From assembly GCA_038087875.1 (NCBI GenBank), contig CM075988.1, positions 124,001-188,000 of the forward strand: a stretch of 64,000 nt of DNA, written 5' to 3'. This document shows, piece by piece, positions 1-64,000 of this stretch. How positions within the stretch are numbered: position 1 is the first letter of the stretch; every line of letters starts with the position of its first letter. A program made the position numbers and the translations under genes. The stretch is from Malacoraja senta (Eukaryota). The notes below the pieces were generated by a model that did not search any database, had not been told where the DNA came from, and saw nothing but the letters and a program-made list of their open reading frames with translations.

Positions 1-140
1 TTGCCCCTTGTGTGTCGGGGGCGGATACAAAAACGGAGTTACATAGTACTAGTCGATGCTGTGTTTTTCGATTAAACTGAGGATGTGGCCACAACTGCTG
101 AGTTTCTCCGGCGCTTCCACATAGGAGGAGCAGTGATAGA

Positions 141-515
141 CTTATGGGACTGGACAAGCTAGATGCAGAAAAAATGTTCCCAATGTTGGACGAGTCCAGA
201 ACCAGGGGCCACAGTCTTAGAATAAAGGGGAGGCCATTTAAGACTGAGGTGAGTAAAAACGTTTTCACCCAAAGAGTTGTGAATTTGTGGAATTCCCTGC
301 CACAGAGGGCAGTGGAGGCCAAGTCACTGGATGGATTTAAGAGAGAGTTAGATAGAGCTCTAGGGGCTGGTGGAGTCAAGGGATACGGGGAGAAGGCAGG
401 CACGGGTTATTGATTGGGGACGATCAGCCATGATCACAATGAATGGCGGTGTTGGCTTGAAGGGCCGAATGGCCTCCTCCTGCACCTATTTTTCTATGTT
501 TCTATCTTTCTATGT
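141..515 (+). mobile_element. CR1-clade LINE 3' fragment (ORF2 C-terminus + 3' UTR + tail)
   Basis: ORF 144-413 ends RTRGHSLRI...RVVNLWNSLP...FKRELD...YGEKAGTGY, a CR1 ORF2 C-terminus repeated many times in this window. It is followed by the shared 3' UTR (GATCAGCCATGATC...GAAGGGCCGAATGGCCT) and a CTATGTTT-type tail. Confidence 0.85.
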
Positions 516-519
516 GATT

Positions 520-995
520 CAGCGTGGAAACAGGCCCTTCGGCCCAACTTGCCCACACTGACCAACATGTCCCATCTACACTTGTCCCACCTGCCTGCAT
601 TTGACCCACATCCCTCCAAACCTGTCCTATCCATGTACCTGTCTAAATTTTTCTTAAAACGTTGCGTTAGTCCTTGGGTGTATGGAACGAGCTGCCAGAG
701 GAGGTAGTTGAGGCTGGGACTATCGCAACAGTTGGACAGGTACATGGATAGGACAGGTTTGGAGGGATATGGGCCAAATGCAGGCAGGTGGGACTAGTGT
801 AGATGGGACATGTTGGCCAGTGTGGGCGAGTTAGAGAGCTAGATAGGGCTCTTAAAGATAGCGGAGTCAGGGGATATGGGGAGAAGGCAGGAACGGGGTA
901 CTGATTGGGGATGATCAGCCATGATCACATTGAATGGTGGTGCTGGCTCGAGGGGCCGAATGGCCTCCTCCTGCACCTATTGTGTATATTCTATT
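520..995. mobile_element. Cluster of CR1 3'-end fragments in both orientations
   Basis: About 547-646 is the reverse complement of about 732-832 (ggacaggtacatggataggacaggtttggaggga...). 832-995 is another + strand CR1 3' end. Confidence 0.65.
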
Positions 996-999
996 GTCC

Positions 1000-1610
1000 A
1001 AAGACATGCAGGCTTGAAGGTTATTTGGCTTCGGTAAAAATTGTAAATTGTCCTTGGTGTGTGTAGGATAGTGTTAATCTACGTGACAGTGTGGACTCGG
1101 TGGGCCGAAGGGCCAGTTTCTGCACTGTATCTCTAAATTAAGTTAAACTAAACGGCTGCTGTCTGTACGGAGTTTGTACGTTCTCCCCGTGACCTGCGTG
1201 GGTTTTCTCCGGGTGCTCCGGTTTCCTCCCACACTCCAAAGACGTACAGTTTTGTAGGTTCATTAGCTTGGTGTAGTTGTAAATTTTCCTCAGTGTGTGT
1301 AGGATGTGCGGGGACGGGGACAGGTAGTGTGCGGGGACGGCCCCATAGCAGAAGCGTCCACATCACGGGGCTGGAAACTGGAAGTATCCTGAGCTAATTC
1401 TGCTACCACCATCATCTATTGTAACAAATGATGGCTCCCACCGATTGCCGCTGGAAGCTCGCGTCCTTTTCAGGACGAACGATGACAATATTTGGAAAAT
1501 TGGAAGATGGATACGAAAAGAAGAAGAGTGTGCGGGGATCGCTGGTCGGCACAGTCTCGGTGGGCCGAAGGGCCTGTTTCTGCGCTGTATCTCTAAGCTA
1601 AACAAAACGA
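1000..1610 (+). mobile_element. HE1-like SINE fragments, the second interrupted at 1338-1526
   Basis: Contains the SINE core gctgtctgtacggagtttgtacgttctccccgtgacc...tttcctcccacactccaaagac and the 3' end gggccgaagggcctgtttc...(taaac)n, both matching the copy at 2055-2358. Confidence 0.7.
1338..1526 (+). mobile_element. Short 5'-truncated retroelement insertion with (GAA)n tail (RTE/Vingi-like, family uncertain)
   Basis: 12-nt direct repeat AGTGTGCGGGGA at 1326-1337 and 1527-1538 flanks it. It ends GATACGAAAAGAAGAAG. Removing it restores the SINE. Confidence 0.6.
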
Positions 1611-1675
1611 TTATTATCACATGTACCGAGGTACAGTGAAAAGCTTCGCTTTGCATGCTATCCAATCAACGGTTA

Positions 1676-2026
1676 AGGGGCTGTCCCACTGCAGCGACCT
1701 AATTGGCGAGTTTAGAAGAGTTTGCCCTCGACTCGTACTCGCAGCATGGTCGACACGAGGTCCTAGGAGGTCTTCGTAACTCTCCTTCATGCTCGAGAGT
1801 GGTCCCCGCGTACTCGAGGCCTCAGCTAGGTCGCGTAGTAGGTCGGCATGTTAGTCGTAGGTAATCGAGGGTAGTCGAAGGTAATTGTAGATAGTCGAAG
1901 GTAGTCGTAGCTAGTCTTCAACATAGTCGAAGGTAGTCGTAGCTAGTCTTCAACATAGTCGAAGGAGGTCTTCAACATGACATTTTTTCAAACTCTCCTG
2001 AACTCTTCTAAACTCGCCAATTAGGT
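1676..2026. mobile_element. Harbinger-like MITE, right end truncated
   Basis: Starts AGGGGCTGTCCCAC like the copy at 10375. Subterminal IR acctaattggcgagtttagaagagtt / aactcttctaaactcgccaattaggt, with internal (GTAGTCGAAG)-like repeats. Confidence 0.7.
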
Positions 2027-2054
2027 GAGGCAGCATCTCTGGAGAACATGGATA

Positions 2055-2358
2055 GGTGACACAATGGTAGAGTTGCTGCCTCACAGCGCCAGAGACCCGG
2101 AATCAATCCTGACTACGGGTGCTGTCTGTACGGAGTTTGTACATTCTCCCCGTGACCCGCGTGGGTTTTCTCCGGGTGATTCCGTTTCCTCCCACACTCC
2201 AAAGGCCTGCAGGTTTGTAGGTTAATTGGCCTCGGTAAATTTGTAAATTGTCCTGAGTGTGTGTAGGATAGTGTTAGTGTGTGGGGATCGCTGGTCGGTG
2301 TGGACTGGACGGGCCGAATGGCCTGTTTCTGCACTGTGTCTCTAGACTAAACTAAAAT
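2055..2358 (+). mobile_element. tRNA-derived SINE (HE1/V-SINE-like), near full length
   Basis: tRNA-like head (ggtagagttgctgcctcacagcgccagagacccgg...), conserved core, CR1-like 3' end and (TAAAC)n tail. Confidence 0.75.
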
Positions 2359-2797
2359 AAAGGTGACTTTTCGGTCGGGACCAGATTAAAGAAGAGTCTC
2401 ATCCTGAAACGTCGCCTATCTGTGTTCGCCATAGATGCTGCCTGACCTGCTGAGTTACTCCAGCACTTTTTTACCCAGCAGTTCCTCCTATCCACCTATC
2501 ACTTGCTGGACTTTGCCCCAACCCCCAAGTCTCTTTTCCAGCTTTCCCCACCCCCAACTCCATCAGTCTGAAGAAGGGTCCTGACCTGCTGAGTTACTCC
2601 AGCACTTTGTGTTTTGTTCAAGATTCCAGCATCTGCAGTTCCTTGTGCCTCCAGATTCAGGGTCAGTTTCTTCCCAGCTGTTATCAGGCAACAGAACCGT
2701 CCTCTCACCAACTGGAGATGGGTCCCATCTACCTCATTGGAGACCCTCGGACTATCTTTAATCGGACTTTATGGATATATTTAAGGCAGAGTAGATA

Positions 2798-4414
2798 CAG
2801 TGGCTTGCAAAAGTATTAATACCCCTTGAACTTTTCCACATTTTGTCACGTTACAACCACAAACGTAAATGTATTTTATTGGGATTTTATGTGATAGACC
2901 AACACAAAGTGGTGCATAATTGTGAAGGGGAAGGAAAATGATACATGGTTTTCAAATTTTTTTACAAATAAAAAACTGAAAAGTGTCGTGTGCAAAAGTA
3001 TTCAGCCCCCCTGAGTCAATACTTTGTAGAACCACCTTTCGCTGCAATTACAGCTGCAAGTCTTTTGGGGTATGTCTCTACCAGCTTTGCACATCTAGAG
3101 ACTGAAATTGTTGCCCATTCTTCTTTGCAAAATAGCTCAAGCTCAGTCAGATTGGATGGAGAGCATCTGTGAACAGCAATTTTCAAGTCTTGCCAGAGAT
3201 TCTCAATTGGATTTAGGTCTGGACTTTGACTGGGCCATTCTAACACGTGAATATGCTTTGATCTAAACCATTCCATTGTAGCTCTGGCTGTATGTTTAGG
3301 GTCGTTGTCCTGCTGGAAGGTGAACCTCTGCCCAGTCTCAAGTCTTTTGCAGACTCTAACAGGTTTTCTTCCAAGATTGCCCTGTATTTGGCTCCATCCA
3401 TCTTCCCATCAACTCTGACCAGCTTGCCTGTCCCTGCTGAAGAAAAGCATCCCCACAGCATGATGCTGCCACCACCATGTTTCACAGTGGGGATGGTGTG
3501 TTCAGGGTGATGTGCAGTGTTAGGTTTCCGCCACACATAGCGTTTTGCATTTAGGCCAAAAACTTCAATTTTGGTCTCATCTGACCAGAGCACCTTCCTC
3601 CACATGTTTGCTGTGTCCCCCACATGGCTTGTGGCAAACTGCAAACGGGACTTCTTATGGCTTTTTTTCAACAATGGCTTTCTTCTTGCCTCTCTTCCAT
3701 AAAGGCCCGATTTGTGGAGTGCACGACTAATAGTTGTCCTGTGGACAGATTCTCCCACCTGAGCTGTGGATCTCTGCAGCTCCTCCAGAGTTACCATGGG
3801 CCTCTTGGCTGCTTCTCTGATCAATGCTCTCCTTGCCCGGCCTGTCAGTTTAGGTGGACGGCCATGTCTTGGTAGGTTTGCAGTTGTGCCATACTCTTTC
3901 CATTTTCGGATGATGGATTGAACAGTGCTCCATGAGATGTTCAAAGCTTGGGATATTTGTTTATAACCTAACCCTGCTTTAAACTTCTCCACAACTTTAT
4001 CCCTGACCTGTCTGGTGTGTTCCTTGGGCTTCATGATGCTGTTTGTTCACTAATGTTCTCTAACAAACCTCTGAGGCCTTCACAAAACAGCTGTATTTAT
4101 ACTGAGATTAGATTACACACAAGTGGACTCTATTTACTAATTAGGTGACTTCTGAAGGCAATTGGTTGCACTGGATTTTATTTAGGGGTATCAGAGTAAA
4201 GGGGGGCTGAATACTTTTGCACGCGACACTTTTCAGTTTTTTATTTGTAAAAAAATTTGAAAACCATGTATCATTTTCCTTCCACTTCACAATTATGCGC
4301 CACTTTGTGTTGGTCCATCACATAAAATCCCAATAAAATACATTTACGTTTGTGGTTGTAACGTGACAAAATGTGGAAAAGTTCAAGGGGTATGAATACT
4401 TTTGCAAGCCACTG
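2798..4414 (-). mobile_element. Tc1/mariner DNA transposon, IR/DR type, full length (1617 bp)
   Basis: TA target duplication at 2796-2797 and 4415-4416. TIRs of about 213 bp (2798-~3011, ~4201-4414) start CAGTGGCTTGCAAAAGTATT, and each has an inner direct repeat TGCAAAAGTATT. Inserted into a CR1 3' fragment whose flanks rejoin. Confidence 0.97.
3016..4034 (-). pseudogene. Tc1 transposase (DD34E) with a single 1-nt frameshift
   Basis: ORFs 3240-4034 and 3016-3276 join through a frameshift near 3330 (LRLG->RFTFQQDNDPKH). Motifs GRPPK, WSDETK, FQQDND and SPDLNPIE are present, with 34 residues between D2 and E. 1019 nt is 340 codons minus 1 nt. Confidence 0.93.
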
Positions 4415-4823
4415 TAGATTCCTGATTTATATGGGTGTCAGGGGTTATGGGGAGAAGGCAGGAGAATGGGGTTAGGATGGAGAGATAGATCAGCCATGAT
4501 TGAATGGCGGAGTAGACTTGATGGGCCGAATGGCTGAATTCTTCTCCTATCACTTATGAACATGAATTTAACCTCGCACTAAATGTTATTCCCTTTATCA
4601 TGTATCTGTACACTGTGAATGGCTCGATTGTAATCATGTATTGTCTTTCCGCTGACTGGTTAGCACGCAACAAAAGCTTTTCACTGTACCTCGGTACACA
4701 TGACAATAAACTAAACTGAACAAAACTAAAGAATGTCACCTATTCTTTTTCACCAGAGATGCTGGCTGTACCACTGAGTTACTCCAGTATTTTGTGTCCA
4801 TCAAAGAACTGATTGAGGACTTT

Positions 4824-5015
4824 GACAATAGACAATAGGTGCAGGAGTAGGCCATTCAGCCCTTCGAGCCAGCACTGCCATTCAATGTGATCATGGCTGA
4901 TTATCCCCAATCAGTACCCCGTTCCTGCCTTCTCCCCATATCCCTTGACTCCGCTATTTTTAAGAGCCCCATCTAGCTCTCTCTTGAAAGCATCCGGAGA
5001 ACCGGCCTCCACCGA
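4824..5015 (-). mobile_element. CR1 3' fragment
   Basis: (GACAATA)n tail complement, shared 3' UTR, and FKRELD...YGEKAGTGY on the minus strand. Confidence 0.8.
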
Positions 5016-5035
5016 CTTTGGAAGAGGATGGATGA

Positions 5036-8000
5036 GAAACATAGAAACATAGAACATAGAAAATAGGTGCAGGAGTAGGCCATTCGGCCCTTCGAGCCTG
5101 CACCGCCATTCGATATGATCATGGCTGATCATCCAACTCAGTATCCTGTACCTGCCTTCTCTCCATACCCTCTGATACCACAAGGGCCACATCTAACTCC
5201 CTCTTAAATATAGCCAATGAACTGGCCTCAACTACCTTCTGTGGCGGAGAATTCCAGAGATTCACCACTCTCTGTGTGAAAAATGTTTTCCTCATCTCGG
5301 TCCTAAAAGATTTCCCCCTTATCCTTAAACTGTGACCCCTTGTTCTGGACTTCCCCAACATCGGGAACAATCTTCCTGCATCTAGCCTGTCCAACCCCTT
5401 AAGAATTTTGTACGTTTCTATAAGATCCCCCCTCAATCTTCTAAATTCTAGCGAGTACAAGCCAAGTCTATCCAGTCTTTCCTCATATGAAAGTCCTGAC
5501 ATCCCAGGAATCTGTCTGGTGAACCTTCTCTGCACTCCCTCTATGGCAAGAATGTCTTTCCTCAGATTAGGAGACCAAAACTGTACGCAATACTCCAGAT
5601 GTGGTCTCACCAAGACCCTGTACAACTGCAGTAGAACCTCCCTGCTCCTATACTCAAATCCTTTTGCTATGAATGCTAACATACCATTCGCCTTCTTCAC
5701 TGCCTGCTGCACCTGCATGCCTACTTTTAATGACTGGTGTACCATGACACCCAGGTCTCGTTGCATCTCCCCTTTTCCTATTCGGCCACCATTCAGATAA
5801 TAGTCTACTTTCCTGTTTTTGCCACCAAAGTGGATAACCTCACATTTATCCACATTATACTGCACCTGCCATGCATTTGCCCACTCACCCAGCCTATCCA
5901 AGTCACCTTGCAGCCTCCGAGCATCCTCCTCACAGCTAACACTGCCCCCCAGCTTCGTGTCATCCACAAACTTGGAGATGTTGCATTCAATTCCCTCGTC
6001 CAAATCATTAATATAAATTGTAAATAGCTGGGGTCCCAGCACTGAGCCTTGCGGTACCCCACTAGTCACTGCCTGCCATTGTGAAAAGGACCCGTTTACT
6101 CCTACACTTTGCTTCCTGTCTGCCAGCCAGTTCTCTATCCACATCAATACTGAACCCCCAATACCGTGTGCTTTAAGTTTGTATACTAATCTCTTATGTG
6201 GGACCTTGTCGAAAGCCTTCTGAAAGTCCAGATATAACACATCCACTGGTTCTCCCTTATCCACTCTACTAGTTACAACCTCGAAAAATTCTATAAGATT
6301 CGTGAGACATGATTTACCTTTCATAAATCCATGCTGACTTTGTCCAATGATTTCACCTCTTTCCAAATGTGCTGCTATCCCATCTTTAATAACTGATTCT
6401 GGCAGTTTCCCCACTACCGACGTTAGACTAACTGGTCTGTAATTCCCCGTTTTCTCTCTCCCTCCCTTTTTAAAAAGTGGGGTTACATTAGCTACCCTCC
6501 AATCCTCAGGAACTACTCCAGAATCTAAAGAGTTTTGAAAAATTATCACTGATGCATCCACTATTTCTGGGGCTACTTCCTCAAGTACTCTGGGATGCAG
6601 CCCATCTGGCCCTGGGGATTTATGGGCCTTTAATCCATTCAATTTACCTAACACCACTTCCCGGCTAACCTGGATTTCACTCAGTTCCTCCATCTCATTT
6701 GACCCCCGGTCCCCTGCTATTTCCGGCAGATTATTTATGTCTTCCTTAGTGAAGACAGAACCAAAGTAGTTATTCAATTGGTCTGCCATGTCCTTGTTCC
6801 CCATGATCAATTCACCTGTTTCTGACTGCAAGGGACCTACATTTGTTTTAACTAATCTTTTTCTCTTCACATATCTATAAAAGCTTTNNNNNNNNNNNNN
6901 NNNNNNNNNNNNNNNNNNNNNNNNNNNNNNNNNNNNNNNNNNNNNNNNNNNNNNNNNNNNNNNNNNNNNNNNNNNNNNNNNNNNNNNNNNNNNNNNNNNN
7001 NNNNNNNNNNNNNNNNNNNNNNNNNNNNNNNNNNNNNNNNNNNNNNNNNNNNNNNNNNNNNNNNNNNNNNNNNNNNNNNNNNNNNNNCCCTTTCCTAATT
7101 AAGCCCTTTGTCCTCCTCTGCTGGATTCTGAATTTCTCCCAGTCCTCTGGTATGCTGCTTTTTCCTGGCTAATTTGTATGCTTCATCTTTTGTTTTGATA
7201 CTATCCCTGATTTCCCTTGTTATCCATGGATGCACTACCTTCCCTGATTTTATTTTTTTGCCAAACTGGGATGAACAATTGTTGTAGTTCATCCATGCAG
7301 TCTTTAAATGCCTTCCATTGCATATCTACCATCAACCCATTAAGAATCAATTGCCAGTCTATCTTGGCCAATTCACTTCTCATACCCTCAAAGTTACCTT
7401 TCTTTAAGTTCAGGACCCTTGTTTCTGAATTAACAATGTCACTCTCCATCCTAATGAAGAACTCAACCATATTATGGTCACTCTTGCCCAAGGGGCCACG
7501 CACAACAAGACTGCTAACTAACCCATCCTCATTACTCAATTACCCAATCTAGAATAGCCTGCTCTCTCGTTGGTTCCTCTACATGTTGGTTTAGAAAACT
7601 ATCCCGCATACATTCCAAGAAATCCTCTTCCTCAGCACCCCTGCCAATTTGATTCACCCAATCTATATGTAGATTGAAGTCACCCATTATAACTATTTTT
7701 ACCTTTGTTGCACGCATTTCTAATTTCCTGTTTTATGCCATCCCCAACTTCACTACTACTGTTAGATGGCCTGTACACAACACCCACCAGCGTTTTCTGC
7801 CCCTTAGTGTTTCGCAGCTCTACCCATATAGATTCCACATCCTCCAAGCTAATGTCGTTCCTTTCTATTGCGTTAATCTTCTCTCTAACCAACAACGCTA
7901 CCCCACCTCCTTTCCCTTTCTGTCTATCCCTCCTGAATATTGAATATCCCTGGATGTTCAGCTCCCAGCCTTGGTTACCCTGGAGCCATGTCTCCGTGAT

Positions 8001-8060
8001 CCCAACTATATCATAGTCATTAATAGCTATCAGCACATTCATTAATAGCTATCAGCACAT
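5036..8060 (-). mobile_element. CR1 LINE, 5'-truncated ORF2 (partial APE endonuclease + RT), copy 1; spans a 200-N gap
   Basis: ORFs 7680-8042, 7532-7717, 7201-7539 and 5119-6870 contain endonuclease motifs (GITETW, GGGVALL, MGDFN, SDHN) and RT motifs ([33 protein letters not shown]). Frameshifts are present. (CTATGTTT)n tail at about 5036-5062. Confidence 0.95.
6888..7087. other. Assembly gap (200 N)
   Basis: Run of N. Confidence 1.
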
Positions 8061-8663
8061 CAGCTAAGAGGACCCACAATCCTGTTTATATCAATGAGTC
8101 GATGGTGGAGTCAAAAACTTCAAATTCCTGGGCGTGCATATTTCCGAAGATCTTTCCTGGTCCCAGCACACGGATGCCATCATAATGTAAGCACATCAGC
8201 GCCTCTACTTCCTGAGAAGATTACGGAGAGTCGGCATGTCAAAGAGGACTCTCTCTAACTTCTACAGGTGCACGGTAGAGAGCATGCTGACTGGTCGCAT
8301 CGTGACCTGGTTCGGCAACTTGAACGTCCAGGAGCGGAAAAGACGGCAAAAAAGTTGTGACCACTGCCCAGTCCATCACCGGCTCTGACCTCCCCACCGT
8401 CGAAGGGATCTGTCGTAGTCGCTGCCCCAAAAAGGCAGCCAACATCATCAGAGACCCACACCATCCTGGCCACACACTCATCTCACCGCTGCCATCGGGA
8501 AGAAGGTGCAGGAGCCTGAAAACTGTAACGTCCAGGTTCAAGAACAGCTTCTTCCCTACACCCATCAGGCTATTAAACATGACAATGAATAAGCTCTGAA
8601 ATACAATAGACTATTATTATTATTATTATTATTATTACACTATTATTGTCTGTTATTTGAGTA

Positions 8664-8696
<33 letters not shown>

Positions 8697-8840
8697 TGTG
8701 AGCATGTGTGAATACACACTGAACAGTTTTTTTTCCCTCTCTCGTTTATACCATACTATGTTTACATATTCTGTTGTGCTGCAGCAAGTAAGAATTACAT
8801 TGATCTATCTGGGACACCTGACAATAAAACACTCTTGACT
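8061..8840 (+). mobile_element. Rex1/Babar-type LINE 3' fragment, copy 1 (degraded)
   Basis: Encodes FKFLGVHISEDLSWSQHT...QRLYFLRRL...HPGHTLISPLPSGRR...RFKNSFFP, with a stop and a frameshift. The 3' UTR has (TAT)n and (TG)n and ends gacaataaaacactcttgacttga. Confidence 0.8.
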
Positions 8841-9071
8841 TGAAACCAGCACCTTCAGTTCCATCTCAACTAACCACTTGGTGGGGAATCATCAGCTGGC
8901 AGCTCCATCTGGTGTCGACGCAAGGAACTGCAGATGCTGGTTTAAACCAAAGATGGACAGAGGGTGTTGCACAACTCTCGTCGGAGAGAGGTGGAGAACC
9001 TCTTCAAAGTAGACATACCTTGAGGAGATTTCGCCAGTGGAGCGGACAAAAAATGTGTAGGAAGGAACTGC

Positions 9072-9707
9072 AAAAGGATTTGAGTATAGGAGCAGGGAGA
9101 TTCTACTGCAGTTGTACAGGGTCTTGGTGAGACCACACCTGGAGTATTGCGTACAGTTTTGGTCTCCAAATCTGAGGAAGGACATTATAGCCATAGAGGG
9201 AGTGCAGAGAAGGTTCACCAGACTGATTCCTGGGATGTCAGGACTTTCATATGTTGAGAGAATATGGATAGACTCGGCTAATACTCGCTAGAATTTAGGA
9301 GATTAAGAGGGGATCTTATAGAAACGTACAAAATTCTTATGGGGTTGGACAGGCTAGATGCAGGAAGATTGTTCCCGATGTTGGGGAAGTCCAGGACAAG
9401 GGGTCACAGCTTAAGGATAAAGGGGAAATCCTTTAAGACCGAGATGAGGAAAAACTTTTTCACACAGAGAGTGGTGAATCTCTGGAACCCTCTGCCACAG
9501 AGGGTAGTTGAGGCCAGTTCATTGGCTATATTTAAGAGGGAGTTAGATGTGGCCCTTGTGGCTAAAGGGATCAGGGGGTATGGAGAGAAGGCAGGTACGG
9601 GATACTGAGTTGGATGATCAGCCATGATCATATTGAATGGCGGTGCAGGCTCGAAGGGCCGAATGGCCTACTCCTGCACCTATTTTCTATGTATCTATGT
9701 ATCTATG
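9072..9707 (+). mobile_element. CR1 3' fragment
   Basis: Encodes LVRPHLEYCVQFWSP...YGEKAGTGY, followed by the 3' UTR and a (CTATGTAT)n tail. Confidence 0.9.
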
Positions 9708-9733
9708 TTAGTTCCCTCTCCTCTGACATCAGA

Positions 9734-9815
9734 CTGAAGAAGGGTCTCGACCCGAAATGTCACCAGAGACGCTGCCTGTCCCGCTGAGATACTCCAGCTT
9801 TTTGTGTCTATCTTC
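9734..9815 (+). mobile_element. Penelope-like terminal repeat with minimal hammerhead-ribozyme-like motif
   Basis: CTGAAGA-A-GGGTC-TC-GACCC-GAAA-T-GTC at 9734-9761, followed by the recurring gctgcctgtcccgctgag(a/t)tactccagc unit. Duplicate at 16603-16630. Confidence 0.65.
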
Positions 9816-10129
9816 GGTTTATACAAAATAGTCTCTTAAACGCCACTACCGTATCTGCCCCCACCACCACCCCTGGCAGCGTGTTCCAGGCACCCACCAC
9901 CCTCTGTGTAAAAAACTTGCACTCAATTTTGAAAAACTAAATTTTTCACTGTATCTCGGTACACCTGACTATATTAAACCAGTCCCAATATTAGTGATGA
10001 TGTCCCCTGACTCCGCCATCTTTAAGAGCCCTATCTAGCTCTCTCTTGAAAACATCCAGAGAACCGGCCTCCACCGCCCTCTGAGGCAGAGAATTCCACA
10101 GACTCACCACTCTCTGTGTGACAAAGTGA

Positions 10130-10370
10130 TTACACCAGCACTATCCTACACACACAAGGGACATTTTACAATTTTACCAAAGCCAATTAACCTACACACC
10201 TGTATGTCTTTGGAGTGTGGAAGGAAATGTGGAGCACCCGGAGAAACATCGCGCAGGTCACGGGAGAACGTACAAAACTCCGTACGGACAGCGGCCGTAG
10301 TCAGGATCGAACCTGGGGTCTCTGGGGCTGTGAGGCAGCAGCTCGACCGCTGCACCACTCTGCTGCCCTT
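10130..10370 (-). mobile_element. HE1-like SINE (duplicate at about 16998-17238)
   Basis: Reverse complement of the SINE head and core at 2055-2358. Confidence 0.75.
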
Positions 10371-10374
10371 GTTA

Positions 10375-10808
10375 AGGGGCTGTCCCACTTGGGTGACCTA
10401 ACCCGCGAGTTCTGGCGAGTTTGCCCTCGACTCGTACTCGCAGCATGGTCGACACGAGGTCCTAGGAGGTCTTCGTAACTCTCCTTCATGCTCGAGAGTG
10501 GTCCCGGCGTACTCGAGGCCTCAGCTAGGCCGTGGCGTCTTTTTCAACATGTTGAAAAATGCCCGCGAGTAAAAAAAGGTCGCCCTGGAAAAAATCGATA
10601 CTTTTTTACTCGTGGGTTTAGTCGAGGTAGGTCGTAGTAGGTCAGCATGTTAGTCCTAGGTAATCGAGGGAAGTCGAAGGTGGTCGAAGGTAGCTAGTCT
10701 TCAACATAGTCGAAGGAGGTCGAAGGAGGTCTTCAACATGACATTTTTTCAAACTCTCCTGAACTCTTCTAAACTCGCCAATTAGGTTGCCCAAGTGGGA
10801 CAGCCCCT
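10375..10808. mobile_element. Non-autonomous PIF/Harbinger-like MITE
   Basis: TIRs AGGGGCTGTCCCACTTGGG...CCCAAGTGGGACAGCCCCT, an internal palindrome TTCAACATGTTGAA, and T/A-rich flanks. No coding capacity. Confidence 0.8.
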
Positions 10809-10875
10809 ATACCATAGATTTTGGCTCAACAGTGGGGAGAGAGCTCCCCTGCTGCCACTGACTGGTATCTCTGAA

Positions 10876-11004
10876 GGTGGACAAAAATGCTGGAGAAACT
10901 CAGCGGGTGAGGCAGCATCTACGGAGCGAAGGAAATAGGCAACGTTTCGGGTCGAAACCCTTCTTCCTTCTTCCTTCTTCCTTCTCACAGTTCCTTCTTA
11001 AACA
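10876..11004 (-). mobile_element. Penelope-terminus-derived insertion with 15-bp TSD
   Basis: ACTGGTATCTCTGAA at 10861-10875 and 11005-11019. The minus strand carries GAAGAAGGGTTTCGACCCGAAACGTT, a degenerate hammerhead core. Confidence 0.7.
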
Positions 11005-11367
11005 ACTGGTATCTCTGAATTCACAGACAACAATAAAAGGCATTCATGGCATCGCAGTGTTTAAGAAAGAACTGCAGATGCTGGAAAAATCGAAGGAAGA
11101 CAAAAATGCGGGAGGAACTCAGTGGGTGACGCAGTGTCTATGAAGCGAAGGAATTGCTCCATAGATGCTGCCTCACCCGCTGAGCTTCACCAGCATTTTT
11201 GTCGACCATGGAGTCACAGAGTCACACAGCACGGAAACAGGCCCTTCAGCCCAACACACCCGTGCCGACCAATGTTGTCTTTCAGGGCAGCATCCTGAAT
11301 CACTCATCTCCATCTCACCAATGCCCCACTGCCCTTCTATAAACCTCTGGATATCAAGTCAGTAGGT

Positions 11368-11815
11368 TAGCATATGATGAGCGTTTGTCGGCACTGGGCT
11401 GTACTCGCTGGAGTTTAGAAGGGTGAGGGGGGGGACCTCATTGAAATGTACAGAATAGTGAAAGGCCTGGATAAAGTGGATGTGGAGAGGATGTTTCCAC
11501 TAGTGGGAGAGTCTTAGGCCTAGAGGTCACAGCCTCAGAATTAAAGGATGTTCTTGTAGGAAGGAGATGAGGAGGAATTTCTTTAGTCAGAGGGTGGTGA
11601 ATCTGTGGGATTCATTGCCGCAGACGGCTGTGGAGGCCACGTCAGTGGATACTTTTTAAGGCAGAGATAGATAGATTCTTGATTAGTGCGGGTGTCAGAG
11701 GTTATGGGGAGAAGGCAGGAGAATGGGGTTAGGAGGGAGAGATAGATCAGCCACGATTGAATGGTGGAGTAGACTTGATGGGCCGAATGGCCTAATTCTA
11801 CTCTGATCACTTATT
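11368..11815 (+). mobile_element. CR1 3' fragment, second subfamily (duplicate at 18203-18650)
   Basis: Encodes YDERLSALGLYSLEFRR...RVVNLWDSLP, followed by the 3' UTR. Confidence 0.85.
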
Positions 11816-12032
11816 ACTTTAAGATCTTATGACAGGATAAGGAGGATATGGGCAAAAAACAAGCCTGTTTCCACGCTGTATCACTCTGTAGGGGCAAGGA
11901 ATGGCAGACACTGGTTTACACAATAGTACACAGAGTGCTGGAGTAACTCAGCGGGTGGGTCAGGCAGCATCAGTGGAGAACATGGATAGGTGACGTTTCA
12001 CAGAGTGCTGGAGTAACTCAGCGGGTCAGGCA

Positions 12033-14905
12033 ACATAGAAACATAGAAACATAGAAAATAGGTGCAGGAGTAGGCCATTCGGCCCTTCGAGCCTGCACCG
12101 CCATTCAATATGATCATGGCTGATCATCCAACTCAGTATCCCGTACCTGCCTTCTCTCCATACCCCCTGATCCCTTTATCCACAAGGGCCACATCTAACT
12201 CCCTCTTAAATATAGCCAATGAACTGGCCTCAACTACCTTCTGTGGCAGAGAATTCAGAGATTCACCACTTTCTGTGTGAAAAATGTCTTTCTCATCTCG
12301 GTCCTAAAAGACTTCCCCCTTATCCTTAAACTGTGACCCCTTGTTCTGGACTTCCCCAACATCGGGAACAATCTTCCTGTATCTAGCCTGTCCAAACCCT
12401 TAAGAATTTGTAAGTTTCTATAATATCCCCCCTCAATCTTTTAAATCCTAGCGAGTACAAACCGAGTCTATCCAGTCTTTCTTCATATGAAAGTCCTGAC
12501 ATCCCAGGAATCAGTCTGGTGAACCTTCTCTGCACTCCCTCTATGGCAAGAATGTCTTTCCTCAGATTAGGAGACCAAAACTGTATGCAATACTCCAGGT
12601 GTGGTCTCACCAAGACCCTGTACAACTGCAGTAGAAACTCCCTGCTCCTATACTCAAATCATTTTGCTATGAATGCTAACATACCATTCGCTTTTTTCAC
12701 TGCCTGCTGCACCTGCATGCCTACTTTCATTGACTGGTGTACCATGACACCCAGGTCTCGTTGCATCTCCCCTTTTCCTAATCGGCCACCGTTCAGATAA
12801 TAGTCTACTTTCCTGTTTTTGCCACCAAAGTGGATAACCTCACATTTATCCACATTACACTTCATCTGCCATGCATTTGCCCACTCACCCCAGCCTATCC
12901 AAGTCACCTTGCAGCCTCCGAGCATCCCCCTCACAGCTAACACTGCCCCCCAGCTTCGTGTCATCCGCAAACTTGGAGATGTTGCATTCAATTCCCTCGT
13001 CCAAATCATTAATATATATCGTAAATAGCTGGGGTCCCAGCACTGAGCCTTGCGGTACCCCACTAGTCACTGCCTGCCATTGTGAAAAGGACCCGTTTAC
13101 TCCTACTCTTTGCTTCCTGTCTGCCAGCCAGTTCTCTATCCACATCAATACTGAACCCCCAATACCGTGTGCTTTAAGTTTGTATACTAATCTCTTATGT
13201 GGTACCTTGTCGAAAGCCTTCTGAAAGTCCAGATATAACACATCCACTGGTTTTCCCTTATCCACTCTACTAGTTACATCCTCGAAAAATTCTATAAGAT
13301 TCGTCAGACATGATTTACCTTTCATAAATCCATGCTGACTTTGTCCAATGATTTCACCTCTTTCCAAATGTGCTGCTATCCCATCTTTAATAACTGATTC
13401 TAGCAGTTTCCCCACTACCGACGTTAGACTAACACGTCTGTAATTCCCTGTTTTCTCTCTCCCTCCCTTTTTAAAAAGTGGGTTACATTAGCTACCCTCC
13501 AATCCTCAGGAACTACTCCAGAATCTAAAGAGTTATGAAAAATTATCATTAATACATCCACTATTTCTGGGGCTACTTCCTCAAGTACTCTGGGATGCAG
13601 CCCATCTGGCCCTGGGGTTTTATCGGCCTTTAATCCATTCAATTTACCTAACACCACTTCCCGGCTAACCTGGATTTCACTCAGTTCCTCCATCTCATTT
13701 GACCCCCGGTCCCCTGCTATTTCCGGCAGATTATTTATGTCTTCCTTAGTGAAGACAGAACCAAAGTAGTTATTCAATTGGTCTGCCATGTCCTTGTTCC
13801 CCATGATCAATTCACCTGTTTCTGACTGCAAGGGACCTACAATTGTTTTAACTAATCTTTTTCTCTTCACATATCTACAAAAGCTTTTGCAGTCAGTTTT
13901 TATGTTCCCTGCCAGTTTTCTTTCATAATCTATTTTCCCTTTCCTAATTAAGCCCTTTGTCCTCCTCTGCTGGACTCTGAATTTCTCCCAGTCCTCTGGT
14001 ATGCTGCTCTTTCTGGCTAATTTGTACGCATCATCTTTTGCTTTGATACTATCCCTGATTTCCCTTGTTATCCACGGATGCACAACCTTCCCTGATTTAT
14101 TCTTTTGCCAAACTGGGATGAACAATTTTTGTAGTTCATTGATGCAGTCTTTAAATGCCTTCCATTGCATATCCACCGTCAACCCTTTTAGAATTAATTG
14201 CCAGTCTATCTTGGCCAATTCACTTCTCATACCCTCAAAGTTACCTTTCTTTACGTTCAGGACCGTTGTTTCTGAATTAACAATGTCACTCTCCATCCTA
14301 ATGAAGAACTCAACCATATTATGGTCACTCTTGCCCAAGGGGCCACGCACAACAAGACTGCTAATTAACCCTTTCTCATTACTCAATACCCAGTCTAGAA
14401 TAGCCTGCCCTCTCGTTGGTTCCTCTACATGTTGGTTTAGAAAACTATCCCGCATACATTCCAAGAAATCCTCTTCCTCAGCACCCCTGCCAATTTGATT
14501 CACCCAATCTATATGTAGATTGAAGTCACCCATTATAACTGTTTTACCTTTATTGCACGCATTTCTAATTTCCTGTTTGATGCCATCCCCAACTCCACTA
14601 CTACTGTTAGGTGACCTGTACACAACTCCCACTAGCGTTTTCTGCCCCTTAGTGTTTCGCAGCTCTACCCATATGGATTCCACATCCTCCAAGCTAATGT
14701 CCTTCCTTTCTATTGCGTTAATCTTCTCTCTAACCAGCAACGCTACCCCACCTCCTTTCCCTTTCTGTCTATCCCTCCTGAATATTGAATATCCCTGGAT
14801 GTTCAGCTCCCAGCCTTGGTCACCCTGGAGCCATGTCTCCGCGATCCCAACTATATCATAGTCATTAATAACTATCTGCACATTCATTAATAGTTATCAG
14901 CACAT
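12033..14905 (-). mobile_element. CR1 LINE, 5'-truncated ORF2, copy 2 (apparently chimeric)
   Basis: ORFs 13424-14887, 12885-13415, 12659-13063 and 12383-12625 carry APE and RT motifs (FADD). It has the same 5' truncation junction as copy 1 and the same 3' flank as copy 3. Confidence 0.95.
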
Positions 14906-15683
14906 CAGCTATGAGGACCCACAATCCTGTTTATATCAATGAGTCGACGGTGGAGTCAAAAACTTCAAATTCCTGGGCGTGCATATTTCCGAAGATCTTT
15001 CCTGGTCCCAGCACACGGATGCCATCATAAAGCAAGCACATCAGCGCCTCTACTTCCTGAGAAGATTACGGAGATTCGGCATGTCAAAGAGGACTCTCTC
15101 TAACTTCTACAGGTGCATGGTAGAGAGCAAGCTGACTGGTCGCATCATGGCCTGGTTCGGCAACTTGAACGTCCAGGAGCGGAAAAGACGGCAAAAAGTT
15201 GTGACCACTGCCCAGTCCATCACCGGCTCTGACCTCCCCACCGTCGAAGGGATCTATCATAGTCGCTGCCCCAAAAAGGCAGCCAACATCATCAGAGACC
15301 CACACCATTCTGGCCACACACTCATCTCACCCCTGCCATCGGGAAGAAGGTACAGGAGCCCGAAAACTGTAACGTCCAGGTTCAAGAACAGCTTCTTCCC
15401 TACAGCCATCAGGCTATTAAACATGACAATGAATAAGCTCTGAAATACAATAGACTCTTATTATTATTATTATTATTACACTATTATTGTCTGTTATTTG
15501 AGTATGTGTGTATGTGTGTGTGTGTATGTATATATATTGTGAGCATGTGTGAATACACACTGAACAGGTTTTTTTCCCTCTCTCGTTTATACCATACTAT
15601 GTTTACATATTCTGTTGTGCTGCAGCAAGTAAGAATTTCATTGATCTATCTGGGACCTGACAATAAAACACTATTGACTCTTG
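14906..15683 (+). mobile_element. Rex1/Babar-type LINE 3' fragment, copy 2
   Basis: ORF 14979-15443: HISEDLSWSQHTDAIIKQAHQRLYFLRRLRRFG...RFKNSFFPTAIRLLN. Confidence 0.85.
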
Positions 15684-15947
15684 AAACCAGCACCTTCAGT
15701 TCCATCCAAACTAACCACTTGGTGGGGAATCATCAGCTGGCAGCTCCATCTGGTGTCGACGCAAGGAACGGCAGATGCAGAGGTTTATACAATATGTGTA
15801 GGAAGGAACTGCAGATGCTGGTTTAAACCAAAGATAGACAGAGGGTGTTGCACAACTCTCGTCGGAGAGAGGAGGAGAACCTCTTCAAAGTAGACATACC
15901 TTGAGGAGATTTCGCAGTGGAGCGGACAAAATGTGTAGGAAGGAACT

Positions 15948-16580
15948 GCAAGAGGATTTGGGTATAGGAGCAGGGAGGTTCTACTGCAGTTGTACAGGGT
16001 CTTGGTGAGACCACACCTGGAGTATTGCGTACAGTTTTGGTCTCCAAATCTGAGGAAGGACATTATAGCCATAGAGGGAGTGCAGAGAAGGTTCACCAGA
16101 CTGATTCCTGGGATGTCAGGACTTTCATATGAAGAAAGACTGGATAGACTCGGCTTATACTCGCTAGAATTTAGGAGATTGAGAGGGGATCTGATAGAAA
16201 CGTACAAAATTCTTATGGGGTTGGACAGGCTAGATGCAGGAAGATTGTTCCCGATGTTGGGGAAGTCCAGGACAAGAGGTCACAGCTTAAGGATAAGGGG
16301 GAAATCCTTTAAGACCGAGATGAGGAAAAACATTTTCACACAGAGAGTGGTGAATCTCTGGAACTCTCTGCCACAGAAGGTAGTTGAGGCCAGTTCATTG
16401 GCTGTATTTAAGAGGGAGTTAGATGTGGCCCTTGTGGCTAAAGGGATCAGGGGGTATGGAGAGAAGGCAGGTACGGGATACTGTTGGATGATGAGCCATG
16501 ATCATATTGAATGGTGGTGCAGGCTTGAAGGGCCGAATGGCCTACTCCTGCACCTATTTTCTATGTATCTATGTATCTAT
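15948..16580 (+). mobile_element. CR1 3' fragment (duplicate of 9072-9707)
   Basis: ORF 15990-16595 is a CR1 ORF2 C-terminus. Confidence 0.9.
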
Positions 16581-17243
16581 GTTTGTTCTCTCTGACATCA
16601 GTCTGAAGAAGGGTCTCGACCCGAAATGTCACCAGAGACGCTGCCTGTCCCGCTGAGATACTCCAGCTTTTTGTGTCTATCTTCGGTTTATACAAAATAG
16701 TCTCTTAAACGCCACTACCGTATCTGCCCCCACCACCACCCCTGGCAGCGTGTTCCAGGCACCCACCACCCTCTGTGTAAAAAACTTGCACTCAATTTTG
16801 AAAAGCTAAATTTTTCACTGCATCTCGGTACACCTGACTATATTAAACCAGTCCCAATATTAGTGATGATATCCCCTGACTCCGCTATCTTTAAGAGCCC
16901 TATCTTGCTCTCTCTTGAAGGCATCCAGAGAACCGGCCTCCACCGCCCTCTGAGGCAGAGAATTCCACAGACTCACCACTCTCTGTGTGACAAAGTGATT
17001 ACACCAGCACTATCCTACACACACAAGGGGCATTTTACAATTTTACCAAAGCCAATTAACCTACACACCTGTATGTCTTTGGAGTGTGGAAGGAAACGTG
17101 GAGCACCCGGAGAAACATCGCGCAGGTCACGGGGAGAACGTACAAACTCCGTACGGACAACGCCCGTAATCAGGATCGAACCTGGGGTCTCTGGGGCTGT
17201 GAGGCAGCAACGCGACCGCTGCACCACTCTGCTGCCCTTGTTA

Positions 17244-17679
17244 AGGGGCTGTCCCACTTGGGTGACCTAATCCGCGAGTTCTGGCGAGTTTGCCCTCGAC
17301 TCATACTCGCAGCATGGTCGACACGAGGTCCTAGGAGGTCTTCGTAACTCTCCTTCATGCTCGAGAGTGGTCCCGGCGTACTCGAGGCCTCAGCTAGGCC
17401 GTGGCGTATTTTTCAACATGTTGAAAAATGCCCGCGAGTTATAAAAAGGTCGCCCTGGAAAAAATCAATACTTTTTTTTACTCGTGGGTTTAGTCGAGGT
17501 AGGTCGTAGTAGGTCGGCATGTTGGTCCTAGGTAATCGAGGGAAGTCGAAGGTGGTCGAAGGTAGCTAGTCTTCAACATAGTCGAAGGAGGTCGAAGGAG
17601 GTCTTCAACATGACATTTTTTCAAACTCTCCTGAACTCTTCTAAACTCGCCAATTAGGTTGCCCAAGTGGGACAGCCCT
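17244..17679. mobile_element. Harbinger-like MITE (duplicate of 10375-10808)
   Basis: Same TIRs and same flanks. Confidence 0.8.
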
Positions 17680-18758
17680 ATACCATAGATTTTGGCTCAA
17701 CAGTGGGGAGAGAGCTCCCCCTGCTGCCACTGACTGGTATCTCTGAAGGTAGACAAAAATGCTGGAGAAACTCAGCGGGTGAGGCAGCATCTACGGAGCG
17801 AAGGAAATAGGCAACGTTTCGGGTCGAAACCCTTCTTCCTTCTTCCTTCTTCCTTCTCACAGTTCCTTCTTAAACAACTAGTATCTCTGAATTCACAGAC
17901 AACAATAAAAGGCATTCATGGCGTCGCAGTGTTTAAGAAAGAACTGCAGATGCTGGAACAATCGAAGGAAGACAAAAATGCTGGAGGAACTCAGTGGGTG
18001 AGGCAGCATCTATGAAGCGAAGGGATTGCTCCATAGATGCTGCCTCACCCGCTGAGCTTCACCAGCATTTTTGTCGACCATGGAGTCACACGCCCGTGCC
18101 GACCCATGTTGTCTTTCAGGGCAGCATCCTGAATCGCTCATTCTCCATCTCACCAACGCCCCACTGCCCTTCTATAAACCTCTGGATATCAAGTCAGTAG
18201 GTTAGCATATGATGAGCGTTTGTCGGCACTGGGCCTGTACTCGCTGGAGTTTAGAAGGGTGAGGGGGGACCTCATTGAAATGTACAGAATAATGAAAGGC
18301 CTGGATAGAGTGGATGTGGAGAGGATGTTTCCACTAGTGGGAGAGTCTAGGATTAGAGGTCACAGCCTCAGAATTAAAGGATGTTCTTGTAGGAAGGAGA
18401 TGAGGAGGAATTTCTTTAGTCAGAGGGTGGTGAATCTGTGGGATTCATTGCCGCAGAAGGCTGTGGAGGCCAAGTCAGTGGATACTTTTTAAGGCAGAGA
18501 TAGATAGATTGTTGATCAGTACAGGTGTCAGAGGTTATGGGGAGAAGGCAGGAGAATGGGGTTAGGAGGGAGAGATAGATCAGCCACGATTGAATGGCGT
18601 AGACTTGATGGGCCGAATGGCCTAATTCTCCTCTGATCACTTATTACTTTATGATCTTATGACAGGATAAGGAGGATATGGGCAAAAAACAAGCCTGTTT
18701 CCACGCTGTATCACTCTGTAGGAGCAAGGAACGGCAGACACTGGTTTACACAATAGTA

Positions 18759-18923
18759 CACAGAGTGCTGGAGTAACTCAGCGGGTCAGGCAGCATCTGT
18801 GGAGAACATGGATAGGTGACGTTTCACAGAGTGCTGGAGTAACTCAGCGGGTCAGGCAGCATCTGTGGAGAACATGGATAGGTGACGTTTCACAGAGTGC
18901 TGGAGTAACTCAGCGGGTCAGGC
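18759..18923. repeat. 66-bp tandem repeat derived from Penelope-like termini (continues 19736-19815)
   Basis: CACAGAGTGCTGGAGTAACTCAGCGGGTCAGGCAGCATCTGTGGAGAACATGGATAGGTGACGTTT starts at 18759, 18825 and 18891. It has fewer units at about 11929-12032. Confidence 0.85.
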
Positions 18924-19738
18924 AACATAGAAACATAGAAACATAGAAAATAGGTGCAGGAGTAGGCCATTCGGCCCTTCGAGCCTGCACCGCCATTCAA
19001 TATGATCATGGCTGATCATCCAACTCAGTATCCCGTACCTGCCTTCTCTCCATACCCCCTGATCCCTTTAGCCACAAGGGCCACATCTAACTCCCTCTTA
19101 AATATAGTCAATGAACTGGCCTCAACTACCTTCTGTGGCAGAGAATTCCAGAGATTCACCACTCTCTGTGTGAAAAATGTTTTAATCATCTCGGTCCTAA
19201 AAGACTTCCCCCTTATCCTTAAACTGTGACCCCTTGTTCTGGACTTCCCCAACATCGGGAACAATCTTCCTGTATCTAGCCTGTCCAACCCCTTAAGAAT
19301 TTTGTAAGTTTCTATAAGATCCCCCCTCAATCTTTTAAATTCTAGCGAGTACAAGCCGAGTCTATCCAGTCTTTCTTCATATGAAAGTCCTGACATCTCA
19401 GGAATCAGTCTGGTGAACCTTCTCTGTACTCCCTCTATGGCAAGAATGTATTTCCTCAGATTAGGAGACCAAAACTGTACGCAATACTCCAGGTGTGGTC
19501 TCACCAAGACCATGTACAACTGCAGTAGAACCTCCCTGCTCCTATACTCAAATCCTTTTGCAATGAATGCTAACATACCATTCACTTTCTTCACTGCCTG
19601 CTGCACCTGCATGCCTACTTTCAATGACTGGTGTACCATGACACCCAGGTCTCGTTGCATCTCCCCTTTTCCTAATCGGCCACCATTCAGATAATAGTCT
19701 ACTTTCCTGTTTTTGCCACCAAAGTGGATAACCTCACA
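18924..19738 (-). mobile_element. CR1 3' fragment, copy 3 (about 815 bp), inserted in the 66-bp repeat
   Basis: ORF 19025-19660. The flanks rejoin as ggtcaggca|catctgtggagaac. Confidence 0.93.
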
Positions 19739-20139
19739 TCTGTGGAGAACACAGATAGGTGACGTTACACAGAGTGCTGGAGTAACTCAGCGGGACAGGC
19801 AGCATCTGTGGAGAGAAGGAATGAGTGACAATTCAGGTCTAGACCTTTCTTCAGACTGAGTGGAAAGGGAGACGCAGAGACATGGAAGGGTAAGGTGTGA
19901 AAATGAGAGATCAAAGGGGACAAAGCTCAAGGATAATGTAGAGTAGATAATTGTTAGCTAGGGTCGATACAAAATGCTGTTAGCTAGGAGAAGGTGACAA
20001 TGAAGCATAAAGTCTGAAGTTTGAAGAAGGGTCTCGACCCAAAACGTCACGCATTCCTTCCCTCCAGAGACGCCGCCTGTCCCGCTGAGTTACTCCAGCA
20101 TTTTATGTCTATCCTGGTTAAAAATTTAACCAGGAGGAC

Positions 20140-20870
20140 AGTCAGACTGGTGGGAGAACATGACCGGGGGAGAGGGTGGAGGGAGAGGGAAAGCAAGGGC
20201 TATTTGAAGTTAGAGAAGTCAATGTTCACACCGCTGGGGTGTAAACTACCCAAGTGAAATATGAGGTGCTGTTCCTCCAATTTGCGCTGGGCCTCACTCT
20301 GACAATGGAGGAGGCCCAGGACAGGAAGGTCAGATTGGGAATGGGAGGGGCAGTTAAAGTGCTGAGCAACCGGGAGATCAGGTAGGTTAAGGGGGACTGA
20401 GCGGAGGTGTTGAGCGAAACGATCGCGGAGCCTGCGCTTGGTCTCGCCGATGTACAGGAGTCCCCACCAAGAACAGCGGATGCAGTAGATGAGGTTGGAG
20501 GAGGTGCAGGTGAACCTCTGCCTAACCTGAAAGGACTGTCGGGGTCCCTGGACAGAGTCGAGGGGGGAGGTATAGCGACAGGTGTTGCATCTCCTGCGGT
20601 TGCAGGGGAGGGTGCCAGCGGAGGGGATGGTTCGAGTGGGAAGGGCTCAGTTGACCAGGGAGTTGCGGAGGCAACGGTCCCTGCGGAAGGCGGAAAGGGG
20701 TGGAGATGAGAAGATGTGGGTGGTGGTGGGATCCCGTTGGAGGTGGCGAAAATGTCAGTGGATTATATGCTGTATGCGACGGCTGACGGGGTGGAAGGTG
20801 AGGACAAGGGGGGACTCTGTTCCTGTTGTGACTGGGGGGAGGGGGTAGGGGGAGAAAGAGCGGAGCTGCG
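20140..20870 (-). mobile_element. Penelope-like retroelement, GIY-YIG endonuclease C-terminal fragment
   Basis: Hand translation of the minus strand gives QSFQVRQRFTCTSSNLIYCIRCSWWGLLYIGETKRRLRDRFAQHLR...VAQHFN...RKLEEQHLIFHLGSLHPSGVNIDFSNFK*, with the stop at 20200-20202. Adjacent to hammerhead-like terminal units (19827-19860, about 20021-20050). Confidence 0.88.
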
Positions 20871-20923
20871 GGGTACGGAGGAGTACCGCACTTTCCAATG
20901 GGTTTGTTCCCATTTATAGACAA

Positions 20924-21646
20924 CTAGACTAAGCGGGACTCCAGTCACACGGGAGGTCTGGTCCCCCAATGCAACCCGTTCCCCAATGCAATATTCCACC
21001 ATGGTGGGGGAGGGGTGTGTGGGGTGTGGGGAGGTGAGGGTGTGGGGGAGGGGGGGTGTGGGAGGGAGGTGTGGGGGAGGGTGTGTGTGTGTGGGGGAGG
21101 GGGTGGGAGGGAGGGGCTGTGGGGGTGTGTGGGAAAGGGTGGTGTGGGGGGTTGGGGGAGGAATGGGGAATGTGTAAAGGGGGTGGTGTGGGGGGAGGGG
21201 GCAGGGGGAGGGGGGAATGGTGAAGGGTGGTGTGTGGGGAGGAGGTGGAGGGGGCAGGTGTGGGGGTAGGGTGTGTGTGGGGGTAGGACTCCACTCAGCG
21301 GCCAACAGCCGCGGCACCACTCAGCACCTCGCAACTCCACACAGCGGCTTTCCTGACTCCACTCTTGCAGACTCAATCAGCATGGCTAGTTTTCTCAGCC
21401 CCGCCTCCGGGGATTTATTCTCCAGCGGGTGCCGGAAGGGGCATTACCTTCATGGTGGATGACAGGCGAGAAGACCAATCTGCTGATCTCACAATTTTTT
21501 AAACCTTCGTAACAAAACTTGGTGTCTTGGAGTAGAGGAGAACGGTGAGTAAGGTGGCGAAAAAATCCTAGTGATATAGGGTTGCGTTTTTGCGCAAATG
21601 TAATTACAACGCAGACCGGAAGTGAGAGTTTTAGTAATAGTGTAGA
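20924..21646 (-). mobile_element. Non-autonomous Helitron, minus strand
   Basis: The minus strand starts A|TCTACACTATTACTAAAA (21646) and ends ...CTTAGTCTAG|T (20924). Both ends are homologous to the + strand element at 21658-23066. The 3' hairpin is degraded. Confidence 0.72.
21001..21283 (+). repeat. G-rich low-complexity tract (G4-prone) inside the Helitron
   Basis: Dense GGGG(G) runs separated by TGT or A. Confidence 0.9.
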
Positions 21647-21657
21647 TAGATGGACAA

Positions 21658-23066
21658 TCTATATAACTAAAAGTCTCATCTTGACCACTTCCAGTCTGTG
21701 CTGTATATTGATTTTAGAAAAAACGCTACCATATATCACTATAATTTTTAGCCATCTTACTCACAGTCCTCCTCCGCTGAGGCAGCCCCGAGGATTTTTC
21801 CGATCGATGAAAAATAAAAACGTTATGAATGTTTAAAACATTTTGAGATTAGCTGATTGGTCCTCTCGCCTGTCAATCACCATGGTGAAGGTAATGGGGG
21901 GGGGGGGGGCAGGACTAGAAAACCCCGGATGCCTGGACGTGAATCAGTCACTTTGGAAGATCGCGGGGGAGAGGCCACAACTTTGATTCTGCTGTGAGTC
22001 TACTGAACTGTGAGTCTACTGAACTGTGAGTCTACCGAACGGTGAGTCTACCTTTTATGTGCTTTATGTGGTTATGTGCTTTATGTGCTAATCTGAGGAA
22101 AGACATTCTTGCCATAGAGGGAGTACAGAGAAGGTTCACCAGACTGATTCCTGGGATGGCAGGACTTTCATATGAGGAAAGACTGGATAGACTCGGCTTG
22201 TACACGTTGGAATTCAGAAGACTGAGGGGGGATCTTATAGAAACTTACAAAATTCTTAAGGGGTTGGACAGGCTAGATGCAGGAAGATTATTACCGATGT
22301 TGGGGAAGTCCAGAACTAGGGGTCACAGTTTAAGGATAAGAGGGAAGACTTTTAGGACCGAGATGAGGAAATCATTTTTACACAGAGAGTGGTGAATCTG
22401 TGGAATTCCCTGCCACAGAAGGTAGTTGAGGCCAGTTCATTGTCTATATTTAAGAGGGAGTTAGATGTGGCTCTTGTGGCTAAAGGGATCAGGGGGTATG
22501 GAGAGAAGGCAGGGATGGGATACTGAGTTGGATGATCAGCCATGATCATATCAAATGGCGGTGCAGGCTCGAAGGGCCGAATGGCCTACTCCTGCACCTA
22601 TTTTCTATGTTTCTATGTTTCTATGTGGTTGCAATAAATGATTTGTTAGCCCTTAATGAAATGAAATGAGTTGTTTGGCCTGCCCTGTGCTTGAAATTGA
22701 AATGGAAATGAAATGAAATGAGTTGTTTGGCCTGCCCTGTGCTTTTGCTTTGCCTTTGCTTTGCTTGACCCCACCTGAAATGAAAGCAAATGGATTGTAT
22801 TGTTGGCTGGCCCGCCTTGACTTGACTTGAAATGGATTGACTTGACATGGAATGGATTGAAATGGATTGTTGGCCCTGCATTCACTGTGCTTGACTTGAC
22901 TTGAGCCACAACACCCACACTAGCACTCCAGAACACCCCCCACCCCCCACCCCCCACCACCGTCCACTGGCCACCAATATTGGAATTGGTGGAGAAGTGG
23001 AATATTGCGTTGGGGGACCAGCCCTCCCGTGTGAACCTGGGACCCAATGGGTCCCACTTAGTCTAG
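21658..23066 (+). mobile_element. Non-autonomous Helitron, plus strand, carrying a CR1 insertion and internal minisatellites
   Basis: 5' end A|TCTATATAACTAAAA. 3' palindrome GGGACCCA-A-TGGGTCCC 7 nt before CTAG|T. A|T target with no TSD. The empty site restores a (GACAATA)n CR1 tail. Internal 16-bp repeat CTGTGAGTCTACTGAA at about 21992-22050. Confidence 0.85.
22087..22625 (+). mobile_element. CR1 3' fragment nested in the Helitron
   Basis: Encodes NLRKDILAIEGVQRRFTRLIPG..., followed by the 3' UTR and (CTATGTTT)n. Confidence 0.9.
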
Positions 23067-23067
23067 T

Positions 23068-23676
23068 AGACAAAAGGTGCAGAAGTAGGCCATTTGGCCC
23101 TTCGAGCCAGCACCACCATTCAATGTGATCATGGCTGATCATCCCGTTCCTGCCCTCCCCATATCCCTTGACTCTGCGTTAAAGAAGGAACTGCAGATGC
23201 TGGAAAATCGAAGGTACACAAAAATGCTGGAGAAACTCAGCGGGTGCAGCAGCATCTATGGAGCGAAGGAAATAGGTAACGTTTCGGGCCGAAACCCTTC
23301 TTCAGACCCGAAACGTTACCTATTTCCTTCGCTCCATAGATGCTGCTGCACCCGCTGAGTTTCTCCAGCATTTTTGTGTACCTTCCCTTGACTCTGCTGT
23401 CTTTAAGAGCCCTATCTAGCTCTCTCTTGAAAGTATCCAGAGAACCGGCCTCCACCGCTCTCTGAGGCAGAGAATTCCACAGACTCACAACTCTCTGTGT
23501 GAAAAAATGTTTCCTCGTCTCCGTTTTAAATGGCTTCCCCCTTATTCTTAAACTGTGGCCCCTGGTTCTGGACTCCCCCGACATCGGGAACACGTTTCAG
23601 GCCTCTAGCGTGTCCAAACCCTTAATAATGTTATATGTTTCAATAAGATTTCCTCTCATCCTTCTAAACTCCAGAG
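23068..23676 (-). mobile_element. CR1 3' fragment interrupted by a Penelope-type fold-back insertion
   Basis: ORF 23237-23593 starts as CR1 (SRTRGHSLRI...FKRELDRAL). The flanks of 23178-23384 rejoin. Confidence 0.85.
23178..23385. mobile_element. Penelope-type inverted-terminus insertion: perfect 79-bp inverted repeat, hammerhead motif, 13-14 bp TSD
   Basis: Arms 23210-23288 and 23307-23385 are exact reverse complements. TSD (T)CCCTTGACTCTGC at 23164-23177 and 23384-23397. Confidence 0.85.
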
Positions 23677-23719
23677 TATTTGTCTGCATTTGGCCAGTTG
23701 CTCTTGAAACCCTTTCAAA

Positions 23720-24748
23720 GTGAATTGGGAGTGCCAGTGCAGGACTCCCAAATAGTTAATTTGCAAGTTGAATCGGTCGGAAGGAAGGCAAATTTAATGC
23801 TAGCATTTATATCAAGAGGACTCGAATACAAAAAACAGGGATGTAATGCTGAGGCTCTATAAGGCGCTGGTCAGGCTGCATGTGGAGTATTGTGAGTAAA
23901 TTTGGGCCCCATATCTGAGGAAGGATGTGCTGGCTCTGGAGAATGTCCAGAGGAGGTTTACAAGAATGATCCCAGGAATGAGTGGGTTAACATATGATGA
24001 GCGTTTGTCGGCGCTGGGCCTGTACTCGCTGGAGTTTAGAAGGTTGAGGGGGGACCCAATTGAAATTTACAGAATAGAAAGAGGCTTGGATATAGTGGAT
24101 GTGGAGAGGATGTTTCCACTGGTGGGAGAGTCTAGGACCAGAGGTCACAGCCTCAGAATTAAAGGGCGCTCTTTTAGAAAGGAGGTGTGGAGGAACCTCT
24201 TTAGTCAGAGGGGAGTTAATATGTGGAATTAATTGCCACAGAGGGCTGCGGAGGCCAAGTTAAAGCCCTGCCCCACGGTACGAGTTCATTCCAAGAGCTC
24301 CCCCGAGTTTAAAAAAAATCAAACTCGTGGTAAGCACGGAGAATGAACGTAGCGGGTACGTCGGAGCTCGGGGACGTCTCTTAGCGGCTCGTAACGGGAA
24401 CGGCAGGTACTCGGGAGACTCGCTAACGGCAGGCAAGCACGGGAAGACTCGTGAAGATTTTTCAACATGTTGAAAAATGTCCACGAGAGCCCCGAGTACC
24501 GACGAGTGGCCATTACCGTAAATCTCCGAGTTCGAATCGGGGCAAACTCGGGAGAACTCTTGGAATGAACTCGTACCGTGGGACAGGGGTTTAAGTGGAT
24601 ATATTTTAAGGCAGAGATCTTGATTAGAATGGGGGGGGGGGGGGGCAAGGGTTATGGTGAGAAGGCAGGAAAATAGGATTAGGAGGCAGAGATCAGCCAT
24701 GATTGAATGGCGGACTAGACTCAATGGGCCGAATTCCACTCCTATAAC
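23720..24748 (+). mobile_element. CR1 3' fragment (second subfamily) interrupted by a MITE
   Basis: ORFs 23680-23862 and 23927-24232 (KANLMLAFISRG..., VQRRFTRMIPGMSGLTYDERL). Confidence 0.85.
24264..24590. mobile_element. MITE with about 47-bp TIRs flanked by TTAA (Harbinger-like termini)
   Basis: AGCCCTGCCCCACGGTACGAGTTCATTCCAAGAG... / ...CTCTTGGAATGAACTCGTACCGTGGGACAGGGGT. TTAA at 24260-24263 and 24591-24594. It shares the TTCAACATGTTGAA core with the 10375 MITE. Confidence 0.82.
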
Positions 24749-24897
24749 TTGTGAACCCTTCCTTGGTGCTGGGATGTGTTTGGGTCGAAGAGTCCCCGCC
24801 CAGTGTGTGGTGTGTGTAGTGTAGAGGGAACTGGGTTTACAAGCTGGTTTGGTTTTTGTTTTACAGGAGTTGTGTGGAGTTGTGAAGAGTGAGTGCC

Positions 24898-25174
24898 ATG
24901 CAGTTCCCCGCACCCTGGTACGTGGAGTTGTCCCCGCTCCTTCCCCACACCCCCCTCCACCCCACGCCCTTTTATATCGAGGATATCCTCGGACGGGACG
25001 GTGCCGGGTTCGAGTCCCGGTCCCGGTCCCGGACCCACCAGCTCGCTGCTGCTCCGCCGCCGCCGTCAGCCTTCTACCCCGACCCGAGTCCCGGCCACCC
25101 CGCTCTGTCTACCCATCTGTACCGGTCAACGCAACGGGGAATCCCACAACGTCTCTGCTCACCTCTGGGACAAG
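24898..25174 (+). CDS. HHEX-like: First coding exon of a divergent HHEX-like (Hex/PRH) homeobox gene; partial, homeodomain exons not found in window
   Basis: GCCATGC start with an in-frame upstream TGA. Encodes MQFPAPWYVELSPLLPHTPLHPTPFYIEDILGR...FYPDPSPGHPAL...LY...SPLGQ. This matches HHEX as I recall it: MQYP start, exact HPTPFYIEDILGR eh1 motif, YEPTPIHPAF-like motif, PLG near the exon end. Phase-1 donor CAAG|GTGAGA. CpG-rich, unique sequence. Candidate acceptor TTTTGTTTTACAG|G at 24866/24867. Confidence 0.78.
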
Positions 25175-26080
25175 GTGAGAGGGGGAAAGAGGGGGAGAGG
25201 GGAGAGAGGGAGAGAAGAGAGAGGGAAGGGGGAGAGGGAAGGGAGAGGGAAGGGGGAGAGGGAAGGGGGGAGAGAGGGAAGGGGGGAGAGGAGGAAGGGA
25301 GAGGGAAGGGGGGAGAGGAAGGGGAGATGGAGGGAGGAGAGGGGAGAGAGGGAAGGGGGAGAGAGGGAAGGGAGAGGAGGGGGGAGAGGAAGGGGGGGAT
25401 GGAGGGGGGAGAGAGGAGAGGGGAGAGAGGGAAGGGGGGAGAGGAGGAAGGGAGAGGAGGGAGAGATGGGGGAGAGAGAAGGGGGAGAGGAGGAGAGGAG
25501 CGGGGGGAGAGGGAAGGGGGAGAGGAGGATGGGAGAGGGGGGAGAGGAGTGGGGAGGGGAAGGAGAGATAGGTGGAGGGAGTGAGAGGGGGGGGAGAGGA
25601 TGGGGAGAGGAGAGGGGGGAGATGGAAAGGAGGAGAGGAGGGGGAGAAGGAGAGAGGGGAGAGGGAGGAGGAGAGAGGAGAAGGAGAGAGGGGAGAGGGA
25701 GAGGAGGATGGGAGAGGAGGAGAGGAGGGGGAGAAGGAGAGACGAGAGGGAGAGGGGGGAGAGAGGGAAGGGGAGAGGGGAGAGGGAGGGAGAGAGAGGG
25801 GGAGGAAAGGGGGAGAGGAGTGGGGAAAGGGAGGAGGGAGGAGAGGAGGGGGAGAGAGGACAGGAGAGAGGGAAGGGGAGAGGAGTAGTGGGGAGAGGAA
25901 GGAGGAGGGGGGGAGGGAAGGGTAGAGGGGGAGAGGAGGAGGGGAGGGTAGGAGGGAGAAGAGGGGGAGAGGAGGGGGGAGGAGGAGGAGGAGGGGAGGT
26001 GAGGGAGAGTGAGGGAGAAAGTTGGGAGGAGTGGAGTGGAGGGGGGGAGGGGGGAAAGAAACACGAGGGAAACAAAAGGA
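25175..26080 (+). repeat. About 900-bp near-pure polypurine (G/A) tract at the start of the intron
   Basis: Almost exclusively G and A on the + strand. Confidence 0.95.
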
Positions 26081-26353
26081 ATGGAACACGTTGAAATAAA
26101 TCACTAAACGAAAATTAGTTATAAAATGATGAGAGATGTAGATAGGGTAGACAGTCAGAACCTTTTACCCCAGGGTGGGAAAATCAAAGACTAGAGGGCG
26201 TAGCTTTAAGGTGAGAGGGTGCAAAGTTTAAAGGGGCTGTGCAGGGCAGGTTTTTTTTACACAGAGGGTGGTGGGTGCCTGGAATGTGCTGCCAGGGGTG
26301 GTGGTGGTGGAGGCAGATTTGATCGTGGAATTTGAGAGGCTTTTAGGGTACAG

Positions 26354-27230
26354 TAAAAAATCGTAAATTGTCCCCAGTGTGTGTTTTAGTTTTTAGTTTA
26401 GTTTAGAGATACAGCGCGGAAACAGGCCCTTCGGCCCACCGGGTCCGTGCCGACCAGCGATCCCCGCACATTAACACTATCCCACACCCACTAGGGACAA
26501 CTTTTACATTTTGCCAAGCCAATTAAACTACAAACCTGCACGTCTTTGGAGTGTGGGAGGAAACAGAAGATCTCGGAGAAAACCCACGCAGGTCACGGGG
26601 AGAACGTACAAACTCCGTACAGACAGCACCCGTAGTCATAGACATAGACATAGAAAATAGGTGCAGGAGGAGGCCATTCGGCCCTTCGAGCCAGCACCGC
26701 CATTCATTGTGATCATGGCTGATCGTCCCCAATCAATAACCCGTGCCTGCCTTCTCCCCATATCCCTTGACTCCACTAGCCCCTAGAGCTCTATCTAACT
26801 CTCTCTTAAATCCATCCAGTGACTTGGCCTCCACTGCCCTCTGTGGCAGGGAATTCCACAAGTTCGCAACTCTCTGGGTGAAAAAGTTTTTTCTCACCTC
26901 AGTCTTAAATGACCTCCCCTTTATTCTAAGACTGTGGCCCCTGGTTCTGGACTCGCCCAACATTGGGAACATTTTTCCTGCATCTAGCTTGTCCAGTCCT
27001 TTTATAATTTTATATGTTTCTATAAGATCCCCCCCTCATCCTTCTAAACTCCAGTGAATACAAGCCTAGTCTTTTCAATCTTTCCTCATATGACAGTACC
27101 CGTAGTCGGGATCGAACCCGGGTGTCCAGCACTGCATCCGTGTAGGATAGTGTTAACGTTCGGGGATCGCTGGTCGGTGCGGATTCGGTGGGCCGAAGGG
27201 CCTGTTTCTGTGCTGTATGTCTAAATAGAG
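26354..27230. mobile_element. Nested SINE(+) > SINE(-) > CR1(-) insertion stack
   Basis: A CR1 3' fragment (26638-27091) is flanked by GACAG(C/T)ACCCGTAGTC at 26622-26637 and 27092-27107. It sits in a minus-strand HE1-like SINE (about 26385-27130), which itself splits a + strand SINE fragment. Confidence 0.75.
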
Positions 27231-27499
27231 GGAAACAAATGTTGTGCACAGAATCTGAATGAAATGTCACAGAAAGTTCTGGTTTAAGTTTAGTTTGGTT
27301 TTGTTTAGTTCATTAACTAGTTCATCTAGTTCATTAACTAAAGTTCATCTAGTTTAAAGTTCATTATTATCACGTTTACCGAGGTACAGTGAAAATCTTT
27401 TACGTTGCGTGCAATCCAAAAAGACAATACATGATTACAATCGAGCCGTCCACAGTGTACAGTTACAGGTTAAAGGGAGTAACGTTTAGGGCAAGATCA

Positions 27500-27958
27500 T
27501 GTCATATGCTGAGAGAATGGAGCAGCTGGGCTTGTACACTCTGGAGTTTTGAAGGACGAGAGGGGATCTCATTGAAACATATAAGATTGTTAAGGGCTTG
27601 GACACGCTAGAGGCAGGAAACATGTTCCCGATGTTGGGGGAGTCCAGAACCAGGGGCCACAGTTTAAGAATAAGGAGTAAGCCATTTAGAACGGAGACGA
27701 GGAAACACTTTTTCTCACAGTCAGTGGTGAGTCTGTGGAATTCTCTGCCTCAGAGGGCGGTGGAGGCCGGTTCTCTGGATGCTTTCAAGAGAGAGTTAGA
27801 TAGGACTCTTAAAAATAGTGAAGTCAGGGGATATGGGAAGAAGGCAGGAACGGGGTACTAATTGGGGATGATCAGCCATGATCACATTGAATGGCGGTGC
27901 TGGCTCGAAGGTCCCAATGGCCTCCTCCTGCACCTATTGTCTATGTTTCTATGTTTCT
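27500..27958 (+). mobile_element. CR1 3' fragment
   Basis: ORF 27598-27861, 3' UTR and tail. Confidence 0.88.
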
Positions 27959-28609
27959 AAGTTTTAAACGCGGAGAGTGATGGGTGTTGGAAGCAGATAC
28001 GATAGCCCCCCCCCTCCCCCCATTCTAAGTTCTCCCCCTAATCCCACCCCAGCCACCCTCCCCCCACTGATGTACAGCACTTTGGTCAACGTGAGTTGTT
28101 TTTAAACGTGCTATACAAATAAAATTGACTGATTGACCGGCTGACTAAGTTGCGCGTGCGACCAAAAATATGAAACCTTGTGGAATACATCTCTTGTAAT
28201 TCTGAAAGCATTACAGGTATATTGTTTTGTGCTGTATGTACAATTGATATTTTTTTTTGGAAGTTTATCAAGTGAAATTCTAATGTGTTATGCCGACAAT
28301 GATTGTTTAGGGTCAGAGGTGAAATAGGACCGGTTCACGCGTACGGCCCTCGCGCGGAAGCATTTTCTTCGTAACTCAGCTTCATCCCCACAAACTCCGT
28401 GAATTTTCAAAAAAGCCGGAACGTTCATACCTTCCGCAGACATGCATTATATAGTTCTGCGCCGGTGGGAAAATAGCAACGAATAAGATTAATCTCTTGC
28501 AAGGATTTTCTTAATGTGTCGCCTGGTCCACGTGTGTGACGCGCTGGTTCACTTTCCGAAGAATGGCCCGATATTGGTTTTACAAGGCATGTAGACGGGC
28601 ACATGAAGA

Positions 28610-28675
28610 CGGGGCGGAAATCGCTATCAAAACGGGGGGAGGGCGACATAACGTCTTGGCGCATGCGCGCGCGCG

Positions 28676-28713
<38 letters not shown>

Positions 28714-29168
28714 GACACACACACACAGACAGACACACACACGCGCGCGCGCGCGGCTTCGGAGGCATCGGCCGTGGGCCCTGTGGACGGTAACATCGGG
28801 AGCTGACCTGGTTGGTGAGCGACTACGAACTCCAGCAACAACAGCTCCGTCCGCCCCGAATCGTGGGGCTTGAATCGGCCCGTTCGCGGGGCCTTTCATC
28901 GCCCGGCGCGGCTTTAAATCGGCTTAACATCGGGAGCCTCGATGGCCTCGATGCAGCAGGTTGGTTTTAAGCCGCGCCAGGCGGCGATGAAAGGCTCCGC
29001 GAACGTGCCGATTCAGCCCTTAGAAAGCGTCACCCCCACTGTCCCGCAGAAAGCGGAGATTTTAATAGTTCTTTTTTTCACCGAGGGGGGGAATTGTCCC
29101 CCACCTCTCAAAACATGGAGGGACGCGTCCCCCCCCCCCCCCCGTTCCCCTCAGGATTTCCGCCCATG
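28610..29168. mobile_element. Non-autonomous hAT-like element with 8-bp TSD
   Basis: Termini CGGGGCGGAAATC / GATTTCCGCCCATG. TSD CATGAAGA (28602-28609) versus CATGAATA (29169-29176). The flanks rejoin into a CR1-like 3' end. Confidence 0.68.
28659..28755. repeat. (CA)n microsatellite bracketed by (GC)n runs
   Basis: gcgcatgcgcgcgcgcg-tt-(ca)n with cag variants-cgcgcgcgcgcgc. Confidence 0.9.
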
Positions 29169-29848
29169 CATGAATATGCAGGGAATGGAGGCATACGGAT
29201 CATGCTGGTGGGGATTAATCAAACTTGGCATCATGGACATTGTGAGCTGAAGGGTCTGCTCCTGTGCTGTACTGTTCCATAGCTATTACCCCAGGCCAGG
29301 TCGGGGGGAGTTCCCTCCCGCCACCACGGGTACCCAATGTAACCCCGGGCTACCCGCTCCATGGTCGGATAGTCGGCGACTAAACCGTCTCCCCCACCCT
29401 GGTTTGCCAGGTGAGGAGGGGGCTGTGGACCCCCAGCAGGACCAAAAACAAGACTTGTCAAAGGGCGGATGAGCTTCTAGTGAGCCAACGGCCATCCACA
29501 CTTCAATAGAAGTTAGGATCACTGTCGTACGTGGTGTTGTAAGGAATGATGATAAAACACACACACACACCAAAATCCTAGACTTCCAGCGGTGGAAGTC
29601 CGCAGGAACTGGAGGACAGAGATGTGTGGTGCGTCCGGCACCGTTCCCGTCAGAAACCGGCACCACTGCGTCGCTAATGTTTTCAACGATGATGAATGAA
29701 TGAATGTTACGTCACTGTACCGTCTCCGCCACAGAAGGCAGCGGAGGCCAATTCACTGGATGTTCTCGAGAGAGAGTTAGATTTAGCTCGCAGGGCTGAC
29801 GGAATCAAGGGATATGGGGAGAAAGCAGGAACGGGGTACTGATTTTGG

Positions 29849-30660
29849 AAGTCAAGTCAAGTCAAGTCACATTTATTTATATAGCACATTTAAAAAACAA
29901 CTCTCGTTGGCCAAAGTGCTTTACATTTGTTATAAGAATAGCATAAACAAAACAAACTACATACATATATACATGTAGCCCTCACTCAGAGGACGTCAGG
30001 AAAGGCTTGGGAGTATAGATACGTTTTTAGTCTTGATTTAAAAGAGTCGATGGAGGGGGCAGTTCTGATGGGAAGGGGGATGCTGTTCCACAGTCTTGGA
30101 GCTGCAACCACAAAGGCGCGGTCGCCCCTGAGCTTATGCCTAGACCGTGGGATATTCAGCAACCCCAAGTCGGCCGATCTGAGGGGCCTGGAGGTGGAGT
30201 GGTGGGTGAGAAGACTTTTTATGTAGGTGGGGGCAAGCCCATTGAGGGCTTTGTAGACATGGAGGAGGATCTTGAAGTTTATACGGAACCGCACAGGGAG
30301 CCAGTGGAGAGAGGCCAGGATCGGGGTGATGTGGTCCCTTTTTCGGGTGCCCGTCAGGAGTCTCGCTGCGATTGGCGTTTTGGACCAGTTGCAGGCGGGA
30401 CAGGGAAGATTGGCTGATGCCAGTGTAAAGGGAGTTGCAGTAATCTAGGCGGGAGGAGATAAATGTGTGGATGATCTTTTCGAGGTCATCAAGCTGGAGG
30501 AATTGTTTTATTTAGCTATCGTCCGAAGCTGAAAGAAGCTAGCTTTTACCACGGCATTGACTTGTTTGTCAAATTTCAGTGCTGAGTCAAATATCACGAC
30601 AAGGTTTTTGACATTAGTTTGAGTAGTGGGGTAAGGCTTCCAAGGCTGCCTGCTATCATT
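29849..30660 (-). mobile_element. L2-clade LINE 3' fragment
   Basis: ORF 29986-30294 reads FRINFKILLHVYKALNGLAPTY...GDRAFVVAAPRLWNSIP...FKSRLKTYLY. It has a (TTGAC)n tail and splits a CR1 3' end (29720-29848 / 30660-30750). Confidence 0.88.
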
Positions 30661-30947
30661 TTGATGATCAGCCATGATCATATTGAATGGCGGTGTTGGC
30701 TCAAAGGGCCGAATGTCCCACTGCTGAACCTATATTCTATGTTTCTATGTCTCAGCGTAATTGAGCATCGGACAATGAAGTCAACTTGCTAACTTCCCGC
30801 AAGATTGAACCTCTCTTTCTGAGAATGATCTGATGAGTTGTAATAATACTTTCTCGACTTCTCTAAATTTCCCCTCGATCTCCGGTCGGCATGGTGGCCC
30901 AGCGGTAGAGCTGCTGCCTCACAGCGCCAGAGACACAGGTTATCGAG

Positions 30948-31828
30948 AATAGACAATAGACAATAGGTGCAGGAGTAGGCCTTCGAGCCAGCACCGCCAT
31001 TCAATGTGACCATGGCTGATCATCCCCAATCAGTACCCCGTTCCTGCCTTCTCCCCATATCCCCTGACTCCGCTATTTTTAAGAGCCCTATCTAACTCTC
31101 TCTTGAAAGCATCCAGCATCAATTACCTCCTCTGGCAGCTTATTCCGTACACCCACCACTTTCTGTGTGAAAAGGTTGTCCCTCAGGTTCCTATTAAATC
31201 TTTCCCCCATCACCTTAAACCCATGTCCTCTGGTTCTTGGTTCTCCTGGCTTGGGAAAAAGACTGTGCATTCATTCACCCTATTTATTCCCCTCGTGATT
31301 AAAAAGACAATAGGCAATAGACAACAGATAATAGGTGCAGGAGTAGGCCATTTGGCCCTTTGAACCAGCACCGCCATTCAATGTGACCATGGCTAATCAT
31401 CCCCAATCAGTACCCCGTTCCTGCCTTCTCCCCATATCCCCTGACTCCGCTATTTTTAAGAGCCCTATCTAGCTCTTTCTTGAAAGCATCCAGAGAACCG
31501 GCCTCCACCGCCCTCTGAGGCAGAGAATTCCACAGACTCACCACTCTCTGTGTGAAAAAGTTTTTCCTCGTCTCCGTTCTAAATGGCTTACTCCTTATTC
31601 TTAAACTGTGGCCCCTGGTTCTGGACTCCCCCAACATCGGAAACATGTTTCCTGCCTCTAGCATGTCCAAACCCTTAACAATCTTATATGTCTCAATGAG
31701 ATCCCCTCTCATCCTTCTAAATTCCAGAGTGTACAAGCCCAGCCGCTCCATTCTCCCAGCATATGACAGTCCCGCCATCCCGGGAATTAAACTGGTGAAC
31801 CTACGCTGCACTCCCTCAATAGCAAGAA
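30948..31828 (-). mobile_element. Three abutting CR1 3' fragments
   Basis: ORFs 31088-31270 and 31407-31811. (GACAATA)n tails at about 30948 and about 31306. Confidence 0.85.
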
Positions 31829-32001
31829 TACGCTATTATAAGATCACCACTCACCCTCCTGCACTCCATGGTGTAGAGTCCTAGCCTGTCCAACCTCAAG
31901 CCCCTGAGTCCTGGCAACGTCTTGTGCTGAATTAATCCATTCGGCCCATCGAGACTGCTCTGTCATTCAAACATGGCTGATCTATCAAGGGCCAGTCTCA
32001 C

Positions 32002-32201
32002 NNNNNNNNNNNNNNNNNNNNNNNNNNNNNNNNNNNNNNNNNNNNNNNNNNNNNNNNNNNNNNNNNNNNNNNNNNNNNNNNNNNNNNNNNNNNNNNNNNN
32101 NNNNNNNNNNNNNNNNNNNNNNNNNNNNNNNNNNNNNNNNNNNNNNNNNNNNNNNNNNNNNNNNNNNNNNNNNNNNNNNNNNNNNNNNNNNNNNNNNNNN
32201 N
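32002..32201. other. Assembly gap (200 N)
   Basis: Run of N. Confidence 1.
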
Positions 32202-35200
32202 CTCACTCACTCACCGGCCACACTCACTCACTCACCGGCCACACTCACTCACCGGCCACACTCACTCACTCACTCACCGGCCACACTCACTCACTCACCG
32301 GCCACACTCACTCACTCACCGGCCACTCACTCACTCACTGGCCACACTGACTCATTCACTCACTGGCCACACACTCACCGGCCACACTCACTCACTCACT
32401 CACCGGCCTCACTCACTCACACTCACTCACTGGCCACACTCACTCATTCACTCATGGGCCACACTCACTCACCGGCCACACTCACTCACTCACGGGCCAC
32501 ACTCACTCACGGGCCACACTCACTCACGGGCCACACTCACTCACTCACCAGCCACACTGACTCACTCACCGGCCACACTCACTCACTCATCGACCGCACT
32601 CACTCAATCACAGGACACACTCACTCACTCACAGGCCACACTCACTCACTCACACACTCACTCACTCACCGGCCACACTCACTCACCGACCACACTCACT
32701 CACTCAATCACAGGACACACTCACTCACTCACTCACAGGCCACACACACACTCACTCACTCACCGGCCACACTCACTCATTCACTGGCCACACTCACTCA
32801 CTGGCCACACTCACTCATTCGCCGGCCACACTCATTCACTCACAGGCCACACTCACTCACACACACCAGCCACACTCACTCACTCACCGGCCACACACTC
32901 ACGGGCCACACTGACACACTCACACACACCGGCCACACTCACTCACTCACCAGCCACACTCACTCACTCACCGGCCGCACTCACTCACCCACCGGCCACA
33001 CTCACTCACCGGCCACACTCACCGGCCACACTCACTCACTCACTCACTGGCCACACTCACTCACCGGCCACACTCACTCACTCACCGACCACACTCACTC
33101 ACTCACCGGCCACACTCATTCACCGGCCACACTCACTCACTCACCGGCCGCACTCACTCACCTGCCACACTCACTCACTCACCGGCCACACTCACTCACT
33201 CACCGGCCACACTCACTCACCGGCCACACTCACTCACCGGCCACACTCACTCACTCACCGGCCACACTCACTCAATCACCGGCCACTCACTCACTCAATC
33301 ACCGGCCACTCACTCACTCACTGGCCACACTGACTCATTCACTCACTGGCCACACACTCACCGGCCACACTCACTCACTCACTCACTCATCGGCCTCACT
33401 CACTCACTCACTCACCGGCCACACTCACTCACCGGCCACACTCACTCACTCACCGGCCACACTCACTCACCGGCCACACTCACTCACTCACTCACTCATC
33501 GGCCACACTCACTCAACCACCAGCCACATTCACTCACTCACTCACACACCGGCCACACTCACTCACTCACTCACTGGCCACACTCACACTCACTCACTCA
33601 CCGGCCACACTCACTCAATCACCGGCCACTCACTCACTCAATCACCGGCCACTCACTCACTCACTGGCCACACTGACTCATTCACTCACTGGCCACACAC
33701 TCACCGGCCACACTCACTCACTCACTCATCGGCCTCACTCACTCACTCACTCACCGGCCACACTCACTCACCGGCCACACTCACTCACTCACCGGCCACA
33801 CTCACTCACCGGCCACACTCACTCACTCACTCACTCATCGGCCACACTCACTCAACCACCAGCCACATTCACTCACTCACTCACACACCGGCCACACTCA
33901 CTCACTCACTCACTGGCCACACTCACACTCACTCACGGGCCACACTCACTCACCCACTCACAGGCCACACTCACTCACGGGCCACACTCACTCACACTCA
34001 CCGGCCACACTCACTCACACACTCACGGGCCTCACTCACTCACGGGCCACACTCACTCATTCACTCATTCTCTGGCCACACTCACTGGCCACACTCACTC
34101 ATTCACTCATGGGCCACACTCACTCACTCACCGGCCACACTCACTCACTCACTCACGGGCCACACTCACTCACTCATGGGCCACACTCACTCACTCACGG
34201 GCCACACTCACTCACTCACGGGCCACACTCACTCACTCACTCACTCACTCACTCACGGGCCACACTCACACTCATTCACGGGCCACACTGAATCACTCAC
34301 TCACCGGTCACACTCACTCACTCACACTCACCTGCCACACTCACTCACTCACACTCACCGGCCACACTCACTCACACACTCACGGGCCACACTCACTCAC
34401 CCACGGGCCACACTCACTCATTCACTCATTCTCTGGCGACACTCATTCACTGGCCACACTCACTCATTCACTCATGGGCCACACTCACTCACCGGCCACA
34501 CTCACTCACGGGCCACACTCACTCACGGGCCACACTCACTCACTCACGGGCCACACTCAGTCACTCACTCACGGGCCACACTCACTCACTCATGGGCCAC
34601 ACTCACTCACTCACGGGCCTCACTCACTCACTGGCCACACTCACTCACTCACCGGCCACACTCACTCACCGGCCATACTCACTCACCGACCACACTCACT
34701 CACCGGCCACTCACTCACTCACCGGCCACACTCACTCATGGACCACATTCACTCACTCACGGGCCACACTCACTCACTTCACTCGCTGGCCTCATTCACT
34801 CACTCACACACCGGCCACACTCACTCACTCATTCACACACCGGCCACACTCACTCACTCACCGGCCACACTGACTCACTCACCGGCCACACTCACTCACT
34901 CATCGACCACACTCACTCAATCACAGGACACACTCACTCACTCACAGGCCACACTCACTCACTGGCCGCACTCACACACTCACTCACCGGCCACACTCAC
35001 CCACTCACTCACCGGCCACACTCACTCACCAGCCACACTCACTCACTCACTCACTCACTCACTCACCAGCCACACTCACTCAACCACCAGCCACATTCAC
35101 TCACTCACTCACACACCGGCCTCACTCACTCACACACCGGCCACACTCACTCACTCACCGGCCACACTCACTCACTCACCGGCCACACTCACTCACTCAC

Positions 35201-38200
35201 TCACCGGCCACACTCACTCACTCACTCACCGGCCACACTCACTCACTCAACGGCCACACTCACTCACTCACTCACGGGCCACACTCACTCACTCACGGGC
35301 CACACTCACTCACTCACGGGCCACACTCACTCACGGGCCTCACTCACTCACTCACTCACTCACGGGCCACACTCACTCACTCATTCACGGGCCACACTGA
35401 ATCACTCACTCACCGGCCACACTCACTCACTCACACTCACCTGCCACACTCACTCACACTCACCGGCCACACTCACTCACACACTCACGGGCCACTCTCA
35501 CTCACTCACGGGCCACACCAACTCATTCACTCATTCTCTGGCCACACTCACTCACTGGCCACACTCACTCATTCACTCATGGGCCACACTCACTCACCGG
35601 CCACACTCACTCACTCACGGGCCACACTCCCTCACTCACGGGCCACACTCACTCACGGGCCACACTCTCTCACTCACCGGCCATACTCGCTCACTCACCG
35701 GCCACACTCAGTCACTCACTCACTCACCAGCCACACTCACTCACTCACCGGCCACTCACTCACTCACCGGCCACACTCACTCACTCATGGACCTCACTCA
35801 CTCACTCACGGGCCACACTCACTCACTCACGGGCCTCACTCACTCACTCACACACGGGCCACACTCACTCACTCACACACCGGCCACACTCACTCACTCA
35901 CCGGCCACACTGACTCACTCACCGGCCACACTCACTCACTCATCGACCACACTCACTCAATCACAGGACACACTCACTCACAGGCCACACTCACTCACTC
36001 ACCGGCCACACTCACTCACTCTCCGGCCACACTCACTCACTCAACGGCCACTCTCACTCACGGGCCACACTCACTCATTCACGGGCCACACTCACTCACT
36101 CACTCACTCACGGGCCACACTCACTCACTCACTCATTCACGGGCCACACTGAATCACTCGCTCACCGGCCACACTCACTCACTCACACTCACCTGCCACA
36201 CTCACTCACACACTCACAGGCCACACTCACTCACTCACGGGCCACACTCACTCACTCACTCACACACGGGCCACACTCACTCACTCACGGGCCACACTCA
36301 GTCACTCACTCACGGGCCACACTCACTCACTCACGGGCCTCACTCACTCACTCACTCATTCACGGGCCACACTGAATCACTCGCTCACCGGCCACACTCA
36401 CTCACTCACACTCACCTGCCACACTCACTCACACACTCACGGGCCACACTCACTCACTCACGGGCCACACTCACTCACTCACTCACACACGGGCCACACT
36501 CACTCACTCACGGGCCACACTCAGTCACTCACTCACGGGCCACACTCACTCACTCACGGGCCTCACTCACTCATGGGCCACACTCACTCACGGGCCTCAC
36601 TCACTCACTCACCAGCCACACTCACTCACTCACGAGCCACACTCACTCACTCACTCACTCACAGGCCACACTCACTCACTCACTCATTCACGGGCCACAC
36701 TGAATCACTCACTCACCGGCCACACTCACTCACTCACACTCACCTGCCACACTCACACTCACACTCACCGGCCACACTCACTCACACACTCACGGGCCAC
36801 ACTCACTCACTCACGGGCCACACTCACTCACTCACTCACACACGGGCCACACTCACTCACTCACGGGCCACACTCAGTCACTCACTCACGGGCCACACTC
36901 ACTCACTCATGGGCCACACTCACTCACTCACGGGCCTCACTCACTCACTGGCCACACTCACTCACTCACTGGCCACACTCACTCACCGGCCACACTCACT
37001 CACCAGCCACACTCACTCACCGGCCACTCACTCACTCACCGGCCACACTCACTCATGGACCACATTCACTCACTCACGGGCCACACTCACTCACTCCACT
37101 CGCTGGCCTCATTCACTCACTCACACACGGGCCACACTCACTCACTCATTCACACACCGGCCACACTCACTCACTCACCGGCCACACTGACTCACTCACC
37201 GGCCACACTCACTCACTCACTCACTGCCCACTCTCACACTCACTCACGGGCCACAGTCACTCACCCACTCACAGGCCACACACTCACCGGCCACACTCAC
37301 TCACTCACTCACCGGCCACACTCACTCACTCACCGGCCACACTCCCTCACTCACTCACCGGCCACACTCACTCAACGGCCACACTCACTCACTCACTCAC
37401 GGGCCACACTCACTCACGGGCCACACTCACTCACTCACTCACTCACTCACGGGCCACACTCACTCACTCATTCACGGGCCACACTGAATCACTCACTCAC
37501 CGGCCACACTCACTCACTCACACTCACCTGCCACACTCACTCACACTCACCGGCCACACTCACTCACACACTCACGGGCCACTCTCACTCACTCACGGGC
37601 CACACTCACTCAGTCACTCATTCTCTGGCCACACTCACTCACTGGCCACACTCACTCATTCACTCATGGGCCACACTCACTCACCGGCCACACTCACTCA
37701 CTCACGGGCCACACTCCCTCACTCACGGGCCACACTCACTCACGGGCCACACTCTCTCACTCACCGGCCATACTCACTCACTCACCGGCCACACTCAGTC
37801 ACTCACTCACTCACCAGCCACACTCACTCACTCACCGGCCACTCACTCACTCACCGGCCACACTCACTCACTCATGGACCTCACTCACTCACTCACGGGC
37901 CACACTCACTCACGGGCCTCACTCACTCACTCACACACGGGCCACACTCACTCACTCACACACCGGCCACACTCACTCACCGGCCACACTGACTCACTCA
38001 CCGGCCGCACTCACTCACTCATCGACCACACTCACTCAATCACAGGACACACTCACTCACAGGCCACACTCACTCACTCACCGGCCACACTCACTCACTC
38101 ACCGGCCACACTCACTCACTCAACGGCCACAATCACTCACTCACGGGCCACACTCACTCATTCACGGGCCACACTCACTCACTCACTCACTCACTCACTC

Positions 38201-41200
38201 ACTCACGGGCCACACTCACTCACTCACTCATTCACGGGCCACACTGAATCACTCGCTCACCGGCCACACTCACTCACTCACACTCACCTGCCACACTCAC
38301 TCACTCACACTCACTCACACTCACGGGCCTCACTCACTCACGGGCCACACTCACTCATTCACATTCTCTGGCCACACTCACTCACTGGCCACACTCATTC
38401 ACTCATGGGCCACACTCACTCACCGGCCACACTCACTCACTCACGGGCCACACTCACTCACTCACGGGCCACACTCAGTCACTCACTCACGGGCCACACT
38501 CACTCACTCACTCACGGGCCACACTCACTCACTCATGGGCCACACTCACTCACTCACGGGCCTCACTCACTCACTCACCAGCCACACTCACTCACTCACG
38601 GGCCACACTCACTCACTCACTCACTCACAGGCCACACTCACTCACTCACTCATTCACGGGCCACACTGAATCACTCACTCACCGGCCACACTCACTCACT
38701 CACACTCACCTGCCACACTCACACTCACACTCACCGGCCACACTCACTCACACACTCACGGGCCACACTCACTCACTCACGGGCCACACTCACTCATTCA
38801 CTCATTCTCTGGCCACACTCACTCACTGGCCACACTCACTCATTCACTCATGGGCCACACTCACTCACCGGCCACACTCACTCACTCACGGGCCACACTC
38901 ACTCACGGGCCACACTCACTCACGGGCCACACTCACTCACTCACCAGCCACACTGACTCACTCACCGGCCACACTCACTCACTCATCGACCGCACTCACT
39001 CAATCACAGGACACACTCACTCACTCACAGGCCACACTCACTCACTCACTCACCGGCCACACTCACTCACTCACCGGCCACACTCACTCACTCACCGACC
39101 ACACTCACTCACTCAATCACAGGACACACTCACTCACTCACTCACAGGCCACACTCATTCACTCATCGGCCACACACACACTCACTCACTCACCGGCCAC
39201 ACTCACTCATTCACTGGCCACACTCACTCACTGGCCACACTCACTCATTCGCCGGCCACACTCATTCACTCACAGGCCACACTCACTCACACACACCAGC
39301 CACACTCACTCACCGGCCACACACTCACGGGCCACACTCACACACTCACACACACCGGCCACACTCACTCACTCACCAGCCACACTCACTCACTCACCGG
39401 CCGCACTCACTCACCCACCGGCCACACTCACTCACCTTCCACTCACCGGCCACACACTCACTCACTCACTGGCCACACTCACTCACCGGCCACACTCACT
39501 CACTCACCGACCACACTCACTCACTCACCGGCCACACTCATTCACCGGCCACACTCACTCACTCACCGGCCGCACTCACTCATGGGCCACACTCACTCAC
39601 TCACGGGCCACACTCACTCACTCACGGGCCACACTCACTGGCCACACTCACATGGGCCTCACTCACTCACCAGCCACACTCACTCACTCACTCACCGGCC
39701 ACACTCACTTACCGGCCACACTCACTCACTCAAACGGGCCTCACTCACTCACTCACTCACCGGCCACACTCACTCACCGACCTCACTCACTCACAGGACA
39801 CACTCACTCACTCACTCACCGGCCTCACTCACTCACGGGCCACACTCACTCACTCACGGGCCACACTCACTCACTCACACTCACCGGCCACACTCACTCA
39901 CACACTCACGGGCCTCACTCACTCACGGGCCACACTCACTCATTCACTCATTCTCTGGCCACACTCACTGGCCACACTCACTCATTCACTCATGGGCCAC
40001 ACTCACTCACTCACCGGCCACACTCACTCACTCACGGGCCACACTCACTCACTCACGGGCCACACTCAGTCACTCACTCACGGGCCACACTCACTCACTC
40101 ACTCACGGGCCACACTCACTCACTCATGGGCCACACTCACTCTGTCACGGGCCACACTAACTCACTCACGGGCCACACTCACTCACTCACTCACTCACGG
40201 GCCACACTCACACTCATTCACGGGCCACACTGAATCACTCACTCACCGGCCACACTCACTCACTCACACTCACCTGCCACACTCACTCACTCACACTCAC
40301 CGGCCACACTCACTCACACACTCACGGGCCACACTCACTCACTCACGGGCCACACTCACTCATTCACTCATTCTCTGGCGACACTCATTCACTGGCCACA
40401 CTCACTCATTCACTCATGGGCCACACTCACTCACGGGCCACACTCACTCACGGGCCACACTCACTCACGGGCCACACTCACTCACTCACGGGCCACACTC
40501 AGTCACTCACTCACGGGCCACACTCACTCACTCATGGGCCACACTCACTCACTCACGGGCCTCACTCACTCACTCACACACGGGCCACACTCACTCACTC
40601 ACTCACACACCGGCCACACTCACTCACTCACCGGCCACACTGACTCACTCACCGGCCACACTCTGTCACTCACTCACTCACCAGCCACACTCACTCACTC
40701 ACCGGCCACTCACTCACTCACCGGCCACACTCACTCACTCATGGACCTCACTCACTCACTCACGGGCCACACTCACTCACTCACGGGCCTCACTCACTCA
40801 CTCACACACGGGCCACACTCACTCACTCACTCACACACCGGCCACACTCACTCACTCACCGGCCACACTGACTCACTCACCGGCCACACTCACTCACTCA
40901 TCGACCACACTCACTCACGGGCCACACTCACTCACTCACTCACCGGCCACACTCACTCACGGGCCACACTCACTCACTCACGGGCCACACTCAGTCACTC
41001 ACTCACGGGCCACACTCACTCACTCACGGGCCACACTCACTCACTCACGGGCCTCACTCACTCACGGGCCACACTCACTCACTCACTCACGGGCCACACT
41101 CACTCACGGGCCACACTCAGTCACTCACTCACTGGCCACACTCACTCACTCACGGGCCACACTCACTCACGGGCCACACTCAGTCACTCACTCACGGGCC

Positions 41201-44200
41201 ACACTCACTCACTCACTCACGGGCCACACTCACTCACTCATGGGCCACACTCACTCACTCATGGGCCACACTCACTCACTCACGGGCCACACTCACTCAC
41301 TCACGGGCCACACTCACTCACTCATTCACGGGCCACACTGAATCACTCACTCACCGGCCTCACTCACTCACACTCACCTGCCACACTCACACTCACACTC
41401 ACCGGCCACACTCACTCACACACTCACGGGCCACACTCACTCACTCACGGGCCACACTCACTCACTCACTCACACACGGGCCACACTCACTCACTCACGG
41501 GCCACACTCAGTCACTCACTCACGGGCCACACTCACTCACTCATGGGCCACACTCACTCACTCACGGGCCTCACTCACTCACTGGCCACACTCACTCACT
41601 CACTGGCCACACTCACTCACCGGCCACACTCACTCACCAGCCACACTCACTCACCGGCCACTCACTCACTCACCGGCCACACTCACTCACTCATGGACCA
41701 CATTCACTCACTCACGGGCCACACTCACTCACTCATTCACACACCGGCCACACTCACTCACTCACCGGCCACACTGACTCACTCACCGGCCACACTCACT
41801 CACTCATCGACCACACTCACTCACTGGCCGCACTCACTCACTCACCGGCCACACTCATTCACCGGCCACACTCACCCACTCACTCACCGGCCACGCTCAC
41901 TCACCGGCCACACTCACTCACTCACTCACTCACCGGCCACACTCACTCAACCACCAGCCACATTCACTCACTCACTCACACACCGGCCTCACTCACTCAC
42001 ACACCGGCCACACTCACTCACTCACTCACTGCCCACACTCACACTCACTCACGGGCCACACTCACTCACCCACTCACAGGCCACACACTCACCGGCCACA
42101 CTCACTCACTCACTCACCGGCCACACTCACTCACTCACCGGCCACACTCACTCACTCACTCACCGGCCACACTCACTCACTCAACGGCCACACTCACTCA
42201 CTCACTCACGGGCCACACTCACTCACGGGCCACACTCACTCACTCACTCACTCACGGGCCACACTCACTCACTCATTCACGGGCCACACTGAATCACTCA
42301 CTCACCGGCCACACTCACTCACACTCACCTGCCACACTCACTCACACTCACTGGCCACACTCACTCACACACTCACGGGCCACTCTCACTCACTCACGGG
42401 CCACACTCACTCATTCACTCATTCTCTGGCCACACTCACTCATTCACTCATGGGCCACACTCACGGGCCACACTCACTCATTCACTCATTCTCTGGCGAC
42501 ACTCATTCACTGGCCACACTCACTCATTCACTCATGGGCCACACTCACTCACCGGCCACACTCACTCACTCACGGGCCACACTCACTCACGGGCCACACT
42601 CACTCACGGGCCACACTCACTCACTCACGGGCCACACTCAGCCACTCACTCACGGGCCACACTCACTCACTCATGGGCCACACTCACTCACTCACGGGCC
42701 TCACTCACTCACTCACCAGCCACACTCACTCACTCACGGGCCACACTCACTCACTCACTCACTCACTCACAGGCCACACTCACTCATTCACGGGCCACAC
42801 TGAATCACTCACTCACCGGCCACACTCACTCACTCACACTCACCTGCCACACTCACACTCACACTCACCGGCCACACTCACTCACACACTCACGGGCCAC
42901 ACTCACTCACTCACGGGCCACACTCACTCATTCACTCATTCTCTGGCCTCACTCACTCACTGGCCACACTCACTCATTCACTCACCGGCCACACTCACTC
43001 ACTCACGGGCCACACTCACTCACTCACGGGCCACACTCACTCACGAGCCACACTCACTCACGGGCCAAACTCACTCACTCACGGGCCACACTCACTCACT
43101 CACCAGCCACACTGACTCACTCACCGGCCACACTCACTCACTCATCGACCGCACTCACTCAATCACAGGACACACTCACTCACTCACAGGCCACACTCAC
43201 TCACTCACTCACCGGCCACACTCACTCACTCACCGGCCACACTCACTCACTCACCGACCACACTCACTCACTCAATCACAGGACACACTCACTCACTCAC
43301 TCACAGGCCACACTCATTCACTCATCGGCCACACACACACTCACTCACTCACCGGCCACACTCACTCATTCACTGGCCACACTCACTCACTGGCCACACT
43401 CACTCATTCGCCGGCCACACTCATTCACTCACAGGCCACACTCACTCACACACACCAGCCACACTCACTCACTCACCGGCCACACACTCACGGGCCACAC
43501 TCACACACTCACACACACCGGCCACACTCACTCACCAGCCACACTCACTCACTCACCGGCCGCACTCACTCACCCACCGGCCACACTCACCGGCCACACT
43601 CACTCACTCACTCACGGGCCACACTCACTCACGGGCCACACTCAGTCACTCACTCACTGGCCACACTCACTCACTCACGGGCCACACTCAGTCACTCACT
43701 CACGGGCCACACTCACTCACTCACTCACGGGCCACTCACTCACTCATGGGCCACACTCACTCACTCACGGGCCAGACTCACTCACTCACGGGCCACACTC
43801 ACTCACCCACTCACAGGCCACACTCACTCACCGGCCACACTCACTCACTCACCAGCCACACTCACTCACTCACTCACTCACTCACCGGCCACACTCACTC
43901 ACCGGCCACACTCACTCACCGGCCACACTCACTCACTCAACGGCCACACTCACTCACTCATGGGCCACACTCACTCACTCATGGGCCACACTCACTCACG
44001 GGCCACACTCACTGGCCACACTCACTCACATGGGCCTCACTCACTCACTCACCAGCCACACTCACTCACTCACTCACCGGCCACACTCACTCACTTACTC
44101 ACCGGCCACACTCACTCACTCAAACGGGCCTCACTCACTCACTCACTCACCGGCCACACTCACTCACTCACTCACCGACCTCACTCACTCACAGGACACA

Positions 44201-47200
44201 CTCACTCACTCACTCACCGGCCTCACTCACTCACGGGCCACACTCACTCACTCACGGGCCACACTCACTCACTCACTCATTCACGGGCCACACTCACTCA
44301 CTCACTCACGGGCCACACTCACTCACTCAACAACCACACTCACTCACTATCTCACTCACCGGCCACACTCACTCACGGGCCACACTCACTCACTCACAGG
44401 CCACACTCAGTCACTCACTCACGGGCCACACTCACTCACTCACGGGCCACACTCACTCACGGGCGACACTCAGTCACTCACTCACGGGCCACACTCACTC
44501 ACTCACGGGCCACACTCACTCACTCACGGGCCACACTCAGTCACTCACTCACCGGCCAGACTCACTCACTCACGGGCCACACTCACTCACGGGCCACACT
44601 CAGTCACTCACTCACGGGCCACACTCACTCACTCACTCACGGGCCACACTCACTCACTCATGGGCCACACTCACTCACTCACGGGCCACACTCACTCACT
44701 CACGGGCCACACTCACTCACCCACTCACAGGCCACACTCACTCACCGGCCACACTCACTCACTCACCAGCCACACTCACTCACTCACTCACTCACTCACC
44801 GGCCACACTCACTCACCGGCCACACTCACTCACCGGCCACACTCACTCACTCAACGGCCACACTCACTCACTCATGGGCCACACTCACTCATGGGCCACA
44901 CTCACTCACGGGCCACACTCACTGGCCACACTCACTCACATGGGCCTCACTCACTCACTCACCAGCCACACTCACTCACTCACTCACCGGCCACACTCAC
45001 TCACTTACTCACCGGCCACACTCACTCACTCAAACGGGCCTCACTCACTCACTCACTCACCGGCCACACTCACTCACTCACTCACCGACCTCACTCACTC
45101 ACAGGACACACTCACTCACTCACTCACCGGCCTCACTCACTCACGGGCCACACTCACTCACTCACGGGCCACACTCACTCACTCACTCATTCACGGGCCA
45201 CACTCACTCACTCAGTCACGGGCCACACTCACTCACTCAACAACCACACTCACTCACTATCTCACTCACCGGCCACACTCACTCACGGGCCACACTCACT
45301 CACTCACAGGCCACACTCAGTCACTCACTCACGGGCCACACTCACTCACTCACGGGCCACACTCACTCACGGGCGACACTCAGTCACTCACTCACGGGCC
45401 ACACTCACTCACTCACGGGCCACACTCACTCACTCACGGGCCACACTCAGTCACTCACTCACCGGCCAGACTCACTCACTCACGGGCCACACTCACTCAC
45501 GGGCCACACTCAGTCACTCACTCACGGGCCACACTCACTCACTCACTCACGGGCCACACTCACTCACTCATGGGCCACACTCACTCACTCACAGGCCACA
45601 CTCACTCACTCACGGGCCACACTCACTCACTCACTCACTCACGGGCCACACTCACTCACTCACGGGCCACACTCACTCACTCACTCATTCACGGGCCACA
45701 CTGAATCACTCACTCACCGGCCACACTCACTCACTCACACTCACCTGCCACACTCACTCACTCACACTCACCGGCCACACTCACTCACACACTCACGGGC
45801 CACACTCACTCACTCACTCACCGACCTCACTCACTCACAGGACACACTCACTCACTCACTCACCGGCCTCACTCACTCACGGGCCACACTCACTCACTCA
45901 CGGGCCACACTCACTCACTCACTCATTCACGGGCCACACTCACTCACTCACTCACGGGCCACACTCACTCACTCAACAACCACACTCACTCACTATCTCA
46001 CTCACCGGCCACACTCACTCACGGGCCACACTCACTCACTCACAGGCCACACTCAGTCACTCACTCACGGGCCACACTCACTCACTCACGGGCCACACTC
46101 ACTCACGGGCGACACTCAGTCACTCACTCACGGGCCACACTCACTCACTCACGGGCCACACTCACTCACTCACGGGCCACACTCAGTCACTCACTCACCG
46201 GCCAGACTCACTCACTCACGGGCCACACTCACTCACGGGCCACACTCAGTCACTCACTCACGGGCCACACTCACTCACTCACTCACGGGCCACACTCACT
46301 CACTCATGGGCCACACTCACTCACTCACGGGCCACACTCACTCACTCACGGGCCACACTCACTCACCCACTCACAGGCCACACTCACTCACCGGCCACAT
46401 TCACTCACTCACCAGCCACACTCACTCACTCACTCACTCACTCACCGGCCACACTCACTCACCGGCCACACTCACTCACCGGCCACACTCACTCACTCAA
46501 CGGCCACACTCACTCACTCATGGGCCACACTCACTCACTCATGGGCCACACTCACTCACGGGCCACACTCACTGGCCACACTCACTCACATGGGCCTCAC
46601 TCACTCACTCACCAGCCACACTCACTCACTCACTCACCGGCCACACTCACTCACTTACTCACCGGCCACACTCACTCACTCAAACGGGCCTCACTCACTC
46701 ACTCACTCACCGGCCACACTCACTCACTCACTCACCGACCTCACTCACTCACAGGACACACTCACTCACTCACTCACCGGCCTCACTCACTCACGGGCCA
46801 CACTCACTCACTCACGGGCCACACTCACTCACTCACTCATTCACGGGCCACACTCACTCACTCAGTCACGGGCCACACTCACTCACTCAACAACCACACT
46901 CACTCACTATCTCACTCACCGGCCACACTCACTCACGGGCCACACTCACTCACTCACAGGCCACACTCAGTCACTCACTCACGGGCCACACTCACTCACT
47001 CACGGGCCACACTCACTCACGGGCGACACTCAGTCACTCACTCACGGGCCACACTCACTCACTCACGGGCCACACTCACTCACTCACGGGCCACACTCAG
47101 TCACTCACTCACCGGCCAGACTCACTCACTCACGGGCCACACTCACTCACGGGCCACACTCAGTCACTCACTCACGGGCCACACTCACTCACTCACTCAC

Positions 47201-50200
47201 GGGCCACACTCACTCACTCATGGGCCACACTCACTCACTCACAGGCCACACTCACTCACTCACGGGCCACACTCACTCACTCACTCACTCACGGGCCACA
47301 CTCACTCACTCACGGGCCACACTCACTCACTCACTCATTCACGGGCCACACTGAATCACTCACTCACCGGCCACACTCACTCACTCACACTCACCTGCCA
47401 CACTCACTCACTCACACTCACCGGCCACACTCACTCACACACTCACGGGCCACACTCACTCACTCACGGGCGACACTCACTCATTCACTCATTCTCTGGC
47501 GACACTCATTCACTGGCCACACTCACTCATTCACTCATGGGCCACACTCACTCACTCACGGGCCACACTCACTCACGGGCCACACTCACTCATTCACGGG
47601 CCACACTCAGTCACTCACTCACGGGCCACACTCACTCACTCATGGGCCACACTCACTCACTCACGGGCCTCACTCACTCACTGGCCACACTCACTCTCCG
47701 GCCACACTCACTCTCCGGCCACACTCACTCACCGGCTACACTCACTCACCGGCCACACTCACTCACTCACCGGCCACTCACTCACCGGCCACACTCACTC
47801 ACTCATGGACCTCATTCACTCACTCAATCATGGGACACACTCACTCACTCACTCAACAACCACACTCACTCACTATCTCACTCACCGGCCACACTCACTC
47901 ACGGGCCACACTCACTCACTCAATCATGGGACACACTCACTCACTCACTCAACAACCACACTCACTCACTATCTCACTCACCGACCACACTCACTCACGG
48001 GCCACACTCACTCACGGGCCACACTCACTCACGGGCCACACTCACTCACTCACTCACGGGCCACACTCACTCACGGGCCACACTCAGTCACTCACTCACG
48101 GGCCACACTCAGTCACTCACTCACGGGCCACACTCAGTCACTCACTCACGGGCCACACTCACTCACTCACTCACGGGCCACACTCACTCACTCATGGGCC
48201 ACACTCACTCACTCACGGGCCACACTCACTCACTCACGGGCCACACTCACTCACTCACTCACTCACGGGCCACACTCACTCACTCATTCACCGGCCACAC
48301 TGAATCACTCACTCACCGGCCACACTCACTCACTCACACTCACCTGCCACACTCACTCACACTCACCGGCCACACTCACTCACACACTCACGGGCCACAC
48401 TCACTCACTCACGGGCCACACTCACTCATTCACTCATTCTCTGGCGACACTCATTCACTGGCCACACTCACTCATTCACTCATGGGCCACACTCACTCAC
48501 CGGCCACACTCACTCACTCACGGGCCACACTCACTCACGGGCCACACTCACTCACTCACGGGCCACACTCAGTCACTCACTCACGGGCCACACTCACTCA
48601 CTCATGGGCCTCACTCACTCACTCACCAGCCACACTCACTCACTCACGGGCCACACTCACTCACTCACTCACTCACTCACAGGCCACACTCACTCATTCA
48701 CGGGCCACACTGAATCACTCACTCACCGGCCACACTCACTCACTCACACTCACCTGCCACACTCACACTCACACTCACCGGCCACACTCACTCACACACT
48801 CACGGGCCACACTCACTCACTCACGGGCCACACTCACTCATTCACTCATTCTCTGGCCACACTCACTCACTGGCCACACTCACTCATTCACTCATGGGCC
48901 ACACTCACTCACCGGCCACACTCACTCACTCACGGGCCACACTCACTCACGGGCCACACTCACTCACGGGCCAAACTCACTCACTCACGGGCCAAACTCA
49001 CTCACTCACGGGCCACACTCACTCACTCACCAGCCACACTGACTCACTCACCGGCCACACTCACTCACTCATCGACCGCACTCACTCAATCACAGGACAC
49101 ACTCACTCACTCACAGGCCACACTCACTCACTCACTCACCGGCCACACTCACTCACTCACCAGCCACACTCACTCACTCACCGACCACACTCACTCACTC
49201 AATCACAGGACACACTCACTCACTCACTCACAGGCCACACTCATTCACTCATCGGCCACACACACACTCACTCACTCACCGGCCACACTCACTCATTCAC
49301 TGGCCACACTCACTCACTGGCCACACTCACTCATTCGCCGGCCACACTCATTCACTCACAGGCCACACTCACACACACCAGCCACACTCACTCACCAGCC
49401 ACACACTCACGGGCCACACTCACACTCACACCGGCCACACACACTCACCAGCCACACTCACTCACTCACCGGCCGCACTCACTCACCCACCGGCCACACT
49501 CACTCACCGGCCACACTCACCGGCCACACTCACTCACTCACTCACGGGCCACACTCACTCACGGGCCACACTCAGTCACTCACTCACTGGCCACACTCAC
49601 TCACTCACGGGCCACACTCACTCACGGGCCACACTCAGTCACTCACTCACGGGCCACACTCACTCACTCACTCACGGGCCACACTCACTCACTCATGGGC
49701 CACACTCACTCACGAGCCACACTCACTCACTCACGGGCCACACTCACTGACTCACTCACTCACGGGCCACACTCACTCACTCATTCACGGGCCACACTGA
49801 ATCACTCACTCACCGGCCACACTCACTCACTCACACTCACCTGCCACACTCACTCACTCACACTCACCGGCCACACTCACTCACACACTCACGGGCCACA
49901 CTCACTCACTCACGGGCCACACTCACTCATTCACTCATTCTCTGGCGACACTCATTCACTGGCCACACTCACTCATTCACTCATGGGCCACACTCACTCA
50001 CCGGCCACACTCACTCACTCACGGGCCACACTCACTCACGGGCCACACTCACTCACTCACGGGCCACACTCAGTCACTCACTCACGGGCCACACTCACTC
50101 ACTCATGGGCCACACTCACTCACTCACGGGCCTCACTCACTCACTCACCAGCCACACTCACTCACTCACGGGCCACACTCACTCACTCACTCACAGGCCA

Positions 50201-53200
50201 CTCACTCATTCACGGGCCACACTGAATCACTCACTCACCGGCCACACTCACTCACTCACACTCACCTGCCACACTCACACTCACACTCACCGGCCACACT
50301 CACTCACACACTCACGGGCCACACTCACTCACTCACGGGCCACACTCACTCATTCACTGATTCTCTGGCCACACTCACTCACTGGCCACACTCACTCATT
50401 CACTCATGGGCCACACTCACTCACCGGCCACACTCACTCACTCACGGGCCACACTCACTCACGGGCCACACTCACTCACGGGCCAAACTCACTCACTCAC
50501 GGGCCACACTCACTCACTCACCAGCCACACTGACTCACTCACCGGCCACACTCACTCACTCATCGACCGCACTCACTCAATCACAGGACACACTCACTCA
50601 CTCACAGGCCACACTCACTCACTCACTCACCGGCCACACTCACTCACTCACCGGCCACACTCACTCACTCACCGACCACACTCACTCACTCAATCACAGG
50701 ACACACTCACTCACTCACTCACAGGCCACACTCATTCACTCATCGGCCACACACACACTCACTCACCGGCCACACTCACTCATTCACTGGCCACACTCAC
50801 TCACTGGCCACACTCACTCATTCGCCGGCCACACTCATTCACTCACAGGCCACACTCACTCACACACACCAGCCACACTCACTCACTCACCGGCCACACA
50901 CTCACGGGCCACACTCACACACTCACACACACCGGCCACACTCACTCACCAGCCACACTCACTCACTCACCGGGCGCACTCACTCACCCACCGGCCACAC
51001 TCACTCACCGGCCACACTCACCGGCCACACTCACTCACTCACTGGCCACACTCACTCACCGGCCACACTCACTCACTCACCGACCACACTCACTCACTCA
51101 CCGGCCACACTCATTCACCGGCCACACTCACTCACTCACCGGCCGCACTCACTCACCTGCCACACTCACTCACTCACCGGCCACACTCACTCACTCACCG
51201 GCCACACTCACTCACACCGGCCACTCACTCACTGGCCACACTGACTCATTCACTCACTGGCCACACACTCACCGGCCACGCTCACTCACTCACTCACCGG
51301 CCTCACTCACTCACTCACTCACCGGCCACACTCACTCACCGGCCACACACACTCACTCACCGGCCACCCACACTCACTCACCGGCCACACTCACTCACTC
51401 ACTCATCGGCCACACTCACTCAACCACCAGCCACATTCACTCACTCACTCACACACCGGCCACACTCACTCACTCACTCACTGGCCACACTCACACTCAC
51501 TCACGGGCCACACTCACTCACCCACTCACAGGCCACACTCACTCACCGGCCACACTCACTCACTCACCGGCCACACTCACTCACTCACTCACTCACCGGC
51601 CACACTCACTCACCGGCCACACTCACTCACCGGCCACACTCACTCACTCACCGGCCACACTCACTCACTCAACGGCCACACTCACTCACTCATGGGCCTC
51701 ACTCACTCATGGGCCACACTCACTCACTCACGGGCCACACTCACTGGCCACACTCACTCACATGGGCCTCACTCACTCACTCACTCACCAGCCACACTCA
51801 CTCACTCACTCACCGTCCACACTCACTCACTTACTCACCGGCCACACTCACTCACTCAAACGGGCCTCACTCACTCACTCACTCACCGGCCACACTCACT
51901 CACTCACTCACCGACCTCACTCACTCACAGGACACACTCACTCACTCACTCACCGGCCTCACTCACTCACGGGCCACACTCACTCACTCACGGGCCACAC
52001 TCACTCACTCATTCACGGGCCACACTCACTCACTCACTCACGGGCCACACTCACTCACTCAACAACCACACTCACTCACTATCTCACTCACCGGCCACAC
52101 TCACTCACGGGCCACACTCACTCACTCACGGGCCACACTCAGTCACTCACTCACGGGCCACACTCACTCACTCACGGGCCACACTCACTCACTCACGGGC
52201 CACACTCACTCACTCACGGGCCACACTCAGTAACTCACTCACGGGCCACACTCACTCACTCACGGGCCACACTCAGTCACTCACTCACCGGCCAGACTCA
52301 CTCACTCACGGGCCACACTCACTCACGGGCCACACTCAGTCACTCACTCACGGGCCACACTCACTCACTCACTCACGGGCCACACTCACTCACTCATGGG
52401 CCACACTCACTCACTCACGGGCCACACTCACTCACTCACGGGCCACACTCACTCACTCACTCACGGGCCACACTCACTCACTCATTCACGGGCCACACTG
52501 AATCACTCACTCACCGGCCACACTCACTCACTCACACTCACCTGCCACACTCACTCACTCACACTCACCGGCCACACTCACTCACACACTCACGGGCCAC
52601 ACTCACTCACTCACGGGCCACACTCACTCATTCACTCATTCACTGGTGACACTCATTCACTGGCCACACTCACTCATTCACTCATGGGCCACACTCACTC
52701 ACCGGCCACACTCGCTCACTCACGGGCCACACTCACTCACTCATGGGCCACACTCACTCACTCACGGGCCTCACTCACTCACTGGCCACACTCACTCACT
52801 CACCGGCCACACTCACTCACCGGCTACACTCACTCACCGGCCTCACTCACTCACCAGCCACACTCACTCACTCACCGGCCACTCACTCACTCACCGGCCA
52901 CACTCACTCACTCATGGACCTCATTCACTCACTCATGGGCCACACTCACTCACTCCACTCGCTCGCCTAATTCACTCACTCACACACGGGCCACACTCAC
53001 TCACTCATTCACTCACCGGCCACACTGACTCACTCACCAGCCACACTGACTCACTCACCGGCCACACTCACTCACTCATCGACCACACTCACTCAATCAC
53101 AGGACACACTCACTCACTCACAGGCCACACTCACTCACCGGCCACACTCACTCACTCACTCACCGGCCACACTCACTCACCGGCCACACTCACTCACTCA

Positions 53201-56200
53201 CCGACCACACTCACTCACTCAATCACGGGACACACTCACTCACTCACTCAACAACCACACTCACTCACTATCTCACTCACCGGCCACACTCACTCACGGG
53301 CCACACTCACTCACTCACGGGCCACACTCAGTCACTCACTCACGGGCCACACTCACTCACTCACGGGCCACACTCACTCACTCACGGGCCACACTCAGTC
53401 ACTCACTCACGGGCCACACTCACTCACTCACTCACGGGCCACACTCACTCACGGGCCACACTCAGTCACTCACTCACTGGCCTCACTCACTCACGGGCCA
53501 CACTCACTCACGGGCCACACTCAGTCACTCACTCACGGGCCACACTCACTCACTCACGGGCCACACTCACTCACTCATGGGCCACACTCACTCACTCACG
53601 GGCCACACTCACTCACGGGCCACACTCACTCACTCACTCACTCACGGGCCACACTCACTCACTCATTCACGGGCCACACTGAATCACTCACTCACCGGCC
53701 ACACTCACTCACTCACACTCACCTGCCACACTCACTCACACTCACCGGCCACACTCACTCGCACACTCACGGGCCACACTCACTCACTCACGGGCCACAC
53801 TCACTCATTCACTCATTCTCTGGCGACACTCATTCACTGGCCACACTCACTCATTCACTCATGGGCCACACTCACTCACCGGCCACACTCACTCACTCAC
53901 GGGCCACACTCACTCACGGGCCACACTCACTCACTCACGGGCCACACTCAGTCACTCACTCACGGGCCACACTCACTCACTCATGGGCCACACTCACTCA
54001 CTCATGGGCCTCACTCACTCACCGGCCACACTCACTCACCGGCTACACTCACTCACCGGCCACACTCACTCACTCACTCACCAGCCACACTCACTCACTC
54101 ACCGGCCACTCACTCACTCACCGGCCACACTCACTCACTCATGGACCTCATTCACTCACTCATGGGCCACACTCACTCACTCCACTCGCTGGCCTCATTC
54201 ACTCACTCACACACGGGCCACACTCACTCACTCATTCACACACCGGCCACACTCACTCACTCACCGGCCACACTGACTCACTCATCGGCCACACTCACTC
54301 ACTCATCGACCACACTCACTCAATCACAGGACACACTCACTCACTCACAGGCCACACTCACTCACTGGCCACACTCACTCACTCACCGGCCACACTCACT
54401 CACCGGCCACACTCACTCACTCACCGACCACACTCACTCACTCAATCACAGGACACACTCACTCACTCACTCACAGGCCACACTCATTCACTCACCGGCC
54501 ACACACACACTCACTCACTCACCGGCCACACTCACTCACTCACTGGCCACACTCACTCACCGGCCGCACTCACTCACTCACCGGCCACACTCACTCACTC
54601 ACGGGCCACACTCACTCACTCACGGGCCACACTCAGTCACTCACTCACGGGCCACACTCACTCACTCACTCACGGGCCACACTCACTCACTCATGGGCCA
54701 CACTCACTCACTCACGGGCCACACTCACTCACTCACGGGCCACACTCACTCACTCACTCACTCACGGGCCACACTCACACTCATTCACGGGCCACACTGA
54801 ATCACTCACTCACCGGCCACACTCACTCACTCACACTCACCTGCCACACTCACTCACTCCCACTCACCGGCCACACTCACTCACACACTCACGGGCCACA
54901 CTCACTCACTCACGGGCCTCACTCACTCATTCACTCATTCTCTGGCGACACTCATTCACTGGCCACACTCACTCATTCACTCATGGGCCACACTCACTCA
55001 CCAGCCACACTCACTCATGGGCCACACTCACTCACGGGCCACACTCACTCACTCACGGGCCACACTCAGTCACTCACTCACGGGCCACACTCACTCACTC
55101 ATGGGCCACACTCACTCACTCACGGGCCTCACTCACTCACTGGCCACACTCACTCACTCACCGGCCACACTCACTCACCGGCCACACTCACTCACCAGCC
55201 ACACTCACTCACTCACCGGCCACTCACTCACTCACCGGCCACACTCACTCACTCATGGACCACATTCACTCACTCACAGGCCACACTCACTCACTCCACT
55301 CGCTGGCCTCATTCACTCACTCACACACGGGCCACACTCACTCACTCATTCACACACCGGCCACACTCACTCACTCACCGGCCACACTGACTCACTCACC
55401 GGCCACACTCACTCACTCATCGACCACACTCACTCACTCAATCACAGGACACTCTCACTCACTCACAGGCGACACTCACTCACTGGCCGCACTCACTCAC
55501 TCACTCACCGGCCACACTCATTCACCGGCCACACTCACTCACCGGCCACACTCACTCACCGGCCACACTCACTCACTCACTCACTCACTCACCGGCCACA
55601 CTCACTCAACCACCAGCCACATTCACTCACTCACTCACACACCGGCCTCACTCACTCACACACCGGCCACACTCACTCACTCACTCACTGGCCACACTCA
55701 CACTCACTCACGGGCCACACTCACTCACCCACTCACAAGCCACACTCACTCACCGGCCACACTCACTCACTCACCGGCCACACTCACTCACTCACCGGCC
55801 ACACTCACTCACTCACCGGCCACACTCACTCACTCACCGGCCACACTCACCGGCCACACTCACTCACTCACACACCGACCACACTCACTCACTCAATCAC
55901 ACTCACTCACTCACTCACAGGCCACACTCATTCACTCATCGGCCACACACACACTCACTCACTCACCGGCCACACTCACTCATTCACTGGCCACACTCAC
56001 TCACTGGCCACACTCACTCATTCGCCAGCCACACTCATTCACTCACAGGCCACACTCACTCACACACACCAGCCACACTCACTCACTCACCAGCCACACA
56101 CTCACGGGCCACACTCACACACTCACACACACCGGCCACACTCACTCACCAGCCACACTCACTCCACTCGCTGGCCTCATTCACTCACTCACACACGGGC

Positions 56201-59200
56201 CACACTCACTCACTCATTCACACACCGGCCACACTCACTCACTCACCGGCCACACTGACTCACTCACCGGCCACACTCACTCACTCATCGACCACACTCA
56301 CTCACTCAATCACAGGACACTCTCACTCACTCACAGGCGACACTCACTCACTGGCCGCACTCACTCACTCACTCACCGGCCACACTCATTCACCGGCCAC
56401 ACTCACTCACCGGCCACACTCACTCACCGGCCACACTCACTCACTCACTCACTCACTCACCGGCCACACTCACTCACCCACCAGCCACATTCACTCACTC
56501 ACTCACACACCGGCCTCACTCACTCACACACCGGCCACACTCACTCACTCACTCACTGGCCACACTCACACTCACTCACGGGCCACACTCACTCACCCAC
56601 TCACAAGCCACACTCACTCACCGGCCACACTCACTCACTCACCGGCCACACTCACTCACTCACCGGCCACACTCACTCACTCACCGGCCACACTCACTCA
56701 CTCACACACCGACCACACTCACTCACTCAATCACACTCACTCACTCACTCACAGGCCACACTCATTCACTCATCGGCCACACACACACTCACTCACTCAC
56801 CGGCCACACTCACTCATTCACTGGCCACACTCACTCACTGGCCACACTCACTCATTCGCCGGCCACACTCATTCACTCACAGGCCACACTCACTCACACA
56901 CACCAGCCACACTCACTCACTCACCAGCCACACACTCACGGGCCACACTCACACACACCGGCCACACTCACTCACCAGCCACACTCACTCACCGGCCGCA
57001 CTCACTCACCCACCGGCCACACTCACTCACCGGCCACACTCACCGGCCACACTCACTCACTCACTCACGGGCCACACTCAGTCACTCACTCACTGGCCAC
57101 ACTCACTCACTCACGGGCCACACTCACTCACGGGCCACACTCAGTCACTCACTCACGGGCCACACTCACTCACTCACGGGCCACACTCACTCACTCATGG
57201 GCCACACTCACTCACGGGCCACACTCACTCACTCACGGGCCACACTCACTCACTCACTCACTCACGGGCCACACTCACTCACTCATTCACGGGCCACACT
57301 GAATCACTCACTCACCGGCCACACTCACTCACTCACACTCACCTGCCACACTCACGGGCCACACTCACTCACTCACGGGCCACACTCACTCATTCTCTGG
57401 CGACACTCATTCACTGGCCACACTCACTCATTCACTCATGGGCCACACTCACTCTCCGGCCACACTCACTCACTCACGGGCCACACTCACTCACGGGCCA
57501 CACTCACTCACTCACGGGCCACACTCAGTCACTCACTCACGGGCCACACTCACTCACTCATGGGCCACACTCACTCACTCACGGGCCTCACTCACTCACT
57601 CACCAGCCACACTCACTCACTCACGGGCCACACTCACTCACTCACTCACAGGCCACACTCACTCATTCACGGGCCACACTGAATCACTCACTCACCGGCC
57701 ACACTCACTCACTCACACTCACCTGCCACACTCACACTCACACTCACCGGCCACACTCACTCACACACTCACGGGCCACACTCACTCACTCACGGGCCAC
57801 ACTCACTCATTCACTCATTCTCTGGCCACACTCACTCACTGGCCACACTCACTCATTCACTCATGGGCCACACTCACTCACCGGCCACACTCACTCACGG
57901 GCCACACTCACTCACGGGCCACACTCACTCACGGGCCAAACTCACTCACTCACGGGCCACACTCACCAGCCACACTGACTCACTCACCGGCCACACTGAC
58001 TCACTCATCGACCGCACTCACTCAATCACAGGACACACTCACTCACAGGCCACACTCACTCACTCACTCACCGGCCACACTCACTCACTCACCGGCCACA
58101 CTCACTCACTCACCGACCACACTCACTCACTCAATCACAGGACACACTCACTCACTCACTCACAGGCCACACTCATTCACTCATCGGCCACACACACACT
58201 CACTCACCGGCCACACTCACTCATTCACTGGCCACACTCACTCACAGGCCACACTCACTCATTCGCCGGCCACACTCATTCACTCACAGGCCACACTCAC
58301 TCACACACACCAGCCACACTCACTCACTCACCGGCCACACACTCACGGGCCACACTCACACACTCACACACACACCGGCCACACTCACTCACCGGCCGCA
58401 CTCACTCACCCACCGGCCACACTCACTCACCGGCCACACTCACCGGCCACACTCACTCACTCACTCACTGGCCACACTCACTCACCGGCCACACTCACTC
58501 ACTCACCGACCACACTCACTCACTCACCGGCCACACTCATTCACCGGCCACACTCACTCACTCACCGGCCGCACTCACTCACCTGCCACACTCACTCACT
58601 CACCGGCCACACTCACTCACTCACCGGCCACACTCACTCACTCACCGGCCACACTCACTCACCGGCCACACTCACTCACTCACCGGCCACACTCACTCAC
58701 TCACCGGCCACACTCACTCACTCACCGGCCACTCACTCACTCACTGGCCACACTGACTCATTCACTCACTGGCCACACACTCACCGGCCACACTCACTCA
58801 CTCACTCACCGGCCTCACTCACTCACTCACTCACCGGCCACACTCACTCACCGGCCACACTCACTCACTCACCGGCCACACTCACTCACCGGCCACACTC
58901 ACTCACCGGCCACACTCACTCACTCACTCATCGGCCACACTCACTCAACCACCAGCCACATTCACTCACTCACTCACACACCGGCCACACTCACTCACTC
59001 ACTCACTGGCCACACTCACACTCACTCACTGGCCACACTCACTCACCCACTCACAGGCCACACTCACTCACCGGCCACACTCACTCACTCACCGGCCACA
59101 CTCACTCACGCACTCACCGGCCACACTCACTCACCAGCCACACTCACTCACCGGCCACACTCACTCACTCAACGGCCACACTCACTCACTCATGGGCCAC

Positions 59201-62123
59201 ACTCACTCACTCATGGGCCACACTCACTCACTCACGGGCCACACTCACTGGCCACACTCACTCACATGGGCCTCACTCACTCACTCACTCACCAGCCACA
59301 CTCACTCACTCACTCACCGGCCACACTCACTCACTTACTCACCGGCCACACTCACTCACTCAAACGGGCCTCACTCACTCACTCACTCACCGGCCACACT
59401 CACTCACTCACCGACCTCACTCACTCACAGGACACACTCACTCACTCACTCACCGGCCTCACTCACTCACGGGCCACACTCACTCACTCACGGGCCACAC
59501 TCACTCATTCACGGGCCACACTCACTCACTCACTCACGGGCCACACTCACTCACTCAACAACCACACTCACTCACTATCTCACTCACCGGCCACACTCAC
59601 TCACGGGCCACACTCACTCACTCACGGGCCACACTCAGTCACTCACTCACGGGCCACACTCACTCACTCACGGGCCACACTCACTCACGGGCCACACTCA
59701 CTCACTCACGGGCCACACTCAGTCACTCACTCACGGGCCACACTCACTCACTCACGGGCCACACTCAGTCACTCACTCACCGGCCAGACTCACTCACTCA
59801 CGGGCCACACTCACTCACGGGCCACACTCAGTCACTCACTCACGGGCCACACTCACTCACTCACGGGCCACACTCACTCACTCATGGGCCACACTCACTC
59901 ACTCACGGGCCACACTGAATCACTCACTCACCGGCCACACTCACTCACTCACTCACTCACGGGCCACACTCACTCACTCACACTCACCGGCCACACTCAC
60001 TCACACACTCACGGGCCACACTCACTCACTCACGGGCCACACTCACTCATTCACTCATTCTCTGGTGACACTCATTCACTGGCCACACTCACTCATTCAC
60101 TCATGGGCCACACTCACTCACCGGCCACACTCACTCACTCACGGGCCTCACTCACTCACTGGCCACACTCACTCACTCACCGGCCACACTCACTCACCGG
60201 CTACACTCACTCACCGGCCTCACTCACTCACCAGCCACACTCACTCACTCACCGGCCACTCACTCACTCACCGGCCACACTCACTCACTCATGGACCTCA
60301 TTCACTCACTCGTGGGCCACACTCACTCACTCCACTCGCTCGCCTCATTCACTCACTCACACACGGGCCACACTCACTCACTCATTCACTCACCGGCCAC
60401 ACTGACTCACTCACCGGCCACACTGACTCACTCACCGGCCACACTCACTCACTCATCGACCACACTCACTCAATCACAGGACACTCACTCACTCACAGGC
60501 CACACTCACTCACCGGCCACACTCACTCACTCACTCACCGGCCACACTCACTCACCGGCCACACTCACTCACTCACCGACCACACTCACTCACTCAATCA
60601 CGGGACACACTCACTCACTCACTCAACAACCACACTCACTCACTATCTCACTCACCGGCCACACTCACTCACGGGCCACACTCACTCACTCACGGGCCAC
60701 ACTCAGTCACTCACTCACGGGCCACACTCACTCACTCACGGGCCACACACTCACTCACGGGCCACACTCAGTCACTCACTCACGGGCCACACTCACTCAC
60801 TCACGGGCCACACTCACTCACGGGCCACACTCAGTCACTCACTCACTGGCCACACTCACTCACTCACGGGCCACACTCACTCACGGGCCACACTCAGTCA
60901 CTCACTCACGGGCCACACTCACTCACTCACTCACGGGCCACACTCACTCACTCATGGGCCACACTCACTCACTCACGGGCCACACTCACTCACTCACGGG
61001 CCACACTCACTCACTCACTCACTCACGGGCCACACTCACTCATTCACGGGCCACACTGAATCACTCACTCACCGGCCACACTCACTCACTCACACTCACC
61101 TGCCACACTCACTCACTCACACTCACCGGCCACACTCACTCACACACTCACGGGCCACACTCACTCACGGGCCACACTCACTCATTCACTCATTCTCTGG
61201 CGACACTCATTCACTGGCCACACTCACTCATTCACTCATGGGCCACACTCACTCACCGGCCACACTCACTCACTCACGGGCCACACTCACTCACGGGCCA
61301 CACTCACTCACTCACGGGCCACACTCAGTCACTCACTCACGGGCCACACTCACTCACTCATGGGCCACACTCACTCACTCACGGGCCTCACTCACTCACC
61401 GGCCACACTCACTCACCGGCTACACTCACTCACCGGCCACACTCACTCACTCACCAGCCACACTCACTCACTCACCGGCCACTCACTCACTCACCGGCCA
61501 CACTCACTCACTCATGGACCTCATTCACTCACTCATGGGCCACACTCACTCCACTCGCTGGCCTCATTCACTCACTCACACACGGGCCACACTCACTCAC
61601 TCATTCACACACCGGCCACACTCACTCACTCACCGGCCACACTGACTCACTCACCGGCCACACTCACTCACTCATCGACCACACTCACTCAATCACAGGA
61701 CACACTCACTCACTCACAGGCCACACTCACTCACTGGCCACACTCACTCACTCACCGGCCACACTCACTCACCGGCCACACTCACTCACTCACCGACCAC
61801 ACTCACTCACTCAATCACAGGACACACTCACTCACAGGCCACACTCATTCACTCACCGGCCACACACACACACTCACTCACTCACCGGCCACACTCACTC
61901 ACTCACTGGCCACACTCACTCACCGGCCGCACTCACTCACTCACCGGCCACACTCACTCACTCACGGGCCACACTCACTCACTCTCGGGCCACACTCAGT
62001 CACTCACTCACGGGCCACACTCACTCACTCACTCACGGGCCACACTCACTCACTCATGGGCCACACTCACTCACTCATGGGCCACACTCACTCACTCACG
62101 GGCCACACTCACTCACTCATGGG
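32202..62123 (+). repeat. Compound satellite (CACT)2-6 + CAC(C/G)GGCCA; modal unit 21 bp (GGCCACACTCACTCACTCAC[C/G]), variants differing by 4 bp
   Basis: Continuous for about 29.9 kb between two gaps. The + strand is C/A-rich, there is a GGCC in most units, and no TE interruptions were seen. Confidence 0.98.
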
Positions 62124-62323
62124 NNNNNNNNNNNNNNNNNNNNNNNNNNNNNNNNNNNNNNNNNNNNNNNNNNNNNNNNNNNNNNNNNNNNNNNNNNNNN
62201 NNNNNNNNNNNNNNNNNNNNNNNNNNNNNNNNNNNNNNNNNNNNNNNNNNNNNNNNNNNNNNNNNNNNNNNNNNNNNNNNNNNNNNNNNNNNNNNNNNNN
62301 NNNNNNNNNNNNNNNNNNNNNNN
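62124..62323. other. Assembly gap (200 N)
   Basis: Run of N. Confidence 1.
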
Positions 62324-64000
62324 GTGAGTGAGTGAGTGAGTGAGTGAGTGAGTGAGTAAGTGAGTGAGTGATGCCGGTGTGTGAGTGAGTGAATGTGGCC
62401 GGTGCGTGAGTGAGTGAGTGTGGCCGGGGAGTGTGGCCGGTGAGTGAGTGAGTGTGGCCAGTGAGTTACTGAGTGAGTGAGTGTGGCTGGTGAGTGAGTG
62501 AGTGTGGCCGGTGAGTGAGTGAGTGAGTTAGTGAGTGTGGCCGGTGAGTGAGTGAGTGTGGCCCGTGAGTGAGTGTGAGTGAGTGTGGCCCATGAGTGAG
62601 TGTGTGTGGCCCGTGAGTGAGTGAGTGTGGTCGGTGAGTGAGTGTAGCCCGTGAGTGAGTGAGTGAGTGAGTGTGGTCGGTGAGCGAGTGAGTGAGTGTG
62701 ACCGGTGAGTGAGTGTGGCCCATGAGTGAGTGTGACCCGTGAGTGAGTGTGAGTGAGTGAGTGAGTGAGTGAGTGAGTGAGTGAGTGAGTGAGTGAGTGA
62801 GTGAGTGAGTGAGTGAGTGAGTGAGTGAGTGAGTGAGTGAGTGAGTGAGTGAGTGAGTGATGCCGGTGTGTGAGTGAGTGAATGTGGCCGGTGCGTGAGT
62901 GAGTGAGTGTGGCCGGTGAGTGAGTGAGTGCGGCCGGTGAGCTACTGAGTGAGTGAGTATGGCTGGTGAGTGAGTGAGTGAGTTAGTGAGTGTGGCCGGT
63001 GAGTGAGAGAGTGTGGCCCGTGAGTGAGTGTGGCCCGTGAGTGAGTGAGTGAGTGAGTGAGTGAGTGAGTGAGTGAGTGAGTGAGTGAGTGAGTGAGTGA
63101 GTGAGTGAGTGAGTGAGTGAGTGAGTGAGTGAGTGAGTGAGTGAGTGAGTGAGTGCGTGAGTGTGGCCCGTGAATGAGTGTGATTGAGTGTGGCCCGTGA
63201 GTGAGTGAGTGAGTGAGTGAGTGAGTGAGTGAGTGAGTGAGTGAGTGAGTGAGTGAGTGAGTGAGTGAGTGAATGAGTGAGTGAGTGAGTGAGTCAGTGT
63301 GGCCCGTGAATGAGTGAGTGATTGAGTGTGGCCCGTGAGTGAGTGTGAGTGAGTGTGGCCCATGAGTGAGTATGTGTGGCCCATGAGTGAGTGAGTGTGG
63401 CCGGTGAGTGAGTGTAGCCCGTGAGTGAGTGAGTGAGTGAGTGTGGTCGGTGAGCGAGTGAGTGAGTGTGACCGGTGAGTGAGTGTGGCCCATGAGTGAG
63501 TGTGACCCGTGAGTGAGTGTGAGTGAGTGAGTGAGTGAGTGAGTGAGTGAGTGAGTGAGTGAGTGAGTGAGTGAGTGAGTGAGTGAGTGAGTGAGTGAGT
63601 GAGTGATGCCGGTGTGTGAGTGAGTGAATGTGGCCGGTGCATGAGTGAGTGAGTGTGGCCGGTGAGTGTGGCCGGTGAGTGAGTGAGTGCGGCCGGTGAG
63701 TTACTGAGTGAGTGAGTGTGGCTGGTGAGTGAGTGAGTGTGGCCGGTGAGTGAGTGAGTGAGTTAGTGAGTGTGGCCGGTGAGTGAGTGAGTGTGGCCCG
63801 TGAGTGAGTGTGGCCCGTGAGTGAGTGAGTGAGTGAGTGAGTGAGTGAGTGAGTGAGTGAGTGAGTGAGTGAGTGAGTGAGTGAGTGAGTGAGTGAGTGA
63901 GTGAGTGCGTGAGTGAGTGAGTGAGTGTGGCCCGTGAATGAGTGTGATTGAGTGTGGCCCGTGAGTGAGTGTGTGTGAGTGTGGCCCGTGAGTGAGTGTG
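62324..64000 (-). repeat. Same satellite family in inverted orientation, with long pure (GAGT)n runs
   Basis: GTGAGTGAGTGTGGCC(G/C)GT units. Pure GAGT runs of about 100 bp at about 62749-62858 and 63037-63153. Confidence 0.97.

Follow-up and report, generated by a model that had tools for sequence, protein, structure and literature searches.

First exon of a chondrichthyan hhex-like gene, a likely ohnologue of HHEX, in the skate Malacoraja senta

The first coding exon and its surroundings

The window (the whole stretch of DNA analysed, 64,000 nucleotides of scaffold C12) contains the first coding exon of an hhex-like gene, a relative of Hhex, which is a regulator gene of liver, thyroid and blood. 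The following features were assigned, with the basis of each assignment given in brackets.

24845..24866, plus strand: pyrimidine-rich tract and AG, candidate splice acceptor (sequence alone)
24867..24897, plus strand: putative 5′ UTR portion of exon 1 (sequence; unique among the loci compared)
24898..25174, plus strand: first coding exon of hhex-like (Hhex2), proline-rich N-terminal domain (homology, ORF, tree)
24958..24996, plus strand: eh1-type motif block HPTPFYIEDILGR, predicted to bind TLE/Groucho (motif match)
25015..25032, plus strand: SRSRSR stretch (24-row alignment)
25175..25176, plus strand: phase-1 GT donor, completing a Gly codon with exon 2 on scaffold C1383 (splice phase)
25182..26018, plus strand: GA-rich simple repeat opening intron 1 (repeat analysis)
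32002..32201, no strand: 200-N scaffold gap within intron 1 (N run)

Exon 1 starts with an ATG at 24898 and continues for 92 codons and one G up to the GT at 25175–25176, exactly as the initial annotation had it. The same annotation described a unique, CpG-rich exon with a good Kozak start. The exon was indeed the single match in a genome search of this assembly, and its CpG richness was borne out, but the start-codon context (GCC-ATG-C), with a purine at −3 and without a G at +4, is adequate rather than ideal. The GC content of the exon is 66%, and its 26 CpG dinucleotides give an observed-to-expected ratio of 0.94, compared to 0.48 across window positions 1–32001; this CpG count was equalled in nine of 613 other 277-nt windows, located at two places. 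Positions 24801–24900 are repeat-free among the loci compared, and positions 23001–24700 are nearly all repeat. Since a pyrimidine tract and an AG precede position 24867, there may be a non-coding exon further upstream.

The peptide encoded by exon 1 contains, as had been described, an exact eh1-type HPTPFYIEDILGR block and an SRSRSR stretch, and is missing the PSPNSSF block. Among the 24 aligned rows, SRSRSR was common only to this protein and Rhinoraja hhex-like. A search of 5.8 billion sequences revealed 47–49% identity of the exon 1 peptide to named hhex-like proteins with E-values of 3e-11 and 2.5e-6, which rules out chance similarity; the RefSeq hhex-like proteins of Rhinoraja longicauda and Heptranchias perlo were the sole two matches among 308 candidates for this query. 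A Pfam scan of exon 1 by itself returned no family, and a homeodomain motif scan over the 64-kb window found none. A search of sequencing runs listed no RNA data set carrying the exon, a result that is uninformative on its expression.

On the 3′ side, exon 1 is followed by repeats, by the 200-N gap at 32002–32201 and then by a satellite that extends beyond the window end. The satellite occupies 65 kb (window 32202–64000 to about C12:221,000), is CTCA-based with higher periods of 21 and 25 bp, and reverses its orientation across a gap at window 62124–62323. At window 7088–18862 (C12:131,088–142,862), right after the gap at 6888–7087, a 5-kb stretch is tandemly doubled with ~95% identity, which reflects either a local duplication or unmerged haplotypes. 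Two membrane transporter-like exons lie on the minus strand at C12:252811–252927 and C12:261710–261880. These exons, at 252.8 and 261.7 kb, presumably resemble SLC43A3; this identity was unconfirmed by Pfam and Atlas, and they were not used as synteny markers.

Exons 2–4 and the assembled reading frame

A search of this assembly with the Rhinoraja hhex-like protein recovered exon 1 and further exons on C1383, a 32-kb unplaced scaffold. All three were identified by the Rhinoraja protein match.

C1383:8202–8381: hhex-like exon 2, AG and GT ends, phase fits
C1383:12433–12483: hhex-like exon 3, AG and GT ends, phase fits
C1383:26590–26853: hhex-like exon 4, AG acceptor, phase fits

The initial annotation had considered exon 1 stranded in a repeat desert and would have taken the lack of both a downstream homeodomain exon and spliced reads as a sign of a relic. 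Homeodomain exons are present on C1383, and the isolation of exon 1 proved to be an assembly artefact, with a 200-N gap at 32002–32201 and exons 2–4 placed on another scaffold. A relic exon or a retrocopy was also rejected, as there are three downstream exons separated by introns. The exon sizes are 277, 180 (179 in a short-read contig), 51 and 264 nt, with intron phases 1, 0 and 0. Canonical HHEX is likewise laid out in four coding exons with intron phases 1, 0 and 0. Every hhex-like exon was single-copy in genome searches, and exon 2 was single-copy by DNA search. When C1383 was compared with the window and its flanks, no unique sequence overlap was found, and no read or contig bridges exons 1 and 2; we therefore infer the exon 1–exon 2 join on the grounds of homology, matching phases and the single copy of each exon. 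C1383 probably belongs at the 32002–32201 gap inside intron 1.

Exon 2 carries a frameshift at an A-run in the assembly. A 265-nt short-read contig from run X1 (depth 26.9), which may be the assembly's own sample, is one base shorter at this A-run and is otherwise identical; runs X2 and X3 gave no coverage of the A-run. Because the frameshift is missing from the short-read contig, it is likely an assembly error, a one-base homopolymer excess. Joining of the four exons with the frameshift read through results in 256 codons with no stop.

Two additional observations concern exon 4. A partial duplicate of this exon with an acceptor is located at C1383:29507–29640, 3 kb downstream of the main exon 4, and is possibly an alternative last exon or a decayed tandem copy. 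The Rhinoraja RefSeq model contains nine additional residues (197–205) that correspond to the intron end ahead of the exon-4 acceptor. The sequence behind them is conserved at C1383:26566–26589, and they may reflect the use of another acceptor or be an artefact of gene modelling.

Family membership and chromosomal neighbourhood

The homeodomain encoded by C1383 exons 2 and 3 is of the HHEX type (GGQVRF N-terminal arm, T47, Q50, N51). It is identical to skate HHEX in 48 of 60 positions, with positions 42–56 unchanged; PF00046 was found on the Rhinoraja hhex-like orthologue. The FxIxxIL eh1-type core of the Hhex family, present here as HPTPFYIEDILGR, is conserved in all 17 hhex-like rows and is degenerate in Latimeria. 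PSPNSSF is absent from all 17 hhex-like rows, and PSPNSSFT is found in 21 of 24 canonical ones. The Malacoraja protein shares 64% of its residues with Rhinoraja hhex-like and 40% with Rhinoraja hhex, in agreement with the earlier description of a shorter and strongly diverged protein of a fast-evolving paralogue. Between skate and Heptranchias, identity amounts to 91% for hhex and 48–53% for hhex-like. Canonical HHEX is recognized by about 90% identity among chondrichthyans, the PSPNSSF block and its grouping in the tree, and the Malacoraja protein does not have these properties.

A search with the Heptranchias protein produced 248 matches; among the 120 best listed, the top ranks were occupied by shark and ray hhex-like proteins, apart from named hhex. 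Representatives clustered at 50% identity were searched with a profile, which brought in hhex-like proteins of Callorhinchus and Latimeria and one lamprey Hhex. In a tree of 52 proteins, the Malacoraja gene was sister to Rhinoraja hhex-like (100/100) within a chondrichthyan hhex-like clade that includes chimaera (99/100), and the canonical HHEX proteins of sharks and bony vertebrates formed a clade of their own (96/99). The hhex-like/canonical split was recovered in a 37-row tree rooted on seven invertebrate-type rows, from which another 15 rows, comprising lamprey and long or redundant sequences, had been removed. Placement in the Hhex2 clade was supported by 99/100 and 100/100 across the two trees. 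Both trees omitted hhex-like models that were partial or aberrant, namely those of S. canicula, Stegostoma, M. hypostoma and a draft Chiloscyllium, as well as Cetorhinus and most canonical teleost and tetrapod matches. The Latimeria hhex-like protein forms a long branch, which was found with lamprey on the hhex-like side of the 52-protein tree and inside the canonical clade of the 37-row tree; monophyly of Latimeria and shark hhex-like was not rejected (p = 0.31). An AU test rejected a chondrichthyan-only duplication, in which all chondrichthyan copies are held together (p = 0.0145), and the duplication is therefore older than the shark–bony vertebrate split. We conclude that assignment of the Malacoraja gene to chondrichthyan hhex-like, a paralogue evolving faster than canonical HHEX, is supported.

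The rate of divergence raises the question of whether the same gene, of the same origin, is under relaxed selection in skates and decays into an ineffective repressor. The skate hhex-like branch is long (0.55–0.66, plus end branches of 0.26–0.41), and the 64% identity between Malacoraja and Rhinoraja hhex-like is to be compared with 96% between two canonical HHEX proteins of skates. The homeodomain matches the canonical one in 46–48 of 60 positions in skates, in 55–56 in five sharks and rays and in 51 in Narcine. The frameshift in the assembled exon 2, the absence of a CpG island upstream of exon 1 and the absence of Leucoraja and Amblyraja hhex-like from the best 120 of 248 matches point in the same direction. 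However, the frame is open for 256 codons and the short-read contig does not contain the frameshift. The eh1 block, the recognition helix and all splice sites are preserved while linkers drift, and Leucoraja EXOC6B, a neighbour discussed below, is found on small scaffolds, so this region is poorly assembled in Leucoraja. We consider relaxed selection unlikely, and it stays a minor rival because helices 1–2 of the skate homeodomain have drifted.

Canonical HHEX lies in an IDE-KIF11-HHEX-EXOC6 block, with EXOC6, CYP26A1/C1 and MYOF as neighbours. In each of the 16 named chondrichthyans, and likewise in Latimeria, the contig carrying hhex-like differs in length from the one carrying hhex: Rhinoraja has the two genes on contigs of 143.7 and 49.5 Mb, and Latimeria on contigs of 432 and 150 Mb, respectively. 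Sharks, rays, skates and a chimaera thus keep a second, faster-evolving Hhex copy on another chromosome than the normal hhex. EXOC6B was on a contig exactly equal in size to that of hhex-like in all 14 species with both genes on chromosome-scale contigs (six other hhex-like species are outside this set), which indicates the same chromosome and not adjacency. Accession order loosely tracks chromosomal position, and the hhex-like and EXOC6B accession numbers differ by no more than about 50 in three of 12 pairs (Heterodontus, Mobula hypostoma and Hypanus) and by hundreds to thousands in the remaining nine.

In Malacoraja, the minus strand of C12 carries dysferlin exon 1 at 56.3 kb and exon 2 at 5.9 kb, head-to-head with hhex-like; dysferlin is 92 kb from the hhex-like ATG, with two scaffold gaps between them. 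A PDB comparison matched these exons to dysferlin above myoferlin. Their order and orientation presumably differ from those in human blocks. Scaffold C12 additionally bears at 13.4 Mb an unrelated homeobox that we take to be BSX-like. Together with the dysferlin arrangement, this suggests that C12 may be mis-joined. In this assembly EXOC6B is broken up, with parts on scaffold C3455 and parts near the terminus of C1. There, some 1 Mb away from EXOC6B, a TLX-type homeobox exon is located at C1:394,720,660–394,720,941; we assume that it is probably TLX2 of the EXOC6B paralogous block. Three 98–99% identical EXOC6B exon-1-like copies lie at C18:67217, 130057 and 299989 within a multi-kb segmental duplication; they have no usual donor after the coding part, and one copy has no ATG.

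The initial annotation proposed that a lone HHEX locus syntenic with KIF11 and EXOC6 would simply be the orthologue; the neighbourhood identified here is the EXOC6B/DYSF block. The comparison of trees and synteny with other chondrichthyans that it called for agrees with its suggestion of a possible ohnologue retained from a whole-genome duplication, showing a distinct hhex-like clade and paralogous neighbours as expected for an ohnologue. According to an excerpt of PMC4464114, the Emx1 neighbours Dysferlin, Cyp26b1 and Exoc6b all have 2R paralogues. The EXOC6B/dysferlin linkage fits a duplicated HHEX-EXOC6-CYP26-ferlin block. As EXOC6B and dysferlin form the paralogous block of HHEX-EXOC6-MYOF, hhex-like is likely an HHEX ohnologue from the early vertebrate whole-genome duplications, judging by these neighbours. 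An old small-scale or segmental Hhex duplicate is quite unlikely, given that the duplication predates the shark–bony vertebrate split and that the copy is accompanied by EXOC6B and DYSF, 2R paralogues of the presumed neighbours of HHEX. Such a duplicate would agree with the unstable position of cyclostomes in the trees, and EXOC6B adjacency rests on equal-sized contigs and a few close accession numbers.

The search for a separate canonical HHEX, which had also been called for, succeeded in Rhinoraja, where both genes are present, and not in Malacoraja: here a skate query recovered no canonical HHEX, although such a search detects 25-residue exons at high identity. Searches of the assembly for EXOC6, the KIF11 tail, IDE/nardilysin and myoferlin were also blank. 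The dysferlin FerB exon was blank too, despite the presence of dysferlin exons 1–2; the three FerB matches in the assembly were two otoferlin-like exons and one belonging to dysferlin or myoferlin. Since the canonical-block genes and dysferlin FerB are all blank, the assembly is read as incomplete or only partly covered by the searches, and the blanks as assembly or search gaps, not gene losses. They also mean that the two-copy state is not demonstrated within the Malacoraja genome itself. The hhex-like gene being the sole Hhex-family locus found in this assembly, exon 1 might be taken for the species' only HHEX, a diverged orthologue. This is highly improbable: in the trees the protein falls among hhex-like sequences, away from skate hhex; Rhinoraja possesses both genes; and the blank canonical-block genes and FerB exon reflect an incomplete or only partly covered assembly.

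Predicted function and known relatives

We regard it as probable that exon 1 starts a second Hhex gene, with the rest on C1383, that this gene is an ohnologue, and that it encodes a predicted TLE-recruiting homeodomain repressor. Homeodomain positions 42–56, the recognition helix, are identical in all 18 rows compared, which predicts HHEX-type DNA recognition. HHEX binds TLE/Groucho, and this binding matters for repression, as stated in an excerpt of a review (PMC10313424). With the eh1 core kept, hhex-like probably works as a TLE-recruiting repressor as well. In the proposed scheme, the duplicated HHEX copy would have been retained by taking over part of the ancestral expression domain. Its homeodomain, with the recognition helix unchanged, would bind HHEX-type DNA sites, and its eh1 motif would recruit TLE/Groucho and bring about repression; the trimmed N-terminal domain would be accompanied by a diverged expression pattern. 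Two CK2 serines of HHEX named in the same review correspond, by our numbering, to threonines in the Malacoraja protein.

The gene is already automatically annotated in many chondrichthyan genomes, and is therefore neither a relic nor special to Malacoraja. RefSeq entries such as XP_078264433.1 (Rhinoraja longicauda), XP_067835401.1 (Heptranchias perlo) and XP_007906770.1 (Callorhinchus milii) are automatic predictions of "hematopoietically-expressed homeobox protein hhex-like". They share with the Malacoraja gene the clade, the loss of PSPNSSF, the four-exon layout as far as alignments reach, a GKEYFW-type start of exon 2 and an ELPEDEK-type start of exon 4. In contrast to them, the skate branch is faster, SRSRSR is found only together with Rhinoraja, and the Malacoraja gene is split over two scaffolds. 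A second vertebrate Hhex was undescribed in the full-text literature searched, which leaves subscription journals largely outside; supplements to shark genome papers may list the gene. One published paper reports a single Hhex per animal.

A second Hhex from before the shark–bony vertebrate split is a natural test of how roles in liver, thyroid, pancreas and blood are divided after genome duplication. We tentatively propose that an undescribed Hhex2 ohnologue has survived in every major lineage of cartilaginous fishes and in parallel in the coelacanth, which is also the pattern of Pdx2. If true, the foregut-endoderm network would have a second co-retained duplicate in Hhex2, the published view of one Hhex per animal would be overturned, and studies of shark liver, thyroid and pancreas would have followed just one member of a pair of Hhex genes. 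The second Hhex copy is also relevant to the view expressed in PMC4362833 that Pdx2 was not retained as one of a larger set of preserved pancreas-network duplicates.

Compared with canonical HHEX/PRH, an NKL homeobox protein, hhex-like has the same eh1-type block, KRKGGQVRF entry into the homeodomain, recognition helix, phase-1 intron after the proline-rich exon and acidic C-terminal patch. It differs in overall identity (about 40%), in a shorter N-terminal domain without PSPNSSF, in the homeodomain (48/60), and in lying on a different chromosome, linked to EXOC6B and DYSF. Retained shark ohnologues are a known class, so the kind of system is not new. The nearest precedent is Pdx2, a second copy of an endoderm homeobox gene that arose by genome duplication; according to Mulley and Holland 2010 (PMC2944030), cartilaginous fish and coelacanth retain it, and ray-finned fish and tetrapods have lost it. 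In the coelacanth there is also an hhex-like protein, a candidate orthologue of the shark gene. Unlike hhex-like, Pdx2 belongs to the ParaHox family, and the loss of hhex-like in other bony vertebrates is putative, judged from a sample of them.
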